NCBI GenBank assembly: GCA_964436545.1
Contig: CAYTCJ010000003.1
Span: forward strand, 3,168 to 67,167
Origin: an uncultured Candidatus Saccharibacteria bacterium
Lineage (GTDB): Bacteria > Patescibacteriota > Doudnabacteria > UBA920
Direction of reading: 5' to 3'
Length of the DNA: 64,000 bases
Shown: positions 1 to 64,000 of the stretch, piece after piece
Position numbering within the stretch: position 1 is the stretch's first letter
Layout: every line of letters starts with the position of its first letter
Translations under genes and position numbers: made by a program
Notes under the pieces: model-generated
Database searches by the model: none
Told to the model about the DNA's origin: nothing
What the model saw: only the letters and a program-made list of their open reading frames with translations

Positions 1-673
1 GTTTTTAGGTAAGCCGTTAATTACTCATTTATTGGGCAGAATTGCCCGAATTGCAAAAAGTCAAAAACCCATAATTGTGGTGGGTTTTTTGGCGGACAAA
101 GTTAAGCAGGCTCTAGGGACTAGGTATGAATATGTGCTCCAAGCCGAGCAGTTAGGCACAGCTCATGCGGTGAAGTGCGCAAAAGATGCGGTGGATGCCG
201 AGAATCTGTTAGTGCTATATGGCGACATGCCGTTTATTACCGAAGAAAGTTTAAGAAAATTTATTCGCATGCACCACGATAACCAAGCTCAAATTAGCAT
301 GCTCACCACCAAAGTGCCTAATTTTCAAAAAGAGTATGCGGGCTTTGAACATTTTGGGAGAATTGTGCGCAGTCCCTCGCTTCTCGCCAAGGGTAAAGAC
401 ATAGTTAAAATTACGGAATTTAAAGACGCCAGCGAAGCCGAAAAGGCCATTAAAGAAATTAACCCCGGAGTATACATGTTCAGCACAGCGTGGCTGTGGC
501 CGAACCTTAAAAAAATTAAAAATAAAAACGCGCAAAAAGAATATTACTTAACCGATATTGTGGAAATTGCCATTGCCCAAAAAGTAAAAATTTATAGTTT
601 GGAAGTCTCGCCCAAAGAAGTTATGGGGATTAATTCACTTGAAGATTTGGAATTGGCGGAAAAGGCTTTTTAG
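1..673 (+). CDS. Sugar-phosphate nucleotidyltransferase, GlmU N-terminal-domain-like (5' partial, continues upstream of window)
   Basis: Frame 2 is open from nt 2 (FLGKPLITHLLGRI...). The QLGTAHAV motif matches the GlmU/RmlA-type NTP-transferase fold. No left-handed beta-helix acetyltransferase domain follows, so this is the pyrophosphorylase domain only. Confidence 0.7.
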   Translation, partial: FLGKPLITHLLGRIARIAKSQKPIIVVGFLADKVKQALGTRYEYVLQAEQLGTAHAVKCAKDAVDAENLLVLYGDMPFITEESLRKFIRMHHDNQAQISMLTTKVPNFQKEYAGFEHFGRIVRSPSLLAKGKDIVKITEFKDASEAEKAIKEINPGVYMFSTAWLWPNLKKIKNKNAQKEYYLTDIVEIAIAQKVKIYSLEVSPKEVMGINSLEDLELAEKAF

Positions 674-932
674 GTTTTGGGTTTTTTAAGATTAGGTTTT
701 AGGTGTAAAAGATAAGTGTTGGACTGCGAAGTCAATTAATTTTAAAAAATAGTGGATATTTACCCAGCAAGTCATTTTTAATTTTCATATAACTTTAAAT
801 TTTGGTTATCAATGAGTTTGTGATTAATGTTTGTGGGTAAGTAAAGTTGTACTGCTGGGTCATACTCTGTTTCCGCATAGCTTAGCGGGATTTTTTTATT
901 GCCTTTTTAAGTAATTTGGAGTACTATTTATA

Positions 933-959
933 TATGATAAAGTATGATAGTATCATACT
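933..959. promoter_or_regulatory. Palindromic operator-like site with TATGATA half-sites: TATGATAaagTATGATAgTATCATAct
   Basis: A perfect 9-1-9 palindrome AGTATGATA-G-TATCATACT at 941-959 plus an extra direct half-site at 933-939. The same palindrome core recurs at 2616-2632. Confidence 0.55.
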
Positions 960-1281
960 TTTTTGTTCTTTCCAGTTTGGAATGGCTCGTCTCCCTACGG
1001 GAGACAGGCAAGTTTTGGTAGCAAAATTGTTCTGATATTGCAAGTAAAGCAATTTTATTATTGTCATGCTGAATTTATTTCAGCATCCAGTTGACATATA
1101 GATTCTGAAACCCACCAGAGGTTGGCAGGCAAGTTCAGAATGACAGAGGAAATTTATTTTCTTTATATTGCTATACAATGATAGGTGTTTTGCTCCCCAA
1201 GCTTGCCTTGCCTTGGTTCTATCCCATGGACTTTAAGGCAGGGTCATTCCTCCAAATCTCAAAAGGGGGAGTGAATAGAAA

Positions 1282-2466
1282 TTGAAGAAGGAGAAGGAAA
1301 TGCGGAATTTTATAGCAGAGAGAATTAATGCCGTCCCCCCTTCAGGGATACGGCGTTTTTTTGATATTATTGCTACCATGCCCGAGGTGATCAGTCTCGG
1401 GGTGGGAGAGCCTGACTTCGACACCCCGGAGCAGATCGTATCCGCGGGTGTTCAATCCCTCCACGCTGGCCGGACTCACTACACTTCCAACTACGGGACG
1501 ATTGAGTTGCGTCGGGCGCTCGCGGATCATCTCGATCGTCGTTACGGCGTCCAGTACGACCCACCCACGGAGATCCTGATCACCGTAGGCGCGTCCGAGG
1601 CCGTGGACCTGGCGCTTCGGGCTACCTGCGACCCGGGCGATGAGGTGATTCTCCACGAGCCGAGCTACGTCGCTTACGTTCCCGCGATCGTGTTCGCCGG
1701 CGGCACGGTCGTGCCGGTCGCCACGTGCTTCGAGGACGACTTCGCGCTGGACCCGACGGCGGTGGAGGCCGCGATCACGCCGAGGACAAAGGCACTGTTC
1801 CTGGGCTACCCGTGCAACCCGACCGGCGCGGTATTGCCGGATGCCGTGCAAGACGAGCTGGCCCGGATCGCCGAGCGCCATGACCTGATTGTGTACAGCG
1901 ACGAGATCTACGACCGCCTGGCCTACGGTAGCTACCGCCACCGGGCGTTCAGCTCGCTGCCCGGGATGCGCGAGCGAACGATATTGATGGGCGGCTTCTC
2001 CAAGGCTTACGCGATGACCGGCTGGCGGGTCGGCTACGTCGCGGCACCCGCCCCGATCCTCGAGGGGATGCTGAAAGTCCACCAGTACGGGATCATGTCG
2101 GCGTCCACCGTCGCCCAGGACGCGGCGCTGGCCGCGCTCCAGGCCGGCGAATCCGCGGTCGTCTCGATGGTCGCCGAGTACGACCGACGTCGGCGCTTGT
2201 TGGTCGACGGCCTCAATTGTATCGGCCTCGAGACCTTCGAGCCGCGTGGCGCGTTCTACGCGTTCCCGCGGATCACCTCGACGGGTCTCACGTCCGACGA
2301 GTTCACCGAACGGCTCCTGACCGAGGAGCACATCGCGGTCGTCCCGGGGAGTGCTTTCGGTCCGTCGGGCGCTGGGCACGTGCGCATGTGCTATTGCACT
2401 GCGTACGAAAAGCTCGAGGAGGCTTTGCGCCGAATTGAGCATTTCGTACGTAAAATTAAGGGCTAA
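1282..2466 (+). CDS. PLP-dependent aminotransferase class I/II (aspartate/aromatic aminotransferase-like); strongly high-GC gene body
   Basis: 394 aa. The N-terminal stretch (GVGEPDFDTP...) and the SFSKAYAMTGWRVGY PLP-lysine region are typical of AspC-family enzymes. GC is roughly 65% versus a background under 40%. The first ~20 and last ~25 codons are AT-rich. Confidence 0.85.
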   Translation: MKKEKEMRNFIAERINAVPPSGIRRFFDIIATMPEVISLGVGEPDFDTPEQIVSAGVQSLHAGRTHYTSNYGTIELRRALADHLDRRYGVQYDPPTEILITVGASEAVDLALRATCDPGDEVILHEPSYVAYVPAIVFAGGTVVPVATCFEDDFALDPTAVEAAITPRTKALFLGYPCNPTGAVLPDAVQDELARIAERHDLIVYSDEIYDRLAYGSYRHRAFSSLPGMRERTILMGGFSKAYAMTGWRVGYVAAPAPILEGMLKVHQYGIMSASTVAQDAALAALQAGESAVVSMVAEYDRRRRLLVDGLNCIGLETFEPRGAFYAFPRITSTGLTSDEFTERLLTEEHIAVVPGSAFGPSGAGHVRMCYCTAYEKLEEALRRIEHFVRKIKG

Positions 2467-2615
2467 ACGCCCGGCCTTCCCCCGCGCTTGCCGGCGCTGG
2501 GGGCGGGAAACCATTTTCTCCTAACAAACCCAAGAAGCGGAAATGCACCTAGAGGTTTTTAGCCTACCAGCTAAGAATTTTTAGGAGCTTTCCGCTTCTT
2601 CATTTTTTTTGAAGA

Positions 2616-2632
2616 GTATGATACTATCATAC
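2616..2632. promoter_or_regulatory. Palindrome GTATGATA-C-TATCATAC immediately upstream (4 nt) of the RHH-NTase start codon
   Basis: A perfect 8-1-8 inverted repeat with the same core as 941-959. It sits where an autoregulatory operator of the downstream RHH-domain protein would be expected. Confidence 0.55.
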
Positions 2633-2636
2633 ATAT

Positions 2637-3566
2637 ATGCGAGAACGACTTACCATTACTTTAAAACAAGACTTGTTAGAGGCTTTAGATGCCAATATTG
2701 ATGGCGATAAACTTAGAAACAGAAGTCATGCCATTGAATATTATTTGTCTAAAAGTTTAGGGCAAAAAGCTCTTAAAGTGTTAATTTTAGCCGGAGGCAA
2801 ACCGGTAGATTTTGGTAAAGCTCATGGCGGAAAATTACCCAAGGCAATGGTAAAAATTGCGGGTAAGCCACTCTTAGAACAAACTTTGCTAAAATTAAAA
2901 TCTGCCAAATTTAAAGATATCATTATTTCTCTGGGTGAAGGGGGTAAAACTATTAGAGACTATTTTAAAACCGGCGAAGCTTTAGGTTTGCATATTCAAT
3001 ATATTGAACAAGACAAGAGTGTTACCGGGCCGGCCAGCGCCCTCCTTCAGGCAAAAAAATGGGTAGACAATAGTAATTTTTTGTTAATTTATGGAGATGT
3101 GCTTTCGGATATAGATTTTTCTGATTTAATCCAATTCCATTCTTTAAACAAACCCTCCATTTGCACTATGACTTTAACTTCCACTGAAAGCATTGGGCTT
3201 TGGGGTTTGGCCAAACTGCAGGGCAGTCGGGTGGTGGAATTTGAAGAAAAACCGCAAAATCCTAAAACTTTTTCTCGGCTCATTAACGCCGGTATATATT
3301 TAATGGAACCGGGAATTTTTAAATACATTTCACCCCCTCCCAGCCTCCCCCCTCCCTCCTACGCCAAGGCTTCGGAGGACAGCCAAGGGGGAGGAATAAA
3401 GGTGGGGGGAAGTAAATTAGAAAGTGGAATTTTGCCTCGGCTCGCGGAAGAAGGAAAGTTATATGGGTATGTGTATGAAGGTTTATGGTTAGATATTAGT
3501 AATAGCGCAGTGTATAAACAAGCCATAAAAGAAATGAACAAGAATGACAAAAATGAACAAGAATGA
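2637..3566 (+). CDS. Ribbon-helix-helix (CopG-like) DNA-binding domain fused to NDP-sugar pyrophosphorylase (mannose-1-P guanylyl / glucose-1-P thymidylyltransferase-like)
   Basis: The N-terminus MRERLTITLKQDLLEALDANIDGDKLRNRSHAIEYYL has a strand-helix-helix RHH pattern. It is followed by LILAGGKPVDFG...GKPLLEQTL, the G-rich NTP-transferase signature loop. The gene also contains an in-frame GC-rich palindromic insert (see 3333-3410). Confidence 0.7.
   Translation: MRERLTITLKQDLLEALDANIDGDKLRNRSHAIEYYLSKSLGQKALKVLILAGGKPVDFGKAHGGKLPKAMVKIAGKPLLEQTLLKLKSAKFKDIIISLGEGGKTIRDYFKTGEALGLHIQYIEQDKSVTGPASALLQAKKWVDNSNFLLIYGDVLSDIDFSDLIQFHSLNKPSICTMTLTSTESIGLWGLAKLQGSRVVEFEEKPQNPKTFSRLINAGIYLMEPGIFKYISPPPSLPPPSYAKASEDSQGGGIKVGGSKLESGILPRLAEEGKLYGYVYEGLWLDISNSAVYKQAIKEMNKNDKNEQE
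3333..3410. repeat. GC-rich palindromic element inserted in frame in the nucleotidyltransferase gene
   Basis: Sequence ccccctcccagcctcccccctccctcc...ggaggacagccaagggggagg...ggtgggggg has C-run and G-run inverted symmetry. It encodes a Pro/Gly-rich stretch (ISPPPSLPPPSYAKASEDSQGGGIKVGG) that interrupts an otherwise ordinary low-GC gene. Confidence 0.6.
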
Positions 3567-3623
3567 CAAAAATCAGCGGAAATTAATTTTGTCAATTTTG
3601 TCATTTATTTAATTTTTGTCATT
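3534..3623. repeat. TGACAAAAAT inverted/direct repeat module (copy A)
   Basis: A 19-nt tandem duplication of atgaacaagaatgacaaaa is followed by three inverted TTTTGTCA(T) copies. A near-identical module lies at 55801-55891. Its TGA supplies the stop codon of the upstream gene. Confidence 0.7.
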
Positions 3624-3656
3624 AAGCCATAGAGGCACATTTTTTATAAAAAATAT

Positions 3657-4679
3657 ATGAATAAAAGAATATCAGCAAACTCTAAAATACGCATTGCACT
3701 TAATGGTTTGGGTAGAATTGGCAGGATTTTTTTACGCCAAGCTTGGAATAACCCAAAGTTTGAAATTGTAGCTTTACATAGCCGTTCAGGTTTAGAGATG
3801 TATGCCCATTTATTAAAGTACGATTCCACCTACGGGGTGTGGGAGAAAGCGGTAAGCGTGAAAGGTAATAATTTAGTGATTGCCGGGAAGGTTTTTCCGT
3901 TTGTGAGCGATGAAGGCGGTTTGCCTTGGGGGGATTTAAAGGTAGATATGGTAGTTGATGCCACGGGGAGATATACCAAAAAAAGTGAAGCTACTAAACA
4001 TTTGGCGCAAGGGGCAAAATATATGGTATGCACCGCGCCCATGGACGATGCGGACGAGACTTTTGTGTTTGGTGCCAACCATAAAACTTTCAATCCCAAA
4101 AAGCATAAAATTATTTCGGCCGGCAGTTGCACTACCGTGTGCAGTACTTTAAGTTTAAAAGTGTTAGAAGAAAATTTTGGCGTTAAGCAAGGGGTAATTA
4201 ATACCGTGCATGCGTTTACGGGCGACCAAATGCTCTTGGATGGGAGCCATAAAGATTTAAGACGCGCGCGCGGAGCCAGCCAGAGCATTATCCCAACTAC
4301 CAGTGGTGTATCTAAAACCATTGTGGGGCTTTACCCTCATTTGAAGGGAAAAATTTCCGCGTTATCTTTGCGGGTGCCGGTGCCTGACCCTTCGGTGGTG
4401 GTGTTAAGCGCGGAGCTAAAAACCGCAATTACCGAAGCGCAGTTACGCCAAGCTTTTATTCAGGCTTCCCGTAATAACTTAAAAGGTTTATTGGCGGTGA
4501 GTGAATTGCCTTTAGTATCCGTGGATTTTAAAGGGAACAGTCACGGGGCTGTGGTGGATTTATATAGTAGCAGTCTGGTTAATGAAAAGTTAATTAATCT
4601 TTTAGCTTGGTACGATAACGAGTGGGGTTATGTAGCGCAAACCATAAAGCTTTTAGAGTACTTGGCCAGTAAAATTTAA
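3657..4679 (+). CDS. gap: Glyceraldehyde-3-phosphate dehydrogenase, type I
   Basis: 340 aa with the NGLGRIGR Rossmann motif, an SAGSCTTVC catalytic-Cys motif and a WYDNEWGY C-terminal motif. Confidence 0.9.
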   Translation: MNKRISANSKIRIALNGLGRIGRIFLRQAWNNPKFEIVALHSRSGLEMYAHLLKYDSTYGVWEKAVSVKGNNLVIAGKVFPFVSDEGGLPWGDLKVDMVVDATGRYTKKSEATKHLAQGAKYMVCTAPMDDADETFVFGANHKTFNPKKHKIISAGSCTTVCSTLSLKVLEENFGVKQGVINTVHAFTGDQMLLDGSHKDLRRARGASQSIIPTTSGVSKTIVGLYPHLKGKISALSLRVPVPDPSVVVLSAELKTAITEAQLRQAFIQASRNNLKGLLAVSELPLVSVDFKGNSHGAVVDLYSSSLVNEKLINLLAWYDNEWGYVAQTIKLLEYLASKI

Positions 4680-4680
4680 T

Positions 4681-4721
4681 AAAAAAAACTCGCTCCGATG
4701 AACAACGGAGCGGGTTTTTTT
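4681..4721. terminator. Bidirectional rho-independent terminator between gap (+) and the suhB-like gene (-)
   Basis: A run of A, then a ctcgctccg/cggagcggg stem, then a run of T. Confidence 0.75.
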
Positions 4722-4728
4722 ATATTTT

Positions 4729-5517
4729 TTAGATTAAGACTGCCTTTTTAAATTCACTTAACATTTGTTTGTGAATGTGTTGGTTACTGCACAAGAAATT
4801 GGTGGTCTGGGTGGTTAACGGTTGGCCGTTAATTTCGGTAATTTTTCCACCCGCTTCAAGCACAATTACCGCTGAGGCGGCAAAATCCCACAGATTGATT
4901 TCATTTTGCAAATAAAAATCATACACACCTTCGGCCACCAAACACATTTCCAGCGTGGCTGAACCCAAAGTTCTCACTTTGTGTAAAATGGGTAAAAGTT
5001 TAGGAAAATTAATTTGGGCTTTTTTAACATTTCTGCCCCAACCAAAACCTCCGTAGGTAAAATTCAGCGATGTTTTATGGGATGCGGAAATTTTTTGCTT
5101 ATTTAAAAATGCGCCTTGGCCTTTTTTTGCCGTCCAGAGTTGTTTGGTAATGGGGTTGAATACCACCCCCACTAAGGGTGTATTGCCTTGCCATAAGCCT
5201 AAAGAAATGCAAGCAAACGGCAGACCTTGAATGTAGTTGGTGGTGCCGTCAATGGGGTCGATTATCCAAACTAAGTCGGTGGGCTTCACTTTGTCTTTGC
5301 TAAATTCTTCACCAATAATTTTATGGGTAGGGAAATGTTGGTGTAAAATTTTTCTAATTTGAAGTTCTATGTTTTTATCGGCGCGACTGACTAAATTGCC
5401 AAAATCATTATTTTTAATTTGGACATTTTTGGCTCTGCCAAAATCTTGTATAAACAGTTTGGCAGAAGCTTTTACCGCGGTTTGTGCGGTTTGTGAAAAT
5501 TTGTGAAGGTTAAACAT
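4729..5517 (-). CDS. suhB: Inositol monophosphatase family protein (SuhB/IMPase-like)
   Basis: WIIDPIDGTTNY metal-binding motif. The track ORF extends to 5616, but the likely true start is the ATG at 5517 (MFNLHKF...). Confidence 0.75.
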   Translation of the reverse strand: MFNLHKFSQTAQTAVKASAKLFIQDFGRAKNVQIKNNDFGNLVSRADKNIELQIRKILHQHFPTHKIIGEEFSKDKVKPTDLVWIIDPIDGTTNYIQGLPFACISLGLWQGNTPLVGVVFNPITKQLWTAKKGQGAFLNKQKISASHKTSLNFTYGGFGWGRNVKKAQINFPKLLPILHKVRTLGSATLEMCLVAEGVYDFYLQNEINLWDFAASAVIVLEAGGKITEINGQPLTTQTTNFLCSNQHIHKQMLSEFKKAVLI

Positions 5518-5652
5518 ATTACTGATTATACCTGAAAAAGTGATATAATAGAAGTGTGATACTAATCTACTAATACCTACCAATGATACTAATAATACGA
5601 ATCTATTCGTAGTCATTTGTAGATTCGTTTAATTCGTTGATTCGATATACTT

Positions 5653-7023
5653 ATGAGGATAATTGCCGACCTCCAAATTCATAGTAAATATTCTCGTGCT
5701 TGTTCCCAAGACCTTAATCCACAAAATATTGGCTTGTGGGCGCAAAAAAAAGGTATTCAGGTTATTGGCACCGGGGATTTTACGCATCCCAAATGGCTTT
5801 TGGAGTTAAAGGAGAATTTGGTAGAAGCAAAACCGGGGTTGTATCGATTGCGATCTAATTCGGGTCATTCAAATACTATTCGTGGATTCGGGTCGGCTCA
5901 TTTTATGCTTACTGCGGAAGTTTCGAGTATTTACAAACAAGGCGACAAAGTAAGGCGGGTGCACAATATGATTCTGGCGCCGAACTTTCAGGCAGTTGAT
6001 AAAATTATTGCCGGCTTAGAAAAGCGAGGAGCTAATTTAAAAAGTGACGGCCGACCGATTATGGGCATTAAGTGTCCGGATTTGGTAAAGCTGGTTAAAG
6101 AGGCCTCCTTAGAAGCGGAAATTATTCCGGCGCATGCTTGGACTCCGCACTTTGGCGTGTTTGGTTCCTTGTCGGGTTTTAATAGCATAGAGGAAGCGTT
6201 TGGTGAGGAGGCAAAACACATTTTTGCCATTGAAACCGGCCTGTCAGCTGACCCAAAAATGAATTGGCAAATTTCATCGCTCGACCAGTATGCTTTGGTG
6301 TCTAACAGCGATGCGCATAGTTTAAGAAAACTGGGGCGGGAGGCCAATGTGTTTGAAATAGAGGAGAAAAAATTATCTTATGCGGAAATAATTCGCGTGA
6401 TTCGGAATAAAGATCCCAAAGAATTTCTTTACACTTTGGAATTTTTTCCCGAGGAAGGCAAATACCATTTAGATGGCCATGCCGATTGCAAATTTTCTTG
6501 TGAACCTTTGAAAACCCAAAAATTAAAAGGGGTTTGTCCGGTGTGTGGAAAAAAATTATTGGTGGGTGTGTTAAGTCGGGTAGAGGCTTTGGCCGATAGA
6601 GCCTATGGGTTTATGCCGAAACGGGCTGTGCCTTTTAAAAATGTAATTCCGTTAGAAGAAATTATTGCCGATGTGCTGGGTGTGGGGGTGGCATCTAAAC
6701 GAGTGGTGGAGATGTATGAGCGAATGGTGAACTCCTCCCGACCTCCTCTTTCGAAAAGAGGAGGGGTATTGCAGTCACCCCCTCTTTCTTTAAAGAGGGG
6801 GGAGGGGGAGTTGTGTGATGAGTTTTCCATTCTTCTCGATTTAACCGAAGCGCAAATTACCGCCATCTCGAATCCAGCCATAGCCCAAGCCATCATCCGC
6901 GTTCGCGAAGGTAAGGTTAAACTAGAAGGTGGGTATGATGGCGTGTTTGGTAAAATTGAAATTTTTAGCCAAGCAGAAAGGGAAAAATTGTTTTTAAAAC
7001 CTAAACAAGTAACTTTATTTTAA
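5653..7023 (+). CDS. PHP-domain nuclease, endonuclease Q-like (TIGR00375-like) with C4 zinc finger
   Basis: The N-terminal IADLQIHSKYS motif is PHP-type. CEPL...CPVCGKK forms a zinc ribbon. The overall length and layout resemble EndoQ. The gene carries an in-frame palindromic insert (6733-6812). Confidence 0.6.
   Translation: MRIIADLQIHSKYSRACSQDLNPQNIGLWAQKKGIQVIGTGDFTHPKWLLELKENLVEAKPGLYRLRSNSGHSNTIRGFGSAHFMLTAEVSSIYKQGDKVRRVHNMILAPNFQAVDKIIAGLEKRGANLKSDGRPIMGIKCPDLVKLVKEASLEAEIIPAHAWTPHFGVFGSLSGFNSIEEAFGEEAKHIFAIETGLSADPKMNWQISSLDQYALVSNSDAHSLRKLGREANVFEIEEKKLSYAEIIRVIRNKDPKEFLYTLEFFPEEGKYHLDGHADCKFSCEPLKTQKLKGVCPVCGKKLLVGVLSRVEALADRAYGFMPKRAVPFKNVIPLEEIIADVLGVGVASKRVVEMYERMVNSSRPPLSKRGGVLQSPPLSLKRGEGELCDEFSILLDLTEAQITAISNPAIAQAIIRVREGKVKLEGGYDGVFGKIEIFSQAEREKLFLKPKQVTLF
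6733..6812. repeat. Tandem pair of GC-rich hairpins inserted in frame in the EndoQ-like gene
   Basis: Two perfect hairpins, cctcctctttcgaaaagaggagg and cccctctttctttaaagagggg(ggaggggg). They encode SSRPPLSKRGGVLQSPPLSLKRGEGEL. Confidence 0.65.
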
Positions 7024-7025
7024 AT

Positions 7026-7769
7026 ATGTTTGGAAAATTGTTTGATAGACTTACTTATTTTGAGCCAACTCGTTTTGAGTTTCTAGATTTAAAACAAGAG
7101 CAAAAAAATCGAGCTCAACATGTTTTGGCTTGGTCAAAAGCAGGTTTGCCTAAAACCGCGTTTGCCTATATGGGAGCGAGTGAGCATACCTTAGAAACTT
7201 ACATTCGCACTGGAAAATTAACGGAGTTTTTTCCAATGGGTGGTGTTCCGATTAATTCTCAAAATGCTCACGCAGAAAGTTTTGGAATTATGAGAGTGAA
7301 TATTTCCCCATATCCTTTAACTGAAAATAGTTTTGAGTTTATTAGAGATAATGATGCAGTTATCTTAGCCCGCAGTCATTTTATTTTGCAAAGTTTAGGT
7401 TTGCCCATAAATCCAGAAACAGTTATGTTGGCTAAAAATTTACCCCTAACACCAGAGGGTGTACTCATTCAGAAAGATTTAGAGACACTCATTGCCATGG
7501 TAGTTGCTAGGGATAGAATTACGGGTGCTGATGCAAGAAATAAAATTTTTGACTTTATGGTTCAAGGACAAGCTTATAAAGGTTATGTGTTAGCTTTAAG
7601 CACCGCAGTAGATAAACCAGAGGTATTATATAGAAATGAAGATCCATATAATGATCAAGTAATTATTTCGCCGGGTTTTGAACAATATATTCTTGGTTTA
7701 GAGGCTTTAGGTGAACATGAAAAAAGTTTTTTAAAAGGTATTGGCAGAGCAACATCCAAAGTCGTTTAA
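7026..7769 (+). CDS. Hypothetical protein, tightly coupled downstream of the EndoQ-like gene
   Basis: 247 aa with a 2-nt gap after the upstream stop. No motif recognised. Confidence 0.5.
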   Translation: MFGKLFDRLTYFEPTRFEFLDLKQEQKNRAQHVLAWSKAGLPKTAFAYMGASEHTLETYIRTGKLTEFFPMGGVPINSQNAHAESFGIMRVNISPYPLTENSFEFIRDNDAVILARSHFILQSLGLPINPETVMLAKNLPLTPEGVLIQKDLETLIAMVVARDRITGADARNKIFDFMVQGQAYKGYVLALSTAVDKPEVLYRNEDPYNDQVIISPGFEQYILGLEALGEHEKSFLKGIGRATSKVV

Positions 7770-7779
7770 TTTATTTGAA

Positions 7780-9057
7780 TTAGTTTATTAGTAATTCCTC
7801 AATCTTCATTAACCGGTTATATTTACACACCCGCTCGCCTCGGGTGGGGCCGACTTTAATCCACTCACTACCCATGGCCACGGCAAGGTCAACTAAGAAA
7901 GTGTCATTGGTTTCGCCCCCGCCTCGGTGGGAGGGAATAGTGATGAAATTATATTTTTTAGCTAAAAGGCAAGCCTCGACGGTTTCACTCACCGTGCCGG
8001 CTTGGTTAAGTTTAATTAAAATCGCATTGGCGCATTTTTCATCTATGGCTTTTTGCCAAAGTTTTGCATTAGTTACGGTTAAGTCATCGGCCACAATTTT
8101 TACTGTGCCCGCTTGGCTCATTAATTTTGGCCAATTGCTCCAGTCAAATTCCGAGAGACCGTCTTCCAAAGCTATAATCGGATATTTACGAAACCAATCC
8201 GCATACATAGCAATTATTTCGTCGGAAGTTAGCAGTTTTTTATCCACTTTTAAACTATATTTATTATCACTCAGGAATTCCGAAGCCGCAGCGTCTATGT
8301 AAATGCCCGCATCTGTGATAGCTTGATAGCCGGCTTGTTCTATGGCCTTAGTAAGAATTTGTAAAGGCAGTTCATTGCTGGTAATTCCGGCCGGCGCAAA
8401 AGCGCCTTCGTTGCCGACGTTGGTGTTAAACCCTTGTTGTTTTAAAAGGGTTTTGGTGGCTTGATAAATTTCTTCCATCATTTGCACGTTGGCCTTAGCA
8501 GATTGGTTTTTATTTACCGCTAAAATATACTCTTGTAAATCGGTAGAATTATCGGCATGTTTACCGCCTTCAATAAACACGGCAAGGGGACGAGGTAAGT
8601 TGTAAGTTGTAAGTTGCCTGTCTGCGGACAAGGCAGGTAAGTTGTAAGTATTAGCTAGATATTCATATAATTCCAAGTTTGCATCAGTGGCAGCAGCGCG
8701 GGCAATGGCCATGGAAACCCCCAAAATGGCATTGGCACCCAAATTACTTTTGTTTTCCGTGCCGTCTGCGTCAATCATAAGCCTATCAATTTCCTGTTGA
8801 GCTTTTGCCTCTTTGCCAATTAGTAGAGGTGCGATTTTTGTATTAACATTTGCCGTGGCCTGAAGCATACCTTTGCCGTTATAGCGTTTCACTTCACTAT
8901 CGAGCAAAACAAAAGCTTCTTTACTGCCTGCCGACTCGCCATAAGACACGCTGGCTGTGCCGACACAATTATTTTCTAAGACAACGTCCACCTCTAAAGA
9001 GGGCGCGCCACCGCTAGCTAAGATTTCTCTTGCAAAAATGTGTTTGATTTTGGTCAT
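7780..9057 (-). CDS. eno: Enolase (phosphopyruvate hydratase)
   Basis: The SHRGGGETNDTF(LV)DLAVA signature and the overall 425-aa alignment pattern match Eno. The gene contains an in-frame repeat insert (8595-8650). Confidence 0.9.
   Translation of the reverse strand: MTKIKHIFAREILASGGAPSLEVDVVLENNCVGTASVSYGESAGSKEAFVLLDSEVKRYNGKGMLQATANVNTKIAPLLIGKEAKAQQEIDRLMIDADGTENKSNLGANAILGVSMAIARAAATDANLELYEYLANTYNLPALSADRQLTTYNLPRPLAVFIEGGKHADNSTDLQEYILAVNKNQSAKANVQMMEEIYQATKTLLKQQGFNTNVGNEGAFAPAGITSNELPLQILTKAIEQAGYQAITDAGIYIDAAASEFLSDNKYSLKVDKKLLTSDEIIAMYADWFRKYPIIALEDGLSEFDWSNWPKLMSQAGTVKIVADDLTVTNAKLWQKAIDEKCANAILIKLNQAGTVSETVEACLLAKKYNFITIPSHRGGGETNDTFLVDLAVAMGSEWIKVGPTRGERVCKYNRLMKIEELLIN
8595..8650. 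repeat. Palindromic unit flanked by GTAAGTTGTAAGT repeats, inserted in frame in eno
   Basis: Plus strand reads gtaagttgtaagttgtaagttg-cctgtctgcggacaaggcagg-taagttgtaagt. On the coding strand it encodes TYNLPALSADRQLTTYNLP, which has a duplicated TYNLP flank. This sits where other enolases have a short loop before the GGxHADN motif. Confidence 0.65.
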
Positions 9058-9190
9058 ATGGAATGGTTAATCTTTTAGGTATTATATGCAAAATTGGTTA
9101 AATCCGCAAAAATTGATATAATCGTAATAGATTTAGATTAATTAGGTTTTGTCAGGGGAGAGGAGTAAAAAAAAGTAAAAGAATAAAAAA

Positions 9191-9832
9191 ATGCTAGAAA
9201 GTAAAGAATTTTGCACAATTTATATTGTTCGGCACGGGGAAACCGACCATAATATTCAGGGGATTATTCAAGGTCAAATAGATACGGAATTAAACGCGCA
9301 AGGTGTTGAGCAAGCCACGCAAGCTGGTAAAAGATTGGCGCCCATAAATTTTGATGTAGTGTTTGCTTCAGATTTGCTCAGAGCAAAAAGAACAGCGGAA
9401 ATAATTGTGGCGGAAAAACAATTAGCGATTAATACCACTAAATTGTTAAGAGAAAGAAACTATGGTCAATATGAAAATAAAAAACATTCAGAATTTAAAG
9501 AAGTTAATAAAGCTCTCTTGTTAAAATTACAAGCCATGGCAACTGAGCAAAGGCGAGAGTATAAATTTGATGCCGAATACGAAAGCGATAATCAGGTAGC
9601 CGGCCGGTTGCTAACTTTTTTAAGAGAAGTGGCTATAACTTATGCCGGAAAAACCGTGTTAATGGTTTCGCATGGCGGAGTAATGAGAATTTTATTGGAA
9701 CATTTAGGTTTTAAAACCACCGAAGAAATGAAAAAGATTTTTATTGAAAATACCGCTCACATAAAATTAGCCAGCAATGGGGTGGAGTTTAATTTATTGG
9801 AAACCAATGGCTTTACAATTAAAGAGGTTTAA
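9191..9832 (+). CDS. Histidine phosphatase family protein (phosphoglycerate mutase-like)
   Basis: The IYIVRHGETDHN catalytic motif is characteristic of the histidine phosphatase superfamily. The gene sits between eno and pyk. Confidence 0.75.
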   Translation: MLESKEFCTIYIVRHGETDHNIQGIIQGQIDTELNAQGVEQATQAGKRLAPINFDVVFASDLLRAKRTAEIIVAEKQLAINTTKLLRERNYGQYENKKHSEFKEVNKALLLKLQAMATEQRREYKFDAEYESDNQVAGRLLTFLREVAITYAGKTVLMVSHGGVMRILLEHLGFKTTEEMKKIFIENTAHIKLASNGVEFNLLETNGFTIKEV

Positions 9833-9834
9833 CT

Positions 9835-11229
9835 ATGCACAAAAAAACGAAAATTATTTGCACCTTGGGACCGGCGAGTGAAAGTATAAAAATCATTGAA
9901 CAAATGGTGAGGGCGGGAATGAATGTGGCACGCTTAAATTTTTCGCATGGCGACCACGAGAATCATAAATTATTAATAGACAATATCCGCCGGGTGTCTG
10001 GCAAAGTGGGCGTGCCGATTGCTATTATTCAAGATTTGCACGGTCCAAAAATTCGGATTAAAGATTTAACCGCGCCAATAGCGGTAAAAGTCGGCGATAA
10101 GGTGGTCATTGGTAAAGATTTTAATTTAGACACTGAAGTTTTTAAATCGATTCGCACGAAACAAAGAATTCTAATTGAAGACGGACTAATTGAATTGGAA
10201 GTGGAGAAAGTAACCGGTAAACAGATTACTTGCACGGTGCTGTCGCCGGGAAAAATTCAAAATCATAAGGGGGTCAATTTGCCCAGAACCAAATTAAAAA
10301 TTCCCATTCTTACCACCAGAGACATTGAGGACTTGAAGTTTGGTTTAAAGAACAATGTGGATTATGTGGCGTTATCTTTTGTAAGGACTGCCAAAGACGT
10401 GAGGAATTTAAAAAAATTGATTGCCAAGTTTAATCCTAAAACCTTACTGCCTCCGAAGATTATTGCCAAAATCGAAAAGCCGGAAGCGGTAAAGAATTTT
10501 AATGCAATTTTAAGAGAATCAGACGCCGTAATGGTGGCTAGGGGCGATTTGGGTGTGGAAATGCCGGAGTCGCAAGTGCCAATTTTACAAAAGGAAATTA
10601 TTCAAAAATGTTTAAGGTCGGCTAAGCCGGTAATTGTCGCCACGCAAATGTTAGACAGTATGATACGAAACCCCAGGCCAACTCGGGCGGAAGTGAGCGA
10701 TGTGGCAAATGCGGTAATTGACCAAAGCGATGCGGTTATGCTTTCGGGCGAGAGCGCGTTTGGTAAGTATCCGGTGAAAACTGTACAAGAAATGGCTAAA
10801 ATTATTGAAGTCACGGAGAAATCCCATTTTTTGCCCCCGCATAAACATTTGCAAGACAAAGTGGTAAGCAAAGTGGAAGCAATTTCCGAAGGTGTGTTTG
10901 ATTTGGCTGAACATACGAAAGCCTCTGCGATTGTTGGGGCTACGGAGAGCGGGTTTACTGCCAGACAAGTGGCTCACGAAAGGCCGTTCCATCCCAAACT
11001 TGTGATGTTTACACCGAAAGAAAAAACTTTGAGACAAATGGCATTAATTTGGGGAGTGGAGAGTTTTTATATGCCTCAAGTAAAAACTTTGGAACAGTTA
11101 ACTGCCACTATGTTTAAAATTTTAAAAGCTAAACGAGTTTTAAGAACCGGGCAAAAGGTAATTATGGTAACCGGCGAACCTATTGGCACTAAAGAGAGTT
11201 TAAATTTAGTGGAAGTTAAAGTAATTTAG
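9835..11229 (+). CDS. pyk: Pyruvate kinase
   Basis: 464 aa with TKIICTLGP, the MVARGDLGVE motif and a C-terminal regulatory domain. Confidence 0.9.
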   Translation: MHKKTKIICTLGPASESIKIIEQMVRAGMNVARLNFSHGDHENHKLLIDNIRRVSGKVGVPIAIIQDLHGPKIRIKDLTAPIAVKVGDKVVIGKDFNLDTEVFKSIRTKQRILIEDGLIELEVEKVTGKQITCTVLSPGKIQNHKGVNLPRTKLKIPILTTRDIEDLKFGLKNNVDYVALSFVRTAKDVRNLKKLIAKFNPKTLLPPKIIAKIEKPEAVKNFNAILRESDAVMVARGDLGVEMPESQVPILQKEIIQKCLRSAKPVIVATQMLDSMIRNPRPTRAEVSDVANAVIDQSDAVMLSGESAFGKYPVKTVQEMAKIIEVTEKSHFLPPHKHLQDKVVSKVEAISEGVFDLAEHTKASAIVGATESGFTARQVAHERPFHPKLVMFTPKEKTLRQMALIWGVESFYMPQVKTLEQLTATMFKILKAKRVLRTGQKVIMVTGEPIGTKESLNLVEVKVI

Positions 11230-11233
11230 CCAG

Positions 11234-11966
11234 ATGGGCATCTTCAAGGGGATTCCCCTTGAAGATGCCCATCGAGGGAATATGAATCATCGAGATTATA
11301 AACAATTTGCCCCTTTAACCTCCCATCATATTTATAATCGGGGAAATGGAAAGCGAGATATTTTTTTGGATGCGGATGATTATAATTTTTTTCTATATCG
11401 CCTGAAAGAAAATCTTTTTCCCACCTTGAAGATGCCCATCGAGGGGAGTGTATTTAATAATTCGCATACTCCATATAAACGCAAAACCTTGCCTAGCGGA
11501 GCATTTTCTTTATTGGCTTATTGTTTGATGCCAAATCATTTTCATTTACTAATCCAACAGAATTCGTTATTGCCTGTGAGTAAGTTATTAGCCAAAGTTT
11601 GTACAAGTTATAGTAAATATTTTAACAAAAAATATGATAATATTGGTGGAGTCTTTCAAGATCAATTTAAAGCAGTTTTAGTTGTTAGTGATACTCAACT
11701 GCTTTGGCTTTCAGCGTATATTCATCAAAACCCGGTAATAGCAGGAATTATAAAAAAGATAGAGGATTATCAATGGTCTAGTTATTTAGATTTGGTGGGT
11801 TTAAGGCAAGGGAGTCTTTGTGATAAAAGTTTTTTTGTGAAAATGGTTGGTTCTAAAAATTCTTATAAAAAATTTGTTGATGAAAGTTTTGAAAAAATTA
11901 AACAACGGAAGGACATTAAGAATTTACTAATAGAATAGTACCCCCCTTGAAGATGCCCATCAAGGG
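11234..11966 (+). mobile_element. RAYT (REP-associated tyrosine transposase) unit flanked by REP hairpins
   Basis: REP-like hairpins cccTTGAagatgcccatCgAggg occur as an inverted pair at 11234-11273, again at 11425-11447 (inside the gene) and again at 11941-11966. The enclosed CDS has HuH and Tyr motifs. Confidence 0.7.
11283..11938 (+). CDS. IS200/IS605-like Y1 HuH transposase (REP-associated tyrosine transposase)
   Basis: HFHLLI is the HuH motif, and YIHQNPV supplies the downstream catalytic Tyr. The track ORF start at 11234 is encoded by the REP palindrome, so the ATG at 11283 is the more likely start. Confidence 0.7.
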
Positions 11967-12143
11967 TATTTTAAGGTTTAAATGACATTCGTTGAAAATT
12001 AGGTTATAATAGTAGAAATCATTTATCATACAAACCCCATTAGAGAATTATTGGGAGTAAGATATTAATAGGCTTTAGGTTATTGTTTTATTTTTATTTA
12101 CAAAGCTTTATTCTATATTCTCTAACGGGGCAAGTCATACTTT

Positions 12144-14609
12144 ATGGAAAAAGATAAGCAATTTGTTTTATGGTTTGACGAAATTAGCAAAGGCGACGTG
12201 GGTTTAGTGGGGGGAAAAAACGCCAATTTGGGAGAAATGTACCAAAATTTAACCAAAGCGGAAAGTCCGCTTTTTAAAGGCGAAAAGATTAATGTGCCTT
12301 ATGGGTTTTCTGTAACCGCTTATGCCTATCGGCAGTTTATTAGTGCGAATCAATTAGATCAAAAAATTAAAGAACTATTAAAAGATTTAGACACGCATAA
12401 CATTAAACAACTGGAAGAAAAAGGTCATAAAGTTAGACAAATTATTTTAGAAGCCAATTTTCCGGAAGACTTGTCTACCGCTATAAAAACCGCTTATGCG
12501 GAAATGGCTAAAAAATTAAAATTGCCCGCCGAAGAGTTAGATGTAGCGGTTAGGTCTTCTGCCACGGCCGAGGATTTACCGGATGCGAGTTTTGCCGGAC
12601 AACAAGAGAGTTATTTAAACATTAAGGGTGACCACGAGTTGTTGGAGAGTATTAAAAAAGCCTTTTCGTCGTTGTTTACCAACCGCGCAATTTCTTACCG
12701 GCAAGACAAAAATTATGACCACTTTAATGTTGCCTTGTCCGTAGCTGTGCAAAAAATGGCGAGGTCAGATCGCGGTTCTAGCGGAGTATTATTTACCATA
12801 GATACGGAGAGCGGGTTTAAAAATTGTTTAATTATTAACGGCGCTTGGGGTCTGGGTGAGTTTGTGGTTAAAGGGATTGTGAACCCCGATGAGTTTAAAG
12901 TGTTTAAACCTACCCTAAAACAGGGTTTTAAATCTATCATCAATAAAAAGTTAGGCAGTAAAGAGAAAAAGTTAATTTATGCTTCGGAAGGCACAGAGCC
13001 CACAAGGGAAGCGCCGGTAGCCGAAGCCGACCGGCACCGCTTTGTGCTCAACGATGAGCAAATTTTGCAATTGGCCAAGTGGGGAGTAATTATTGAAGAG
13101 CATTACCAAAGACCCATGGATATTGAATGGGCGTTGGACGAAACTACTAACCAGCTCTACATTGTGCAGGCCAGACCCGAGACCGTGCATGCGCACCGCG
13201 ATGCTAATTTTTTGGAAGAATTTGTTTTGGAAGAAAAAGGCAAGGTAATTACGCAAGGTGCTGCGGTGGGTGCTAAAATCGGACAAGGCAAGGCACACTA
13301 TATAAAAGATGCGGGCAAAATTTCGGAATTCCAAAAAGGTGAGGTGTTAGTGACGGAAATTACCGATCCCGACTGGGAACCGATTATGAAGATTGCTTCG
13401 GCGATTGTGACCAATTCCGGCGGGCGAACCTCGCACGCTGCCATTGTGTCGCGGGAGTTAGGGATTCCGGCTGTGGTGGGCACGGGGAATGCCACAACGA
13501 TAATTAAAGACGGGCAGGAAATTACCGTTTCTTGCGCTGAGGGTGAGTTAGGTAAAGTTTACGAAGGTTTGCTGAAATTTAAAATCAATAAAACCGACCT
13601 TACCGGCTTTACGCCTCCGAAGACCGATATTAAAATGATAGCGGCTGATCCGGAATTGGCTTTTGGCTATTCATTTTTGCCCAATAAAGGCGTTGGCTTG
13701 GCTCGTCAGGAATTTGTGATTTCCAATTCCATAAAAATTCATCCCAATGCGTTAATTAATTATGACACACTGGAAGACCAAGAAGTTAAAAAACAGATTG
13801 ATGTGCTAACCGTGGGGTATGAAGATAAAACTAAGTATTACGTGGAAAAGTTGGCATTTGGTTTGGGGCAGTTAGCCGCAGCCTTCTACCCTTACGATGT
13901 GCTGATGCGGTTTAGTGATTTTAAAAGCAATGAATACGCCAATTTAATTGGGGGAAAATTGTTTGAGCCTGTGGAAGAAAACCCCATGCTCGGGTGGCGA
14001 GGGGCGAGCCGGTATTATTCTCCGGCATACGAAAAAGCGTTCGCGTTTGAGGTGGAGGCGGTTAAGCGCGTAAGGGAAGAAATGGGTTTAATGAATTTAA
14101 GCGTAATGGTGCCGTTTTGTCGCATGCCGGAAGAAGGCAAAAAAGTGGTGGAGTTAATTAATCGCCACGGTTTAACCAATCGCATTTCTCCGGAAGCTCG
14201 CAAACAAAAAAAGAACGGTGATTTGGTGGCCGGTTTGGAAATTTGGGTGATGGCAGAAATCCCTTCTAATATTTTACAAGTTGAAGAATTTGCGGAAATT
14301 TTTGACGGCTTTTCTATTGGCAGTAATGATTTAACCCAGTTAACTTTGGGGTTAGACCGAGACAGTAAAGACATTGCCCATATTGGCAATGAACGCAGTC
14401 CGGCCGTCAGAAAATTAATTAGTATCTTAATTAAAGAAGCTCATGCGCGGGGCTTAAAGGTGGGAATTTGCGGACAAGGGCCGAGTGACTTTCCGGATTT
14501 TGGGGAATTTTTGGTGAAAGAGGGAATAGATAGCGTGTCTTTAAACCCGGACACGGTAATTAAAGCCACCTTAAAACTTAAAGCAGTGGAAGAAAAGATA
14601 GGAAAATAA
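12144..14609 (+). CDS. ppsA: Phosphoenolpyruvate synthase (pyruvate, water dikinase)
   Basis: 821 aa. The N-terminus VLWFDEISKGDVGLVGGKNANLGEM, the phospho-His region GGRTSHAAIVSRELGIPAVVG and a C-terminal PEP-utilising TIM barrel are all present. Confidence 0.85.
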   Translation: MEKDKQFVLWFDEISKGDVGLVGGKNANLGEMYQNLTKAESPLFKGEKINVPYGFSVTAYAYRQFISANQLDQKIKELLKDLDTHNIKQLEEKGHKVRQIILEANFPEDLSTAIKTAYAEMAKKLKLPAEELDVAVRSSATAEDLPDASFAGQQESYLNIKGDHELLESIKKAFSSLFTNRAISYRQDKNYDHFNVALSVAVQKMARSDRGSSGVLFTIDTESGFKNCLIINGAWGLGEFVVKGIVNPDEFKVFKPTLKQGFKSIINKKLGSKEKKLIYASEGTEPTREAPVAEADRHRFVLNDEQILQLAKWGVIIEEHYQRPMDIEWALDETTNQLYIVQARPETVHAHRDANFLEEFVLEEKGKVITQGAAVGAKIGQGKAHYIKDAGKISEFQKGEVLVTEITDPDWEPIMKIASAIVTNSGGRTSHAAIVSRELGIPAVVGTGNATTIIKDGQEITVSCAEGELGKVYEGLLKFKINKTDLTGFTPPKTDIKMIAADPELAFGYSFLPNKGVGLARQEFVISNSIKIHPNALINYDTLEDQEVKKQIDVLTVGYEDKTKYYVEKLAFGLGQLAAAFYPYDVLMRFSDFKSNEYANLIGGKLFEPVEENPMLGWRGASRYYSPAYEKAFAFEVEAVKRVREEMGLMNLSVMVPFCRMPEEGKKVVELINRHGLTNRISPEARKQKKNGDLVAGLEIWVMAEIPSNILQVEEFAEIFDGFSIGSNDLTQLTLGLDRDSKDIAHIGNERSPAVRKLISILIKEAHARGLKVGICGQGPSDFPDFGEFLVKEGIDSVSLNPDTVIKATLKLKAVEEKIGK

Positions 14610-14611
14610 AT

Positions 14612-14938
14612 ATGAAGCCAAAAAGACAGGGTGAAAAAATCGGCGGTGAGCATTCAACTTTTAATGACCTAGCCGTGGGGGTGGCTGATTTTTTGCAAAA
14701 ACTGCCTGAAGTTCACAAAATTTCTCCAGGCTATATTACTTCTGGTATTGGGGGCGGTGCGGGTAGGCGCCATGTAAAAATTATTGATGAAACAGGTTGT
14801 ATATTATTAACTTGTAAACAATCAAGTTCAGTTCAGGAAGTTAGAGTATTTACTAAAAATCCTCAGTCGGTAAAATTGGCTTTAGCTCGGTGGTTAAGGG
14901 ATAGTAAGATAGAGATTAGTTTTGACAGCCATACATAA
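14612..14938 (+). CDS. Hypothetical small protein
   Basis: 108 aa. The start overlaps the ppsA stop region. No motif recognised. Confidence 0.4.
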   Translation: MKPKRQGEKIGGEHSTFNDLAVGVADFLQKLPEVHKISPGYITSGIGGGAGRRHVKIIDETGCILLTCKQSSSVQEVRVFTKNPQSVKLALARWLRDSKIEISFDSHT

Positions 14939-14945
14939 ACCCACT

Positions 14946-14975
14946 AAAAAACCAATCTGGTAAGATTGGTTTTTT
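14946..14975. terminator. Rho-independent terminator (aaaaaaccaatct-ggta-agattggtttttt)
   Basis: A perfect 13-bp stem flanked by an A-run and a T-run. It could serve both the upstream + gene and the - strand tRNA. Confidence 0.75.
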
Positions 14976-14977
14976 AG

Positions 14978-15067
14978 TGGCGGAGAGAGGGGGATTCGAA
15001 CCCCCGAAGCCTTTTACAGCTTACTCGCTTTCCAAGCGAGCGCACTAGACCACTATGCGATCTCTCC
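14978..15067 (-). tRNA. tRNA-Ser (anticodon GGA)
   Basis: The reverse complement folds as a class II tRNA. It has a 7-bp acceptor stem (ggagaga/tctctcc), the anticodon loop tt-GGA-aa, a long variable arm, a T-arm ggttcgaatcc and a CCA end. Confidence 0.85.
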
Positions 15068-15190
15068 TTGGGTAATAAAACAAATGAAATACCAACAAAT
15101 CTTACCATTTTTTTACCGGCTTGTCGAGATTAAGAATTTATTATAGAATAGTAAGGCAATTAAAACATTTATTCTCTAATAAACACCAAT

Positions 15191-15766
15191 ATGACCGCAC
15201 TTAGCCCAAAAATTTTGAAAGCTTTGGAGTTTGCTTCTATTGCTCATAAAGGTCAACTGCGCAAATTTCCCACCAATGTGCCTTATATTTCTCATTTGGG
15301 AGCGGTAGCCCTTATTTTATCTAACGCCGGTTATGCGGAGAATGTGGTGGTAGCGGGGATTCTGCACGACGTTATTGAAGACACGCCGTTTAAAGCTGAA
15401 GATATTATGGAAAATTTTGGTACCGAGGTTTACGAGTTAGTGGTGGTGGTTACAGAAAATAAAAGTTTGCCGTGGCAGGAACGCAAGGAGCGTTATTTGG
15501 AACAAATTAAAAATGCTTCGGTGGAAGCTCAAGCCATTTCCGCTGCGGATTTATTTGCCAATCGGTTATCCAATTTATTGGGTTTAAGAAAAGGCGAGAA
15601 TCCGTGGATAAAGTTTTCCAAACAACCTAAAGAATATGCCCAAAGAATTTTTGATATTGACGAAAAACGTTTAGCCATTATTAAAAACAGTCCCATTCCG
15701 TTTGTGTCCGAGTTAGAGCGAGCCATGCGAGAAGTGGAAGATTTAACTTGGCAGATGCTGGGTTAA
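15191..15766 (+). CDS. HD-domain phosphohydrolase, SpoT/RelA-hydrolase-like (small alarmone hydrolase candidate)
   Basis: 191 aa. It has the HxxxxxHD-type metal motifs including HDVIEDT, typical of (p)ppGpp hydrolase domains. Confidence 0.6.
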   Translation: MTALSPKILKALEFASIAHKGQLRKFPTNVPYISHLGAVALILSNAGYAENVVVAGILHDVIEDTPFKAEDIMENFGTEVYELVVVVTENKSLPWQERKERYLEQIKNASVEAQAISAADLFANRLSNLLGLRKGENPWIKFSKQPKEYAQRIFDIDEKRLAIIKNSPIPFVSELERAMREVEDLTWQMLG

Positions 15767-15890
15767 GCCCGAAATTCTAAAGTCTAAAATCTAAATAAAA
15801 GATAAATTACAAATTCTAATAAAATATTTGGAGTTTAATTTTTTGAGTTTGTTTAGGTTTTGTTTTTAGATTTTAGTTATTGACTTTTTT

Positions 15891-17648
15891 ATGTCAGATA
15901 ATCAGTCGCAGGAAGTTAAAGATCGCTTAAATATTGCCGATGTAATTGGCGGTTATTTGCCATTAAAAAAAGCGGGCGTGAATTTTAAAACCACTTGCCC
16001 GTTTCACCATGAAAAAACGCCCTCGTTTAATGTGAACGTGCCAAAACAAATTTGGCACTGTTTTGGTTGCGGAGAGGGAGGCGATGTGTTTAGTTTCGTA
16101 ATGCGGTATGAAAATTTAGACTTTAAAAGCGCTTTAAAACTCTTGGCCGATAAAGCCGGAGTGAGCTTGCCCAGTTATAAGCCCCAAAATCCGGAAGTGG
16201 AACAGGAAAGGGAGCGACTTTTGAGAGTGAATGCTTTTGCCGGCAAGCTCTATCATCAAATTTTGTTAAAAGACGCCAAAGGCAGTTTGGCCAAAAACTA
16301 CTTACTTCACCGCGGGCTAACTTTAGATACTTTAACCACTTGGCAGATTGGGTTTGCACCCAAAGAGTTTGGTTTTTTAAGAAGTGCTTTAGCGGTTAAG
16401 CGAGTGTCCGATGCGCACATGGTAAAAGCCGGTGTGGTGGTGAGCGGAGAGAATAATAAATTTTACGATAGGTTTCGTGGTCGTCTGACTTTTCCGATTT
16501 TTGATTTATCCGGCCAAGTGGTGGGTTTTTCCGCTAGGATTCTGCCCGAATTCGACGATGGCAAAACCGCCAAATATATTAATTCTCCTGAAACTCTTAT
16601 TTATCAAAAAGGTAAAATTTTGTTTGGTTTGAATTTTGCCAAATCAGCTATTCGTAAACAGGACGAAGCCATTGTGGTGGAAGGACAAATGGATTGCGTG
16701 GCCAGCCACCAGGCCAAAGTGGCGAATGTGGTGGCCAGTAGCGGAACGGCCTTAACTGCGGAACAGTTGGGCCAAATAAAAAAACTTACCTCCAATTTAA
16801 AACTATGTTTCGATGCCGACTCGGCCGGACAAATCGCTTTAAGCCGAGCCGTGGAATTGGCCGTGCCTATGGGTTTTAATCTTAGCGTCATTAATTTACA
16901 AACTGCCAAAGACCCCGATGAGTTAATTAAACAAGACAGTAAATTGTGGTTAGAGGCCATTGCCCAAGCAGTGCCATATTTTGAATATTTTTTACACAGA
17001 GCTTTAAAGCAGTTTACCGGCACAGTAGAACAAAAAAAAGCCATTGCGCATCAGTTAATGCCCGTGGTATCCAAAATTCCCGATCCCGTGGAGCAAGACC
17101 ATTATTTAGTTAAACTGGCCAGAGCTCTGGGCACTGAGGTGAAAGCTTTAAGTCGGTTATTAACTCACTCGCCGGCGAATCACTCGCTCCCGCCTAGTAG
17201 AGAGGCTCCGGCTGTGGCCTCGGTTTTAGAACCTGTGGGTGGGTTATCGGAAGAAAAGTTAGTGCTGGGAGGACTGTTAACCATGCCGGAATTTTTTAAA
17301 CAAATTGCACATGGCTTGGAGTTAGAGGATTTTCGGATTTTGGAAATTCGGGAGGTGGTGGCTGACTTTTTAAACCCTGCCACCCAAACTCAAGCGTTAG
17401 CCGGTTCGCTTGCCAAAGAAGCCATATTTGTGGTAGAATCTTTGGTAGAACAGCAAGGTCAAAAGCCGATTTTACGGCAACTTTTAAAGTCATATTCCTT
17501 GCTCAAAATAAAGCAGTTAAAAAAGAAACAAAAACAATTACAATTGGAGTTAAGTTTATTGGAAACATCCGGCAAATTGGCGGAAAGCGCTCTTGTTCGT
17601 TCCGAGTTTGCTCGGGTTTCCAAGGCGATTGTGTTTTGGCAAAAGTAA
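15891..17648 (+). CDS. dnaG: DNA primase
   Basis: A CHC2 zinc finger (CPFHHEKTPSFNV...CFGCG) and a TOPRIM region (EGQMDCV). Confidence 0.9.
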   Translation: MSDNQSQEVKDRLNIADVIGGYLPLKKAGVNFKTTCPFHHEKTPSFNVNVPKQIWHCFGCGEGGDVFSFVMRYENLDFKSALKLLADKAGVSLPSYKPQNPEVEQERERLLRVNAFAGKLYHQILLKDAKGSLAKNYLLHRGLTLDTLTTWQIGFAPKEFGFLRSALAVKRVSDAHMVKAGVVVSGENNKFYDRFRGRLTFPIFDLSGQVVGFSARILPEFDDGKTAKYINSPETLIYQKGKILFGLNFAKSAIRKQDEAIVVEGQMDCVASHQAKVANVVASSGTALTAEQLGQIKKLTSNLKLCFDADSAGQIALSRAVELAVPMGFNLSVINLQTAKDPDELIKQDSKLWLEAIAQAVPYFEYFLHRALKQFTGTVEQKKAIAHQLMPVVSKIPDPVEQDHYLVKLARALGTEVKALSRLLTHSPANHSLPPSREAPAVASVLEPVGGLSEEKLVLGGLLTMPEFFKQIAHGLELEDFRILEIREVVADFLNPATQTQALAGSLAKEAIFVVESLVEQQGQKPILRQLLKSYSLLKIKQLKKKQKQLQLELSLLETSGKLAESALVRSEFARVSKAIVFWQK

Positions 17649-17660
17649 ATTAATTTTATT

Positions 17661-18995
17661 ATGGGAAAAAAGCATAAGCTCAAAAAGAAAGCGGTAAAAA
17701 AAACCAAGGTCGCTAAACCGGCTAAGCGATTTATTAAGAAAGTAATTAAAAAGCGAATTTGGGCGAGAAAAGCCAAAAAAATTCGCAGTGTTAAACCTAA
17801 GTCCACTAAATTCAAGCGCAAGTCCGGTTCCGGAGCGAAAAGTGAAAAATCGCCAGTGGTGGAAATGTTATTAAGTGAAGGTGAAAGACAAAAATTATTT
17901 GCCGATTTAATGCAAAGAGGTTTAAGTCGGGGTTTTGTCACCGAAGCGGAAATGCTTCACACTTTTCCCGATTTGGAAAATGACTTAGTGGGTTTGGAAT
18001 TGGCCATGGAGGCTTTGGAAAAACGAGGCATAGAAATTGTTGACCAAGAAGTGGCGAGCGTGTGGGAGCAGAATAAAAAACCGGAAATTAAGGAAGGCGA
18101 AAAACCTTTAAAAGGCAGAAAGTTAAAAAAAGCCGAAGAAGCTTTGGAAGCTTTTGATTTGGGCGATATTTACGATGACAGTATTCAAATGTATTTGCGG
18201 GAAATTGGCAAGGTGGGGTTATTGTCCGGCACAGAGGAAATCGATTTGGCCAAACGAGTGGCCAAGGGCGATGTGGCGGCCAGAAAACGCCTGACCGAAG
18301 CCAACTTGCGCTTGGTGGTGAGTATTGCCAAAAAATATATGGGGAGGAATTTGGGTTTGTTAGATTTGATTCAAGAAGGGAATTTGGGTTTGTTTCGGGC
18401 CGTGGAAAAATTTGACTGGACTAAAGGTTATAAATTTTCCACTTATGCCACGTGGTGGATTAGGCAAGCCATTACTCGTGCTTTGGCAGATCAATCTCGT
18501 ACCATTCGGATTCCCGTGCATATGGTGGAAACTTTAAATAAGTATGCGCAGGCGGAAAGACAATTGGTGCAAGATTTAGGCCGAGAACCTCTGCCGGAAG
18601 AAATTGCCGCGGAAATGGGGATTGAAGTGGAGAAAGTCTATCATTTAAAAAAGATTTCTCAGGAAACTGTTTCCATAGATTCGCCGGTGGGGGAAGACGA
18701 AGGCGAAGATTCCTCACTCGGCGATTTTATTGTGGACGAAGATACCACCAAGCCTAATGAAATGGCGGGTAGGCAAATTTTAAAAGAATATGTGGGCAAT
18801 ATATTGTTAGATTTAGACCCCAGAGAGCAGAAAATTTTAAAAATGCGGTTTGGTTTGGAAGATGGCGTGACGCATACGTTAGAAGAAGTGGGGGAAGAGT
18901 TTGGCGTAACAAGGGAACGCATAAGACAAATAGAGAGTAAAGCTCTGGAAAAAATCCGCGAGCATATAGATGTAAATAAATTAAGAGATTATTAA
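17661..18995 (+). CDS. rpoD: RNA polymerase sigma-70 (primary sigma factor) with Lys-rich N-terminal extension
   Basis: Region 2 ([31 protein letters not shown]) and region 4 are present, in the classic dnaG-rpoD arrangement. Confidence 0.9.
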
Positions 18996-19064
18996 ATATA
19001 ACGTTTAGCGATTAGGGGTTAGCGTTTAGCCTTAAAAATCGTTAAAGGTAAAAAAGGAAAAAAT

Positions 19065-19244
19065 ATGTCATTAGAAAAGCGTTTGGGAGAACCACGAGAG
19101 TTAAATATCGATGACTTAGCTTTTCAGCTTAATCATTTGACTAGAGAACAGTGGGAAGCATTAGTATCAGGTTTAGAATCAGAAACTAGAGAATTGTTAG
19201 AAACAGCTTTAAATTCTAATCTTGGAGTAGAGCACGGAGCTTAA
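19065..19244 (+). CDS. Possible small ORF (59 aa) not in supplied track
   Basis: ATG preceded by aaaaaggaaaaaat. The product is MSLEKRLGEPRELNIDDLAFQLNHLTREQWEALVSGLESETRELLETALNSNLGVEHGA. Coding status is uncertain. Confidence 0.25.
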   Translation: MSLEKRLGEPRELNIDDLAFQLNHLTREQWEALVSGLESETRELLETALNSNLGVEHGA

Positions 19245-19662
19245 GTTTTTAGCATAAACAAAACCAAAAATATTTTTTTATTTATACTTAACAGGAATTT
19301 AAGAGTTATCCACTTTTCTACTCTTGAAGCCGGAGAAGTTCAGGCGTAAAATGTAAGTAGAAAGGAAAAAGAAAGCAGATGATTAACAGGTTTAGTAGCG
19401 TCAAGTAAGGTAGCTTTTCCCGCCCCATATGGGCGAACAGCGAAAAAGCCTTATAGGTGCTTAACCTACAACTACGTCTGGCTAGTAGAATACGAACTTG
19501 CCGGACAAAAAAAGAAAATCGCATATGGGAAAAGTTATCTCAGTATAAACCCTCTTGCTCCTCAATTAGGACAAGGGGGTTTATCATATTTACAAAACTT
19601 AAAATTTATGTTAAAATTTTGAGTTAATTTAGAATAAGTCCTTAACTAAAACGTTCAAAATC

Positions 19663-22005
19663 ATGAAGTCCATTGGGTTTATTTTACAAGGGATTTTTAC
19701 CGGCATTTTAACAGTAATATTACTAGTGGTGGCTGGTGGGTTTTTTGTTTGGTATGGTTACCATCAGTTGGTTTCGGCGGTACAGCCGGATATTAAATAT
19801 TTGTTAAATAAAAATTTTCCTGAATCAAGTAAAATTTACGATAAAGATGGCGGGCTACTTTACGAGCTCAGTCGAGAAATCAAAAGAACCCCGGTGCCTT
19901 TAACCGAAATTGCCGATAATTTTCAAAAGGCAGTAGTGGTAATTGAAGATAAAGATTTTTTTGTGCATCAAGGTGTGTCTTTACCCAGTATTGTTCGATC
20001 CGGTTTGATGAATTTTGTGTTAGGCGAACCGGCTTATGGCGGGAGTACTATCACTCAGCAAGTGGTAAAGCTAACTATTTTGCCCAAAGATAAAACTTTA
20101 GCTAGAAAAATTTCCGAAGCCATTTGGGCGAGGGAAGTGGAGAAAGTTTTATCCAAAAAAGAAATTTTAGAAATTTACTTAAACCAATTGCCTTTTGGCG
20201 GTAATTTATATGGAGTGGAAGCAGCGGCTAGAAGTTATTTTGGCAAACCGGCTAAGCAATTAAGTTTGGCAGAAAGCGCTTATTTGGCTAGCATTCCCAA
20301 TGCTCCCAGTTTTTTAAATCCGTTTGGAGAGAATCGTTTACAGTTAGAGGATCGAAAAAATAAAGTTTTAGGTTTGTTATATACTCATGGGTATATTAGC
20401 CAAACAGATTATAATTTGGCTAAAAGCCAAACAGTTAAGTTTTTGTCACCCCAAGCATCGATTTTTGCTCCTCATTTTGTATTTTACATTACTGAGGCGC
20501 TAATTAAGGAGTATGGCGCAGAGCGAGTGTATAATGGTGGTTTGAAAGTTTACACCAGTTTAGATAGACACTTGCAAAGTTTGGGTGAACAGGTGGTAAA
20601 AAGTCAATTGGCAACCTTAACTCAGAAATATAAAAACGCTAATGCCGGTTTGGTGGCAATTGATCCTAAGAGTGGCAGGATTTTAGCCATGGTGGGCAGT
20701 AAGGATTATTTTGCTCCCAGCGAGCCGGCTAAGTGTGTATCTGGACAAACTTGTCGGTTTGATCCGTTTACGAATGTGACCACTGCGCTCTTACAGCCCG
20801 GCAGTAGCTTTAAGCCCTATATTTATGCTACGGCTTTTGACCGAGGCAATGGTTATTATCCGGGTTCTGTAATATTAGATATAGCTAAAAATTTTAGTCC
20901 GCCGGGATCGGTGCCTTATATACCGAAAAATTATAATTTTTTTCAATATGGTCGAGTGAGTTTGAGAAAGGCCTTGGCTGGGAGTTTGAATATTGCCACT
21001 GTAAGATTAGCGAGTGAGTTGGGTTTGGATAAAATCAACAATAGTTTAAAAAAATTTGGTTTTAAAAGGGATTTTCGTACTTGCGGTTTGGCAACGGCTT
21101 TGGGTGCTTGTGAAGTGACTTTGTTAGATCATACAGCCGGTATGGCGGGTTTGGCGAATTTGGGTAAGCTGTATAAAGCCAATGGGATAGTTAAAGTGTT
21201 AGACGCTCGGAATAATGTAATTTCCGAATTGTTTAATTCTGCTACGCAAGTAGTCGATGAGCAGTCAGCTTATGAGGTGGTTAGCATTTTAAAAGACAGT
21301 CAAGCCAGAAAATATATTTTTGGCAATAATCCTAATTTGGTTTTTAATCAGAGAGAGGTAATTGTTAAGACTGGCACCACCCAAAACTGGAAAGATGGCT
21401 GGACTGTGGGTGCTACGCCAAGTTTAGCCGTCGGAGTGTGGACAGGTAATAATAATGGTCAAGTAATGACCAAAGGGGCAGATGGAGTTTTTTCTGCCGC
21501 GCCCATTTGGCATCAGTTTATGGAATTGGCTTTGGAGCATTCATTTAAAGAAGTTTTTGTTCCACCAAGTGGCATTGCTGAATATAAAATTAATCCTTAT
21601 ACGGGCAAGTTAGCCGGCTCTGGACAAAGAGCTCAAGTGGAAATTGCTTCGGATTATACGGAATTATCAGCTCCAAATTTAACTTTAACCGGTCAAGTTG
21701 AACCGGTCGATCCGGCGCTCGCTTATGAATTTTCTCCCGTAAAATTTATAGGTATCGCTTCCGGTGAAGTTTGGAAAACCGAAGGTTTAAAAATTGTTGC
21801 CGTGCAGGCAGAGGAAAATTTTGGAACTCGTGCGAGTTTATATGTAGATGGGAATTTATATTCTAGCATTCAAGGCCCCAATTTTTATTGGCAATTACCC
21901 GGCGATTGGTTGACTCCTGGGGAACATTTGTTAAAAGTTTTGGCAGTGAACCAGGCGGGGTACCGAAGCGAAGACACGGTTAAAATTACAGTCGCCACCA
22001 ATTAA
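19663..22005 (+). CDS. Class A penicillin-binding protein (PBP1A-type bifunctional transglycosylase/transpeptidase)
   Basis: An N-terminal TM segment, then GT51 motifs (EDKDFFVHQGVS, GGSTITQQVVK), then a transpeptidase domain. Confidence 0.85.
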   Translation: MKSIGFILQGIFTGILTVILLVVAGGFFVWYGYHQLVSAVQPDIKYLLNKNFPESSKIYDKDGGLLYELSREIKRTPVPLTEIADNFQKAVVVIEDKDFFVHQGVSLPSIVRSGLMNFVLGEPAYGGSTITQQVVKLTILPKDKTLARKISEAIWAREVEKVLSKKEILEIYLNQLPFGGNLYGVEAAARSYFGKPAKQLSLAESAYLASIPNAPSFLNPFGENRLQLEDRKNKVLGLLYTHGYISQTDYNLAKSQTVKFLSPQASIFAPHFVFYITEALIKEYGAERVYNGGLKVYTSLDRHLQSLGEQVVKSQLATLTQKYKNANAGLVAIDPKSGRILAMVGSKDYFAPSEPAKCVSGQTCRFDPFTNVTTALLQPGSSFKPYIYATAFDRGNGYYPGSVILDIAKNFSPPGSVPYIPKNYNFFQYGRVSLRKALAGSLNIATVRLASELGLDKINNSLKKFGFKRDFRTCGLATALGACEVTLLDHTAGMAGLANLGKLYKANGIVKVLDARNNVISELFNSATQVVDEQSAYEVVSILKDSQARKYIFGNNPNLVFNQREVIVKTGTTQNWKDGWTVGATPSLAVGVWTGNNNGQVMTKGADGVFSAAPIWHQFMELALEHSFKEVFVPPSGIAEYKINPYTGKLAGSGQRAQVEIASDYTELSAPNLTLTGQVEPVDPALAYEFSPVKFIGIASGEVWKTEGLKIVAVQAEENFGTRASLYVDGNLYSSIQGPNFYWQLPGDWLTPGEHLLKVLAVNQAGYRSEDTVKITVATN

Positions 22006-22026
22006 AAAATTCTATATAATAGTTAT

Positions 22027-23547
22027 ATGGCTAATGATAACGTAATTTTAAGGTTTGCAAATGTGAGTTTTGAGCATACGCACAATAAACCGCTGTTAGA
22101 AGAAGCGAGTTTTTCGGTAAGGCAAGGCAGTCGGATTACTTTAATGGGGCAAAATGGTGCGGGGAAATCCACTTTGTTTAAACTGATTACCGGTGAATTA
22201 AAACCCACCAGTGGGGAAATTTATATTACTCCTAAAACCGCAAGTATTGCCATTGCTCGGCAAGTTATGCCGAAAGCTTTGGCGGAATTGAGTGTGCGTG
22301 AATATTTTGCCACTGCTTTTTCCGGCGCAGATGGGCAGAGTCAACCCCCTGTGGAGGAAAATCACGAATGGGAAAATAAGGTGCCCTATAATTTGGATAA
22401 ACTCATTCGCGAAGTGTTTGAGGTGGTAAATGTTAATTTGCCCTTAGAGCAAACGGTTAAAACTCTGTCGGGTGGCCAACAAGCCAGATTGCTGTTGGCT
22501 TATGCGCTCATTCAAAACCCCGATATTTTGTTATTAGACGAACCGACGAATAATTTAGACGCTCAAGGTATAGAACACTTAACCGGATTTTTAATGCTGT
22601 ATGAAAAAACCGTGCTGGTAATTTCTCACGACGCGGATTTTTTAAACGCCTTTTCCGATGGCGTCTTGTATTTGGATTATTTTAGTAAAAAAATTGAGCA
22701 GTATTCCGGCAATTATTACACGGTGGTGGAAGAAATTAAGAATCGGATTGAGCGGGAAAATTTGCAAAACGCCCGGATGCAAACACAAATTAAAGAAAAA
22801 CGAGCTCAAGCCGAAGTGTTTGCGCATAAGGGTGGTAAGCTTCGGGCCGTGGCCAAAAGAATGCGGGAAACTGCCGAGGAGGCGGAAGAGAATATTGTGG
22901 AGGTTCGGCAGGAAGACAAAACCATTCGTGACTTTACCATTCCTTGCCAAGAATTTAGTCCATTTTTCGATGGCAAGTTGTTGGAATTTAGCGCGGTTTC
23001 TGCCATAAAAGCCGGCGAGGCAGTAAGTAAACCTTTGGAATTAGTGGTAAGAAAAAATACTCACGTGTTAATAGCTGGTCCCAATGGGATTGGCAAGTCT
23101 ACGCTGTTGGAAAAATTGGCCACTCATAACGGTGAAGGATTTACAATTGCCAAAGACATAAAAGTGGGTTATTACAAACAAGATTTTAGTAATTTAGATT
23201 TTACCCAAACCGCTTTTGATTGTTTAAAGGCGGTAATGGAAAAGTTGGACGAACACTTTTTGCGTTCTACGGCAGCCGGGTTTTTGTTAGACGGTAAGCT
23301 CTTGGGCCAAACTATTGAATCTTTGTCCGAGGGGCAAAAAGGCCTTTTGGCTTTTTGTCGGTTGGTCTTAATGAAGCCTGGGTTGTTAATTTTAGACGAA
23401 CCAACCAATCACATTAATTTTCGGCATTTACCCGTTATTGCGAGGGCTTTAGATGCTTACGAGGGAGCCAGTTTAATGGTATCCCACATTCCGGATTTCG
23501 TTTCGCAAATTAGAATAGATGAAGTAATAGACTTAGAAACGGTTTGA
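22027..23547 (+). CDS. ABC-F family ATPase (tandem ABC domains, no TMD)
   Basis: Two Walker A motifs (GQNGAGKST, GPNGIGKST), two signature motifs (LSGGQQ, LSEGQK) and an inter-domain linker. Confidence 0.85.
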   Translation: MANDNVILRFANVSFEHTHNKPLLEEASFSVRQGSRITLMGQNGAGKSTLFKLITGELKPTSGEIYITPKTASIAIARQVMPKALAELSVREYFATAFSGADGQSQPPVEENHEWENKVPYNLDKLIREVFEVVNVNLPLEQTVKTLSGGQQARLLLAYALIQNPDILLLDEPTNNLDAQGIEHLTGFLMLYEKTVLVISHDADFLNAFSDGVLYLDYFSKKIEQYSGNYYTVVEEIKNRIERENLQNARMQTQIKEKRAQAEVFAHKGGKLRAVAKRMRETAEEAEENIVEVRQEDKTIRDFTIPCQEFSPFFDGKLLEFSAVSAIKAGEAVSKPLELVVRKNTHVLIAGPNGIGKSTLLEKLATHNGEGFTIAKDIKVGYYKQDFSNLDFTQTAFDCLKAVMEKLDEHFLRSTAAGFLLDGKLLGQTIESLSEGQKGLLAFCRLVLMKPGLLILDEPTNHINFRHLPVIARALDAYEGASLMVSHIPDFVSQIRIDEVIDLETV

Positions 23548-23600
23548 TTTGTGGTTTTTTTGGGTGTATAGTAAAGGTAAATAATTAAGTTTATAAATTT

Positions 23601-23930
23601 ATGCTAGAAAATATACCACCGAAAGAAGTACAACCAAACATGGAAAGTAAGTGGCAAGAACATAGGCGTACTGAAGTAACCGGAGACGATAGAATACTAA
23701 CAGATGATACTAGATTTGAAGGACCAGAGTGGGAAGTTTTAGTAGAAGGCCCAGCACAAGCCATGAGGGATTATACAAACACACCTCATGACTTACTTAG
23801 AAAGTATAGGACTAGAAAGGTTCGTGGCAGAAAAATTAAACAAGCTGATGGAACAGAAGTAGATATGTGGCATACTCAAGAGCTACCATACCATCAGCGT
23901 GATTTAACCACCGAAAAAAAAGTCAGTTAG
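23601..23930 (+). CDS. Hypothetical protein
   Basis: 109 aa, charged. A strong terminator follows. Confidence 0.4.
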   Translation: MLENIPPKEVQPNMESKWQEHRRTEVTGDDRILTDDTRFEGPEWEVLVEGPAQAMRDYTNTPHDLLRKYRTRKVRGRKIKQADGTEVDMWHTQELPYHQRDLTTEKKVS

Positions 23931-23942
23931 GAAAATAAAAAA

Positions 23943-23972
23943 CCCTTCCGATATTTGTCGGAAGGGTTTTTG
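23943..23972. terminator. Rho-independent terminator (cccttccga-tatttg-tcggaaggg-ttttt)
   Basis: A 9-bp GC-containing stem followed by a T-run. Confidence 0.75.
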
Positions 23973-24006
23973 AAACTAATTTCATATTTTCGCGTATAAT
24001 AAGTTA

Positions 24007-24546
24007 ATGGACATTGACCCAGAGATTATTACCAAGGCAATACATAAAGACTTAACCGCTTTTGAAGAAGTGGTGTTTGCCTTTGAAAAACCCATTTTTA
24101 ATTACTTATTTCGGTTATTAGGGAGCCGGTTAGATGCCGAAGATGCTGTGCAAACTACTTTCATTAAGGTGTATAAGCATTTGACTTCCTATAAACCGGA
24201 AAAGAAATTTAGCACTTGGGTGTTTGCCATTGCCACCAATACGGCTTATGACCTGCTTAGAAAACGCAAATACGTTATTGAGACCGATTTAAGCGAAGCC
24301 GATACCTACATAAATGAAACCAAACTGGGTGAAGATCCGTATTATACTGCAGAGAGGGAGGTTAATGCTCAAATGGTGCAAAAGCATTTAAACCAGTTAA
24401 AGCCAGTACAAAAAAACTTAATCCTCCTCTATTATTATAAAGAGTTTTCTTTGCAGGAGATTGCAGACTTGCTCAATATGCCCCTAGGCACGGTGAAAAC
24501 TAATTTATTTAGAGCCAGAGAAGAGTTAAAAAAATTAATTATGTAG
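24007..24546 (+). CDS. ECF-type RNA polymerase sigma factor (sigma-24 family)
   Basis: Sigma-70 region 2 (DAEDAVQTTFIKVY) and region 4 HTH (LQEIADLLNMPLGTVKTNLFRAR). Confidence 0.8.
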   Translation: MDIDPEIITKAIHKDLTAFEEVVFAFEKPIFNYLFRLLGSRLDAEDAVQTTFIKVYKHLTSYKPEKKFSTWVFAIATNTAYDLLRKRKYVIETDLSEADTYINETKLGEDPYYTAEREVNAQMVQKHLNQLKPVQKNLILLYYYKEFSLQEIADLLNMPLGTVKTNLFRAREELKKLIM

Positions 24547-24639
24547 GACTTTCGGGACTGTCGTTTTATCTTGGGCAAAGCCCAACCTGGGGATGGTGTC
24601 GTATTCAGCTCAAACCCGTAAGTCCTAACTTAATTAAAT

Positions 24640-24993
24640 ATGAATAAATTTGCTTTAAAAAATTTAGCCGATGAAGCCTTACCGGAAAATTTGCATAATA
24701 AAATTATGCGAAAAATTTTACTTATTAAATTTCGCAATGTAGCAATTCTAACCGGAATTTTTTTAGCTATAAATTTGTGGTTTATTGTGGATAAAATTAT
24801 TACCAATGCTTCGGAGAACCAAGCTGTGCCGGTAATGGTTAGTTTTTTAAAAGAGTTAGAATTTAGCGTGGCTTATTTTAAAGTATTATTGAGTGTCAGC
24901 ACAGCTGTGTTACCTTGGGGTTTAATGCTGTTTGCTTTAGTAAATATTGTGTTATCCTCTTATATTTTTCGGGTTTATCAAAAAGAATTTTAA
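24640..24993 (+). CDS. Small membrane protein, candidate anti-sigma factor partner of the upstream ECF sigma
   Basis: 117 aa with two predicted TM helices, placed directly downstream of the ECF sigma gene. The assignment rests on position only. Confidence 0.4.
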   Translation: MNKFALKNLADEALPENLHNKIMRKILLIKFRNVAILTGIFLAINLWFIVDKIITNASENQAVPVMVSFLKELEFSVAYFKVLLSVSTAVLPWGLMLFALVNIVLSSYIFRVYQKEF

Positions 24994-25055
24994 TTTGGCA
25001 CAGATAGGACTTACCCATTACGTATGTTCTAACAGAGCCAAAAGAAAGGCAAATT

Positions 25056-25466
25056 ATGCAAATAAAAGAATTAGTTGGAGCATTGGGAATTTTAAGTGTA
25101 ATACTAACCGCGACTCCGGCGTTAGCTTCGGAAAATACTACTACCCCCGAATTTAGACACCAAGAAAGGGAGGAAAAAAAGATTTTAAGAAAAGAATATA
25201 AGATGGCGCTGAAAGCTTTAAAGGAAGTTAAACAAACAGCCATTAAAAAAGCCAGAGAAGAATTTACCCAAAGCGTCAAGACTGCCAAAGAAGTTAGAAA
25301 AACCGCTTTAGAAAAAGCTACCACCGAGGCGGAAAAGAACACGGCTAAGGAAGCCTTTCGGCAAACCGTGAAGTTAGCTCAAGAAAAATTTGCCCAAGCA
25401 AAAAAGTTGGCAAACGAGAAATTTGAAGCAGATAAAAAAGTTTTAATGGAAAAATATAAAAAATAA
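25056..25466 (+). CDS. Secreted Lys/Glu-rich coiled-coil protein
   Basis: Signal peptide (ILSVILTATPALASE) followed by a low-complexity KE-rich helical region. Confidence 0.5.
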   Translation: MQIKELVGALGILSVILTATPALASENTTTPEFRHQEREEKKILRKEYKMALKALKEVKQTAIKKAREEFTQSVKTAKEVRKTALEKATTEAEKNTAKEAFRQTVKLAQEKFAQAKKLANEKFEADKKVLMEKYKK

Positions 25467-25485
25467 GGTTTAATCTTATTAAACA

Positions 25486-25514
25486 AAAATCCTCTTACAT
25501 GGAGGATTTTTGTT
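25486..25514. terminator. Bidirectional rho-independent terminator (aaaaatcctc-ttacatg-gaggattttt)
   Basis: A perfect stem with A and T runs, lying between convergent genes. Confidence 0.75.
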
Positions 25515-25537
25515 TGCACGGGTTTTGTAAATAGGTG

Positions 25538-27379
25538 TTAGTAGGCCCGAGAAGCTTTGTTATTACTAAAAATGGCGTCTTTACCTGTGTCGCCGGTAAA
25601 GGGACCGGTGGAGGTTTGGTTGTAGAGATTTTCGTCTATCCATTCCCAAGCGGTTAATTTTAAGTTGTAACTATAAGTTTCACCTGTGCAGTTAAGGGTG
25701 CATTGGGTGAAATTTGAGGTGTCAGCTGAAATAATTAAGTAGCCCTCTCCGTCAGCCGGAGCAATTACCCCGCCGGACATGATGGCGGAGTTTAAATTTA
25801 ATTTAATTTTAGAAGTGGTAGATCCGTCTAATACGCCAATACCCACAGGTTGGCTTAAGCTGTGTGAGCCATCGTAAACATAGTAGGTAACCGGAGAAGT
25901 GGTGCCAGTGGGTAAGGCACTACCGGATTGCTGTAAACTAATTTCTAACAGGCGCATATTGGTGCCCGATAAACTTTTAGGTTTAAAAATCCCCATAATT
26001 TCCAAAGTTGTAGGCGTGCCCTTACTTGAAGCCGTGGCATAGAGACCGTTTTTATTAAATGAGGCTACGGAAGAAAAGGTTACGGGCTGTTTAATAATGG
26101 TAGTAGTACTCGAGAGAGCTTGGTTTAGAATAGATGGCACTAGATTCATTCGCGAGTTTTCTCCACTTACAGTGACATCGTCGGGTGAGGCTATAAAAAA
26201 ACTCCAAACCGAATTAGCGGAGGCCTCCATAAGCCAAGGGTTTACTTCGGCTTTGAGATTTAAAGTTATAGTGCTACTGGACGCAACGGTTAAATTTAAG
26301 GGTGAGTTAGTAAAGTAGTCAATTAAATAAGTTTGTTCGCCACTGCCACTTACTCCACCGGGTCTGGGCGGTGTTTCGCTGGACCAAGTAGGTCTTACTA
26401 AAGTGGTGGTGCCACTGGTTAGGGTAAAGTTTTTTAAAGTATAGTAGGCGGAATTGGTAATGAGATTATTTAAAGTGGTGCCTCCTAAAATTTTAGCTCG
26501 GATTTTTAGGCCTTTTAATTTAGCTCCTTCCATTCCGCTGGTTTCTTGTAAATTTAGGGTGTAGAGTAAAACATCTTTGGTATCCATTATTACTTTTTGG
26601 GTAGCCGGAGAGTTGGTGTCTGTACTCAGGGTAACGGCTCCTCGGGGGGTGTAGAGGGGACCTTGAGTTTCGTATGGAGTTTGTGGTGCAGAGTTAAGTG
26701 AGTTAGTATTAGATTTTGGATTTATATTTAACGGGCTTAATTGTCCACTCTTTTGGGTTGGCATAATGCCACTTTTGGGTTTTTGTTTGTCGGCCGTGTT
26801 GGCCGGTACTACATCTTTGTAAGCATAACCCCAAGATTTAAAAGTATTTTCAGTGGGAATGCCCATTAGGCCTTCTGGGCCAACTAAAAAAATAGTTCCG
26901 TTGTCGTTAATGAGTACACCGGGACTGTGGGCTTCGGACGCGCTTTGAATGGTAGATAAAAGAGTTAAGAAAGATACATCGCCGGTTTCGGCATTTTTAA
27001 AACTAAACCCTTGGCCAAGAAAGACTTCTGCCGAGGGAAAAGCCACTCGGGCACTTTGGGAAATTAAATAACAAGTGCCTTTGTCGTTGCCTCGGTCGGA
27101 GCAAATTATTTTCCCGTCTTGAGGAGGAATGAAAACACCGGTAGTGAGGGCCATATCTTCGGCAGTGGCTGGTAAAGTGCCGGCAATGGAATTTAAACCA
27201 TAAGATAAAAACGCGCCGGCTGAAGTGTAGGGACGTTTTTGATTCGCCTGTGTAATAAAATATATGGTGCCGTCGGATCCCAAAACATTTTGTCCGGGTG
27301 AGTGGGCAACGGCTTGGGCTGGGTGGTGGTTTGCTAAAAATATTCCGGCTAAGGCCAATGTAATAATAAGCTTCTTCAT
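25538..27379 (-). CDS. Large secreted Ser/Thr-rich protein of unknown function
   Basis: 613 aa with an N-terminal signal peptide (ALAGIFLANHHPAQA) and no recognisable catalytic motif. Confidence 0.55.
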   Translation of the reverse strand: MKKLIITLALAGIFLANHHPAQAVAHSPGQNVLGSDGTIYFITQANQKRPYTSAGAFLSYGLNSIAGTLPATAEDMALTTGVFIPPQDGKIICSDRGNDKGTCYLISQSARVAFPSAEVFLGQGFSFKNAETGDVSFLTLLSTIQSASEAHSPGVLINDNGTIFLVGPEGLMGIPTENTFKSWGYAYKDVVPANTADKQKPKSGIMPTQKSGQLSPLNINPKSNTNSLNSAPQTPYETQGPLYTPRGAVTLSTDTNSPATQKVIMDTKDVLLYTLNLQETSGMEGAKLKGLKIRAKILGGTTLNNLITNSAYYTLKNFTLTSGTTTLVRPTWSSETPPRPGGVSGSGEQTYLIDYFTNSPLNLTVASSSTITLNLKAEVNPWLMEASANSVWSFFIASPDDVTVSGENSRMNLVPSILNQALSSTTTIIKQPVTFSSVASFNKNGLYATASSKGTPTTLEIMGIFKPKSLSGTNMRLLEISLQQSGSALPTGTTSPVTYYVYDGSHSLSQPVGIGVLDGSTTSKIKLNLNSAIMSGGVIAPADGEGYLIISADTSNFTQCTLNCTGETYSYNLKLTAWEWIDENLYNQTSTGPFTGDTGKDAIFSNNKASRAY

Positions 27380-27500
27380 AAGCTGATTATAACATACTAA
27401 TTTACTAAAGAATCCGGAATGTTGACGTTAGGTATACTTTACTGGGGTATAAGCTTGATTTTTGTTTTATTTATGTTAAAATATCCAAAGGTATTCGGGA

Positions 27501-27565
27501 GTTCCGCCAGCTGGCGGATCAGCGGTACCTGCCTCTACCTGTCGGCAGACAGGTGCCGGCAGGCA
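27501..27565. repeat. Cluster of GC-rich palindromic units (ccgccagctggcgg; cctgtcggcagacagg; gccggcaggcagg)
   Basis: Perfect short palindromes lie in an otherwise AT-rich intergenic region. The same units recur at 61356-61373, 55731-55750, 45491-45512 and 8617-8635. Confidence 0.65.
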
Positions 27566-27595
27566 GGGAGCAATCGGCTTCAGAATAAAGAAAAT

Positions 27596-27874
27596 ATGTA
27601 TTGTGTTTATGCAATCATTAGCCAAATAAAAAATAGAATTTATGTAGGACTGTCCCACGATCCCTTTAAAAGGCTTACCGAACATAATTTAGGAGAATGT
27701 AAATCCACTAAAGGTTATACACCTTGGAAATTGTTTTTTATCGAAACTGACCATCAATCTTTAAATTCTGCAAGAAATAGTGAAAAGAGATTGAAGAGCG
27801 GTTTTGGTAAAGAATTTTTAAAAACTTTACCGAAAGAAAAAATTTCATATTATTCGGGAGTAGCTCAGCGGTAG
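27596..27874 (+). CDS. GIY-YIG nuclease family protein (small, standalone)
   Basis: MYCVYAII...RIYVGLSHDPFKRLTEHN matches the GIY-YIG core. The 3' end overlaps the tRNA-Asn 5' end, and the track start at 27419 lies in repeat DNA. Confidence 0.6.
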   Translation: MYCVYAIISQIKNRIYVGLSHDPFKRLTEHNLGECKSTKGYTPWKLFFIETDHQSLNSARNSEKRLKSGFGKEFLKTLPKEKISYYSGVAQR

Positions 27875-27928
27875 AGCAATCGGCTGTTAACCGATGGGTC
27901 CTGGGTTCGAATCCCAGCTCCCGAGCCA
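27854..27928 (+). tRNA. tRNA-Asn (anticodon GUU)
   Basis: Acceptor stem tcgggag/ctcccga, D-arm gctcagcggtagagc, anticodon loop ct-GTT-aa, T-arm ctgggttcgaatcccag, discriminator G and an encoded CCA. Confidence 0.85.
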
Positions 27929-27967
27929 CGCTAAGCGTGGCTGTACCCCCGCTTAGCGGGGGAGCCA
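27914..27967. repeat. 54-bp direct repeat copy 1 (tRNA-Asn 3' end + two downstream hairpins); attL-like
   Basis: ccagctcccgagccacgctaagcgtggctgtacccccgcttagcgggggagcca is identical over 54/54 nt to 32357-32410. Confidence 0.8.
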
Positions 27968-28038
27968 CAGATACGTTTAGTGCAGTTAAGAAAACCTTGC
28001 TAGTTGCGAGGTTTTTCTTTTAGGTTTAAAATTTAATC

Positions 28039-28308
28039 ATGTTTTATGTATACATCTTGCATAGTCAAAAAGATGGTTTGTTATATACTGGCTACACACC
28101 TGATCTCAAAAATCGGATAAAGTCCCACACAGCAGGTTATGTTATAGCAACTAAACATCGCCGTCCTTTAAAGCTTATTCATTATGAGGCTTTTTTGTTC
28201 GAGTCAGATGCCAAACGGCGTGAACTGTATCTTAAAGGTGGTAATGGTAAAAAAGAGTTAGAACAAATTTTAGAAGATTATTTTAAAAGCAATCCTTGGA
28301 ATAAATGA
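28039..28308 (+). CDS. GIY-YIG nuclease family protein (second paralog)
   Basis: MFYVYILHSQKDGLLYTGYTPDLKNRIKSH matches the GIY-YIG core (YVYIL...YTGYT...R...H). Confidence 0.65.
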   Translation: MFYVYILHSQKDGLLYTGYTPDLKNRIKSHTAGYVIATKHRRPLKLIHYEAFLFESDAKRRELYLKGGNGKKELEQILEDYFKSNPWNK

Positions 28309-28375
28309 TAGGTTAGCTTTATTAAATATAAAAGCTTGTCAAAAATTCAGACTTGCCTCTTATTTTTTTATATAT

Positions 28376-28909
28376 ATGTACAAAAAGTTTATTTTTTGCC
28401 GAGATATTAAAAATAAGAAATATAAGGTTAAAATTGACCAATTAAATTTTCGTCCGGCAGTATACGGACTGATTTTTAAAGGTAATAAAATATTATTAAG
28501 TAGACAAGGAGACGGTTATGATTTTCCAGGTGGTGGTGTAGACAAGGGAGAGAAACTTGAAGATGCATTAAAACGTGAGGTTTGGGAAGAAACAGGAGTA
28601 AAAATAACGTCTGGAGATTTAGTTTATGTTACCCAAGATTTTTTTATTAGCATCCAGAGTAGAAAAAGAATTCATTCCATTCTTGTATATTATCTATGCA
28701 AGAAACCAAGTGGTAAAATTTCGACCAAGCATTTTGATGGTTATGAAAAGAGCTATTTAAAAGCAGCAGAGTGGATTGATTTAAAAGATGTAAAAAAACT
28801 GCATTTCTACAATGCAGTTAATAGTCCAAAACTTATCAAGCAAGGTTATGAACTTTATAAAAGGCTTTATGAATCAACAATACAAGTTTCAATTAGCAGG
28901 CAACAATAG
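28376..28909 (+). CDS. NUDIX hydrolase
   Basis: Nudix box GGGVDKGEKLEDALKREVWEETGV (GX5EX7REUXEEXGU). Confidence 0.8.
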   Translation: MYKKFIFCRDIKNKKYKVKIDQLNFRPAVYGLIFKGNKILLSRQGDGYDFPGGGVDKGEKLEDALKREVWEETGVKITSGDLVYVTQDFFISIQSRKRIHSILVYYLCKKPSGKISTKHFDGYEKSYLKAAEWIDLKDVKKLHFYNAVNSPKLIKQGYELYKRLYESTIQVSISRQQ

Positions 28910-28921
28910 AAAATAAATTAT

Positions 28922-29785
28922 ATGCCAGAAAGGCCAACATCAGAAGAATTAAATAGATCTATTGAAGAAGGAATTATGACATTCCAAGAGTATGCAAAAA
29001 AGGAGCACGATGTTCCTTATGTTTTTGAATTGAAGGAAGGGAGTAAATCACTTACCTATTACGGGGCTGGTCACTCGCATAATCCTGAAGATCCTATGTT
29101 TGTAGATATTGAACAAAGATTTAAAGCGCCACATCCTCAAGTAGTTATAGTTGAAGGAGTAAATCAATTAGTAGAACAAAAAGAACGATTCAGAAGTACC
29201 TTGAGAGGGGTAACTCGTGAAGGAGTAATAAAAAAAATGGGTGAATCTGCTTTCGCTCTAAAATTAGCAATGGATTCCAATATAGAAGTAGAATCACCGG
29301 AACCGCAATTAAGCGAAGAAATACAATATTTAATACAAACAGGTTTCGAGAAAGAAGATATTTTTGCTTTTTATCTTTATCGTTCGGCAAATCAATATCA
29401 AAGAACTCCCCAGACCCCAAGTATAGAAGAATATTTACAGCCAGACGCAGAGGAGTTTAAAGCCGCAACAAATTGGGAAAATTTTGATTATTCAATTGAA
29501 AATCTAAAAACCATCGGTCATAGGTTATGGGGAAATAGGAGTGCTTTAGATAGTGCAGAATTTTCAGAAGAACGTATTGACCCTGTCCCTTGGGATGAAA
29601 AGAAAGATGAACAAACAGTAGTAAATCAAATAGCGGCTCAGTCCAGCTTTTTTCGTGATAGATTTATGGTAAAACGATTACAAAAAATACTAAAAGAAAA
29701 AGATAGTGTGCTTGTAGTTTTTGGTGTAAGTCATGCATATATGCAAGAACCAGCTTTAAGAAAAATATTTGAAAGTTTTAAATAA
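28922..29785 (+). CDS. TraB/GumN/Tiki-family-like protein (tentative)
   Basis: An N-terminal YYGAGHSH and a C-terminal VVFGVSHA resemble the paired GxxH motifs of the Tiki/TraB/PrgY family. Similarity is judged by eye only. Confidence 0.35.
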   Translation: MPERPTSEELNRSIEEGIMTFQEYAKKEHDVPYVFELKEGSKSLTYYGAGHSHNPEDPMFVDIEQRFKAPHPQVVIVEGVNQLVEQKERFRSTLRGVTREGVIKKMGESAFALKLAMDSNIEVESPEPQLSEEIQYLIQTGFEKEDIFAFYLYRSANQYQRTPQTPSIEEYLQPDAEEFKAATNWENFDYSIENLKTIGHRLWGNRSALDSAEFSEERIDPVPWDEKKDEQTVVNQIAAQSSFFRDRFMVKRLQKILKEKDSVLVVFGVSHAYMQEPALRKIFESFK

Positions 29786-29850
29786 GAAAGTATGTGCTCA
29801 TTAGACTGCCTAAATAAGGTCCCAACCATTTCTACTGTGTTGAACCAAAC

Positions 29851-29880
29851 AAAAACCACTATTTAGATAGTGGTTTTTGT
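29851..29880. terminator. Rho-independent terminator (aaaaaccactat-ttag-atagtggttttt)
   Basis: A perfect 12-bp stem followed by a T-run. Confidence 0.75.
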
Positions 29881-30115
29881 TTGGGGAAAGTGGTAATATA
29901 TTAAAAATAAGCAGGTTATATTTTTGTCAAAAATTCAGACTTGACCCTATTCTAGACAGTGGGTTTATCTTGGCATGATAAATTGGCACCGACTAAAGGC
30001 ATATTTGGTTTTAATGATTGGGGTAGTTTGCTATTTGGGTATGGTATTTTGTTCTTTATCGTGGGAAAAGTTGTAGCATGGTTTCAACGCCCTTAACTGT
30101 AAATTTGTTAGCGTT

Positions 30116-30144
30116 AAAAGCCTGGACGAAACCAGGCTTTTTTG
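30116..30144. terminator. Rho-independent terminator (aaagcctgg-acgaaa-ccaggctttttt) just upstream of the MOSC gene
   Basis: A 7-bp GC-rich stem followed by a T-run. Confidence 0.7.
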
Positions 30145-30160
30145 ATAGACTAAAGGGTCT

Positions 30161-31069
30161 TTGAATCAAATCGAAGAAGAAAGGAGCAGGAGGGTGAAAG
30201 TATCAGAACTCTACGTTTACCCAATTAAATCGTGCCGTGGAATTGGGCTTTCGGAAGCTCGAGTCAACGCGCGCGGAATTGAACACGACCGGGAGTATAT
30301 GGTCATAGACGCCGATACGGGCATGTTCGTAGCCCAGCGGCAGGACAACGGTCTCGGCATCGAAATCAAGAGCATGTGCCAGGTGAAGACGAAACTCCAA
30401 CCCATGAACTTCATTCACATCTGGGCACCGGAAATGAGGGGCGTGCACATTAACCCCAAACTGGCCGGTAGCGAGATGCGGGTTCAGGTCTGGAAGAACG
30501 GCGGCATCCTGGCTTATGACATGGGCGACTTTTTGGCCGATTGGTTTACCAAGTTCCTAAGTCGCGAACGGCCTGGCAAGTATCGTCTGGTGCGTATGAC
30601 CGACGACTTCATCCGGCGGGCCAAGATCGGTGACGCTCAAGTGGGTTTCGCCGACGCTTACCCGTTCATGGGGATCGGCTGCAGCGCACTCGGGGAACTC
30701 AACCGACGGTTGGCGGTCAAACGCCATCCCGAACTTCCCATGAACCGCTTCCGGCCGAACATCGTGTTTGGCGACGCTGCTCCGCACTCCGAAGACCACA
30801 TGAAGGTCATCAAAATCGGCGACGAGGGCGGCGTAATCCTCGACGGTATGACGCTATGCGAACGCTGCCCCTTGCCCTGCACGGATCAGGAAATCGCTGT
30901 GCGGACCAAGGAACCCAGCGCCACCTGGGCGGAATATCGTCGCGGTCGGCACATCGGTATCACCGATCCGACAAAACAGGGAGCTGTCTTCTTCGGGCGT
31001 AACTTCAACCACCGCGGACCCGGTTACATCAAGGTCGGCGACTACGTGGAGATTCTGGAATCGGACTAG
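30161..31069 (+). CDS. MOSC-domain protein (MOSC N-terminal beta-barrel + MOSC; YcbX/mARC-like), high-GC
   Basis: VSELYVYPIKSCRG is the MOSC_N signature. The more likely start is the GTG at 30194, preceded by aaggagcaggagg. GC is about 60% against a background under 40%. Confidence 0.75.
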   Translation: MNQIEEERSRRVKVSELYVYPIKSCRGIGLSEARVNARGIEHDREYMVIDADTGMFVAQRQDNGLGIEIKSMCQVKTKLQPMNFIHIWAPEMRGVHINPKLAGSEMRVQVWKNGGILAYDMGDFLADWFTKFLSRERPGKYRLVRMTDDFIRRAKIGDAQVGFADAYPFMGIGCSALGELNRRLAVKRHPELPMNRFRPNIVFGDAAPHSEDHMKVIKIGDEGGVILDGMTLCERCPLPCTDQEIAVRTKEPSATWAEYRRGRHIGITDPTKQGAVFFGRNFNHRGPGYIKVGDYVEILESD

Positions 31070-31170
31070 CACTCGAGGCGTGGGCCGTTGACCTTAACCG
31101 GCAACGATTCACGCTTCTCATCTTAGCAAATCAAGGATTGGTTTATTGAGATGAGAAAAGAAGGAGGAGT

Positions 31171-31437
31171 ATGTTAGCAATCGCACGCTTAATGGTGCAT
31201 ATGCACCACCACATTTGGGCGATTCTTGTGGTGTTTCTTGTAGGAGTCGGAGCTTTTGTTCTCGGCTCTTACATCCAAAACGCAATTGCCCGCAACGTGG
31301 TTTTCGGTATCGCAATCATCGCTGTGGCGTTTGTCATGGCGACGGGCGCTTCTATCGGCCCTATGGACGACTGGCAGCACCAGCACGGAAGCTGCCTGCT
31401 CGAAACAATCGACCAAATGCAGAGAGGTAAAAAGTGA
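31171..31437 (+). CDS. Small hydrophobic membrane protein, His-rich N-terminus, high-GC
   Basis: 88 aa with two predicted TM helices. It is translationally coupled (ATGA-type overlap) to the downstream amidase. Coding status is moderately likely. Confidence 0.45.
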   Translation: MLAIARLMVHMHHHIWAILVVFLVGVGAFVLGSYIQNAIARNVVFGIAIIAVAFVMATGASIGPMDDWQHQHGSCLLETIDQMQRGKK

Positions 31438-32117
31438 AGCTACGCAATCTGTTGTTCGTGCTCATGGTTCTGTCTGTCGCTTTCGGGTGCGCCAATGCGC
31501 AGTCGCCGCAAAAGCAGCCCGAATGGCAGGCCAACTGGTTCCCCATTAACTGGGAGGCGGAGAAGATTGAGAAACAAATCGTCACCGATACAATCTTCAT
31601 CCACCATACGGCATGGGAACCGAACGCCACATGGCAGCGGCTGTCCGAGGAGCAGAAAAAACGGCTCTACGATGCCCGCTACGCCATCGCCGACAAAGAC
31701 CCGTTCGTGCAAGGCGAGCCGTCGCACTCGGGTCACTATCGCTTAGTGGACGGCAAATTGGTGGAAGTGTTTTACGCCTACCACTGGATAGTCCGGCAAG
31801 ACGGTAAGGTCGAACGGCTTCTGGATGACCGCGAAGTCGGCTGGCACGCCGGCAACTGGGCGGAGAACATGCGGTCAGTGGGTATTGTTTTCGATGGCGA
31901 CTACAGCAAAAAGCCGCCGCCGAAGAAAGCGCTCAAGGCAGCAGCCAAGCTCATCCAGCAATACGTCCAGCAGTATCCGACAATTACCCGCCTCAAGGCA
32001 CACCAGGACGTGCGCAAGACCGAGTGCCCGGGTGCATGGTATCATGCGGCAGACAAGCACGGGCAGACCGGCCGGGACCGACTGCTCAAATACGCAAAGC
32101 TAATATTGTCCGAGTAA
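31434..32117 (+). CDS. N-acetylmuramoyl-L-alanine amidase, Amidase_2/PGRP (T7-lysozyme-like) family, secreted; high-GC
   Basis: Signal peptide. IFIHHTAWEP, GWHAGNWAENMRSVGIVFDGDY and HQDVRKTECPG match zinc amidase_2 catalytic motifs. Confidence 0.75.
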   Translation: MKLRNLLFVLMVLSVAFGCANAQSPQKQPEWQANWFPINWEAEKIEKQIVTDTIFIHHTAWEPNATWQRLSEEQKKRLYDARYAIADKDPFVQGEPSHSGHYRLVDGKLVEVFYAYHWIVRQDGKVERLLDDREVGWHAGNWAENMRSVGIVFDGDYSKKPPPKKALKAAAKLIQQYVQQYPTITRLKAHQDVRKTECPGAWYHAADKHGQTGRDRLLKYAKLILSE

Positions 32118-32137
32118 GTGTTCGGACTAACTGTGGG

Positions 32138-32173
32138 GCGCACGTTCAAGCTGGACGTGCGCTTCTTCTTTTT
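32138..32173. terminator. Rho-independent terminator (gcgcacg-ttcaagctgga-cgtgcgc-ttcttcttttt)
   Basis: A GC-rich 7-bp stem plus a T-rich tail directly after the amidase stop. Confidence 0.7.
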
Positions 32174-32356
32174 CCATATAAGCCTTTCTAATACGCTGCA
32201 CATATCGGAGCCATAAGAAATTCATTCCATTTTGGGATGGATTTTTTATTTCTAGATACTGGTATGAGAAGTTTATCCGCCTCTGGCGGAAATCCCGCCT
32301 ACAATAATTTGAATTGCTTTAGCAATTCATAGTGGAAGTGCCATAAAACTTTATGG

Positions 32357-32410
32357 CCAGCTCCCGAGCCACGCTAAGCGTGGCTGTACCCCCGCTTAGC
32401 GGGGGAGCCA
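32357..32410. repeat. 54-bp direct repeat copy 2 (partial tRNA-Asn 3' end + hairpins); attR-like
   Basis: Identical to 27914-27967, but no full tRNA precedes it. It is preceded by the palindrome gccataaaactttatggc. Confidence 0.8.
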
Positions 32411-32456
32411 AGAGAAAACATCCAATAGGCAAGGTTAGGGTGTTTTTTGCTATAAT

Positions 32457-32822
32457 ATGATTATGGATAAAAACCGAAAACTCAGAAATAAAATGAAGCT
32501 GGGCAAACCCAAGCAAATGATTGTTTATCTTTGCGGGGAATGTGGGTTTAAGTTTGGCAGGACAGAATTGCATACGCCTATTTGTTCTTATTGCCAAGCA
32601 AAAAGTGGTTTTACTATTGTTAAAAAACAAAAACTTACTCCTAGTGCTATTGCCGAAAGGTTAAAAGAATCCACAGACAATATGATGAATGCGTTAATGG
32701 GCGCTTACCAAATTCGGCCCAAAGAAATTGATGAAAAGGAACTTTTAAAAGTTATGCAAAAAGCCAAAAGCTTTACGCAAAAAATACAAAAGTTAAAACT
32801 TAAAAAATCATTTAAAAAATAA
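32457..32822 (+). CDS. Basic zinc-ribbon protein (CxxC...CxxC)
   Basis: 121 aa. LCGECGFKF...CSYCQAK forms a C4 ribbon. The protein is Lys-rich. Confidence 0.45.
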   Translation: MIMDKNRKLRNKMKLGKPKQMIVYLCGECGFKFGRTELHTPICSYCQAKSGFTIVKKQKLTPSAIAERLKESTDNMMNALMGAYQIRPKEIDEKELLKVMQKAKSFTQKIQKLKLKKSFKK

Positions 32823-32915
32823 TTGACCATACTTGAGTTATTCACCTAAGGTGTGAACAAGATTTAAAAATGGTATAATAGTCAGGTAAATAAAATTAAA
32901 CAAAATTAAAATTAT

Positions 32916-33713
32916 ATGGGTAATTTAATAGAAAAAATCTTTAATCCTAAAGTGCTTTTAGTTACTAACCTGTTAATTATACTTATTGCCGAGCTTAGCG
33001 GGGAATTGTTTGACACTTTGGGCCTAATTCGGATTTTTTCTTTTTTCTTTGTGGGTTTAGGTTTTATAAGAATCTTTGTCCACTACAAACTTTACGATCA
33101 ATACTTACAACCTTTAATTTTTTCCGCCATCGCTTCCTTGATTATTTTAGCGGGCACGAATTTTTTAGGGATTCATGGGTTTGAGGAAAGTGTAGAGCAT
33201 GAGGAAATGCTCTTTGTGAATTCGGTGAATTTGTATATTGTGAGCATGTTAGTTATTAGTTTCGGGGTAGAATTCTTTTTAAGAAAAGTGCAAAGAAGAT
33301 CCTCGCTGGGTTTGTGGGTTTTAGGAGGCATTACCCTAGGGGTTTTAGCTTTGGCTTTATTAATTTTAAACGAACGCATAGAAGTATCTTTGGAGCCTGA
33401 TCAATTTGGACCTTATGGCTTTTTACTGGCGCTGTTTGGCACATTCTTTTATGCTATTGCCAAATTAATCAAACTTAAAAAAGTCGTATTAATTATGAAG
33501 GATTTTGCCAACTATTATATTTATGCGTTTATTTTATTTACCATTGGCGGAGTATTAATCTTGTTATACCAATATTTAGATTTACCCGAGTACCAAATAA
33601 CTTACATCTTCCACTTTTTGTTTTACGGGGCCCTTTCCATGATGTATTTAGCCTTTGCCTTCTTTAAGACCTTACCCGGACTTTACCAAACGTTAAACAG
33701 TCAATCCCAATAA
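32916..33713 (+). CDS. Polytopic membrane protein, unknown function
   Basis: 265 aa with about 7-8 hydrophobic segments. Confidence 0.5.
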   Translation: MGNLIEKIFNPKVLLVTNLLIILIAELSGELFDTLGLIRIFSFFFVGLGFIRIFVHYKLYDQYLQPLIFSAIASLIILAGTNFLGIHGFEESVEHEEMLFVNSVNLYIVSMLVISFGVEFFLRKVQRRSSLGLWVLGGITLGVLALALLILNERIEVSLEPDQFGPYGFLLALFGTFFYAIAKLIKLKKVVLIMKDFANYYIYAFILFTIGGVLILLYQYLDLPEYQITYIFHFLFYGALSMMYLAFAFFKTLPGLYQTLNSQSQ

Positions 33714-33824
33714 GTTTATAATTTAGACGTTTAAATTGAAAACTTGGTAAAGTAAGTAATATCTTTGTAAATAAAACCAATTTAGCCTATATCATTTTAA
33801 TCAATAGTTTGTTATTATTAAACC

Positions 33825-34295
33825 ATGGAAGAGATTGATTACCAAAAAACTAAAGATTCAATGGTCGCCTTCTTGAAGGACCATTTTGTTATGGCTTTGG
33901 CTACGGCAAATGAAGAAAGTCCGGCTGTGGCTCCGGTGGTTTACATTATAGATGAAGATTTAAATGTTTATTTTGTCACTTATCGGATGTCTTACAAGGC
34001 TCAAAATTTGATTAAGAATCCTAAGTGTAGTTTTTCTGTCTGGGAATTTTTAAAAATGTCAGTGCAGGGTTCCGGAGATGCCTCGATTGTTGAAGATGAA
34101 AAACAGCAAGGTTGGGTTATGGACGCGTTTGCCGACGCAGCCACTAAAGATCCGAATTTTTGGGCACCAATTTTTAGAATTAAACGGGGAGATTACTGTG
34201 TTTTTAAGATAAAGCCCACTTGGCTCAGGGTGCTCGATTTGACTCATAACACAGTCAGACAACAAACATCACCCTTTACCGAAATTAAATTATAA
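33825..34295 (+). CDS. Pyridoxamine 5'-phosphate oxidase-like FMN-binding split-barrel protein
   Basis: FVMALATANEESPAVAPVVYIIDEDLNVYFVT is the typical PNPOx-like N-terminal pattern. Confidence 0.6.
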   Translation: MEEIDYQKTKDSMVAFLKDHFVMALATANEESPAVAPVVYIIDEDLNVYFVTYRMSYKAQNLIKNPKCSFSVWEFLKMSVQGSGDASIVEDEKQQGWVMDAFADAATKDPNFWAPIFRIKRGDYCVFKIKPTWLRVLDLTHNTVRQQTSPFTEIKL

Positions 34296-34297
34296 AT

Positions 34298-34690
34298 ATG
34301 AGCAATAATAAGCAACCCTCCATTCTGTTTTTAATTGCCGATAATGATCCGGTTTTGGCTCGAGTGATACGGAATAAATTTGAGAAAGAAATGGGTTGGC
34401 AATCATTTATTGTTTCCACTTATAAAGATGCCTTGGAAACCATAACTCATCAAAAACCCAGTGCAGTAATGACAGAAATTATTATTAAAGATGATTCGGG
34501 TAAAACCGGTTTTGATTTGATTGCCGAAATCAAAAGTCAAAATCAAAATATTCCCATTATAGTTTTTTCGGATTTGGGCCAGACAGAGGACAAGGAAAAA
34601 GCTATGCAGGCGGGTGCTACACATTATTTCTCCAAAAATGATGTTAGCATTGTTCAGCTTATGGATGAAGTAAAGAAAATCTTGAAATAA
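34298..34690 (+). CDS. Stand-alone response-regulator receiver (REC) domain protein
   Basis: 130 aa, CheY-like. It has the DND acidic pocket, the SDLG Thr/Ser position and a C-terminal YFSK lysine. The phospho-Asp position is ambiguous. Confidence 0.6.
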   Translation: MSNNKQPSILFLIADNDPVLARVIRNKFEKEMGWQSFIVSTYKDALETITHQKPSAVMTEIIIKDDSGKTGFDLIAEIKSQNQNIPIIVFSDLGQTEDKEKAMQAGATHYFSKNDVSIVQLMDEVKKILK

Positions 34691-34723
34691 AGCTTAAGTT
34701 AATGATTTGCTTTAGGCAGAAAT

Positions 34724-35089
34724 ATGGACATGAACATTACCAAAACCAAATTTGTCATAATTTTTTTAGTCTGTGGGTTTGTTTTTCAATTCCTCACCAC
34801 TTCGCTGTTGGGGTCAACCGGTTTGCGGGGCATGCCCAAATACCCCGATACTTTTTTACATACCGCTTCACCCATTGCTTGGAAGCAAACTGCCTCTAAT
34901 TTTATTTTGCCTCTGAAAGTCGTGTTAACCGGGCCCTTAGTCTTATCTGAAGTAAAGTTTTTAAAAGATGATCCACCTCCACCGTTTGTGGCTTTTTATT
35001 TTATGGTTTATTGGTCGTTGCTGGCCATAAGTTTACATTATTGTTTTAGTAAATGGTTCTTTACACCCAAAAAACCCTCACCGAAGTGA
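34724..35089 (+). CDS. Small membrane protein, unknown
   Basis: 121 aa with hydrophobic segments. A terminator overlaps the stop. Confidence 0.4.
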   Translation: MDMNITKTKFVIIFLVCGFVFQFLTTSLLGSTGLRGMPKYPDTFLHTASPIAWKQTASNFILPLKVVLTGPLVLSEVKFLKDDPPPPFVAFYFMVYWSLLAISLHYCFSKWFFTPKKPSPK

Positions 35090-35097
35090 GGGGTTTT
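35071..35097. terminator. Rho-independent terminator (aaaaccctcac-cgaag-tgaggggtttt)
   Basis: A perfect stem followed by a T-run. Confidence 0.7.
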
Positions 35098-35116
35098 AGT
35101 TGGAAAACACAGCAGA

Positions 35117-36355
35117 TTAATTTACGCCGGCTGATTGTAGATAAGAGTCAAAGAACTTTTTACAGTCTAAATCGTCTTCGGTGGTAGAGCCATGGCCACA
35201 GCCGTCGGTTTTGGGGTCGGGTTTACCGCAGAGCATACCATGACAATGGTAATAAGCGCACTTGTCGGGTTTGGCTAAGTGCAGAGCGGTCGGAAATTTT
35301 TTATTTCGTTCGGCATTTTCCTGATTAATTTTTGCCAGTCTGGCAGTAATTTGGGCTTCTACAGTTTTTAGTTCATCTTCCAGTTTTTGTTTTTCCGCTA
35401 CTTTTCTAGCTAGTAAATTTTTATAAAATTCCAAAGCGGATTCAATCGAGACTTTGCGTTCCGCGCGAAGAGCGTTTAAAGCTCCTTCGTATTGGGTTTT
35501 AGTGCTTTCCGGCGGGATATAAGTATCCACCTCTTTTAAAGCTCGCTGTAAAGGGTTCATTCTTTTTTGAATGTTTTCTAAACTGGTTTGTAAAGTGGGA
35601 AGTTCTGCCGAAATTTCTCCTGCCCGTTTGCGGAGGGCTAATAGTTCCGAATCTAAATTAGCATTTACAGGTCTGCAACTTAAGAGATTTTCCGACACCT
35701 CATTGTTGGTCCCATCTTTAGCCTGTGGCGGATCGGTAAATTTTTCTTTCCCTTGTGGTGGGTGGCAGGCTTTTTCTCGAGCTGATAAACCGGCTAAGGC
35801 AGTGTTTAGAGCAGTGCGCATAGCTTGCGTATTTTGGTCAAAAGTGGTTTGCATTTGCACAAGGCTTTTGTCGTAGGCATCAAAGCAAGCTTTGGTGTCG
35901 GACTGTTCGTAAGTCACCACGGGTTTAGGGGGGTTGGCTAACCGGCAAGCGTCTAAGGCTGTCTTGGCGGTTTTGTAACTATTGTAAGCTTCGTCGCGTT
36001 TTTTAAAATAAGCTTGAAAGTCTGCATAAGGTGCCTCGTTCGCCGGAGCAGGGATATTGTTATAGTTGGCCACGGCGTTATCTCTTTGGGCTTGTGCCTC
36101 TGCACAGGGATCTACCGGTTTGGCATTGATACATTGGCTGAGTTGTGCCTCGGCTTCGGCTTTGGCCTCGGCAAATACTTGTACACTCGCCGTTACTCCG
36201 GTATCGTATAGATTTTGCAGTTCTAAGCGAGTTTCGTTAATTTTATTGCAAGCAATTTTGTTAGCATCAAAATTGCGCAAAGAAAAAATGACTCCCACAA
36301 CCACGGCCGAAGCCACGGCTACGGAGCCGACTAGTTTTGCCAGACTTGTATTCAT
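35117..36355 (-). CDS. Membrane-anchored/secreted long coiled-coil protein with Cys/His-rich C-terminal module
   Basis: 412 aa with an N-terminal hydrophobic anchor and extended heptad-like Ala/Gln/Glu-rich helices. The C-terminus is CAYYHCHGMLCGKPDPKTDGCGHG...DC. Confidence 0.55.
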   Translation of the reverse strand: MNTSLAKLVGSVAVASAVVVGVIFSLRNFDANKIACNKINETRLELQNLYDTGVTASVQVFAEAKAEAEAQLSQCINAKPVDPCAEAQAQRDNAVANYNNIPAPANEAPYADFQAYFKKRDEAYNSYKTAKTALDACRLANPPKPVVTYEQSDTKACFDAYDKSLVQMQTTFDQNTQAMRTALNTALAGLSAREKACHPPQGKEKFTDPPQAKDGTNNEVSENLLSCRPVNANLDSELLALRKRAGEISAELPTLQTSLENIQKRMNPLQRALKEVDTYIPPESTKTQYEGALNALRAERKVSIESALEFYKNLLARKVAEKQKLEDELKTVEAQITARLAKINQENAERNKKFPTALHLAKPDKCAYYHCHGMLCGKPDPKTDGCGHGSTTEDDLDCKKFFDSYLQSAGVN

Positions 36356-36450
36356 AAATTAGTAGTTAGTGATTAATAATTTATTATAACATTTAATTCG
36401 GAATTGTATATAAATGGAGTGGTTTTTGGAGTAAAAAAATGGTATTATGA

Positions 36451-36675
36451 ATGCATAAAACTATGAAACCCACCAAAGAAGATTTAAATCAATTCCAGCA
36501 GTATTTAGCCGATCATAAAGGTGAGGCGTTTTCATCTGATACTTTAGGTGCAGTTGTGACAGATGAAATCAGAGAACAAGAACGGAGGTTAGAGGCAAGA
36601 TTAAGTTATAGTCGTGAATATAATCACCCGCCTGATTTAATACCTAAGCGAGAAGTAGCCGAAGAAGAAATCTAA
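36451..36675 (+). CDS. Small hypothetical protein
   Basis: 74 aa. The stop overlaps the DedA start (ATGG). Confidence 0.35.
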   Translation: MHKTMKPTKEDLNQFQQYLADHKGEAFSSDTLGAVVTDEIREQERRLEARLSYSREYNHPPDLIPKREVAEEEI

Positions 36676-37299
36676 ATGGGAATTATAGATTTTATTTTAC
36701 ATATCGATGTGCATTTAGCCAACTTGATTGCCCAGTATGGCTTTTTGGCTTATGGCATAATCTTTTTAATTATTTTTGCGGAAACCGGTTTAGTAGTGGC
36801 GCCATTTTTACCCGGCGATTCCTTGCTGTTTGCAGTAGGGGCGTTTAGTGGCGCGGGGCATTTAAATGTATTTTTAGCGTTCTTGCTTTTAACGTTGGCG
36901 GGAATTTTGGGTGATACCACTAATTATTTATTAGGTCGACATGTGGGCGCGAAAGCTTTTGCGAGAGAGAATTCCAAAATTTTTAAACCTGAATATTTGG
37001 AAAAAACCCAAAATTTTTATGTGCAATACGGGGCAAAAGCCATTGTGCTCGCCAGATTTTTGCCGATTCTAAGAACTTTTGCGCCGTTTGTAGCCGGGGT
37101 GGGTAAAATGGATTACGTTAAATTTTTTGTGTTTAATGTTTTGGGTTCGGTATTGTGGGTAAGTGTGTTTTTATTCTTAGGTTATTTTTTCGGCCAAATT
37201 GCCGTAGTCAAAAATCACTTTCAATATGCCGTGTTGGGGATTATTTTTTTATCTTTTCTCCCTATGATTTGGGAATATATTAAATATCATAGAAAGTAA
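36676..37299 (+). CDS. DedA/SNARE-associated family membrane protein
   Basis: FAETGLVVAPFLPGDSLLFAVGAF is the DedA signature. Confidence 0.8.
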   Translation: MGIIDFILHIDVHLANLIAQYGFLAYGIIFLIIFAETGLVVAPFLPGDSLLFAVGAFSGAGHLNVFLAFLLLTLAGILGDTTNYLLGRHVGAKAFARENSKIFKPEYLEKTQNFYVQYGAKAIVLARFLPILRTFAPFVAGVGKMDYVKFFVFNVLGSVLWVSVFLFLGYFFGQIAVVKNHFQYAVLGIIFLSFLPMIWEYIKYHRK

Positions 37300-37312
37300 G
37301 TTGGTACTAAAA

Positions 37313-37346
37313 AATCACCCCTCCGGTGTTCATCGGAGGGGTGATT
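37313..37346. terminator. Bidirectional rho-independent terminator (aatcacccctccg-gtgttcat-cggaggggtgatt)
   Basis: A perfect 13-bp stem between convergent genes. Confidence 0.75.
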
Positions 37347-37365
37347 GCCTAAATCGGAGCTTAAG

Positions 37366-38091
37366 TTATTTAACTTCGCCTAAAACCGCAATTTTAACGG
37401 TAAACATATCGTCAATTACGGCATTGCCTAATTTGCTGGAACCGTAGTTAACTCCCCATTTGGTTCGGTCTAATTGGAGTTGGGATTCCAAAGTTGCCAT
37501 AGTGCCTAAAATGGTGACATCGCCTTTAAAAGTAACGGGTTGGGTAATGCCTTTTATTGTGAGGGTGCCGGAAAATTCATATTGTTTGCCAGTAGGGGTT
37601 TCGCTTAAGACTTTAGCGGTAGTAATGGCTAATTCAGCCGTTGGGTATTTTTCTGCGTCAAAAAAATCCGGAGATTTTAAATGCTTTGAGAGCATATCCA
37701 TTCCATCACCTTTGCCGGTGGTAAGGGCGGTAATGGAAGTCATATCAATGGTGGCGTTAGCTTTAACAATAACTCCATCTTTAATTTCCGCACTGCCTGA
37801 TTTGACATTAATGCTTCCCGCGTCTTCATAATTGGCCACAATTACTTTTCTGCCCACCCAAGCCATTTTGGTGTTTTCGGCAGTTAAAGCCACAGTGCCA
37901 TTTTTGGCATTTTCTTTGGGTAAGGTTTCGGCTGTTTTTTCCTCGGGAGTCTCACTGGGGTTTTTGGTTTGGTTTATATAATCGTCAGAAACTTTTTCAC
38001 TATTTTTTTGTGATTGTTTAGACATAATTACGCCTCCGGCAACAATTATGGCTACAACTACGACTCCCACGCCTAAAACTTTTTTATTCAT
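37366..38091 (-). CDS. YceI-like periplasmic protein
   Basis: Signal/TM at the N-terminus. FDAEKYPTAEL, TLTIKGITQPVTF and the LDRTKWGVNYGS region match the YceI-family pattern. Confidence 0.65.
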   Translation of the reverse strand: MNKKVLGVGVVVVAIIVAGGVIMSKQSQKNSEKVSDDYINQTKNPSETPEEKTAETLPKENAKNGTVALTAENTKMAWVGRKVIVANYEDAGSINVKSGSAEIKDGVIVKANATIDMTSITALTTGKGDGMDMLSKHLKSPDFFDAEKYPTAELAITTAKVLSETPTGKQYEFSGTLTIKGITQPVTFKGDVTILGTMATLESQLQLDRTKWGVNYGSSKLGNAVIDDMFTVKIAVLGEVK

Positions 38092-38183
38092 GCTTTTTTC
38101 CTTTCAATTAATTTTTTTAACTTCAAAATTATAACTAATTTATTTTTGGATTGTCAATTAAAACGCAAATCCTTTATTGTAGT

Positions 38184-39149
38184 TTATTTGTTTGAGACTT
38201 CGGCAGGGGGAGTTTGGGAGTTTTGGTAAGACAGGGCGGTAATGGCACCTAGCAGAATCAGCCCGCCTACAATTTGCATTATCGCCAGTTGACCCCCTGG
38301 AATAAATATCCAATTAATAATTACTGCAGAAAAGGGGAAAGCTAATTCGCACAAAGTGGCAATGCTCGCTTTGGTATGCTGTAAGCCTTTGTAGTAAATA
38401 AATAAAGAAACAAAGCCCGCAATTGTGGCAATAATTAAAACAAATAGCCAATCTTTAGTGGTGGCGTGAGCAATTTCGCCCCAATGGCCTTGGTATGTTT
38501 GGAAGGCCAATAAAAATCCGCCTGCGGTTAAAAACCGAATAGCAGTTAAGGCCTGAAAAGAGAGTTGATTTAAAAGTTTTCTGCCAAACACAGTCGAGCC
38601 TGCCCACAGCCCGGCTGCCAGTAAAGCTAATAAGACGCCTTTGAGGTTAGGGTTAAAGCTTTCGCCCGGGTAAAGTTGAGGTGTAAAGTTAGGGAAACTT
38701 AGCAAATACGCGCCCAAGATCGCAAAGCCAGACCAGAGCCAAAATTTGGCTGAAAGTTGTTCTTTTAAAAAGATAACGGCTAACAGAATGGCAATAATGG
38801 GCTGAATTTTTTGGAGGAGAATGGCTACCGAAGGGTTAACATAGTGAAAGCTTTGGGTAAAGGCTATGGTAGCCAGTGCACTGCCTCCTATACCAATAAA
38901 GACAACATACCCCCACTCTAGGCGGGTTAAAGTTTTTAGTTCGGACAGGTATTTATTTAAAAACCATAACACTAAAACCGCAATCACCAAATGCTCCATA
39001 AGCACAATAGTGCCGGAAGATAGATCGCCGGTTAAATATTTTCTAAAGGGCGCATCTATAGTCCAAAGCAGAGCAGAGAAAAAAACTAACCAAGGCGCAA
39101 AACGAGATGAAAGCATAGGGGAAATAGAGTTATGAATTATGTCCCGCAA
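38184..39149 (-). CDS. DMT-superfamily transporter (EamA-like, 10 TM)
   Basis: Two EamA-like halves with about 10 hydrophobic helices. Confidence 0.7.
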   Translation of the reverse strand: MRDIIHNSISPMLSSRFAPWLVFFSALLWTIDAPFRKYLTGDLSSGTIVLMEHLVIAVLVLWFLNKYLSELKTLTRLEWGYVVFIGIGGSALATIAFTQSFHYVNPSVAILLQKIQPIIAILLAVIFLKEQLSAKFWLWSGFAILGAYLLSFPNFTPQLYPGESFNPNLKGVLLALLAAGLWAGSTVFGRKLLNQLSFQALTAIRFLTAGGFLLAFQTYQGHWGEIAHATTKDWLFVLIIATIAGFVSLFIYYKGLQHTKASIATLCELAFPFSAVIINWIFIPGGQLAIMQIVGGLILLGAITALSYQNSQTPPAEVSNK

Positions 39150-39180
39150 AGCGGGATCCGCCTTTGGCGGAAATTATGAA
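39141..39180. repeat. Palindromic element: gtcccgcaaagcgggat + ccgcctttggcgg + aaattatgaa
   Basis: Two perfect hairpins. A longer version with an extra middle unit lies at 55711-55770. Confidence 0.7.
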
Positions 39181-39292
39181 GTATGAATAAAGCTTCAGAC
39201 AGAGTGGTTAAGAGTCAGATGACAAAGCTTTGGGTTTTTGCTAAAGTAAATTAATTAGCGATGGATAAATTATACCATAATAATAAAAAAAT

Positions 39293-39673
39293 ATGTTTAT
39301 TGACGAAGACGAATTAAAAGCTAAATTAAGTCCCAAGCAGTACCAAATTTTAAGAGAAAAAGGCACAGAAGCGCCGTTTTCCAGTGAACTGCTGAACGAA
39401 AAGCGTCCCGGACAGTTTAAGTGCGTTGTATGTGGCAACCAGTTATTTGCTTCCGACGCCAAGTTTGACAGTGGCACAGGTTGGCCGAGTTTTGATAAGG
39501 CCCTCCCCGGAGCAGTAAACTTCACAGAAGATTTGAGCCATGGCATGCGCAGGACGGAAATTACTTGCGCTGAATGTGGCAGTCATTTGGGGCATATCTT
39601 TGATGATGGCCCCACTTCCACAGGTAAGCGGTTTTGCATTAATGGGGCGTGTTTAGTTCACAAACCAAATTAA
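39293..39673 (+). CDS. msrB: Peptide methionine-(R)-sulfoxide reductase
   Basis: The CVVCGNQLF...CAECGSHLGHIF SelR zinc and catalytic motifs, with GWPSF. Confidence 0.9.
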   Translation: MFIDEDELKAKLSPKQYQILREKGTEAPFSSELLNEKRPGQFKCVVCGNQLFASDAKFDSGTGWPSFDKALPGAVNFTEDLSHGMRRTEITCAECGSHLGHIFDDGPTSTGKRFCINGACLVHKPN

Positions 39674-39726
39674 AATAGGACTTACAGTCCGTATGTTCTA
39701 TAGTGGGTAGGATTCTAAAAAACAGT

Positions 39727-39849
39727 TGTCATTCCGGAACCCTGAGTGCATCCGAAGTGGTATCCGGAATCTACACAAAAATAGCATGGATCCCGGATAT
39801 CCCGCCTTTTGTTCCCAAGAGCGGAATTCCGGGATGACACAACAAAGAT
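39727..39849. repeat. MITE-like element with 13-bp terminal inverted repeats (tgtcattccggaa / ttccgggatgaca)
   Basis: The terminal inverted repeats have one mismatch. Inside are repeats of atccggaat / atcccggat and a ccgcctttt unit. The track ORF at 39726-39908 is probably non-coding. Confidence 0.6.
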
Positions 39850-39868
39850 TGCGTTTAGAATTCAAACA

Positions 39869-40975
39869 CTATATAAAATTTTTGGATTCTGCGCCCACAG
39901 CTTCTTGAATGTGGTGGTAGTTGTCTTGTTTTAAAAGTTTAACTAAATCGTAATTAATTTCGCCAATCAGTTGGGGACCTTGGTAGATCATACCGGTAAT
40001 CAGCTGAATTAAAGACGCGCCCAATTTAATTTTTTTATACGCATCTAAAGCATTAAAGACTCCGCCACAACCAATTATCAATTTTTTTCCGTGGTAAAAA
40101 TTATAGACTGTGGCAATTAATCGGTTGGTTAGGGCTTCTACAGCCTTGCCGGAAAAACCGCCTTTGCCCACGTGGTTAAATACATTATTTTTGGTTAAAT
40201 TGGCACACACAAAACCATCTACGGGGTAGGTGGCACAAACCGTGAGGATTTGAGTGAGCTGGGCTTCGGGTAAATCGGGCGAGAGTTTAATAAAAACCGG
40301 TTTGGGTTTAGGGAGTTTAAAAATTTCGGTTAACAATAAAGTTAAATTTTCCGGTTCGGCAAAAATGGGTTTTTCTTCACAGGTGTTAGGACAGCTAATG
40401 TTAATGGTAATATAGTGCCCCAAATCGTGAAAGATGTGGTAGCTGGTTAAGTAGTCACGAATGCCGTTTGCTACGTTAGAGGTGGTGGGGGAATTGGTTT
40501 TAGCCAAACTAATTCCCACGGGGAAAGTAAAAGTTAAGGGTTTTAAAAATTGGTAAATGGCCGGAGCGCCAAAATTTTTAAGCCCGTAATTGACTCGTAA
40601 AGTTTGTTGTTCGGGTAAACGCCATAATCTGGGTGGCTGGTTGCCTTGATAGGGTAGCGCGGTAAGGGATCCAACTTCTTCAAAACCAAAACCCACACTG
40701 GGTAAAATTTGGGTGAGTTTAGCGTCTTTGTCAAAGCCCGCAGCCAGCCCAATGGGGTTATTAAACCGGATGCCTAAAAGGGTTTGCTCTAAGGCAGGGT
40801 GAGTGTAGGAGAAGCTCTGTTTGGTGAGGGCTGTTAAAATTTTTGATTGGCCGGCCAAAAACCCAATCTTTCCCACCCAATCATGCACGGTTTCCGGATC
40901 AAACAGAAAGAAGAGTTTTTTAATTAAGTGTCTGTACCAAAAGCCAAAAATTTTAGCTCTTAAAAACATATACAA
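39869..40975 (-). CDS. pyrD: Dihydroorotate dehydrogenase (quinone), class 2
   Basis: N-terminal membrane-association helix, FNNPIGLAAGFDKDA and the C-terminal GGV/IIGxGG FMN-binding motifs. Confidence 0.85.
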   Translation of the reverse strand: MYMFLRAKIFGFWYRHLIKKLFFLFDPETVHDWVGKIGFLAGQSKILTALTKQSFSYTHPALEQTLLGIRFNNPIGLAAGFDKDAKLTQILPSVGFGFEEVGSLTALPYQGNQPPRLWRLPEQQTLRVNYGLKNFGAPAIYQFLKPLTFTFPVGISLAKTNSPTTSNVANGIRDYLTSYHIFHDLGHYITINISCPNTCEEKPIFAEPENLTLLLTEIFKLPKPKPVFIKLSPDLPEAQLTQILTVCATYPVDGFVCANLTKNNVFNHVGKGGFSGKAVEALTNRLIATVYNFYHGKKLIIGCGGVFNALDAYKKIKLGASLIQLITGMIYQGPQLIGEINYDLVKLLKQDNYHHIQEAVGAESKNFI

Positions 40976-40978
40976 AAT

Positions 40979-42334
40979 GTGTTAAAATATACTCGCATCA
41001 TAACACTCCTTATGTTAAATCGCAAAATTATCTATTGGGGCGAACAAACCCAAAAAGCTTTGGCTAATTTTCCTTTTTCCGCTCCCAAAACGCCTTGGGG
41101 GTTAATTGTGGCGTTTGCGCAAATTAAATTATCCGCAGTGACGGCAAATTACGCCAGCAAACGGGTAAGTAAAAAACAGTTTGAGGCCATCTCCCGCGCT
41201 TGTAAAGAAATTATCCAAGGCCAGTGGGCCGAGCAATTTGTTTTGCCCGCTTTGCAAGGCGGAGCCGGCACTTCTTTGCATATGAATGTTAACGAAGTAA
41301 TTGCCACTCGGGCCACGGAAATTTTAGGGGAAACTATCCATCCCAATGACTTGGTAAATTTAGGTCAATCCACCAACGATGTTAATCCTTCCGCCTTAAG
41401 AATAGAAAGTTTTCGGCAGGTTAACCAGTTAGCGGAGGTTGTGAGGGAGGCGATTAAAACTTTAAAGCGGTTGGCGCATAAAAATCGGCATCATTTAAAA
41501 CTCGGACGGACGCATTTGCAAGATGCCGTGCCCATTACTTTAGGCGAGGAGTTTTTGGCTTATGCCGACACTTTGGACAACGAATTAAATAAAGTTATGG
41601 GCGCGCAAAAAGCTTTACTAAACTTAAATTTGGGCGGTACGGCAGTGGGTAATAGTGTTAATGCGCCTGTGGCGTTTAGGCAGGCCATGTATAAAGCGTT
41701 AAGAACAATCACCCAAATTAATTTTCGGGAAGCGAAAAATAAAATGGCGCAAACCGGTACTGCCGGAGATTTTTTTTCCCTGTCTGGTGCGCTTACCGGT
41801 TTAGCCGGAGCTTTGAGTAAAATGGCGAATGATTTAAGATTACTGGCCAGCGGGCCCAAAGGGGGTTTAGGCGAAATTAGTTTGGCGGAATTGCAGAAAG
41901 GTTCCAGCATTATGCCCGGTAAGGTTAATCCGGTATTGCTGGAAGCTCTTAATCAAGTTTATTTTTTAGTCTCGGGCAATAACCACACCATTGAACTCGC
42001 TATGTCAGGGGCTCAACTGGAGCTTTCGGCTATGGGTCCGGTAGTGGCGTTTCGGCTACTGGAAAGTTTAACGTTGTTACGGGAAGTGGTGCAGGTGACC
42101 ACTGAGAAGTGTATAAGATTAATTGAGCCAGTGCCGGCTAACTGTTTTAAGCATTTAAAAGCTTCTACCGCGGTTGCCACTCTGTTTACTCCGGTACTGG
42201 GGTACGATGTCGTAGCCGGTTTGGTTAAAGAGAGTTTAAAACAGCAGGTAGACTTTTTAAGTCTAATTCAAACCAAGCAGTTATTGAATCAACAGCAAAT
42301 TGATAAACTTTTAAAACTAAAACCCTCGGCTTAA
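40979..42334 (+). CDS. Aspartate ammonia-lyase / class II fumarate hydratase family lyase
   Basis: GSSIMPGKVNP is the fumarate-lyase signature. The likely start is the ATG at 41012 (MLNRKIIYWGEQTQ...). Confidence 0.8.
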   Translation: MLKYTRIITLLMLNRKIIYWGEQTQKALANFPFSAPKTPWGLIVAFAQIKLSAVTANYASKRVSKKQFEAISRACKEIIQGQWAEQFVLPALQGGAGTSLHMNVNEVIATRATEILGETIHPNDLVNLGQSTNDVNPSALRIESFRQVNQLAEVVREAIKTLKRLAHKNRHHLKLGRTHLQDAVPITLGEEFLAYADTLDNELNKVMGAQKALLNLNLGGTAVGNSVNAPVAFRQAMYKALRTITQINFREAKNKMAQTGTAGDFFSLSGALTGLAGALSKMANDLRLLASGPKGGLGEISLAELQKGSSIMPGKVNPVLLEALNQVYFLVSGNNHTIELAMSGAQLELSAMGPVVAFRLLESLTLLREVVQVTTEKCIRLIEPVPANCFKHLKASTAVATLFTPVLGYDVVAGLVKESLKQQVDFLSLIQTKQLLNQQQIDKLLKLKPSA

Positions 42335-42347
42335 TGCAGAGGGTTTT
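42319..42347. terminator. Bidirectional terminator (aaaaccctc-ggcttaatgca-gagggtttt)
   Basis: A perfect 9-bp stem between convergent genes. Confidence 0.65.
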
Positions 42348-42351
42348 AAGT

Positions 42352-42753
42352 TTAGCTAACTGGAGAAGTGCAGAAAGCACATTTTTTCGCTTGCAGGGGA
42401 ATTTCGCTAAAACATTCGGAGCATTTTTTGCTCGTAGGGTCCGCGGGCGGAGCTTTTTTCATTTTAGCGAGCAGAGTGTTCATGGGTAAAACCACAAAGA
42501 AGTACACCGCGCCGGAAACCATTAAGAAAGCAATGAGCGCATTAATAAACTTGCCCAGCATAAATTTACTGCCATTGAGAGTAAAGGTTAAATTGCTAAA
42601 ATCCGGCACTTTGGCAATGGCGCCAATTAAGGGAGTTAAGACATCGGCCACTAAGGAGCTGACAATTCCGCTAAAAGCCGCGCCAATTACCACCCCAACG
42701 GCGAGGTCCACTACATTTCCGCGTAAAATAAATTGTTTAAAACCATTGAGCAT
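42352..42753 (-). CDS. mscL: Large-conductance mechanosensitive channel with C-terminal Cys4 tail
   Basis: NVVDLAVGVVIGAAF is the MscL signature. The C-terminus CSECFSEIPLQAKKCAFC resembles a zinc ribbon. Confidence 0.8.
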   Translation of the reverse strand: MLNGFKQFILRGNVVDLAVGVVIGAAFSGIVSSLVADVLTPLIGAIAKVPDFSNLTFTLNGSKFMLGKFINALIAFLMVSGAVYFFVVLPMNTLLAKMKKAPPADPTSKKCSECFSEIPLQAKKCAFCTSPVS

Positions 42754-42790
42754 ATTTTTTCCTTTTTACGATGTAAAAAACATCGCTTAA

Positions 42791-43471
42791 TTATGAAGGT
42801 TGAATATTTATTTTTTTAATGATTTTTATTAATTCCCCCATATGGTGAATAATAAAGTGGGGCTTGTGTTGTTTTAAGCGTTTTTCGGTATTATAACCGC
42901 CGGTAATGCCTACGGTATAATAGCCTAATTGTCTGCCAATTTCAATTTCTTCTTCGGTATCGCCAATGCTTAAGACTTCGTGGGGTTTAAATTTTTGAGT
43001 TTTCACATAACTCGCTAATTTTTCGCCTTTACTGCGTTTGTGAAGCAAGCCTTCGTCTTTATGGGTTCTGGCTAAAATGGTGGTAATGTAAGGTTTTAAA
43101 TGTAAACGGTGGAGTTGCCGGTTAATTAATTCCACAATATGGTTGGAATAAATAATGCTGTGATAGTGGTTGGTTTTTAGCCAAGTGAGGGTTTGGCGAA
43201 CGCCGGCTCGGCTCCGGCATCTGGTAGCTTGGCTTTCGTAGATATCGTTATAGATTTTTTCTATTTCATCCATATGCTGGGAAAAAAATTGTTCATCCAT
43301 ACCCACTCGTTTCCAATATTCAATAATGGGAATATGAAAGCACTGGCGAAATTTATTTATGCCAATGGGCGGGTGACCAAATTTTTTTAAGGCAATGTTT
43401 TCGGCCTTGACCGCAGTTTGGGTGTCGGACAAAAGCGTGCCGTTCCAGTCAAAAGCAATGAGTTTGAGCAT
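42791..43471 (-). CDS. HAD-superfamily hydrolase (phosphoglycolate phosphatase-like)
   Basis: FDWNGT motif I, with motifs II and III present. The track ORF extends to 43576 through repeat DNA, so the ATG at 43471 is the likely start. Confidence 0.7.
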   Translation of the reverse strand: MLKLIAFDWNGTLLSDTQTAVKAENIALKKFGHPPIGINKFRQCFHIPIIEYWKRVGMDEQFFSQHMDEIEKIYNDIYESQATRCRSRAGVRQTLTWLKTNHYHSIIYSNHIVELINRQLHRLHLKPYITTILARTHKDEGLLHKRSKGEKLASYVKTQKFKPHEVLSIGDTEEEIEIGRQLGYYTVGITGGYNTEKRLKQHKPHFIIHHMGELIKIIKKINIQPS

Positions 43472-43790
43472 AGAGAAGAGGGGCAGGTTGGTAAGTTGTA
43501 AGTAAGTTGTAAGAAGAGATATTAGAGAAGCAGGGTAAGTTGCCTGCCGGCAGGTAAGTAAAGTATACCAGCTCATTGAGACTCAGTAAACAAGCGAGAG
43601 AAGATAAGTTAAATTGCGATGCTAATATGCGAATACATGCTAATAATGCGAATAAATCCATATAGCCATTGGCTAATAGGCAGGTAAGGAGAGAGGGATA
43701 GAGATTAGAGAAGAGGGATTAGAGATTAGAGAAGAGAGAAGTAGGGAGTAGATAGGGAAAAAGAAAAAAGTAAAAAAATTAACAAGGTGC
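43472..43790. repeat. Low-complexity/short tandem repeat region containing a gtaagttg-cctgccggcagg-taagt unit
   Basis: It holds GTAAGTTGTAAGT, AGAGATTAGAGAAG and GAGAAGAG repeats. The 43533-43557 unit is of the same kind as the eno in-frame insert. Confidence 0.6.
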
Positions 43791-44851
43791 GTAAAAAGTT
43801 GTATAATTGGGATATGTTACCAGCCAAGTCAAAATTTAATCCGGAATTAAGACGCGTAGCCCAAATGGCTAAAGAGGCGGGTATGAATGAAGACCAAAGA
43901 CGCGTGCTGTTATCTAGACAAGAAGTTCCTCCGCCAAACGGATATAAATATGAGTTGCCATATACGAGCGGAGATGTGGGTTTTGCGGAAGTGATGGCAG
44001 AGGCAGGTAAAAATGGAAAATTAAAACAAACTTTATTTGAAAGTTTAACTTTTCAGGGCATACCTAAAATTCAGGCCGAAGATATTCGGATTTTGGCAGA
44101 AAGGTTAAGGTGCGCTAGAGAAGCATTAGAGCACAGACCTCAAGTGGAATTACAGAATGCTTATAAGGTTTCTTTAACCGAAAGTGAAATACAGTCTTTT
44201 AATTGGGCAGTAAGGTTTTTTGAAGAGTGGTTTTATCGGGGTAAATGGGCGGAATTGTCTAAACCACGGTCTTATGCCAGAGAAAATGCTTGGGCGGATT
44301 TTTTTGTACCCGCGACTTTGTTAAACACTATGGCTAAAATTAAAGAACAGTCTCTTGATGTGAGTCGATTGAAGCAAATTAATAGAGAAAAAACAGATGA
44401 GTTTGTCGGTCGGGTAAAGGGTTATGCAGAAAATGTGCTTAAAAAAGCATCGTCCAGTTTAAAATTGTTTGACTCAGCGACAGAATTGTTAGTCGGCGAT
44501 TTAGAAGAAACATATAGTAACGCCGAGGTAGGTACTCGCGGATCAATCTGGGCTGACGATTTATATTTTATGAAAGTTTCGCTTATTGCGGGGGAATTTG
44601 CCAGAAGAGATTATTGTCAAGCTCAAGCACATAATCAAGTTTACGAGTTTGACCCGGAAAGTATACTGGTAGATTTACATGGTAATCCAATTACAACCGG
44701 TAATGATTTAACGGAACCAGATAAAATTTGTTTACAACCAATTCATGAAGATTTTCTTTATTCCATGCATTATAGAAGATATGAACTCCCTTTTGCTCGT
44801 GTGGCGTTTGAATATTTTAGGCAACAACAAAATCATAAAAATAATCATTAA
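43787..44851 (+). CDS. Hypothetical protein (354 aa)
   Basis: A long ORF with normal composition and no recognised motif. Confidence 0.5.
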   Translation: MRKKLYNWDMLPAKSKFNPELRRVAQMAKEAGMNEDQRRVLLSRQEVPPPNGYKYELPYTSGDVGFAEVMAEAGKNGKLKQTLFESLTFQGIPKIQAEDIRILAERLRCAREALEHRPQVELQNAYKVSLTESEIQSFNWAVRFFEEWFYRGKWAELSKPRSYARENAWADFFVPATLLNTMAKIKEQSLDVSRLKQINREKTDEFVGRVKGYAENVLKKASSSLKLFDSATELLVGDLEETYSNAEVGTRGSIWADDLYFMKVSLIAGEFARRDYCQAQAHNQVYEFDPESILVDLHGNPITTGNDLTEPDKICLQPIHEDFLYSMHYRRYELPFARVAFEYFRQQQNHKNNH

Positions 44852-44871
44852 TTTAAAAAATATGCTAAAAC

Positions 44872-45050
44872 AAGAAAACTGGGAGCTGGGCGAAAGACAG
44901 CCGGTGCCCACACCCGAAGCCGATAAGGCACAAGAACAAAAACCAATTTATCACGAAGGAGATGTCGCGGATGGTGGAGATGGTAATAGATATAAGACCG
45001 ATGGTCAGGGTAGGTGGGAAAAAGTCAGGCCGAGTGATGGAATGTTTTAA
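44872..45050 (+). CDS. Possible small acidic/Gly-rich protein (59 aa)
   Basis: The first ATG after the upstream stop. The upstream part of the track ORF overlaps the previous gene. Confidence 0.25.
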
Positions 45051-45254
45051 CGCATTAGTAAGTTTACTAAAGGCGATCTTCGTCATTTTGACAGTTTACC
45101 AATTAAGTGACATATGTCACTTAATTGGTAATGGTAAAAATTATTTTTAGCTGTGGTATAATACAGTTATGCTAAATATCCAAGAAATAAAAAAAAATTT
45201 ACCCCGTTAGAGAAATGAAATTTCGTTTTCTTATTCGGGTGAAAGGTTAGTTAA

Positions 45255-47081
45255 ATGCTTAATGATAATTTATCAGCATTACATTCTCTAATGGGGTTTG
45301 AGGGGGAAGTAGACAACAGTGAAGATACTTTAATCAAATACAGTCATGATGCCAGCATTTTTGAAGTGAGGCCCATGGGTGTGGTGCATCCGAAAAATAG
45401 TGAAGATGTAAAGAATGTGGTGAAGTGGGTGGTAAGCCAAAGGCAAGATAGTTTAACTTTGAATACAGATGACTCAGAGCGTCATCCTGAACCTGCCTTG
45501 TCGTCAGGCAGGCTTGTTTCAGGATCCCATATAAATGGATTCCGAAATAAATTCGGAATGACAAATGGAGATAAAGCTTCTGTAAATAAAGGGGGGGAGT
45601 TATCTATTACAGCTCGGAGTGCCGGCACAGATATGTCGGGCGGGCCACTTAATACTGGAATAATTGCCGACTTTACCACGCATTTTAATAAAATTTTAAA
45701 CTTTGGGCCGAATTTTGTAGAAGTAGAGCCGGGGGTATATTACCGCGACTTTGAAGTAGAAACTTTAAAACGCGGACTACTTTTGCCATGTTATACGGCT
45801 TCCAAAATGCTGAATACCGTGGGCGGAATGGTGGGCAACAATAGCGCGGGTGAAAAAACTTTGGCGTATGGGCAAACTAAAGATTTTGTAGAAGAATTAA
45901 GCGTGGTATTGAGTGATGGAAATGAATATCAATTTAGTGAATTGGAAAGTAGAGAATTAGAGAGTAAACTAAAACTCCCGAATTTTGAAGGTGATATTTA
46001 CCGAAAAATCTATCAGCTCATTAAAGATAATCGCGATTTAATTCAAAACGCCAAACCCAAAACCAGTAAAAATTCCGCCGGATATTTACTGTGGGAAGTA
46101 TGGGATGGTATAAAATTTAATTTAGCCAAATTAATTGTAGGCAGTCAGGGGACATTGGGCCTTGTTACGAAAATTCGGTTTCGGCTGGTAGAGCCTAAGC
46201 CTAAGTCTGCTTTGCTGGTGATGTTTTTAAAAGACTTGAATAATTTGGGAGAAATTGTGGCAGATGTGGTAGAACATAAGCCGGAAAGTTTTGAAAGTTA
46301 TGATGATAAAACTTTAAAACTGGCCATAAAGTTTTTGCCCGCCATGGTAAAGAAGATGTCCAAAACCGCTGGGTCGGCTTTTGGTGGCATTCTAAACATG
46401 TTAAGTTTGGGTTGGCAGTTTATGCCCGAAGCGGTTATGACTTTAACTGGCGGAATGCCTAAGCTGGTATTAATTTGTGAGTTTACCGGCACGAGCCAAG
46501 AAGCAGTAAATGAAAAAGCCAGTTTACTCCAGCGGGAAGTGGAAGGGAAATTTCATATCCAAACTCGGATTTGTCAAAATAAACAAGAAGTGGAAAAATA
46601 TTGGACCATAAGGCGGGAGTCGTTTTCTCTTTTACGGGAGCGCATTAAAGACCGGCACACCGCCCCCTTCATAGATGACATTGCGGTCCTGCCCAAAGAT
46701 ATGCCAGCATTTTTACCGCGGTTAAATAAAATTTTGGAAAAATATCAGGACAAAATTATTTACACCATTGCCGGACATGCGGGGAATGGCAATTTTCACA
46801 TCATTCCCTTAATGAATTTGGCGGACGAAAACCAGCGCGCGATAATTCCTCAACTTTCCGAAGAAGTTTATAGTTTGGTTTTGGAATTTCATGGGACAAT
46901 TACGGCAGAGCATAACGACGGACTGATTCGCACCCCTTTTTTACAAAAAATGTATGGGAAAGAGGTAATAGGTTTGTTTGAAGCAGTAAAAAATATTTTT
47001 GATCCGCACAATATTTTTAACCCCGGCAAAAAAGTTCACGGGGATTTGGGGTATGCGATGGAGCATATTAAAAGAAGTTAG
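45255..47081 (+). CDS. FAD-linked oxidase (GlcD / D-lactate dehydrogenase-like, PCMH-type FAD-binding)
   Basis: ARSAGTDMSGGPLN and an N-terminal FAD-binding-4 pattern. The C-terminal domain ends NIFNPGK. Carries an in-frame ~80-nt palindromic insert (see 45480-45562). Confidence 0.75.
   Translation: MLNDNLSALHSLMGFEGEVDNSEDTLIKYSHDASIFEVRPMGVVHPKNSEDVKNVVKWVVSQRQDSLTLNTDDSERHPEPALSSGRLVSGSHINGFRNKFGMTNGDKASVNKGGELSITARSAGTDMSGGPLNTGIIADFTTHFNKILNFGPNFVEVEPGVYYRDFEVETLKRGLLLPCYTASKMLNTVGGMVGNNSAGEKTLAYGQTKDFVEELSVVLSDGNEYQFSELESRELESKLKLPNFEGDIYRKIYQLIKDNRDLIQNAKPKTSKNSAGYLLWEVWDGIKFNLAKLIVGSQGTLGLVTKIRFRLVEPKPKSALLVMFLKDLNNLGEIVADVVEHKPESFESYDDKTLKLAIKFLPAMVKKMSKTAGSAFGGILNMLSLGWQFMPEAVMTLTGGMPKLVLICEFTGTSQEAVNEKASLLQREVEGKFHIQTRICQNKQEVEKYWTIRRESFSLLRERIKDRHTAPFIDDIAVLPKDMPAFLPRLNKILEKYQDKIIYTIAGHAGNGNFHIIPLMNLADENQRAIIPQLSEEVYSLVLEFHGTITAEHNDGLIRTPFLQKMYGKEVIGLFEAVKNIFDPHNIFNPGKKVHGDLGYAMEHIKRS
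45480..45562. repeat. Compound palindromic element inserted in frame in the FAD-oxidase gene
   Basis: atcctgaa-cctgccttgtcgtcaggcagg-cttgtttcaggat followed by attccgaaataaattcggaat-gaca. It encodes ERHPEPALSSGRLVSGSHINGFRNKFGMTNG between the conserved FAD-binding segments. Confidence 0.65.
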
Positions 47082-47121
47082 CAATCAGTAGTCAGTAAAT
47101 CAGTAATCAGTAGACAGCGAA

Positions 47122-47613
47122 TTAGTAGTTAGAAAATAAATGAAATTGCCGGACCGAGCGCCCCGTGGGGGGCGAAGGTCCGGCTTTGCGTTGCGCGCTG
47201 TCTTTTTTTGCCGGAGGGCGCGCCACCTCCAGCAAAACCGATTTGAACTCTTCTACTGCCTTTTGGGCAGCCGGGACACGTGCCCCTTCCAAAATGAGCT
47301 CAAGCTGATAAACAGCACGAGCTCCGTCCGGCCGGAGTTCAATCCGGAATCGTCGTTTTTTAACTTCCACGACATGGACGGTTATGCTCAGAGCCTTGCC
47401 CGATTCAACATCGGGATTTGACTTGAGCCATGGAACCAAGGTTTCCGACACCGCGCCGTAAAGGACGCGGTAGTCCTCGCCGGCTTCGTCCGGCGGAACT
47501 TTAGGCAGGAGTTCAACCTGCCGGTCGGTCGCCCCCTCAAGAGAGGGTATAAAATAGCAAGAAATAAAAAAAAGACCCACCCTCAATAATATCACCAAAA
47601 ATTTCCTCATCAT
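47122..47613 (-). CDS. Secreted hypothetical protein, high-GC body with AT-rich signal-peptide region
   Basis: 163 aa. The signal peptide is encoded at low GC and the body at about 60% GC. Low-complexity AATCAG/CAGTAG repeats flank it (47085-47135, 47950-48035). Confidence 0.45.
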   Translation of the reverse strand: MMRKFLVILLRVGLFFISCYFIPSLEGATDRQVELLPKVPPDEAGEDYRVLYGAVSETLVPWLKSNPDVESGKALSITVHVVEVKKRRFRIELRPDGARAVYQLELILEGARVPAAQKAVEEFKSVLLEVARPPAKKDSAQRKAGPSPPTGRSVRQFHLFSNY

Positions 47614-48042
47614 TCTCTCCTTTTAGGAAGTTCGCGTCCGTTTTGCCTCTGTGGCCAAGAACGCTTAAAAGAGAGTATAAAAGAAAAATTAAAAAATGAC
47701 AAAAAATAAAAAAATCGCGCTTTGGACAATTACCAAAGGCGATTTGGACTAATTAAAATTAGTCCTCCTATTTTATCCGGCTCCCTCAGGCGAAGGAAAT
47801 GCTAAAACCCACCCTTGGGAGCCGGAACCCTGTTCAGCAAAAGTAGAACAGGGCCACAATTAATTGATAGTATAAAGCTGGTTTGCGATTAAAGCAAGGC
47901 GCTGGTTTTTTATTGGCAGATAGTGGTATAATTGTTAGGTTATTGATTGTAGGTGATAAGTCGGTCAGCAGACAGAAATTAGCTAATCAGCTGACAGCTA
48001 ATCAGCAGTCAGCTGATCAGCAAGTAAGTTGAAGAAAATTAT

Positions 48043-48324
48043 TTGAATAAACTATATATGGTTAAACATCTTAAATTAAAAATTTATGGCCGAGTGCAGG
48101 GCGTCGGGTTTCGGTGGTGTACCTACGAAAAGTTTGTAGAATTCGGTTTGGTGGGGAAAGCGGAAAATCGGGAAGATGGCACAGTAGAAATTTTTGCACA
48201 AGGGGAAACCGAAGCTTTGGAAAAATTAATTGCTTGGGCGCACACAGGCCCCGAGGGGGCTAAGGTGGAAAAATTAGAAACCGAGGAATTAAAGGAACCT
48301 TTTGTGCCTTTAAAAAACTCTTAA
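48043..48324 (+). CDS. acyP: Acylphosphatase
   Basis: YGRVQGVGFR signature. The true start may be the internal ATG at 48058. Confidence 0.8.
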   Translation: MNKLYMVKHLKLKIYGRVQGVGFRWCTYEKFVEFGLVGKAENREDGTVEIFAQGETEALEKLIAWAHTGPEGAKVEKLETEELKEPFVPLKNS

Positions 48325-48327
48325 CGT

Positions 48328-48924
48328 ATGGAAAATTATTCCACAATTTTTGTTTTATCCGCTGTGCGTTTAAACAGCGAGGGTGAATTTCCCAATTTTG
48401 AACCCAGCCCACAAAACCCTGAGCAAGAAATTTATACCGGTGGAGGTGTGAGAATGGAAGCTATGCGTCAGTTTTCAAATTTACACCCACAAACCCAAAT
48501 AATTACCGTAGGGGGTTTAGAAAGCGACCATCAAACACAGTTTTCTAAAGCGAAAGAAATGGCCGAGTGGTTAAAAAATAAAAATCCCCAAGCACAAGTT
48601 GCTTATATAGATTCCACAACTTCCACTCAAGGTAATTTACAAAAGATAGCCGAGTATTTATTAGAGAAGGGAATTTTGGCGGGTAGTTTTGCTCTATTAA
48701 CCAATGAGTATCATCAAGAGAGAATTCAAGCTTTGTGGGGTAAATTACAACAAGAATACTCAAACTTACCGGCATTAAATTTTATTACACCAAAGGCTCT
48801 GGAAGTATGGGAAGTAGTTAGTGAAGATGACCCCAGGTATTTACACAGGAAAGAAATGGAAAGGCAAGGGATAGATAAAATTCATAGCGGGGAATATGTG
48901 AGTTTTCGTGAAAAAAGGCTTTAA
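48328..48924 (+). CDS. DUF218 / YdcF-ElyC-like protein
   Basis: The IITVGG...STTSTQGN...LLTNEYHQERI pattern resembles the DUF218 family. Confidence 0.5.
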   Translation: MENYSTIFVLSAVRLNSEGEFPNFEPSPQNPEQEIYTGGGVRMEAMRQFSNLHPQTQIITVGGLESDHQTQFSKAKEMAEWLKNKNPQAQVAYIDSTTSTQGNLQKIAEYLLEKGILAGSFALLTNEYHQERIQALWGKLQQEYSNLPALNFITPKALEVWEVVSEDDPRYLHRKEMERQGIDKIHSGEYVSFREKRL

Positions 48925-49140
48925 CTTTAAGATAAAAAATTTTAAATTATGCCCAATCTATATCAGCCCAGAGAATCATATCCTGTAAGGCCACCGGTTT
49001 TAAGACTGGGTGATGGATTAAGCTTGCCAGAAGCGAGAGTAGCTAACAGTAGGCCACAGGAAAAAGCCTTTATTGGCAAACCCTATCCAATGGTGGAAGT
49101 GTAAGCGGATTTAAGCAGAGTAGTCAGTTTAAAAGCCAGA

Positions 49141-49839
49141 ATGGAAAGAGACACAAAGCAGGAAGGTCATGTATTAGAAGGCGTGGTGGCTAAGGGTATA
49201 AACGATTTTAAATGGTTAGGACCACATGCAGTTTGGAATCAGACCACAGAATTTGATGACATAGTTAACGGGGTTGATGGCGTAGTGGAATTTCATTCAG
49301 GACCAGATAAACATAATTCTATGTGGGCTTTAGCAATAGATGTAACCGAAAACTCCGGAAGAATTTTGGGTAAAGGCATAAGACCAAAATTAGGGGAAAT
49401 TAAAGCCGGTTTACAGAGTGGGGAAATGGGCAAAGTAAAATATTTTCGTCCGAATCGGCCGGGTTTACAAATGAGAGGCGAATGGCGAGGTTTGCCCAAA
49501 ATGTTGTTAGTGGGTTCGGGAAATTTAGAGGAGCTTCAAAGGCTTAAGAGACATCAACAACAGGCGTCGGGAGCATTAGAAAAAGACCCCGTCGCTATGG
49601 ATTTATTAATTCAACTGCGGATACAAGCTCAAGTGTATGCAGAATATTGCCGAAGTTTGGGTAAAAATCACTCCGCTGTAATCTTTAAAAATATAGATGA
49701 AAAATTAGAACAAATTTTTAAAACTAAATTTCCAGAGGCAGTTTATCATTCCAAGGATTTTGCCACTAACCCAAATGATTTAGGGTTGTTAAGCGCCTTA
49801 AGTGATTTAGGGTATAAAGTAGATGCAGTAAAGTTATAG
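49141..49839 (+). CDS. Hypothetical protein
   Basis: 232 aa with no motif recognised. Confidence 0.45.
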   Translation: MERDTKQEGHVLEGVVAKGINDFKWLGPHAVWNQTTEFDDIVNGVDGVVEFHSGPDKHNSMWALAIDVTENSGRILGKGIRPKLGEIKAGLQSGEMGKVKYFRPNRPGLQMRGEWRGLPKMLLVGSGNLEELQRLKRHQQQASGALEKDPVAMDLLIQLRIQAQVYAEYCRSLGKNHSAVIFKNIDEKLEQIFKTKFPEAVYHSKDFATNPNDLGLLSALSDLGYKVDAVKL

Positions 49840-49842
49840 CCT

Positions 49843-51288
49843 ATGAGCAAAGCGTTAATTTATAGAAGTATATTGTTTACCGCTTTGGCGGTTTTTATAT
49901 TTTTATTTTCAGCCAGTAAACCGCATGGGCCGGCGGTAGAACATTATTCGTATTTTAGCCAAGCGGAGTTTTTTGAGGAAGCGTATGCTATGGCAGGCAA
50001 TAGCCAAGGTGAGCCGGTTTTTAAAGGCATCATTGTTAACCATCACCTATTAGCCAAACAATTTATAGCTGAAGCGTTTAAACAGGTTGCCACAACCGCA
50101 CCAATAACTGTGCTTTTAGTTAGTCCGAATCATTTTGCCACCGGAAAGTTTCCCATAATTACCTCCGGTGCGGTTTGGAAAACTCCGTTTGGGGATTTGG
50201 AACCGGATACAGGGTTGATAAATCAGCTTACTACAAAAGGGTTGGTCAGTTTAGAAGAACAACCGTTTGAGCAAGAACATGGGGTAAGCGGGATAGTGGG
50301 ATTCATTAAAAAATCTTTGCCCAATGCCAAGCTGGTGCCCATAATTGTTAAAGACCGGTTAAGTTTAACATCAGCGAAAAAAATTGCTAATCAGTTGCAT
50401 CAAATTTTGCCAAATCAACAGTGGATGGTAGTGGGCTCGTTTGATTTTTCCCATTATTTAACCAGTCGAGCCAGTGACTTTCACGATGCGCAAAGTTTAG
50501 CGGTTTTGGAAAATTTGGATTTTAATAAATTAAAAACTTTAGATGTAGATTCTCGGCCGGGTTTGGCTGTATTTTTAGAATTGATGCGGTTAGCCTCAGC
50601 AAATAAGTTTACTCTGTTTAAGCAGAGTAATTCCGCGAAGTTGGTTAGACAAGATATTTTAGAAAGCACGAGTTATCTTACCGGTGGGTTTAGTGTAGGA
50701 GAAAATCAACCACAGCCGATTGATACTTTGTTAAGCCTGGGTAATGTGGCGGGGTATAATTCTAAAATTTCTTTAGAATTCATAAACCGGTTATTCTGGG
50801 GACAAGATTATACGTTAAGTTTTGTATCTGACTCTGCATCAAATGTATTTTTAACAAGAGAGATTGAGAAGACATTGGAAAATATTATTTACAAACAGTT
50901 AGGAAATAACAGAATTGCTTTGGTGAATGGTAAAAAAGTATCAGATGAGGTTTTGTTTCAAGTGGTTAAACATGGGGTAAGTATGGTAATTTGCCAAGGT
51001 GCCAAAGCAAATAAAGTGGAAATTTATGAAAACGTTCCCATTATTTACGCCCAAGGTAATTTATTAGATGAAAATCCCATTTCCCCTGTAGGTCGGAGTT
51101 TAGCTGTGGGCGTAGTAAGTAAAGCAAGTAAGTTAGAAGTATATCTTTTGCCTATGGGGGTAAAAGATAACCAAATTCAGTTGCTGATTGGCAAGGAAAA
51201 TGATACAGTATTAAGAGAAATGGCCAATAATTCTAGGGTGCCAGAAGATATAAAAATCAGGATACAAAAAGGAATAATTAATTTTTAA
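49843..51288 (+). CDS. Memo-like (AmmeMemoRadiSam system protein B family) N-terminal domain fused to CapA-like metallophosphatase C-terminal domain
   Basis: N-terminal TM segment, then GIIVNHHLLA...VLLVSPNHF (Memo-like). The C-terminal VSMVICQGAKANKVEIYENVPIIYAQGNLL resembles the CapA/PGA_cap HHPH..LGNF region. Confidence 0.5.
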   Translation: MSKALIYRSILFTALAVFIFLFSASKPHGPAVEHYSYFSQAEFFEEAYAMAGNSQGEPVFKGIIVNHHLLAKQFIAEAFKQVATTAPITVLLVSPNHFATGKFPIITSGAVWKTPFGDLEPDTGLINQLTTKGLVSLEEQPFEQEHGVSGIVGFIKKSLPNAKLVPIIVKDRLSLTSAKKIANQLHQILPNQQWMVVGSFDFSHYLTSRASDFHDAQSLAVLENLDFNKLKTLDVDSRPGLAVFLELMRLASANKFTLFKQSNSAKLVRQDILESTSYLTGGFSVGENQPQPIDTLLSLGNVAGYNSKISLEFINRLFWGQDYTLSFVSDSASNVFLTREIEKTLENIIYKQLGNNRIALVNGKKVSDEVLFQVVKHGVSMVICQGAKANKVEIYENVPIIYAQGNLLDENPISPVGRSLAVGVVSKASKLEVYLLPMGVKDNQIQLLIGKENDTVLREMANNSRVPEDIKIRIQKGIINF

Positions 51289-51291
51289 ACT

Positions 51292-53127
51292 ATGGAACAA
51301 ACACCAACAGGTCAAAATCCCAATAATCAACCTATCATTTCCCCCGAAAACCCTTCCCAGCCAAGTAAAAAAACTTGGGGGATAGTTGGCGGAGTGGTAG
51401 TTTTGGTGTTGGTGGGTTTAGCTTTAGGTTATGGGCAATATAAAAAACAGTTAGCCAATAATTTATTAAACCCAGCCAACCGGCCTAACAATATTAAAGT
51501 AGTGGATAATCCTTTTGATACTGCCAATCCGGTTACTAATCCGGAAAATCAACTGCCTCCTTTTGCGGAGAATCCGGCCATTTTAGACCCGCTTTCGTAT
51601 TCGCGTTGCAAAAATTTTGGTGCAACTTTAGCCAGTAAATCCGGTTTAATCGTTTGGCAAAAACCGGAGTTATTGGCGGATGTAAAAATCTTTCAATCGG
51701 CTGTCGGACCGGACAATACGGAAGTTTATAGTGATTATGGTAGTGACTATAGTTATAAAGTCGGGCATTTTACTTCCGGGCAGTTTAAGGGAGGTGATTT
51801 ACTGCTTACTTATATTACTTACAATGCTCCCGGTCGGCCGGTAGTGTATCGAATCGTTAAGCAAGACAATCTTTACACGGTTTTAAGTAAGTATTCGGAA
51901 AGTTTGCCAGACGCTAAATACACTCCACCTCAAGTTAAATTGGCAGTTGACCCCAGTTTTGAATTGGCGGATTTGAATTTCCCCGCCAATTTACAAGCGG
52001 AAAATCCCAAGTTGAGCTTGGAAGCCGTGAGTTCCATAGCCTTTTTTAAAAGTGGCGGTGAATTTTTTTGCCAAGATGGTTTAGTTAAAATATTTTCAGA
52101 CCCTCAGGTCGGTGATGTTTATACCATGACGGAACCGAAGATTGAAACGCCAATATTTCCTAAGTTTGGTTTTTATGTAAAATCTCCGGACAGCACGGTG
52201 CAGTATTATAAAATGGGCGTTAGTTTTATGGGTCAAAATAAAGTGCCCTTAATTACTTGGAAAAATGGAGAAGCAAATACTAAAGAATATGATAATGCTC
52301 ATGTGGGCGGGTGCGGAGCCGGTGAATTTTTGGCGGTTAGAGACATTCCAGCCGACCAATTAACTCCCGCAGGAATGACTTTTGACGGTCAAACGGTTTA
52401 TGTTTATAAAGATAGTCAAACTACTGCCCTTAAAGATTTATATGAGGGGATGTTTGTGCCGGAGGGAAAAACTAAAATGACTTATCAGACCTTTGTGAAT
52501 TCTCGGCCAATTTTTTTCTGGCAAGATCCTTTGGGCAGAATGGTGGAATTTAAATCCAGAGATTACCAGCCTTTGGCTGAATGTGGCAAGCCGGTGATTT
52601 ATTTATACCCAACAGAGACGCAAAAAATTTCCGTAAAAGTTGAACCTCAAGGCGGTATGAGCGTATCGATTCCCGCTTACCACCAAGGCTGGGAGGTGGA
52701 GTCAGATCCGCAAAGTAAAATAAAAAATTTAGCCGACGGCTTAACCTACCCTTATTTGTTCTGGGAAGGCAGAGGGGGAATTTACCAGACACCGGAAAAA
52801 GGGTTTGTGGTAAGTAAGGCCGAGGTAAATAACTTTTTACACGAAAAATTGCATCAATTAGGGTTAAATGCGCAGGAAACCGCTGACTTTATGGAGTTTT
52901 GGTATCCCAAGATGCAAAGTAGTCCTTACTATTTTATAACTTTTCTGGGTAATTCGGCCATGGATGAATTAGCGCCTTTAACCATTACACCTAAACCTGA
53001 CACTATCATTCGAGTATTAATGGATTTTGTGCCGTTAGAAAAACCCATTCGTGCGTCGGGATTTAAGATTCGCACGCCGGAACGAAAAGGGTTTACCGTG
53101 GTGGAGTGGGGCGGAGTCTTAAAATAG
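51292..53127 (+). CDS. Membrane-anchored extracellular protein, unknown function
   Basis: 611 aa with a Pro/Asn-rich N-terminus, one TM segment and a large C-terminal domain. Confidence 0.5.
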   Translation: MEQTPTGQNPNNQPIISPENPSQPSKKTWGIVGGVVVLVLVGLALGYGQYKKQLANNLLNPANRPNNIKVVDNPFDTANPVTNPENQLPPFAENPAILDPLSYSRCKNFGATLASKSGLIVWQKPELLADVKIFQSAVGPDNTEVYSDYGSDYSYKVGHFTSGQFKGGDLLLTYITYNAPGRPVVYRIVKQDNLYTVLSKYSESLPDAKYTPPQVKLAVDPSFELADLNFPANLQAENPKLSLEAVSSIAFFKSGGEFFCQDGLVKIFSDPQVGDVYTMTEPKIETPIFPKFGFYVKSPDSTVQYYKMGVSFMGQNKVPLITWKNGEANTKEYDNAHVGGCGAGEFLAVRDIPADQLTPAGMTFDGQTVYVYKDSQTTALKDLYEGMFVPEGKTKMTYQTFVNSRPIFFWQDPLGRMVEFKSRDYQPLAECGKPVIYLYPTETQKISVKVEPQGGMSVSIPAYHQGWEVESDPQSKIKNLADGLTYPYLFWEGRGGIYQTPEKGFVVSKAEVNNFLHEKLHQLGLNAQETADFMEFWYPKMQSSPYYFITFLGNSAMDELAPLTITPKPDTIIRVLMDFVPLEKPIRASGFKIRTPERKGFTVVEWGGVLK

Positions 53128-53151
53128 ATAAAAGTTAAAAACTAAAAAGGT

Positions 53152-55008
53152 TTGGAGGTAAAAAATCGTGTGGTTAAAACAAATACTTATCATCAAAAAT
53201 CAAAACTAGTAAAAACCGGTGCCGGATTTACCATTATAGAGCTGGTTGTGGGACTGGCGGTATTCGCACTTTTGGCCAGCGGAGTGATTGCCGCGTTTTT
53301 AGCTTTGTCCACCACAGTTAAACAAGCAAGGGAAAAAACCGTGCTCGCATCTTTGGCCTCCAGCAACTTAGAAGTGGTGCGCAATATGCCGTATAGCCAA
53401 ATTGGCACATTGAATGGCAATCCGGTTGGCACTTTATTGGATTTGGCTAATGCCACGACGACTAAAATTGAAGGCTTTACTTATAAAATATATTACGAAG
53501 TAACTTATATAGATGATCCGGCCGATGGTACTGTGGGCGGAACTCCCAACGATACGGCGCCGGCAGACTACAAGCAAGTAAAAATGAGTGTGCAAAATGT
53601 GCAAACCGGCATTGTGACCGATTTTTTAACCAATGTTGTGCCCAAAGGTTTGGAAGGCACCACGAATGCCGGTGCTATTCGGATTAAAGTTTTCAATTTT
53701 GCCGGTCAGCCGGTAAGTGGGGCGGATATCCGCATACAAAGGCCCACTTCCACTCCCACCTTAATATTAGATAGGCAAACCGACAGTAGTGGTCAGTGGA
53801 CCGAAGTTGGGCTTCCCGCTGACATTAATAATTATCGGATTGTGGTGAGTAAAACGGGTTATAACTCGGACCAAACTTACCCCATTACCGCTGAAAACCC
53901 CAATCCCACTAAGCCGGATGCCACGGTAATCAACGGACAAGTGACGGAAATCAGTTTTAGTATAGATTTATTAGCTAATTTAACTATTAAAACTTTAAAT
54001 GAATATTGTCAGAATTTAAGCGGAGTGAATGTGAATATTCGGGGCGACAAGCTAATTGGTACTAATCCGTTTGTGTATAAATTTAATAATAATTTTACTT
54101 CCGCTTTGGGACAAATTGCCCTCACGAATCTGGAGTGGGATACCTATACGCCGACACTTTTGACGAATCAAAATTTGGTGGTGCGAGGCACTTCGCCCAT
54201 CCAAAAAATTGATGTGCTCCCCGGCAGTAGCCAAACTTTTACCATGATTTTAAGTCCGAATTCCACAGCCAATAGTTTTTTGGTGATTGTCAAAGACAGT
54301 GCCACGAACGCGGCTTTGGAAAATGCTTTGGTGCATTTACAAAAAGGCGGAAGTGAACCTCAAGATTATTACGGGGTTACCGGGGGGAGTGTGTGGACGC
54401 AAAACAGTTGGACCGGTGGGAGTGGGAGTAGTGTTTGGTCCACAACTTCCCCGAGCGTGTACTATGCCGATGATGGCAATATAGACGTCAATTCCAATCC
54501 AACCGGAGTGAGACTCAAAAAAACCAGTGGGAGGTATGCGTTAAGCGGGTGGCTGGAGAGTGCAGTTTTTGATTCGGGGACTGACAGTAGTAATTTTACT
54601 ACCATCTCTTGGGAACCAACCAGTCAAACCGCTAATACCACGCTGAAATTTCAATTGGCTACTGCCAATGCTTTAGAGGGTCCGTGGAATTATTTGGGCC
54701 CCGATGGGACGGCAAATACTTATTATACTACCTCGGGTAATAATATTTCCTCTGCCCACGATAACCAACGCTACATTCGCTATAAAGCTTTTTTAGCTAC
54801 CACGGATGATAAAAAAACCGCAGTGTTAACCGGAATCAGTTTAAACTATGTTTCGGGTTGTTTTACTCCCGGACAAGTGTATTTTGGCGATTTAACTTCG
54901 GGAAATAATTATGATTTGGAAATTAGTTTAGATGGATACCAAAATTTTGAATTAGACAATAACACCATAGATGGCGATGATGTTTTGGAAGTTTTTTTAA
55001 GCCCATAG
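53152..55008 (+). CDS. Type IV pilin-like protein with prepilin N-terminal methylation motif and very large extracellular domain
   Basis: KTGAGFTIIELVVGLAVFALLA is a class III signal (G|FTxxE). 618 aa. Confidence 0.75.
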   Translation: MEVKNRVVKTNTYHQKSKLVKTGAGFTIIELVVGLAVFALLASGVIAAFLALSTTVKQAREKTVLASLASSNLEVVRNMPYSQIGTLNGNPVGTLLDLANATTTKIEGFTYKIYYEVTYIDDPADGTVGGTPNDTAPADYKQVKMSVQNVQTGIVTDFLTNVVPKGLEGTTNAGAIRIKVFNFAGQPVSGADIRIQRPTSTPTLILDRQTDSSGQWTEVGLPADINNYRIVVSKTGYNSDQTYPITAENPNPTKPDATVINGQVTEISFSIDLLANLTIKTLNEYCQNLSGVNVNIRGDKLIGTNPFVYKFNNNFTSALGQIALTNLEWDTYTPTLLTNQNLVVRGTSPIQKIDVLPGSSQTFTMILSPNSTANSFLVIVKDSATNAALENALVHLQKGGSEPQDYYGVTGGSVWTQNSWTGGSGSSVWSTTSPSVYYADDGNIDVNSNPTGVRLKKTSGRYALSGWLESAVFDSGTDSSNFTTISWEPTSQTANTTLKFQLATANALEGPWNYLGPDGTANTYYTTSGNNISSAHDNQRYIRYKAFLATTDDKKTAVLTGISLNYVSGCFTPGQVYFGDLTSGNNYDLEISLDGYQNFELDNNTIDGDDVLEVFLSP

Positions 55009-55033
55009 CGGGCAAGAAGTAAGTAGTAAGTTT

Positions 55034-55699
55034 ATGAATAAAGAAGTTAGCGTCAAATTTAATAAGTCAATTGTTAAAGGTCAATGGTTAAGTGTTAACC
55101 GAGGTTTTACTTTGGTAGAACTGATTGTCGCTTTGTTTGGGTTTGTTATTTTAGTGTTCGGGGTGGTGGCTTTGGTGAGTAATGTGTTTTTTGCTTCCAC
55201 AAAGCAAGCCAATTTATTAGCCGACTCCGATTCAGCCAGAAGTTTAAGTAATAAAATTATTAATGAATTACGAAATGCCAGTTTATCGGCAGTGGGGGCT
55301 TATCCGTTAGATACCGCCGGAGCGCAAAGTTTAATTTTTTACAGCAATGTAGATACCGATGCGGATATGGAACGAGTTCGGTATTTTGTGCAGAACGGTA
55401 AGCTCCTTAAAGGTATAATTAACCCTAGCGGAAATCCTTTAAGTTATAATTCCGCAAACGAAAGAATTCTCACTGTGCAGGATAATTTAGCCAATGGCAA
55501 TAGCCCGCTGTTTTATTATTACAACGGTGCCTATACGGGTAAAGAAGCCCCTTTAGCCCAGCCGTTAAATGTAACAGAAGTTAAAACCGTAAAAATGGAT
55601 TTACGAATTTTAAATAAAGCCGGAGTCACGAACACTAACTATTATTCTGTGGTAACCAGCGGAGTGATGCGAAGTTTAAAAACGAATTTAGGAGAGTGA
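55034..55699 (+). CDS. Type IV minor pilin / pseudopilin
   Basis: NRGFTLVELIVALFGFVIL prepilin motif. 221 aa. Confidence 0.7.
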   Translation: MNKEVSVKFNKSIVKGQWLSVNRGFTLVELIVALFGFVILVFGVVALVSNVFFASTKQANLLADSDSARSLSNKIINELRNASLSAVGAYPLDTAGAQSLIFYSNVDTDADMERVRYFVQNGKLLKGIINPSGNPLSYNSANERILTVQDNLANGNSPLFYYYNGAYTGKEAPLAQPLNVTEVKTVKMDLRILNKAGVTNTNYYSVVTSGVMRSLKTNLGE

Positions 55700-55710
55700 G
55701 CAGGAAGCAT

Positions 55711-55770
55711 GTCCCGCAAAGCGGGATCCCTGCCTTGTCGGCAGACAGGCGCCTTTGGCGGAAATTATGA
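55711..55770. repeat. Three-unit palindromic element: gtcccgcaaagcgggat + cctgccttgtcggcagacagg + gcctttggcggaaattatgaa
   Basis: A longer form of the 39141-39180 element. Its middle unit equals the eno and FAD-oxidase insert cores. AGAGAATAG tandem repeats follow it. Confidence 0.7.
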
Positions 55771-55800
55771 ATAGAGAATAGAGAATAGAGAATAAAGCAA

Positions 55801-55891
55801 ATGACAAAAATGAACAAAATTAATAAAAATGAACAAAAATTAAAATCTCCATATTTTCGGCGTTTTTGTCATTTTTTTAATTTTTGTCATT
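55801..55891. repeat. TGACAAAAAT inverted/direct repeat module (copy B)
   Basis: atgacaaaaatgaacaaaa...tttttgtcatttttttaatttttgtcattg. The right arm is 27/29 identical to copy A. Its ATG is used as the apparent start of the downstream ORF. Confidence 0.7.
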
Positions 55892-57285
55892 GCCAAAAAG
55901 GCAGTGTGTTGATTTTTAATGTGGTGTTGATTTTTATTTTTTCCACCGTGATGCTCGGGGTTTTGTCTTACGCGGTCATTCAACTCAGGGTGATTCGGGG
56001 GAGTGTGAATAGAGAACTGGCGTTTCAAATTGCCGAAGCCGGAGCGAATTATTATCAATGGCGGTTGGCGCATTTTCCCACCGATTATTACGACGGCAAT
56101 GCTTCCACTACCCCAGGACCCTATGTGCATAATTTTTTAGATACTGACACTAACCAAAAATTAGGTGAGTATAGTTTACAAATTATTCCGCCACCGGTTG
56201 GCTCAACTGTAGTAACTATTAAATCTACCGGTTATACTTTGGATAATCCAAACCAAAAACGCACTATTACAGTGCGTTATGGGGTGCCCTCTTTGGCCAA
56301 ATATGCGTTTTTAACCAATACCGATGTCTGGATAGGGAACACCGAAACTATAAATGGCGAAATGCATGCTAACGGTGGTATTCGGTTTGATGGCATTGGC
56401 AATGCCCCGATTAAATCCGCTAAGCCGAATATTCCGCCGGGGCCGGGGTATCAATGTTATTGGTATCACGGGTGTAGTAATCCGTTTCAATGGAAGCCGG
56501 GGATTTGGGGGAGCGCCGCGACTTCTACCAAAAATTATTGGAAGATGTCAGAACCGAATGTGGATTTTACTACCATTACGGCTGACTTGCAAACGCTAGA
56601 GAGTTTGGCCGATGGGCAGGCCGATATTCCACCATCTAATGCCCAAGGTTATTCTTTGGTGTTTAATGCCAATGGCACGGTGAGCGTTTATAAGGTAACT
56701 TCCTTAAGAGCGCACCAGACCGGTTGGGACGTGAATAACGTAGCCCACAATGAAGATTTAGACTATCAAAATCGAAGTTTTCAATACACCATGAACCTTC
56801 CCACCAATGGGGTAATTTTTGTGAAAGATCATGTGTGGGTGGAAGGCGTGGTAAACGGCCGGGTGGTAGTGGGAGCCACCAAGTATTCCACCAATCCCAA
56901 TTTGCAGGCGAGAATTTTAATTCCCAATAACTTAACTTATTTAGCCAAAGATGGCAACCATAGTTTAGGTTTAATTGCGGAAAAAGATATTTTAATTACA
57001 TATTATGCGCCGAGCAATTTGGAAATTAATGGCGCTTTAATTGCGCAAAAAGGCAGTGCGCAAAATTATTATTTTCCCAATAACACTAAAACTTCAATAA
57101 ATATTTTTGGTTCAGTGGCCAGTTTTGGAGTATGGACTTGGAGTTGGGTAAATGGCAGTAATCAATGCACTAGTGGATATTGCTCTACTGCCACCACTTA
57201 TGATGCCAATTTATTGTATTATCCACCTCCCTCGTTTCCTTTGTCCAGCGAAGGGTATAGACAGTTAAGCTGGAGTAGTGACTGA
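55801..57285 (+). CDS. PilX-N-like pilus assembly / minor pilin-associated protein
   Basis: A hydrophobic segment followed by ELAFQIAEAGANYY matches the PilX N-terminal pattern. The start is uncertain because the first ~30 codons are encoded by the repeat module. Confidence 0.55.
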   Translation: MTKMNKINKNEQKLKSPYFRRFCHFFNFCHCQKGSVLIFNVVLIFIFSTVMLGVLSYAVIQLRVIRGSVNRELAFQIAEAGANYYQWRLAHFPTDYYDGNASTTPGPYVHNFLDTDTNQKLGEYSLQIIPPPVGSTVVTIKSTGYTLDNPNQKRTITVRYGVPSLAKYAFLTNTDVWIGNTETINGEMHANGGIRFDGIGNAPIKSAKPNIPPGPGYQCYWYHGCSNPFQWKPGIWGSAATSTKNYWKMSEPNVDFTTITADLQTLESLADGQADIPPSNAQGYSLVFNANGTVSVYKVTSLRAHQTGWDVNNVAHNEDLDYQNRSFQYTMNLPTNGVIFVKDHVWVEGVVNGRVVVGATKYSTNPNLQARILIPNNLTYLAKDGNHSLGLIAEKDILITYYAPSNLEINGALIAQKGSAQNYYFPNNTKTSINIFGSVASFGVWTWSWVNGSNQCTSGYCSTATTYDANLLYYPPPSFPLSSEGYRQLSWSSD

Positions 57286-57377
57286 AAACATTAAAACAAT
57301 TATCATTCTAACATTCTAACAAAGCAGAAATCCGCAGGCGTTAAGATCTTTATATGTTAAGAAGTTAGAATGATAAG

Positions 57378-57761
57378 ATGTTAAAATTTTTTATGACGAA
57401 ACATATGTACTATTTGGGTTTATTATTTGCGGTGTGGGTTTTTTTCTCACAGCCGGTTTTGGCAGTGCGTTTGGTGCCGGGGAGTGTGCCGACTACTACC
57501 CCGCTTCAGCCGATACCCGCAGGCAGTGTCCCCAATTATAGTGGCAATGTTAACTTTCAGGCTTTACCGGCTCCCGAAGCGGTTGACAAACCTCATGAGA
57601 ATCCGCAAGATAGCTTTAAGCCAACTAGTCCTCTTAAACCAGAGCCAGTGGATTTAACATCCGGACATCCAAGTAGTGGTAAAATTCAGTTGGGTCTAAT
57701 TGTGGCGGGGATTTTAGGCTTACTTTATGTGTATGTCAAATTCAAAAAAACTTTGCGTTGA
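57378..57761 (+). CDS. Small Pro-rich surface protein with signal peptide and C-terminal TM anchor
   Basis: 127 aa. Confidence 0.4.
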   Translation: MLKFFMTKHMYYLGLLFAVWVFFSQPVLAVRLVPGSVPTTTPLQPIPAGSVPNYSGNVNFQALPAPEAVDKPHENPQDSFKPTSPLKPEPVDLTSGHPSSGKIQLGLIVAGILGLLYVYVKFKKTLR

Positions 57762-57957
57762 GTGTGGAAAAAATCCGGTTCCGCATTTTTTATATTGGTA
57801 TTTTGAAAGTATAAATATTTTTTTTGGCCCCATCCGCCGATGGTTTTTAAACCAGTCGTGGTTTTATAGAGTAAGCTTACTGTCCAGTTATGGAAATTGG
57901 GCTCAAAAATTTTTTTGGTTGGGTAAGCAACTAAAAATAATTCGGGTGAATTGGGAA

Positions 57958-58983
57958 ATGGCTCAATGTAAGATTCCGAGAGCCAAAGTTTTATGGGAAG
58001 AAGCAAAACAACGCGGAATAGTTATGGGAGAATTGCTTTTGTTCGGTAAATCTTTCGATACCTATATAGCGCAAAAAACAGAATTTTCAATTTTTAGTTC
58101 TCAATTTTTAAAAAAGGTAAAAAATCAAAACGACAAACTAAATAAAAGTAACACACTAATATTTAGTGGCTTACCCAGACCCCATAATTACTACAATTCA
58201 GCTTTGGATTGGATGGATGACAAGTGGTTATTGAAGCAAAAATTTCAAGCACTGAATTTGCCTGTGCCCGAAGGCGGGAGCGCCTTAACATTAAAGCAAG
58301 CTTTAGAAATCTTTAACCGAATTAGCAAGCCGGTAATTGTAAAGCCCAGAGCAGGAAGCCGAGGTCGGCACACCAGGATTTTTGTAAATACCCCAGAGCA
58401 GTTAGAAGTGGCAGTAAAATCGGCTAAAAAATTATGCGCCTGGGTGATGGTGGAAGAGCAGTTAAGGGGGCCCATTTATCGCGCCACGGTTATTAATTTT
58501 GAATTATGCGGAGTTTTAAGAGGTGACCAACCTTTGGTGGTGGGTGATGGACAACAGACCATTCGGGCATTGGTAGAGCAAAAAAATCGGCAGTTATCTT
58601 TACCGGTAAAGCCCATTGTGTTAGATAGCTACACGGAAAGATTTTTAAATTTACAAGGCTTATCTTTAAATTCGGTTTTGCCCGCAGGGCAAGTAATTAC
58701 TCTGTCTGAGAAAGTGGGCGTGAATTATGGCGGGTCTTCCAAAGAAGAATTGGCACTGTGCCATCCGGACACCCGTGAGTTATTTGTGCGAGCTGCGAAA
58801 GTTTTAAAGGAGCCGATTGTGGGTTTTGATTTTATTATTCCAGAGATTACCCAAACCTATAAAACCCAAAAGTGCGGGTTTATTGAAGCCAATAGTTTAC
58901 CGTTTATTAATTTACACCATACCCCACTATTGGGTGAACCGCAAAACGTGGCCAAAAAAGTTTGGGATATGGTGGGGATGTAA
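57958..58983 (+). CDS. ATP-grasp domain protein (cyanophycin-synthetase-N-terminal / RimK-like)
   Basis: KPVIVKPRAGSRGRH and VVGDGQQTIRALVE resemble the CphA-type ATP-grasp (VGDGxHTI). The track start at 57727 overlaps the upstream gene, so the ATG at 57958 is proposed. Confidence 0.55.
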   Translation: MAQCKIPRAKVLWEEAKQRGIVMGELLLFGKSFDTYIAQKTEFSIFSSQFLKKVKNQNDKLNKSNTLIFSGLPRPHNYYNSALDWMDDKWLLKQKFQALNLPVPEGGSALTLKQALEIFNRISKPVIVKPRAGSRGRHTRIFVNTPEQLEVAVKSAKKLCAWVMVEEQLRGPIYRATVINFELCGVLRGDQPLVVGDGQQTIRALVEQKNRQLSLPVKPIVLDSYTERFLNLQGLSLNSVLPAGQVITLSEKVGVNYGGSSKEELALCHPDTRELFVRAAKVLKEPIVGFDFIIPEITQTYKTQKCGFIEANSLPFINLHHTPLLGEPQNVAKKVWDMVGM

Positions 58984-59011
58984 AAAAACAAAATCAAAAC
59001 CGTCCTGTGGG

Positions 59012-60316
59012 ATGAGTGAGAAAGTTATGATGATACAAAATTTTCAAAAATTAGCCAGTTCTCAATTACGCAAAGATGCTTTGCTCATTGCTGAGGCGGG
59101 CTTGTCAGCCATTAATACCGAGCAGGCCTTTGAGCAGAATTTGATGTATAGTCGCAGGACAAATGTTTTGAAGATTTTAGGTAAACGTTATTATTTAGGT
59201 AAATTTAAACATATTTATTGTATTGCTTTCGGTAAATCCGCGTTTGTGGGCATAGCTTCTGTGGCGAAAATTTTAGGGCCTAAATTAACTGGCGGTTTTG
59301 CCATAGATGTATCTAATCAGATTCCAAATATTTCCAATATCCAATTCCGGACTGGCACACATCCGCACCCCAGTGAGCAAAATGCGCAGATTGCTTATGA
59401 GATGGAGGGATTTTTATCTAGAGTGAAAGCCGATGATTTGGTGTTATGTTTAATTTCCGGTGGAGGCAGTTCGCTGTTATGCCATCCGCACAGTTTGAGT
59501 GTGGAAAATCAGGCTAAAATATTAAAGGAGTTAATGAATTCCGGCGCAGATATTTTTGAAATGAATGCAGTTCGCAAGCATTTGAGTTTAGTTAAGGGCG
59601 GACAGTTGGCAAAATTAATTTACCCGACTAAATTAATTAGTTTAATTTTTTCCGACGTGCCGGGGAATGATTTGTCCACCATTGCCTCAGGTCCGACTGT
59701 GCCAGATAAGACAACGGTGAAAGAAGCTCAAGGGATTTTAGAACGTTATGACATTTTAAAAAAAGTTGGCATTACTCAAGTGGAGTTTAGGGAAACTCCC
59801 AAAGACAATAAATATTTTAAAAATGTGGAAAATATTTTGTTTGTCTCGGCCAAGACTGCGCTTAAAGCCATGCGCGAAAAGGCTGAGGATTTAGGTTATG
59901 AGGCTCAAGTGTTTAATGAGCAGTTTCAAGGGGAAGTAAAAAAGTTATCTCAGGAAATAATTTCAGCAGGCAATAAAAAACATTTGTGTTTGCTGGGGTC
60001 AGGGGAAAGCACAGTGCAGGTACTGGGCAAAGGCGTAGGGGGGCGAAACCAAGAATTGGCTTTGCGAGTTTTGCCGTTTTTGCATCAGCACCAAGTGTTT
60101 GTGAGTTTGGCCTCGGACGGGCATGATAATTGCGAGTCAGCCGGAGCGATTGTGGACTTGTCCACTTTAGCCAGAGCCAAAAATTTAAATTTAAACTTAG
60201 ATGAGTATTTGCAAAATAATGACAGTTTTAATTTTTTGGAAGCAGTGGGAGATAGTTTGCACACCGGACTTACCGGAAGTAATGTCGCGGATTTATTTAT
60301 TTGGTTAAATGAGTAA
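59012..60316 (+). CDS. Glycerate kinase, MOFRL family (glycerate 2-kinase / hydroxypyruvate reductase TtuD-like)
   Basis: LISGGGSSLL and GSGESTVQVLGKGVGGRNQELAL are MOFRL motifs. The track start at 58817 overlaps the upstream gene, so the ATG at 59012 is proposed. Confidence 0.7.
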   Translation: MSEKVMMIQNFQKLASSQLRKDALLIAEAGLSAINTEQAFEQNLMYSRRTNVLKILGKRYYLGKFKHIYCIAFGKSAFVGIASVAKILGPKLTGGFAIDVSNQIPNISNIQFRTGTHPHPSEQNAQIAYEMEGFLSRVKADDLVLCLISGGGSSLLCHPHSLSVENQAKILKELMNSGADIFEMNAVRKHLSLVKGGQLAKLIYPTKLISLIFSDVPGNDLSTIASGPTVPDKTTVKEAQGILERYDILKKVGITQVEFRETPKDNKYFKNVENILFVSAKTALKAMREKAEDLGYEAQVFNEQFQGEVKKLSQEIISAGNKKHLCLLGSGESTVQVLGKGVGGRNQELALRVLPFLHQHQVFVSLASDGHDNCESAGAIVDLSTLARAKNLNLNLDEYLQNNDSFNFLEAVGDSLHTGLTGSNVADLFIWLNE

Positions 60317-60343
60317 ATGTATGGTATAATTTGTGGGTAAATT

Positions 60344-61339
60344 ATGAAAATTCTATTTTTAGAAACTAAAGAATGGGAAGCGGAATATTTAAAAACCAAA
60401 TTTAAGCATAAGGAGTTGGTGTTTTGTGAGAGCGGAGATTTGGCAATGCACAAAGATTGTGAAATCCTCTCTAACTTTGTTAATTCCCCCGTGAATGCAG
60501 AGGTTTTAAATCAGTTACCAAATTTAAAATACATTACCACCCGAAGCACGGGGTTTGACCATATAGATTTAAACGCATGCAAGACCAGAGGCATACTGGT
60601 AAGCAATGTGCCCACTTATGGCGAAAACACCGTGGCGGAATTTACTTTTGCTTTGCTGTTGGCTTTAACTCGGAAACTTTATTTAAGTATTAAGCAAGTC
60701 AAGGAGCAAGGGAAATTTTCTACGGAAAATTTAATGGGGCAAGATTTAAAAGGTAAAGTTTTAGGCGTGGTCGGTACCGGACATATTGGCGAGCATGTGG
60801 TCCGAATGGCCAAAGGGTTTGAAATGCAAATTAAGGCCTACGATCCCCACCCAAAAGCTGAGTTAACCAATAAGTATCAAGTTGAATATTTGGATTTAGA
60901 TCGTCTATTAGAGACCGCTGATATTATCACACTGCATATGCCGTATTTGCCGGCTACTCACCACATTATTAATGCGGAAAAATTTCAGTTATTTAAACCG
61001 GGGGCTATTTTAATTAATACTTCTCGGGGTGGACTGGTAGAAACTTCGGCTTTAATTACGGCTTTAAAAACCGGACAAGTGGCAGGCGCCGGGCTGGATG
61101 TGTTAGAAGAAGAAGGTATGCTTGTTCACGAAGATGCCCTGTGGCAAAATGCCCACCCAAACGCCAACGCTTTAATGACCATTTTAGCCGATCATGAATT
61201 AATGCACATGGAAAATGTAATAATTACTCCCCATAATGCGTTTAACTCCAAGCAAGCCGTGGAAAGAATTTTAGATACCACAGTAGAAAATATTACGGCT
61301 TTTATTGCGGGTCATCCAATTAATGTGATTAAGTGTTAA
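60344..61339 (+). CDS. D-isomer-specific 2-hydroxyacid dehydrogenase (NAD-binding)
   Basis: GVVGTGHIGEHV Rossmann motif. The catalytic R/E/H pattern includes TPHNAF. Confidence 0.8.
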   Translation: MKILFLETKEWEAEYLKTKFKHKELVFCESGDLAMHKDCEILSNFVNSPVNAEVLNQLPNLKYITTRSTGFDHIDLNACKTRGILVSNVPTYGENTVAEFTFALLLALTRKLYLSIKQVKEQGKFSTENLMGQDLKGKVLGVVGTGHIGEHVVRMAKGFEMQIKAYDPHPKAELTNKYQVEYLDLDRLLETADIITLHMPYLPATHHIINAEKFQLFKPGAILINTSRGGLVETSALITALKTGQVAGAGLDVLEEEGMLVHEDALWQNAHPNANALMTILADHELMHMENVIITPHNAFNSKQAVERILDTTVENITAFIAGHPINVIKC

Positions 61340-61355
61340 CATGGATCTACCGATA

Positions 61356-61373
61356 ATCCGCCAGCTGGCGGAT
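61356..61373. repeat. Palindromic unit atccgccagctggcggat
   Basis: Identical to the unit at 27503-27520. Confidence 0.7.
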
Positions 61374-61427
61374 TGATGCGGAATCTATAATTTATTTTCA
61401 ATTAGATTTTTATTTAAGGTAAGTCTG

Positions 61428-61516
61428 GATCCTGAAACCCCAATAGCAGAACCTTTGGTTCGCTACGGGGTAAACAAGTTTAGGATGACAATCAACAAGT
61501 TCAGGATCATTAAGAA
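61428..61516. repeat. Inverted-repeat element (ggatcctgaaac ... gttcaggatca)
   Basis: Terminal inverted repeats lie about 65 nt apart, using the same ATCCTGAA/TTCAGGAT arms as the FAD-oxidase insert. Confidence 0.5.
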
Positions 61517-61591
61517 ACAAATTTACAGTTCCTTGGTAAATATTAAAATATGACAAAAATTAGTTTTAGTTACTAGATCCGTGTTAAATAT

Positions 61592-64000
61592 ATGGACAAA
61601 GTAAAAATCAAAAGAACCAAAAGAAATAAAAAGAAATTATCTTTCAAAGAAAAGGCGCTGGCGGGCGTGGGTTTAACATCTACACTTGTGGGCGGTGTGG
61701 CGGGAGTGAGCCGAGGGATGCAAGAACAGAGAATGGTAAGCACCATAAAAGACATGCTTACTTCGGGCAAGAAAAAAAGCAATACCCAAAAAGCCAAAGA
61801 TGCCATTGCCAAAGTTTTTGGCATTAAAGAAGCCAAAGCCAGTTCGGCGACCATTAATTTTCGGAATTTAACTTCCGGTAACAACAGCCAAGTGCGGGTG
61901 GGTGAGAGTGTGCAAATTAACATTACCGGTCCTGCCGGTTCGGCAGTGTTTTATGATGGCGGAAAAAATGGAAGTCAGGAAAGAATTTATTTAACTAACG
62001 ACCAAGGCGAGCAAATGTATGTGGGTGAAGATGGCACCTTAAACCAAACCATAACCATGACGGCAGACTGGGTGGGTGATTGGAGTTTAGATTATAAATT
62101 ATTTACCCCGAGTGAAGAAGAAGTCTTTGCGGGTAATGTAAGTTTTAGCGTGATATCTACAGCTACCCAAAACCTCGGGAGGAATTCTGCCAACCCAACC
62201 AGAGTGGTGGCTTCGGAAAGTTCGTTTGATTTAAAAGTGGGGGAGAGTAAAACCGCTCGCGTGTGGGTAGATTACGATGATAATTCTCAAGATAGCGAAT
62301 TTAACGTAGAAACTTCTAACCCGAATGTGGTGAATTTTGTTTTAAATAACGACGGCAGTTTTAGTATGCAGGCCATTGGTCCGGGACAAGCGAGTATTAT
62401 AGTGAATGCCAAAAAAGATCCCAGTAAAGGGGTGCGGATACCGGTGAGAGTAAGCGAGGCAACGGCGACGGTATCCACTTTTAGAGTTACGCAAAATAAT
62501 CGAGAAACTAGCGGAGTGAATGTTAACGTGAATGGTAGAACTACTATTACCGCTTTGGCTACGTTGTCTGATGGGAGTTTAAGTCCGGCAGTGGAAATAA
62601 AAGTTTTAGATAGTAACAATGCCAATTATAGCCAGCACGTGAGTGCCTCGGTGGATAATAACGGGCTAATAACTATTCAAGCTGGCGACCCTTACCAAAA
62701 CGAAGATCCATATAATCAGATTTCAGATTATATGGCGACTTTAGTTTTGCACCCGATTTTAGCCGGCAGTGATACAAGCTTAGATAAAACTGTATCGGTG
62801 TTTGTGGAAAGAGCAAATCAAAATTTACCTACTCAACAAACCGAAACCAAAGAAATGCCTGCTTATATCTACCAAATGGGCGCGCAAACCAGATTAGAAC
62901 AATTAACCAAAGCCCAGCAAGATGAATTGGTAAATTGGTTTTTGGCCAACTCCGATGTTTTACCCGCCAGTTTTATTCCGGGAAGTTTTTTTGCAGACGC
63001 AGTTTTTCAAGTGGGTAAAAATCCGCCCACGCATAACGACGGAAATGCAGTAAGAGGCATTTTATGGGGTTATGAATATCAAAATGGACAATGGCGTCAT
63101 ATTTTTGAATTGCCTGGAAAGAATGCGATAAATATTGACCAAAGTTATTTTGCTAATAGGTGGTATAATTCTGATTTTGCAAGAGGATCAGCAATGGCTG
63201 CAGCTGGTATTACCTCTAGTTTAGGAGCTACTATTGCTTTAACGATGGGCTCGGTAAGTATAACTTACGCGGCAGGCACCGCAGTTCCTATAGTCGCTGA
63301 GGTAGTTTTAAATGGGGTTACTTATGCATTAGGACAAGCTTTAGGAACCGCAACAATGAGCAGTACAATGCTTTCTTTTCAGGCAACTATGACCGCTTTA
63401 ATGGCTCAACCGGTTTTTGTGGTTGCTATTGTGGCTGCAGTTATTTTAGGTAGTATAACTTTAATAAGTTGGTTAGATAATAAAAGAAAGATGGCACATT
63501 ACAGACAAGATGATAGTCGTTTAGCCAACGAAGCTTTTGTTAAAATAAATAAAATCGCGGATATTTATAATTCCAATGCTTTAGGCGACATAGATCTTGA
63601 GGGTGAGTATAAAGATCGAATTATAGAATTGATGAATAATATTTTTAATCAGACTTCGGCGTATTTTAAGTTGCAAAATTCCTCTGTGCAGAGTCAGCGT
63701 CAATACTTAAATTCAGCCATCAGTAGTATTAATCAGACTTATTATCAAAGAATGTCCGGCTATGAGCAAGGTTTGCAAAATATAGAGGTCTTTGAAGATA
63801 AAAACGGACACCGAGAAGCTTATGTAAATGAAAATTTTGGCATGGTGGTAGCATATAAAGATGGTTATCAGCATTCCCAAACCGGTAGGTTTGTTGGTCA
63901 ACGAACCGTAGAGGCGATAAGAAATAAAAGTAATACGATTAAAATAGATAGAATTACGTTTGACCCGGGTTGGGTGTATGGCAATCCGGCACAAGGTAAT
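61592..64000 (+). CDS. Large membrane/surface protein with Big_2-like Ig domains and multi-helix hydrophobic region (3' partial, runs off window)
   Basis: Manual translation from the ATG at 61592 finds no stop through 64000 (over 800 codons). A basic N-terminus and a TM segment are followed by Big_2-like repeats (…ASESSFDLKVGESKTARVWV…QAIGPGQASIIVNA…) and an Ala/Gly-rich TM cluster. The supplied ORF track lists no ORF for this stretch, presumably because no stop falls inside the window. Confidence 0.65.
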   Translation, partial: MDKVKIKRTKRNKKKLSFKEKALAGVGLTSTLVGGVAGVSRGMQEQRMVSTIKDMLTSGKKKSNTQKAKDAIAKVFGIKEAKASSATINFRNLTSGNNSQVRVGESVQINITGPAGSAVFYDGGKNGSQERIYLTNDQGEQMYVGEDGTLNQTITMTADWVGDWSLDYKLFTPSEEEVFAGNVSFSVISTATQNLGRNSANPTRVVASESSFDLKVGESKTARVWVDYDDNSQDSEFNVETSNPNVVNFVLNNDGSFSMQAIGPGQASIIVNAKKDPSKGVRIPVRVSEATATVSTFRVTQNNRETSGVNVNVNGRTTITALATLSDGSLSPAVEIKVLDSNNANYSQHVSASVDNNGLITIQAGDPYQNEDPYNQISDYMATLVLHPILAGSDTSLDKTVSVFVERANQNLPTQQTETKEMPAYIYQMGAQTRLEQLTKAQQDELVNWFLANSDVLPASFIPGSFFADAVFQVGKNPPTHNDGNAVRGILWGYEYQNGQWRHIFELPGKNAINIDQSYFANRWYNSDFARGSAMAAAGITSSLGATIALTMGSVSITYAAGTAVPIVAEVVLNGVTYALGQALGTATMSSTMLSFQATMTALMAQPVFVVAIVAAVILGSITLISWLDNKRKMAHYRQDDSRLANEAFVKINKIADIYNSNALGDIDLEGEYKDRIIELMNNIFNQTSAYFKLQNSSVQSQRQYLNSAISSINQTYYQRMSGYEQGLQNIEVFEDKNGHREAYVNENFGMVVAYKDGYQHSQTGRFVGQRTVEAIRNKSNTIKIDRITFDPGWVYGNPAQGN

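Follow-up and report, generated by a model that had tools for sequence, protein, structure and literature searches.

The FAD-linked oxidase gene in the window (the whole 64-kb stretch of DNA analyzed here) carries an in-frame insert that was built stepwise from miniature palindromes: HP-A, HP-B within the loop of HP-A, and HP-C, each of which has other copies in the 64 kb (Table 1). HP-B is gained or lost as a discrete 21-nt unit bounded by the foot of its stem. We consider it fairly probable that the insert accumulated from REP-like hairpins spread as single-stranded DNA by a RAYT-type HUH/Y1 transposase. An earlier note on this DNA had read the region as an insertion in an FAD-linked oxidase, and our results support that reading. 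Beyond it, we find that the insert consists of modular 21-nt units, that its inner palindrome belongs to a dispersed repeat of its own, which is present or absent as a whole, and that a RAYT-type transposase is encoded in the window. Our hairpin census covered the 64-kb window and fragments of relatives.

Table 1. Hairpin elements and associated genes in the window, in order of position.
Feature	Position	Strand	Remarks
Intergenic 21-nt hairpin ATGCTGAA-TTTAT-TTCAGCAT	1066..1086	+	8+5+8 layout like HP-A and HP-C
Two G-rich hairpins cctcctctttCGAaaagaggagg and ccccctctttCTTTaaagaggggg	6742..6801	+	10-bp stems; in frame in a TIGR00375-family gene
HP-B copy CCTGCCTTGTCCGCAGACAGG in enolase	8617..8637	-	in frame (PALSADR); within native heptamer tract (CTTACAA)x4
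REP-A inverted doublet	11233..11273	+	41-nt perfect hairpin, 19-bp stem; just 5' of RAYT start
RAYT-type HUH/Y1 transposase gene	11282..11938	+	218 aa from ATG at 11282
REP-A within the RAYT ORF	11423..11445	+	in frame (...PTLKMPIEG...); variable loop of the family
REP-A cccttgaAGATGCCCAtcaaggg, 23 nt	11944..11966	+	6 nt past RAYT stop
Diverged HP-B-like hairpin acctgtcGGCAgacaggt	27537..27554	+	in frame (YLSADRC) in a GIY-YIG ORF
Paralogous composite repeat without HP-B	39139..39180	+	empty site; alignment A4
FAD-linked oxidase gene (GlcD/YdiJ-like), host gene	45255..47081	+	608 aa
Lineage-specific in-frame insert	45441..45587	+	147 nt / 49 aa, R63-N111, relative to insert-free orthologs
Small hairpin gatgacTCAGAGCgtcatc	45468..45486	+	6-bp stem, 19 nt; kept in relative L001
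HP-A, 21-nt hairpin ATCCTGAA-CTTGT-TTCAGGAT	45484..45525	+	arms 45484-91 and 45518-25; split by HP-B between left arm and loop
HP-B CCTGCCTTGTCGTCAGGCAGG (CCTGCCT-TGTCGTC-AGGCAGG)	45492..45512	+	arms 45492-98 and 45506-12; translated PALSSGR; nested in HP-A
HP-C, 21-nt hairpin ATTCCGAA-ATAAA-TTCGGAAT	45539..45559	+	arms 45539-46 and 45552-59; in frame within ...GFRNKFGM...
Composite intergenic repeat	55709..55771	+	CCCGCaaaGCGGG, atc, HP-B (55729-55749), cGCCtttGGCg
Second HP-A copy, intergenic	61429..61507	+	reverse orientation; arms plus 58 nt nested in loop

We assigned the host protein to the FAD-linked oxidases on the presence of both Pfam domains, FAD_binding_4 (residues 116-224) and FAD-oxidase_C (residues 318-592). 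Its top NCBIfam matches, YdiJ and GlcD, both score under cutoff, and the nearest PDB relatives are glycolate oxidase and LctD. Orthologs are common across Patescibacteria, and their alignment contains no conserved native segment at the site of the insert, as the earlier claim of an insertion implies: 75 of 90 have fewer than five extra residues in this loop. The 147-nt segment is therefore an insertion that kept the reading frame. It is placed between helix 49-68 and strand 118-121, and the FAD_binding_4 match begins only downstream of it. AlphaFold models residues 67-114 without secondary structure and at pLDDT <50, the remainder is confident (pTM 0.83), and the insert peptide is predicted to form a disordered surface loop. 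Other insertions in the oxidase alignment (columns 220-253, 425-452, and 554-563) are mostly free of hairpins, so a hairpin origin is not general to this protein's insertions.

The three inverted repeats described earlier are all present, perfect, and correctly placed, and the flagged segment is indeed translated in frame (...ERHPEPALSSGRLVSGSHINGFRNKFGMTNG...) with the ORF open throughout. The extent given for it, about 83 nt at 45480-45562, holds for the palindromes and falls short of the 147-nt lineage-specific insert. Similarly, the palindromes are nested and adjacent as described, but they are not a single compound element: the insert comprises three 21-nt hairpin modules (8+5+8, 7+7+7, and 8+5+8) and a 19-nt hairpin, which shares 3 nt with the left arm of HP-A. 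Folded as single-stranded DNA, positions 45462-45565 adopt exactly these nested and adjacent hairpins at -21.5 kcal/mol, compared to -8.9 +/- 2.3 for shuffled sequences (z = -5.5; 0/200 as good). In other lineages the same oxidase loop holds different perfect hairpins with stems of 7-10 bp, and in the nearest relatives, L008 and L088, it holds a G-rich hairpin. The insert in the window may lie within the loop of such an ancestral G-rich hairpin. A split ancestral hairpin in the oxidase gene received no support from MAFFT, and the pairwise alignments conflict, with the insert falling in the G-rich hairpin loop against L008 and 5' of a degenerate remnant against L088.

HP-B is the most recent layer of the insert. 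Its exact 21 nt are missing from the ~90%-identical relatives L001-L004 and from three other 601-aa alleles. Over ~14 kb of aligned synteny with L001-L004, it is the sole intragenic indel >10 nt. Two further copies in the window, 8617-8637 and 55729-55749, have at most three mismatches, where 0.00 such matches are expected, and relatives hold more (L100 at 3784 and 4571, L001 at 6793). The hairpin at 27537-27554 has five mismatches to the HP-B consensus, a threshold at which shuffled sequences gave 0.0 hits. Two of the three close copies and the diverged copy are intragenic and in frame.

Each close copy has an empty counterpart. In enolase, exactly the seven amino acids of HP-B are missing from 12/12 aligned homologs, and the empty site was found at the DNA level in L095. 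The composite copies at 55709 and 39139 align to either side of a gap that is exactly 21 nt long. This composite repeat, whose copy at 55709-55771 precedes a GAATAGA heptamer array, is itself present or absent among relatives, one of which has two HP-B-filled copies. In all three filled/empty pairs (oxidase, enolase, and composite), then, the difference is exactly 21 nt, its ends coincide with the stem foot, and the junctions are exact except for one ambiguous C. Insertion versus loss is polarized for enolase only; in the oxidase and composite pairs, a precise loss is just as parsimonious as a gain.

The three HP-B pairs show no target-site duplication. The left flanks are CCTGAA|, AACTTA|, and GGGATC|, which become GAAC|, TTAC|, and ATCC| on shifting the ambiguous C; these three share no common 4-mer that could serve as a conserved target tetranucleotide, only the junction C. 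Nor does a GTAG or CGTC tag occur at the stem foot of the three copies, whose flanks are all different. What the sites have in common is that they are prone to unpairing (the loop of a hairpin, a tandem tract of heptamers, and the gap that separates two hairpins), and HP-B copies lie near heptamer tandem arrays. In all six frames the HP-B consensus is free of stop codons. Since 21 nt equal seven codons, a copy landing in a tolerant loop adds seven residues and leaves the gene open. The stop-free property is limited to the HP-B consensus and fails for HP-A, HP-C, REP-A, and the oxidase copy of HP-B; survival in coding loops would follow from the seven-codon length.

HP-A and HP-C also recur. 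Unsplit 21-nt HP-A is found in L001-L004, from four samples, and HP-C has the same sequence in L001. The arms of HP-A were correctly said to bound a second element at 61428-61516: ATCCTGAA and TTCAGGAT recur there at 61429-36 and 61500-07. This arm 8-mer occurs five times in the window against 1.65 expected, a number that 3/100 shuffles reach. Local alignment of the whole insert to the 61428 element recovers only the 12-mer GGATCCTGAAAC, with z about 3, which is weak alone. The loop of the second copy, however, holds an ACCCC...GGGGT hairpin and a partial duplicate of the right half of HP-A. Once these 58 nt are removed, what remains is ATCCTGAAACAAGTTCAGGAT, the exact reverse complement of the 21-nt HP-A in the L001 oxidase gene, and only this match makes the link to HP-A convincing. 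The hairpin at 1066-1086 matches HP-C in reverse complement, the loop being identical and the stem altered by two compensated changes; relative to HP-A it has one compensated change in the stem and two in the loop. HP-A, HP-C, and 1066-1086 thus have a common 8+5+8 layout in which every pair is intact and two stem pairs are altered on both sides. Within the 64 kb, HP-B has three copies and one diverged copy, HP-A two, and the HP-C type two.

Palindromes can also arise locally, through template-switch or fold-back replication errors, with in-frame survivors persisting in a tolerant loop. The perfect stems, the different hairpins that occupy the oxidase loop by lineage, and small hairpins such as 45468-45486 that have no other copy would suit this origin. 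So would the modest enrichment of perfect intragenic hairpins (40, compared to 25.5 +/- 4.5 after codon shuffling). Near-identical HP-B at unrelated loci already contradicts it for HP-B, though, and HP-A recurs, as does a relative of HP-C. Moreover, what distinguishes filled from empty sites is a whole hairpin, both arms and the loop, rather than one copied arm. We therefore regard de novo formation as quite unlikely.

The phenomenon extends beyond the oxidase loop of this lineage: the excess of perfect intragenic hairpins over codon-shuffled sequence, and the different hairpins of other lineages, also speak for its generality. The pair in the TIGR00375-family gene is translated as PPLSKRGG...PPLSLKRGEGE and differs among relatives, a turnover as in the oxidase loop; its G-rich family has seven members over the loci examined. 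In other genes, hairpins of 23-24 nt occur without exception in frame-restoring combinations, which is expected only if they are translated. This pattern weighs against a further possibility, that the insert is an assembly artefact or an intron- or intein-like sequence removed on the way to the mature protein. The 608-aa oxidase allele with HP-B is recorded from one assembly only, as an artefact would be, but HP-A and HP-C were recovered in four independent samples and the exact enolase protein with HP-B is present in two assemblies (NCBI and Logan). As for removal, units of 21 nt are far below the size of group I or group II introns or inteins, the peptide is predicted to be disordered, and an Rfam scan of the whole window at the gathering threshold returned two tRNAs and nothing else. 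An artefact or a removed sequence seems to us extremely improbable.

The window also encodes a candidate enzyme, ~34 kb away from the oxidase hairpin stack. The protein encoded at 11282-11938 matches Pfam Y1_Tnp over cutoff (E = 1.6e-9), and its top NCBIfam model is 'REP-associated tyrosine transposase' (E = 1.4e-14; 54 bits compared to an equivalog cutoff of 80). It contains an HUH motif (NHFHLLI) and YIHQNP, and part of its homologs are labelled RayT by JGI. REP-A hairpins flank the gene on both its 5' and 3' sides. The same RAYT/REP architecture is found in L098 and L099; in this comparison the REP loop AGATGCCCA is conserved and the stems co-vary (CCCAGA versus CCCTTGA). A REP copy lies inside the RAYT's own ORF in 3/3 loci examined. 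REP-A differs in sequence from HP-A, HP-B, and HP-C and has no dispersed copies in the 64 kb, and no copy of HP-A, HP-B, or HP-C adjoins the RAYT gene. For these reasons, the RAYT is no more than a candidate enzyme for the HP families. No further RAYT gene was found in the window or in the 100 other loci searched.

These observations suggest how the oxidase insert may have formed. The units would be copied or moved as single-stranded hairpin DNA by a HUH/Y1 transposase of the RAYT type; the gene at 11282-11938 codes for an enzyme of this kind and has 23-nt REP hairpins of its own. Landing in exposed single-stranded loops would explain the nesting, and the inserted peptide would be a tolerated passenger rather than a functional motif. 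Elements of the IS200/IS605 type transpose by a hairpin-dependent, single-strand-specific mechanism, without terminal inverted repeats or target-site duplication; the clean HP-B junctions are consistent with such HUH/Y1 chemistry. The connection between this RAYT and HP-A, HP-B, and HP-C is one that we infer. Cleavage in Y1 systems normally takes place outside the hairpin. The mobile HP unit is a bare hairpin, contrary to this usual layout.

The modules could instead be mobile or copyable without a RAYT, either through an unknown structure-specific route, of the sort suggested for the small dispersed repeats (SDRs) of Nostoc, or through templated repair or ectopic conversion into a nicked, unpaired loop. 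Several features are compatible with this: HP-A, HP-B, and HP-C have no visible cognate RAYT, the differing REP-A is undispersed in the window, each unit stops exactly at the stem foot with a 1-nt junction ambiguity, no target motif is conserved, and copies near heptamer arrays suggest slippage-prone DNA. On the other hand, identical 21-nt boundaries at three unrelated sites favor an end-recognizing activity over microhomology copying, and a RAYT is present with hairpins of the same size class. We view RAYT-independent spread as a somewhat doubtful alternative, though one that deserves consideration.

The insert might also be retained for a function of its own, as an adaptive protein loop or as a hairpin in RNA or DNA with a regulatory role in translation, mRNA stability, or protein binding. 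Compared to that of L001, the insert in the window differs by six substitutions that all fall outside the unchanged stems, and the REP copy within every RAYT ORF examined could likewise point to function. By our estimate, however, six of six outside the stems has a chance of about 0.08, which is not significant. All six are nonsynonymous (D>N, T>A, R>C, I>A, G>R), the same 21-mer also occurs between genes, the insert is missing from most orthologs, the loop is predicted to be disordered, and no Rfam family matches it. We consider retention for function very unlikely and return to mobile, REP-like hairpins as the preferred account.

Our best reading is that these elements are REP-like miniature hairpins akin to REP/RAYT systems, Rickettsia palindromic elements (RPEs), and the SDRs of Nostoc. 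REP/REPIN sequences with RAYTs are known from E. coli and Pseudomonas (Nunvar 2010; Bertels & Rainey 2011, PMC3116915, PMC3337134). REPs are extragenic by name and observation (PMC3337134) and have one end marked by a conserved tag, GTAG or CGTC (PMC3733652). The elements described here are similarly dispersed, hairpin-forming palindromic repeats of ~20 nt (21-nt units with perfect 7-8 bp stems for HP-A, HP-B, and HP-C), come in several families per genome, and are themselves non-coding; the lone HUH/Y1 transposase gene is flanked by its own hairpins, an inverted doublet included. Unlike REPs, they have copies in frame in the enolase, FAD oxidase, GIY-YIG, and RAYT ORFs, combine perfect stems with units of exactly 21 nt and no GTAG/CGTC tag, and nest in each other's loops. 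The host also differs, being a member of the CPR, and here the pairing of HP families with a RAYT is a candidate one. A literature search for RAYT/REPIN or palindromic in-frame insertions in Patescibacteria returned nothing relevant.

The coding copies are closer to RPEs (Ogata et al. 2000; reviewed in PMC10969869). Like RPEs, they are palindromic repeats in frame in unrelated housekeeping genes, at fold-compatible positions, and add a peptide to the product; we found such in-frame palindromic insertions in the FAD oxidase, enolase, and RAYT genes. RPEs measure ~100-150 bp and code for a conserved peptide tens of residues long, whereas the units here encode 7 aa in 21 nt and attain a comparable length (147 nt) only through stacking and nesting. 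We know of no transposase for RPEs, in contrast to the candidate encoded nearby here, and the phylum is unrelated to Rickettsia.

SDR1-8 of Nostoc/Anabaena, attributed to Elhai et al. 2008 (Genome Res 18:1484), are reportedly dispersed hairpins of 21-27 nt whose mobility was inferred from presence or absence at matching sites. They are also said to be associated with other small repeats, including by nesting, and with heptamer tandem repeats. Reports of them come from Nostocaceae only, and the study is cited in PMC3116915 (ref. 43) and PMC5861425. Our elements resemble SDRs as 21-nt hairpin repeats with precise presence or absence at three matching pairs. The sequences appear unrelated, as far as can be told, and in-frame insertion in core enzymes is prominent here. 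Elements of the IS200/IS605 type target the 3' side of a fixed tetra- or pentanucleotide and have two different subterminal hairpins. HP-B shares the lack of target-site duplication with miniature elements derived from them (PATEs), but it is a single bare hairpin whose three targets share only the junction C. Finally, the composite repeat at 39139 and 55709 is, like BIMEs, a mosaic of small hairpins with variable composition; unlike BIMEs, it is much smaller, is combined with heptamer arrays, and has one module that occurs alone inside genes.

A more general version of this proposal is possible, and we advance it tentatively: in this CPR lineage, bare 21-nt hairpins may be active 'coding-compatible' selfish elements, pasted by an HUH/Y1 enzyme into transient single-stranded loops, including those of earlier copies, so that protein surface loops grow by seven residues at a time. 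If so, hairpin accretion would be a general engine of idiosyncratic protein insertions in the CPR, and the in-frame REP copy of each RAYT examined would serve for self-recognition or autoregulation.

REP-type hairpins are the commonest bacterial repeats and are defined as extragenic, and movement of the smallest is largely inferred. In the window, one 21-nt unit shows three clean filled/empty pairs, lacks target duplications, and favors unpaired DNA; in-frame copies survive within essential enzymes, and the tiny genome of the organism also encodes a RAYT-type transposase whose hairpins belong to the same size class. Together these give a concrete case in which the lower size limit of mobile DNA can be put to the test. 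Inserts of this kind can disrupt domain models, as with the FAD_binding_4 match in the oxidase, and can inflate the apparent novelty of proteins in metagenomes. They also provide a way, other than point mutation, for the protein loops of ultra-small bacteria to lengthen.

Three inverted repeats, all perfect, occupy positions 45480-45562. When the surrounding segment (45462-45565) is folded as single-stranded DNA, it adopts exactly the nested and adjacent hairpins that these arms predict, at -21.5 kcal/mol compared with -8.9 ± 2.3 kcal/mol for shuffled sequences (z = -5.5). The earlier note had described these palindromes and read them as translated in frame within an FAD-linked oxidase, and both observations hold: the host ORF (45255-47081, plus strand, 608 aa) is open throughout. 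Its product contains FAD_binding_4 and FAD-oxidase_C domains, with glycolate oxidase and LctD as the nearest solved structures. A separate 36-nt perfect palindrome with a 16-bp stem (ttaccaattaagtgacATATgtcacttaattggtaa, 45096-45131) lies in the spacer preceding the oxidase gene, ~125 nt from its start codon, and could be an operator or the terminator of the upstream gene.

If the segment were native to the family, homologs would share it, and the note had called for an alignment on this point. The homologs, all from Patescibacteria/CPR and including Doudnabacteria, have no conserved native segment here. The window protein has 49 additional residues (R63-N111, nt 45441-45587) between the helix ending in EDVKNVVKWVVSQ and the strand LSITARSAG, a position that is empty in most homologs; in a set of 90 orthologs drawn from genome and metagenome contigs, just 15 show an excess of five or more residues in this loop. 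The AlphaFold model made from the alignment is confident overall (pTM 0.83), with residues 67-114 below pLDDT 50 and lacking secondary structure. The Pfam FAD_binding_4 match starts only at residue 116, corresponding to profile position 25, so the insert splits the N-terminal part of the domain. Alignments place the insert differently relative to the G-rich hairpin that the nearest relatives carry: within its loop against L008, but 5' of a degenerate remnant against L088, and MAFFT gave no support to the loop placement. A second low-confidence segment (MSKTAGSAFGGILNM, 46365-46390, residues about 372-378) matches another site of variable length in the family (alignment columns 511-530). The window DNA has no hairpin at 46365-46390, and the hairpin signature is therefore not common to all inserts of the oxidase.

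Loci from four samples (L001-L004) are syntenic with 42.2-56.8 kb of the window at 79-94% DNA identity, and they carry the window's oxidase insert minus exactly CCTGCCTTGTCGTCAGGCAGG. In these relatives the outer arms close an intact hairpin of 21 nt, ATCCTGAA-CTTGT-TTCAGGAT, which resolves the compound element into three 21-nt units: HP-A, HP-B and HP-C. HP-B is the sole intragenic indel longer than 10 nt across ~14 kb of aligned synteny. Three further oxidase alleles of 601 aa in the protein collection lack it too. Records of the HP-B-containing oxidase allele come from a single assembly; the HP-B-containing enolase allele (see below) and the transposase gene discussed later each appear in two. 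Between the window and L001, 6/6 substitutions in the insert fall outside stems, a placement with an estimated chance of ~0.08 (not significant), and all six are nonsynonymous (D>N, T>A, R>C, I>A, G>R). The rest of the oxidase is 95-96% identical. This pattern is consistent with a peptide carried as a passenger, the stems being conserved or homogenised.

A repeat census of the 64 kb window and fragments of relatives recovered two more window copies of HP-B at ≤3 mismatches (0.00 from shuffles). The enolase copy keeps the sense and frame of the oxidase copy (PALSADR vs PALSSGR), and 12/12 aligned enolase homologs, one of them 95% identical, lack exactly these seven residues. At the DNA level, L095, a relative, has an empty site (gcttacaactta^caacttacaac) at the position of the 21-mer in the window; the landing site is a native heptamer tract, (CTTACAA)x4. 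The second copy lies in an intergenic composite repeat, whose paralog at 39139-39180 aligns with it on both sides of an exact 21-nt gap. Thus all three filled/empty comparisons (oxidase, enolase, composite repeat) differ by exactly 21 nt. The stem foot bounds each unit and target duplication is seen in 0/3, one junction C being ambiguous. HP-B behaves as a discrete, present-or-absent unit whose ends are set by its structure and which leaves no target duplication. It is found in a hairpin loop, in a heptamer tandem tract and in the gap separating two hairpins, all of them stretches of DNA likely to be unpaired or slippage-prone, and its 21-nt consensus contains a stop codon in no frame. At least in enolase, HP-B was gained in the window's lineage, and enolase is the only site for which the direction of change is polarised.

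The composite repeats follow the order hairpin CCCGCaaaGCGGG, optional HP-B, GCCtttGGC, GGAAATTATGAA, heptamers, and their presence varies between relatives. One relative has a 112-nt spacer with a composite between two genes where the window spacer is 25 nt. Composites stand upstream of msrB and of an unknown 494-aa gene.

HP-A recurs as well. The note had the oxidase element's arms bounding a non-coding element at 61428-61516; they do recur there, and removing 58 nt of loop from 61429-61507 yields ATCCTGAAACAAGTTCAGGAT, which is exactly HP-A of the relative in reverse complement. As in the oxidase copy, the nested material directly follows the left arm. Compared with HP-A, the hairpin at 1066-1086, related to HP-C, has one compensated change in the stem and two changes in the loop. 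Across the 8-pair helix of HP-A, HP-C and 1066-1086, all cells pair and two pairs are changed on both sides, covariation that is suggestive but, with three distinct sequences, not strong. The spacer holding the second HP-A copy (61340-61588, 250 nt) stands in place of a relative's 224-aa gene (L100 11027-11701). A large He_PIG-domain gene starts near 61590 (+) and extends past the end of the window, which makes it probable that the minus-strand ORF 61573-61923 is spurious. We consider it highly probable that the oxidase insert is an in-frame stack of dispersed REP-like hairpin elements.

Hairpins and repeats in the window and in loci of relatives (L-numbers)
Feature	Position	Strand	Structure and setting
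Outer palindrome	within 45480-45562		ATCCTGAA/TTCAGGAT, arms 8 nt, 26 nt apart
Inner palindrome	within 45480-45562		CCTGCCT/AGGCAGG, arms 7 nt, loop 7 nt, nested in outer
Third palindrome	within 45480-45562		ATTCCGAA/TTCGGAAT, arms 8 nt, loop 5 nt, 14 nt beyond nested pair
HP-A	oxidase insert		21 nt, 8+5+8
HP-B	oxidase insert		21 nt, 7+7+7, between left arm and loop of HP-A
HP-C	oxidase insert		21 nt, 8+5+8
Additional hairpin	45468-45486		6-bp stem, in insert
HP-B copy	8617-8637	-	enolase, in frame
HP-B copy	55729-55749	+	within composite repeat
HP-B copies in relative	L100 3784, L100 4571, L001 6793		one within a composite absent from window
HP-B-like hairpin, diverged	27537-27554		in frame in GIY-YIG ORF
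HP-A second copy	arms 61429-36 and 61500-07		intergenic
HP-C relative	1066-1086		intergenic; HP-C reverse complement, identical loop, two compensated stem changes
REP-A	5' of RAYT start		41-nt inverted doublet
REP-A	6 nt past RAYT stop
REP-A	11423-11445		in frame within RAYT ORF; loop variable across family
Composite repeats	39139-39180, 55709-55771; L100 3717-3828, 4540-4600		intergenic in window
Heptamer arrays	8595-8616 (enolase), 19002-19030, 43699-43741, 47083-47112, 55769-55794
Gene-end hairpins	14941-14980, 29845-29884, 23938-23971, 25481-25515; L095 1067-1108, L096 11267-11314		14-22 bp stems, perfect, A/T-rich feet

The window also encodes a candidate REP-associated tyrosine transposase (RAYT; 11282-11938, plus strand). 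ORF 11234-11938, with its true start at ATG 11282, matches Pfam Y1_Tnp above cutoff (E = 1.6e-9), and its best NCBIfam model, "REP-associated tyrosine transposase", has E = 1.4e-14 and a score of 54 bits, short of the equivalog cutoff of 80. It carries the HUH motif NHFHLLI and the tyrosine motif YIHQNP. No second transposase was found in the 51 of 56 predicted window genes scanned. RAYT homologs are widespread across Patescibacteria, some named RayT by JGI. The hairpin REP-A (CCCTTGAAGATGCCCATCRAGGG) occurs in three places around the gene, and this 5', internal and 3' layout is repeated in two relatives, L098 and L099, one of whose hairpins is exactly 21 nt. Between the window REP-A and the L099 3' copy, the loop AGATGCCCA is conserved and the stems co-vary (CCCTTGA vs CCCAGA); the L098 hairpins have other sequences. 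All three RAYT genes examined (window, L098 10001-10681, L099 320-982) contain an in-frame hairpin, in one common variable protein loop between RLKENLFP and HTPY. Internal and flanking hairpins are close in the window, partially alike in L099 and without clear likeness in L098, where the internal hairpin is a perfect 46 nt with a 21-bp stem. One possibility is that the internal hairpin serves self-recognition or autoregulation; another is that the loop is just a favoured landing place. The locus (11230-12140) is flanked by the genes for pyruvate kinase and pyruvate phosphate dikinase; in a relative at the 82% level this position is taken by a PIN toxin-antitoxin pair (L096 7192-7735), making it a variable slot amid conserved glycolytic synteny.

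We propose that the units move as single-stranded hairpins through HUH/Y1 (RAYT-type) activity, which would explain both the missing duplication and the nesting in loops. That RAYT mobilises the HP-A, HP-B and HP-C families we infer only tentatively, rating it slightly under an even chance. Several features weaken it: no HP copy adjoins RAYT in the window, REP-A differs in sequence from the HP modules and is not dispersed in the window, the HP-B copies have neither a GTAG or CGTC tag nor a conserved target 4-mer, and, in contrast to IS200/IS605 ends, the mobile unit consists of the hairpin alone. REP/REPIN-RAYT systems are closest in mechanism, but their repeats lie predominantly in extragenic DNA and carry the GTAG/CGTC tag, whereas two of the three close HP-B copies sit inside ORFs and the tag is absent. 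Rickettsia palindromic elements are closest in consequence, but their units are 5-7 times longer and no enzyme is known for them. The small dispersed repeats of Nostoc are closest in size and behaviour; reports of them are limited to Nostocaceae. A literature search found no RAYT/REP systems or palindromic in-frame insertions in Patescibacteria.

Other repeats accompany these elements. Heptanucleotide tandem arrays, which recall cyanobacterial STRR heptamers, are frequent between genes, one of them beginning immediately downstream of the oxidase stop codon. Coding DNA has them too, as in the enolase tract, which relatives keep as (CCTACAA)x4. Long perfect hairpins at gene ends probably act as terminators. 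Hairpins downstream of enolase in relatives (…gacttctgggAAATcccagaagtc…) loosely resemble the in-frame hairpin of the L098 RAYT gene, suggesting that REPIN-like doublets serve as terminators. Elsewhere, a 54-nt exact direct repeat (27915-27968 and 32358-32411, 4.4 kb apart) resembles an attL/attR pair flanking an integrated island. Its first copy begins in the 3' end of tRNA-Asn (27854-27928), which a GIY-YIG ORF abuts, and the genes enclosed by the pair encode NUDIX and MOSC proteins, an amidase and one unknown protein; no integrase was detected between the repeats.

Hairpin insertion is general in this clade. In other lineages the same oxidase loop holds different perfect hairpins (ccccccctttTGAaaaggggggg, tcccctctttTCTaaagagggga, cccctccttGAAaaggagggg, ccgctaggcAAGgcctagcgg). 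Control segments of the same length from the same genes match such stems in 0-10% of draws, and in 0-0.5% for the five inserts with 9-10-bp stems. The TIGR00375-family gene (5653-7023) has two in-frame hairpins with 10-bp stems at 6742-6801; this loop contains one hairpin in an 82%-level relative and a heptamer tandem array in a 95%-level relative. In L095 the array (gaattaa/gaagtaa...) fills the loop. The CCCCTCTTT family has 7 members over the fetched loci, both intragenic and intergenic. Within the window, perfect intragenic hairpins (stem ≥7, loop 3-9) number 40 vs 25.5 ± 4.5 in codon-shuffled sequence, and 14 vs 6.3 ± 2.7 for stems of at least 8. Hairpins of 23-24 nt inside genes are always paired with extra bases restoring the frame, which implies that they are translated. 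In coding DNA, persistence would be limited to in-frame, stop-free arrivals within tolerant loops.
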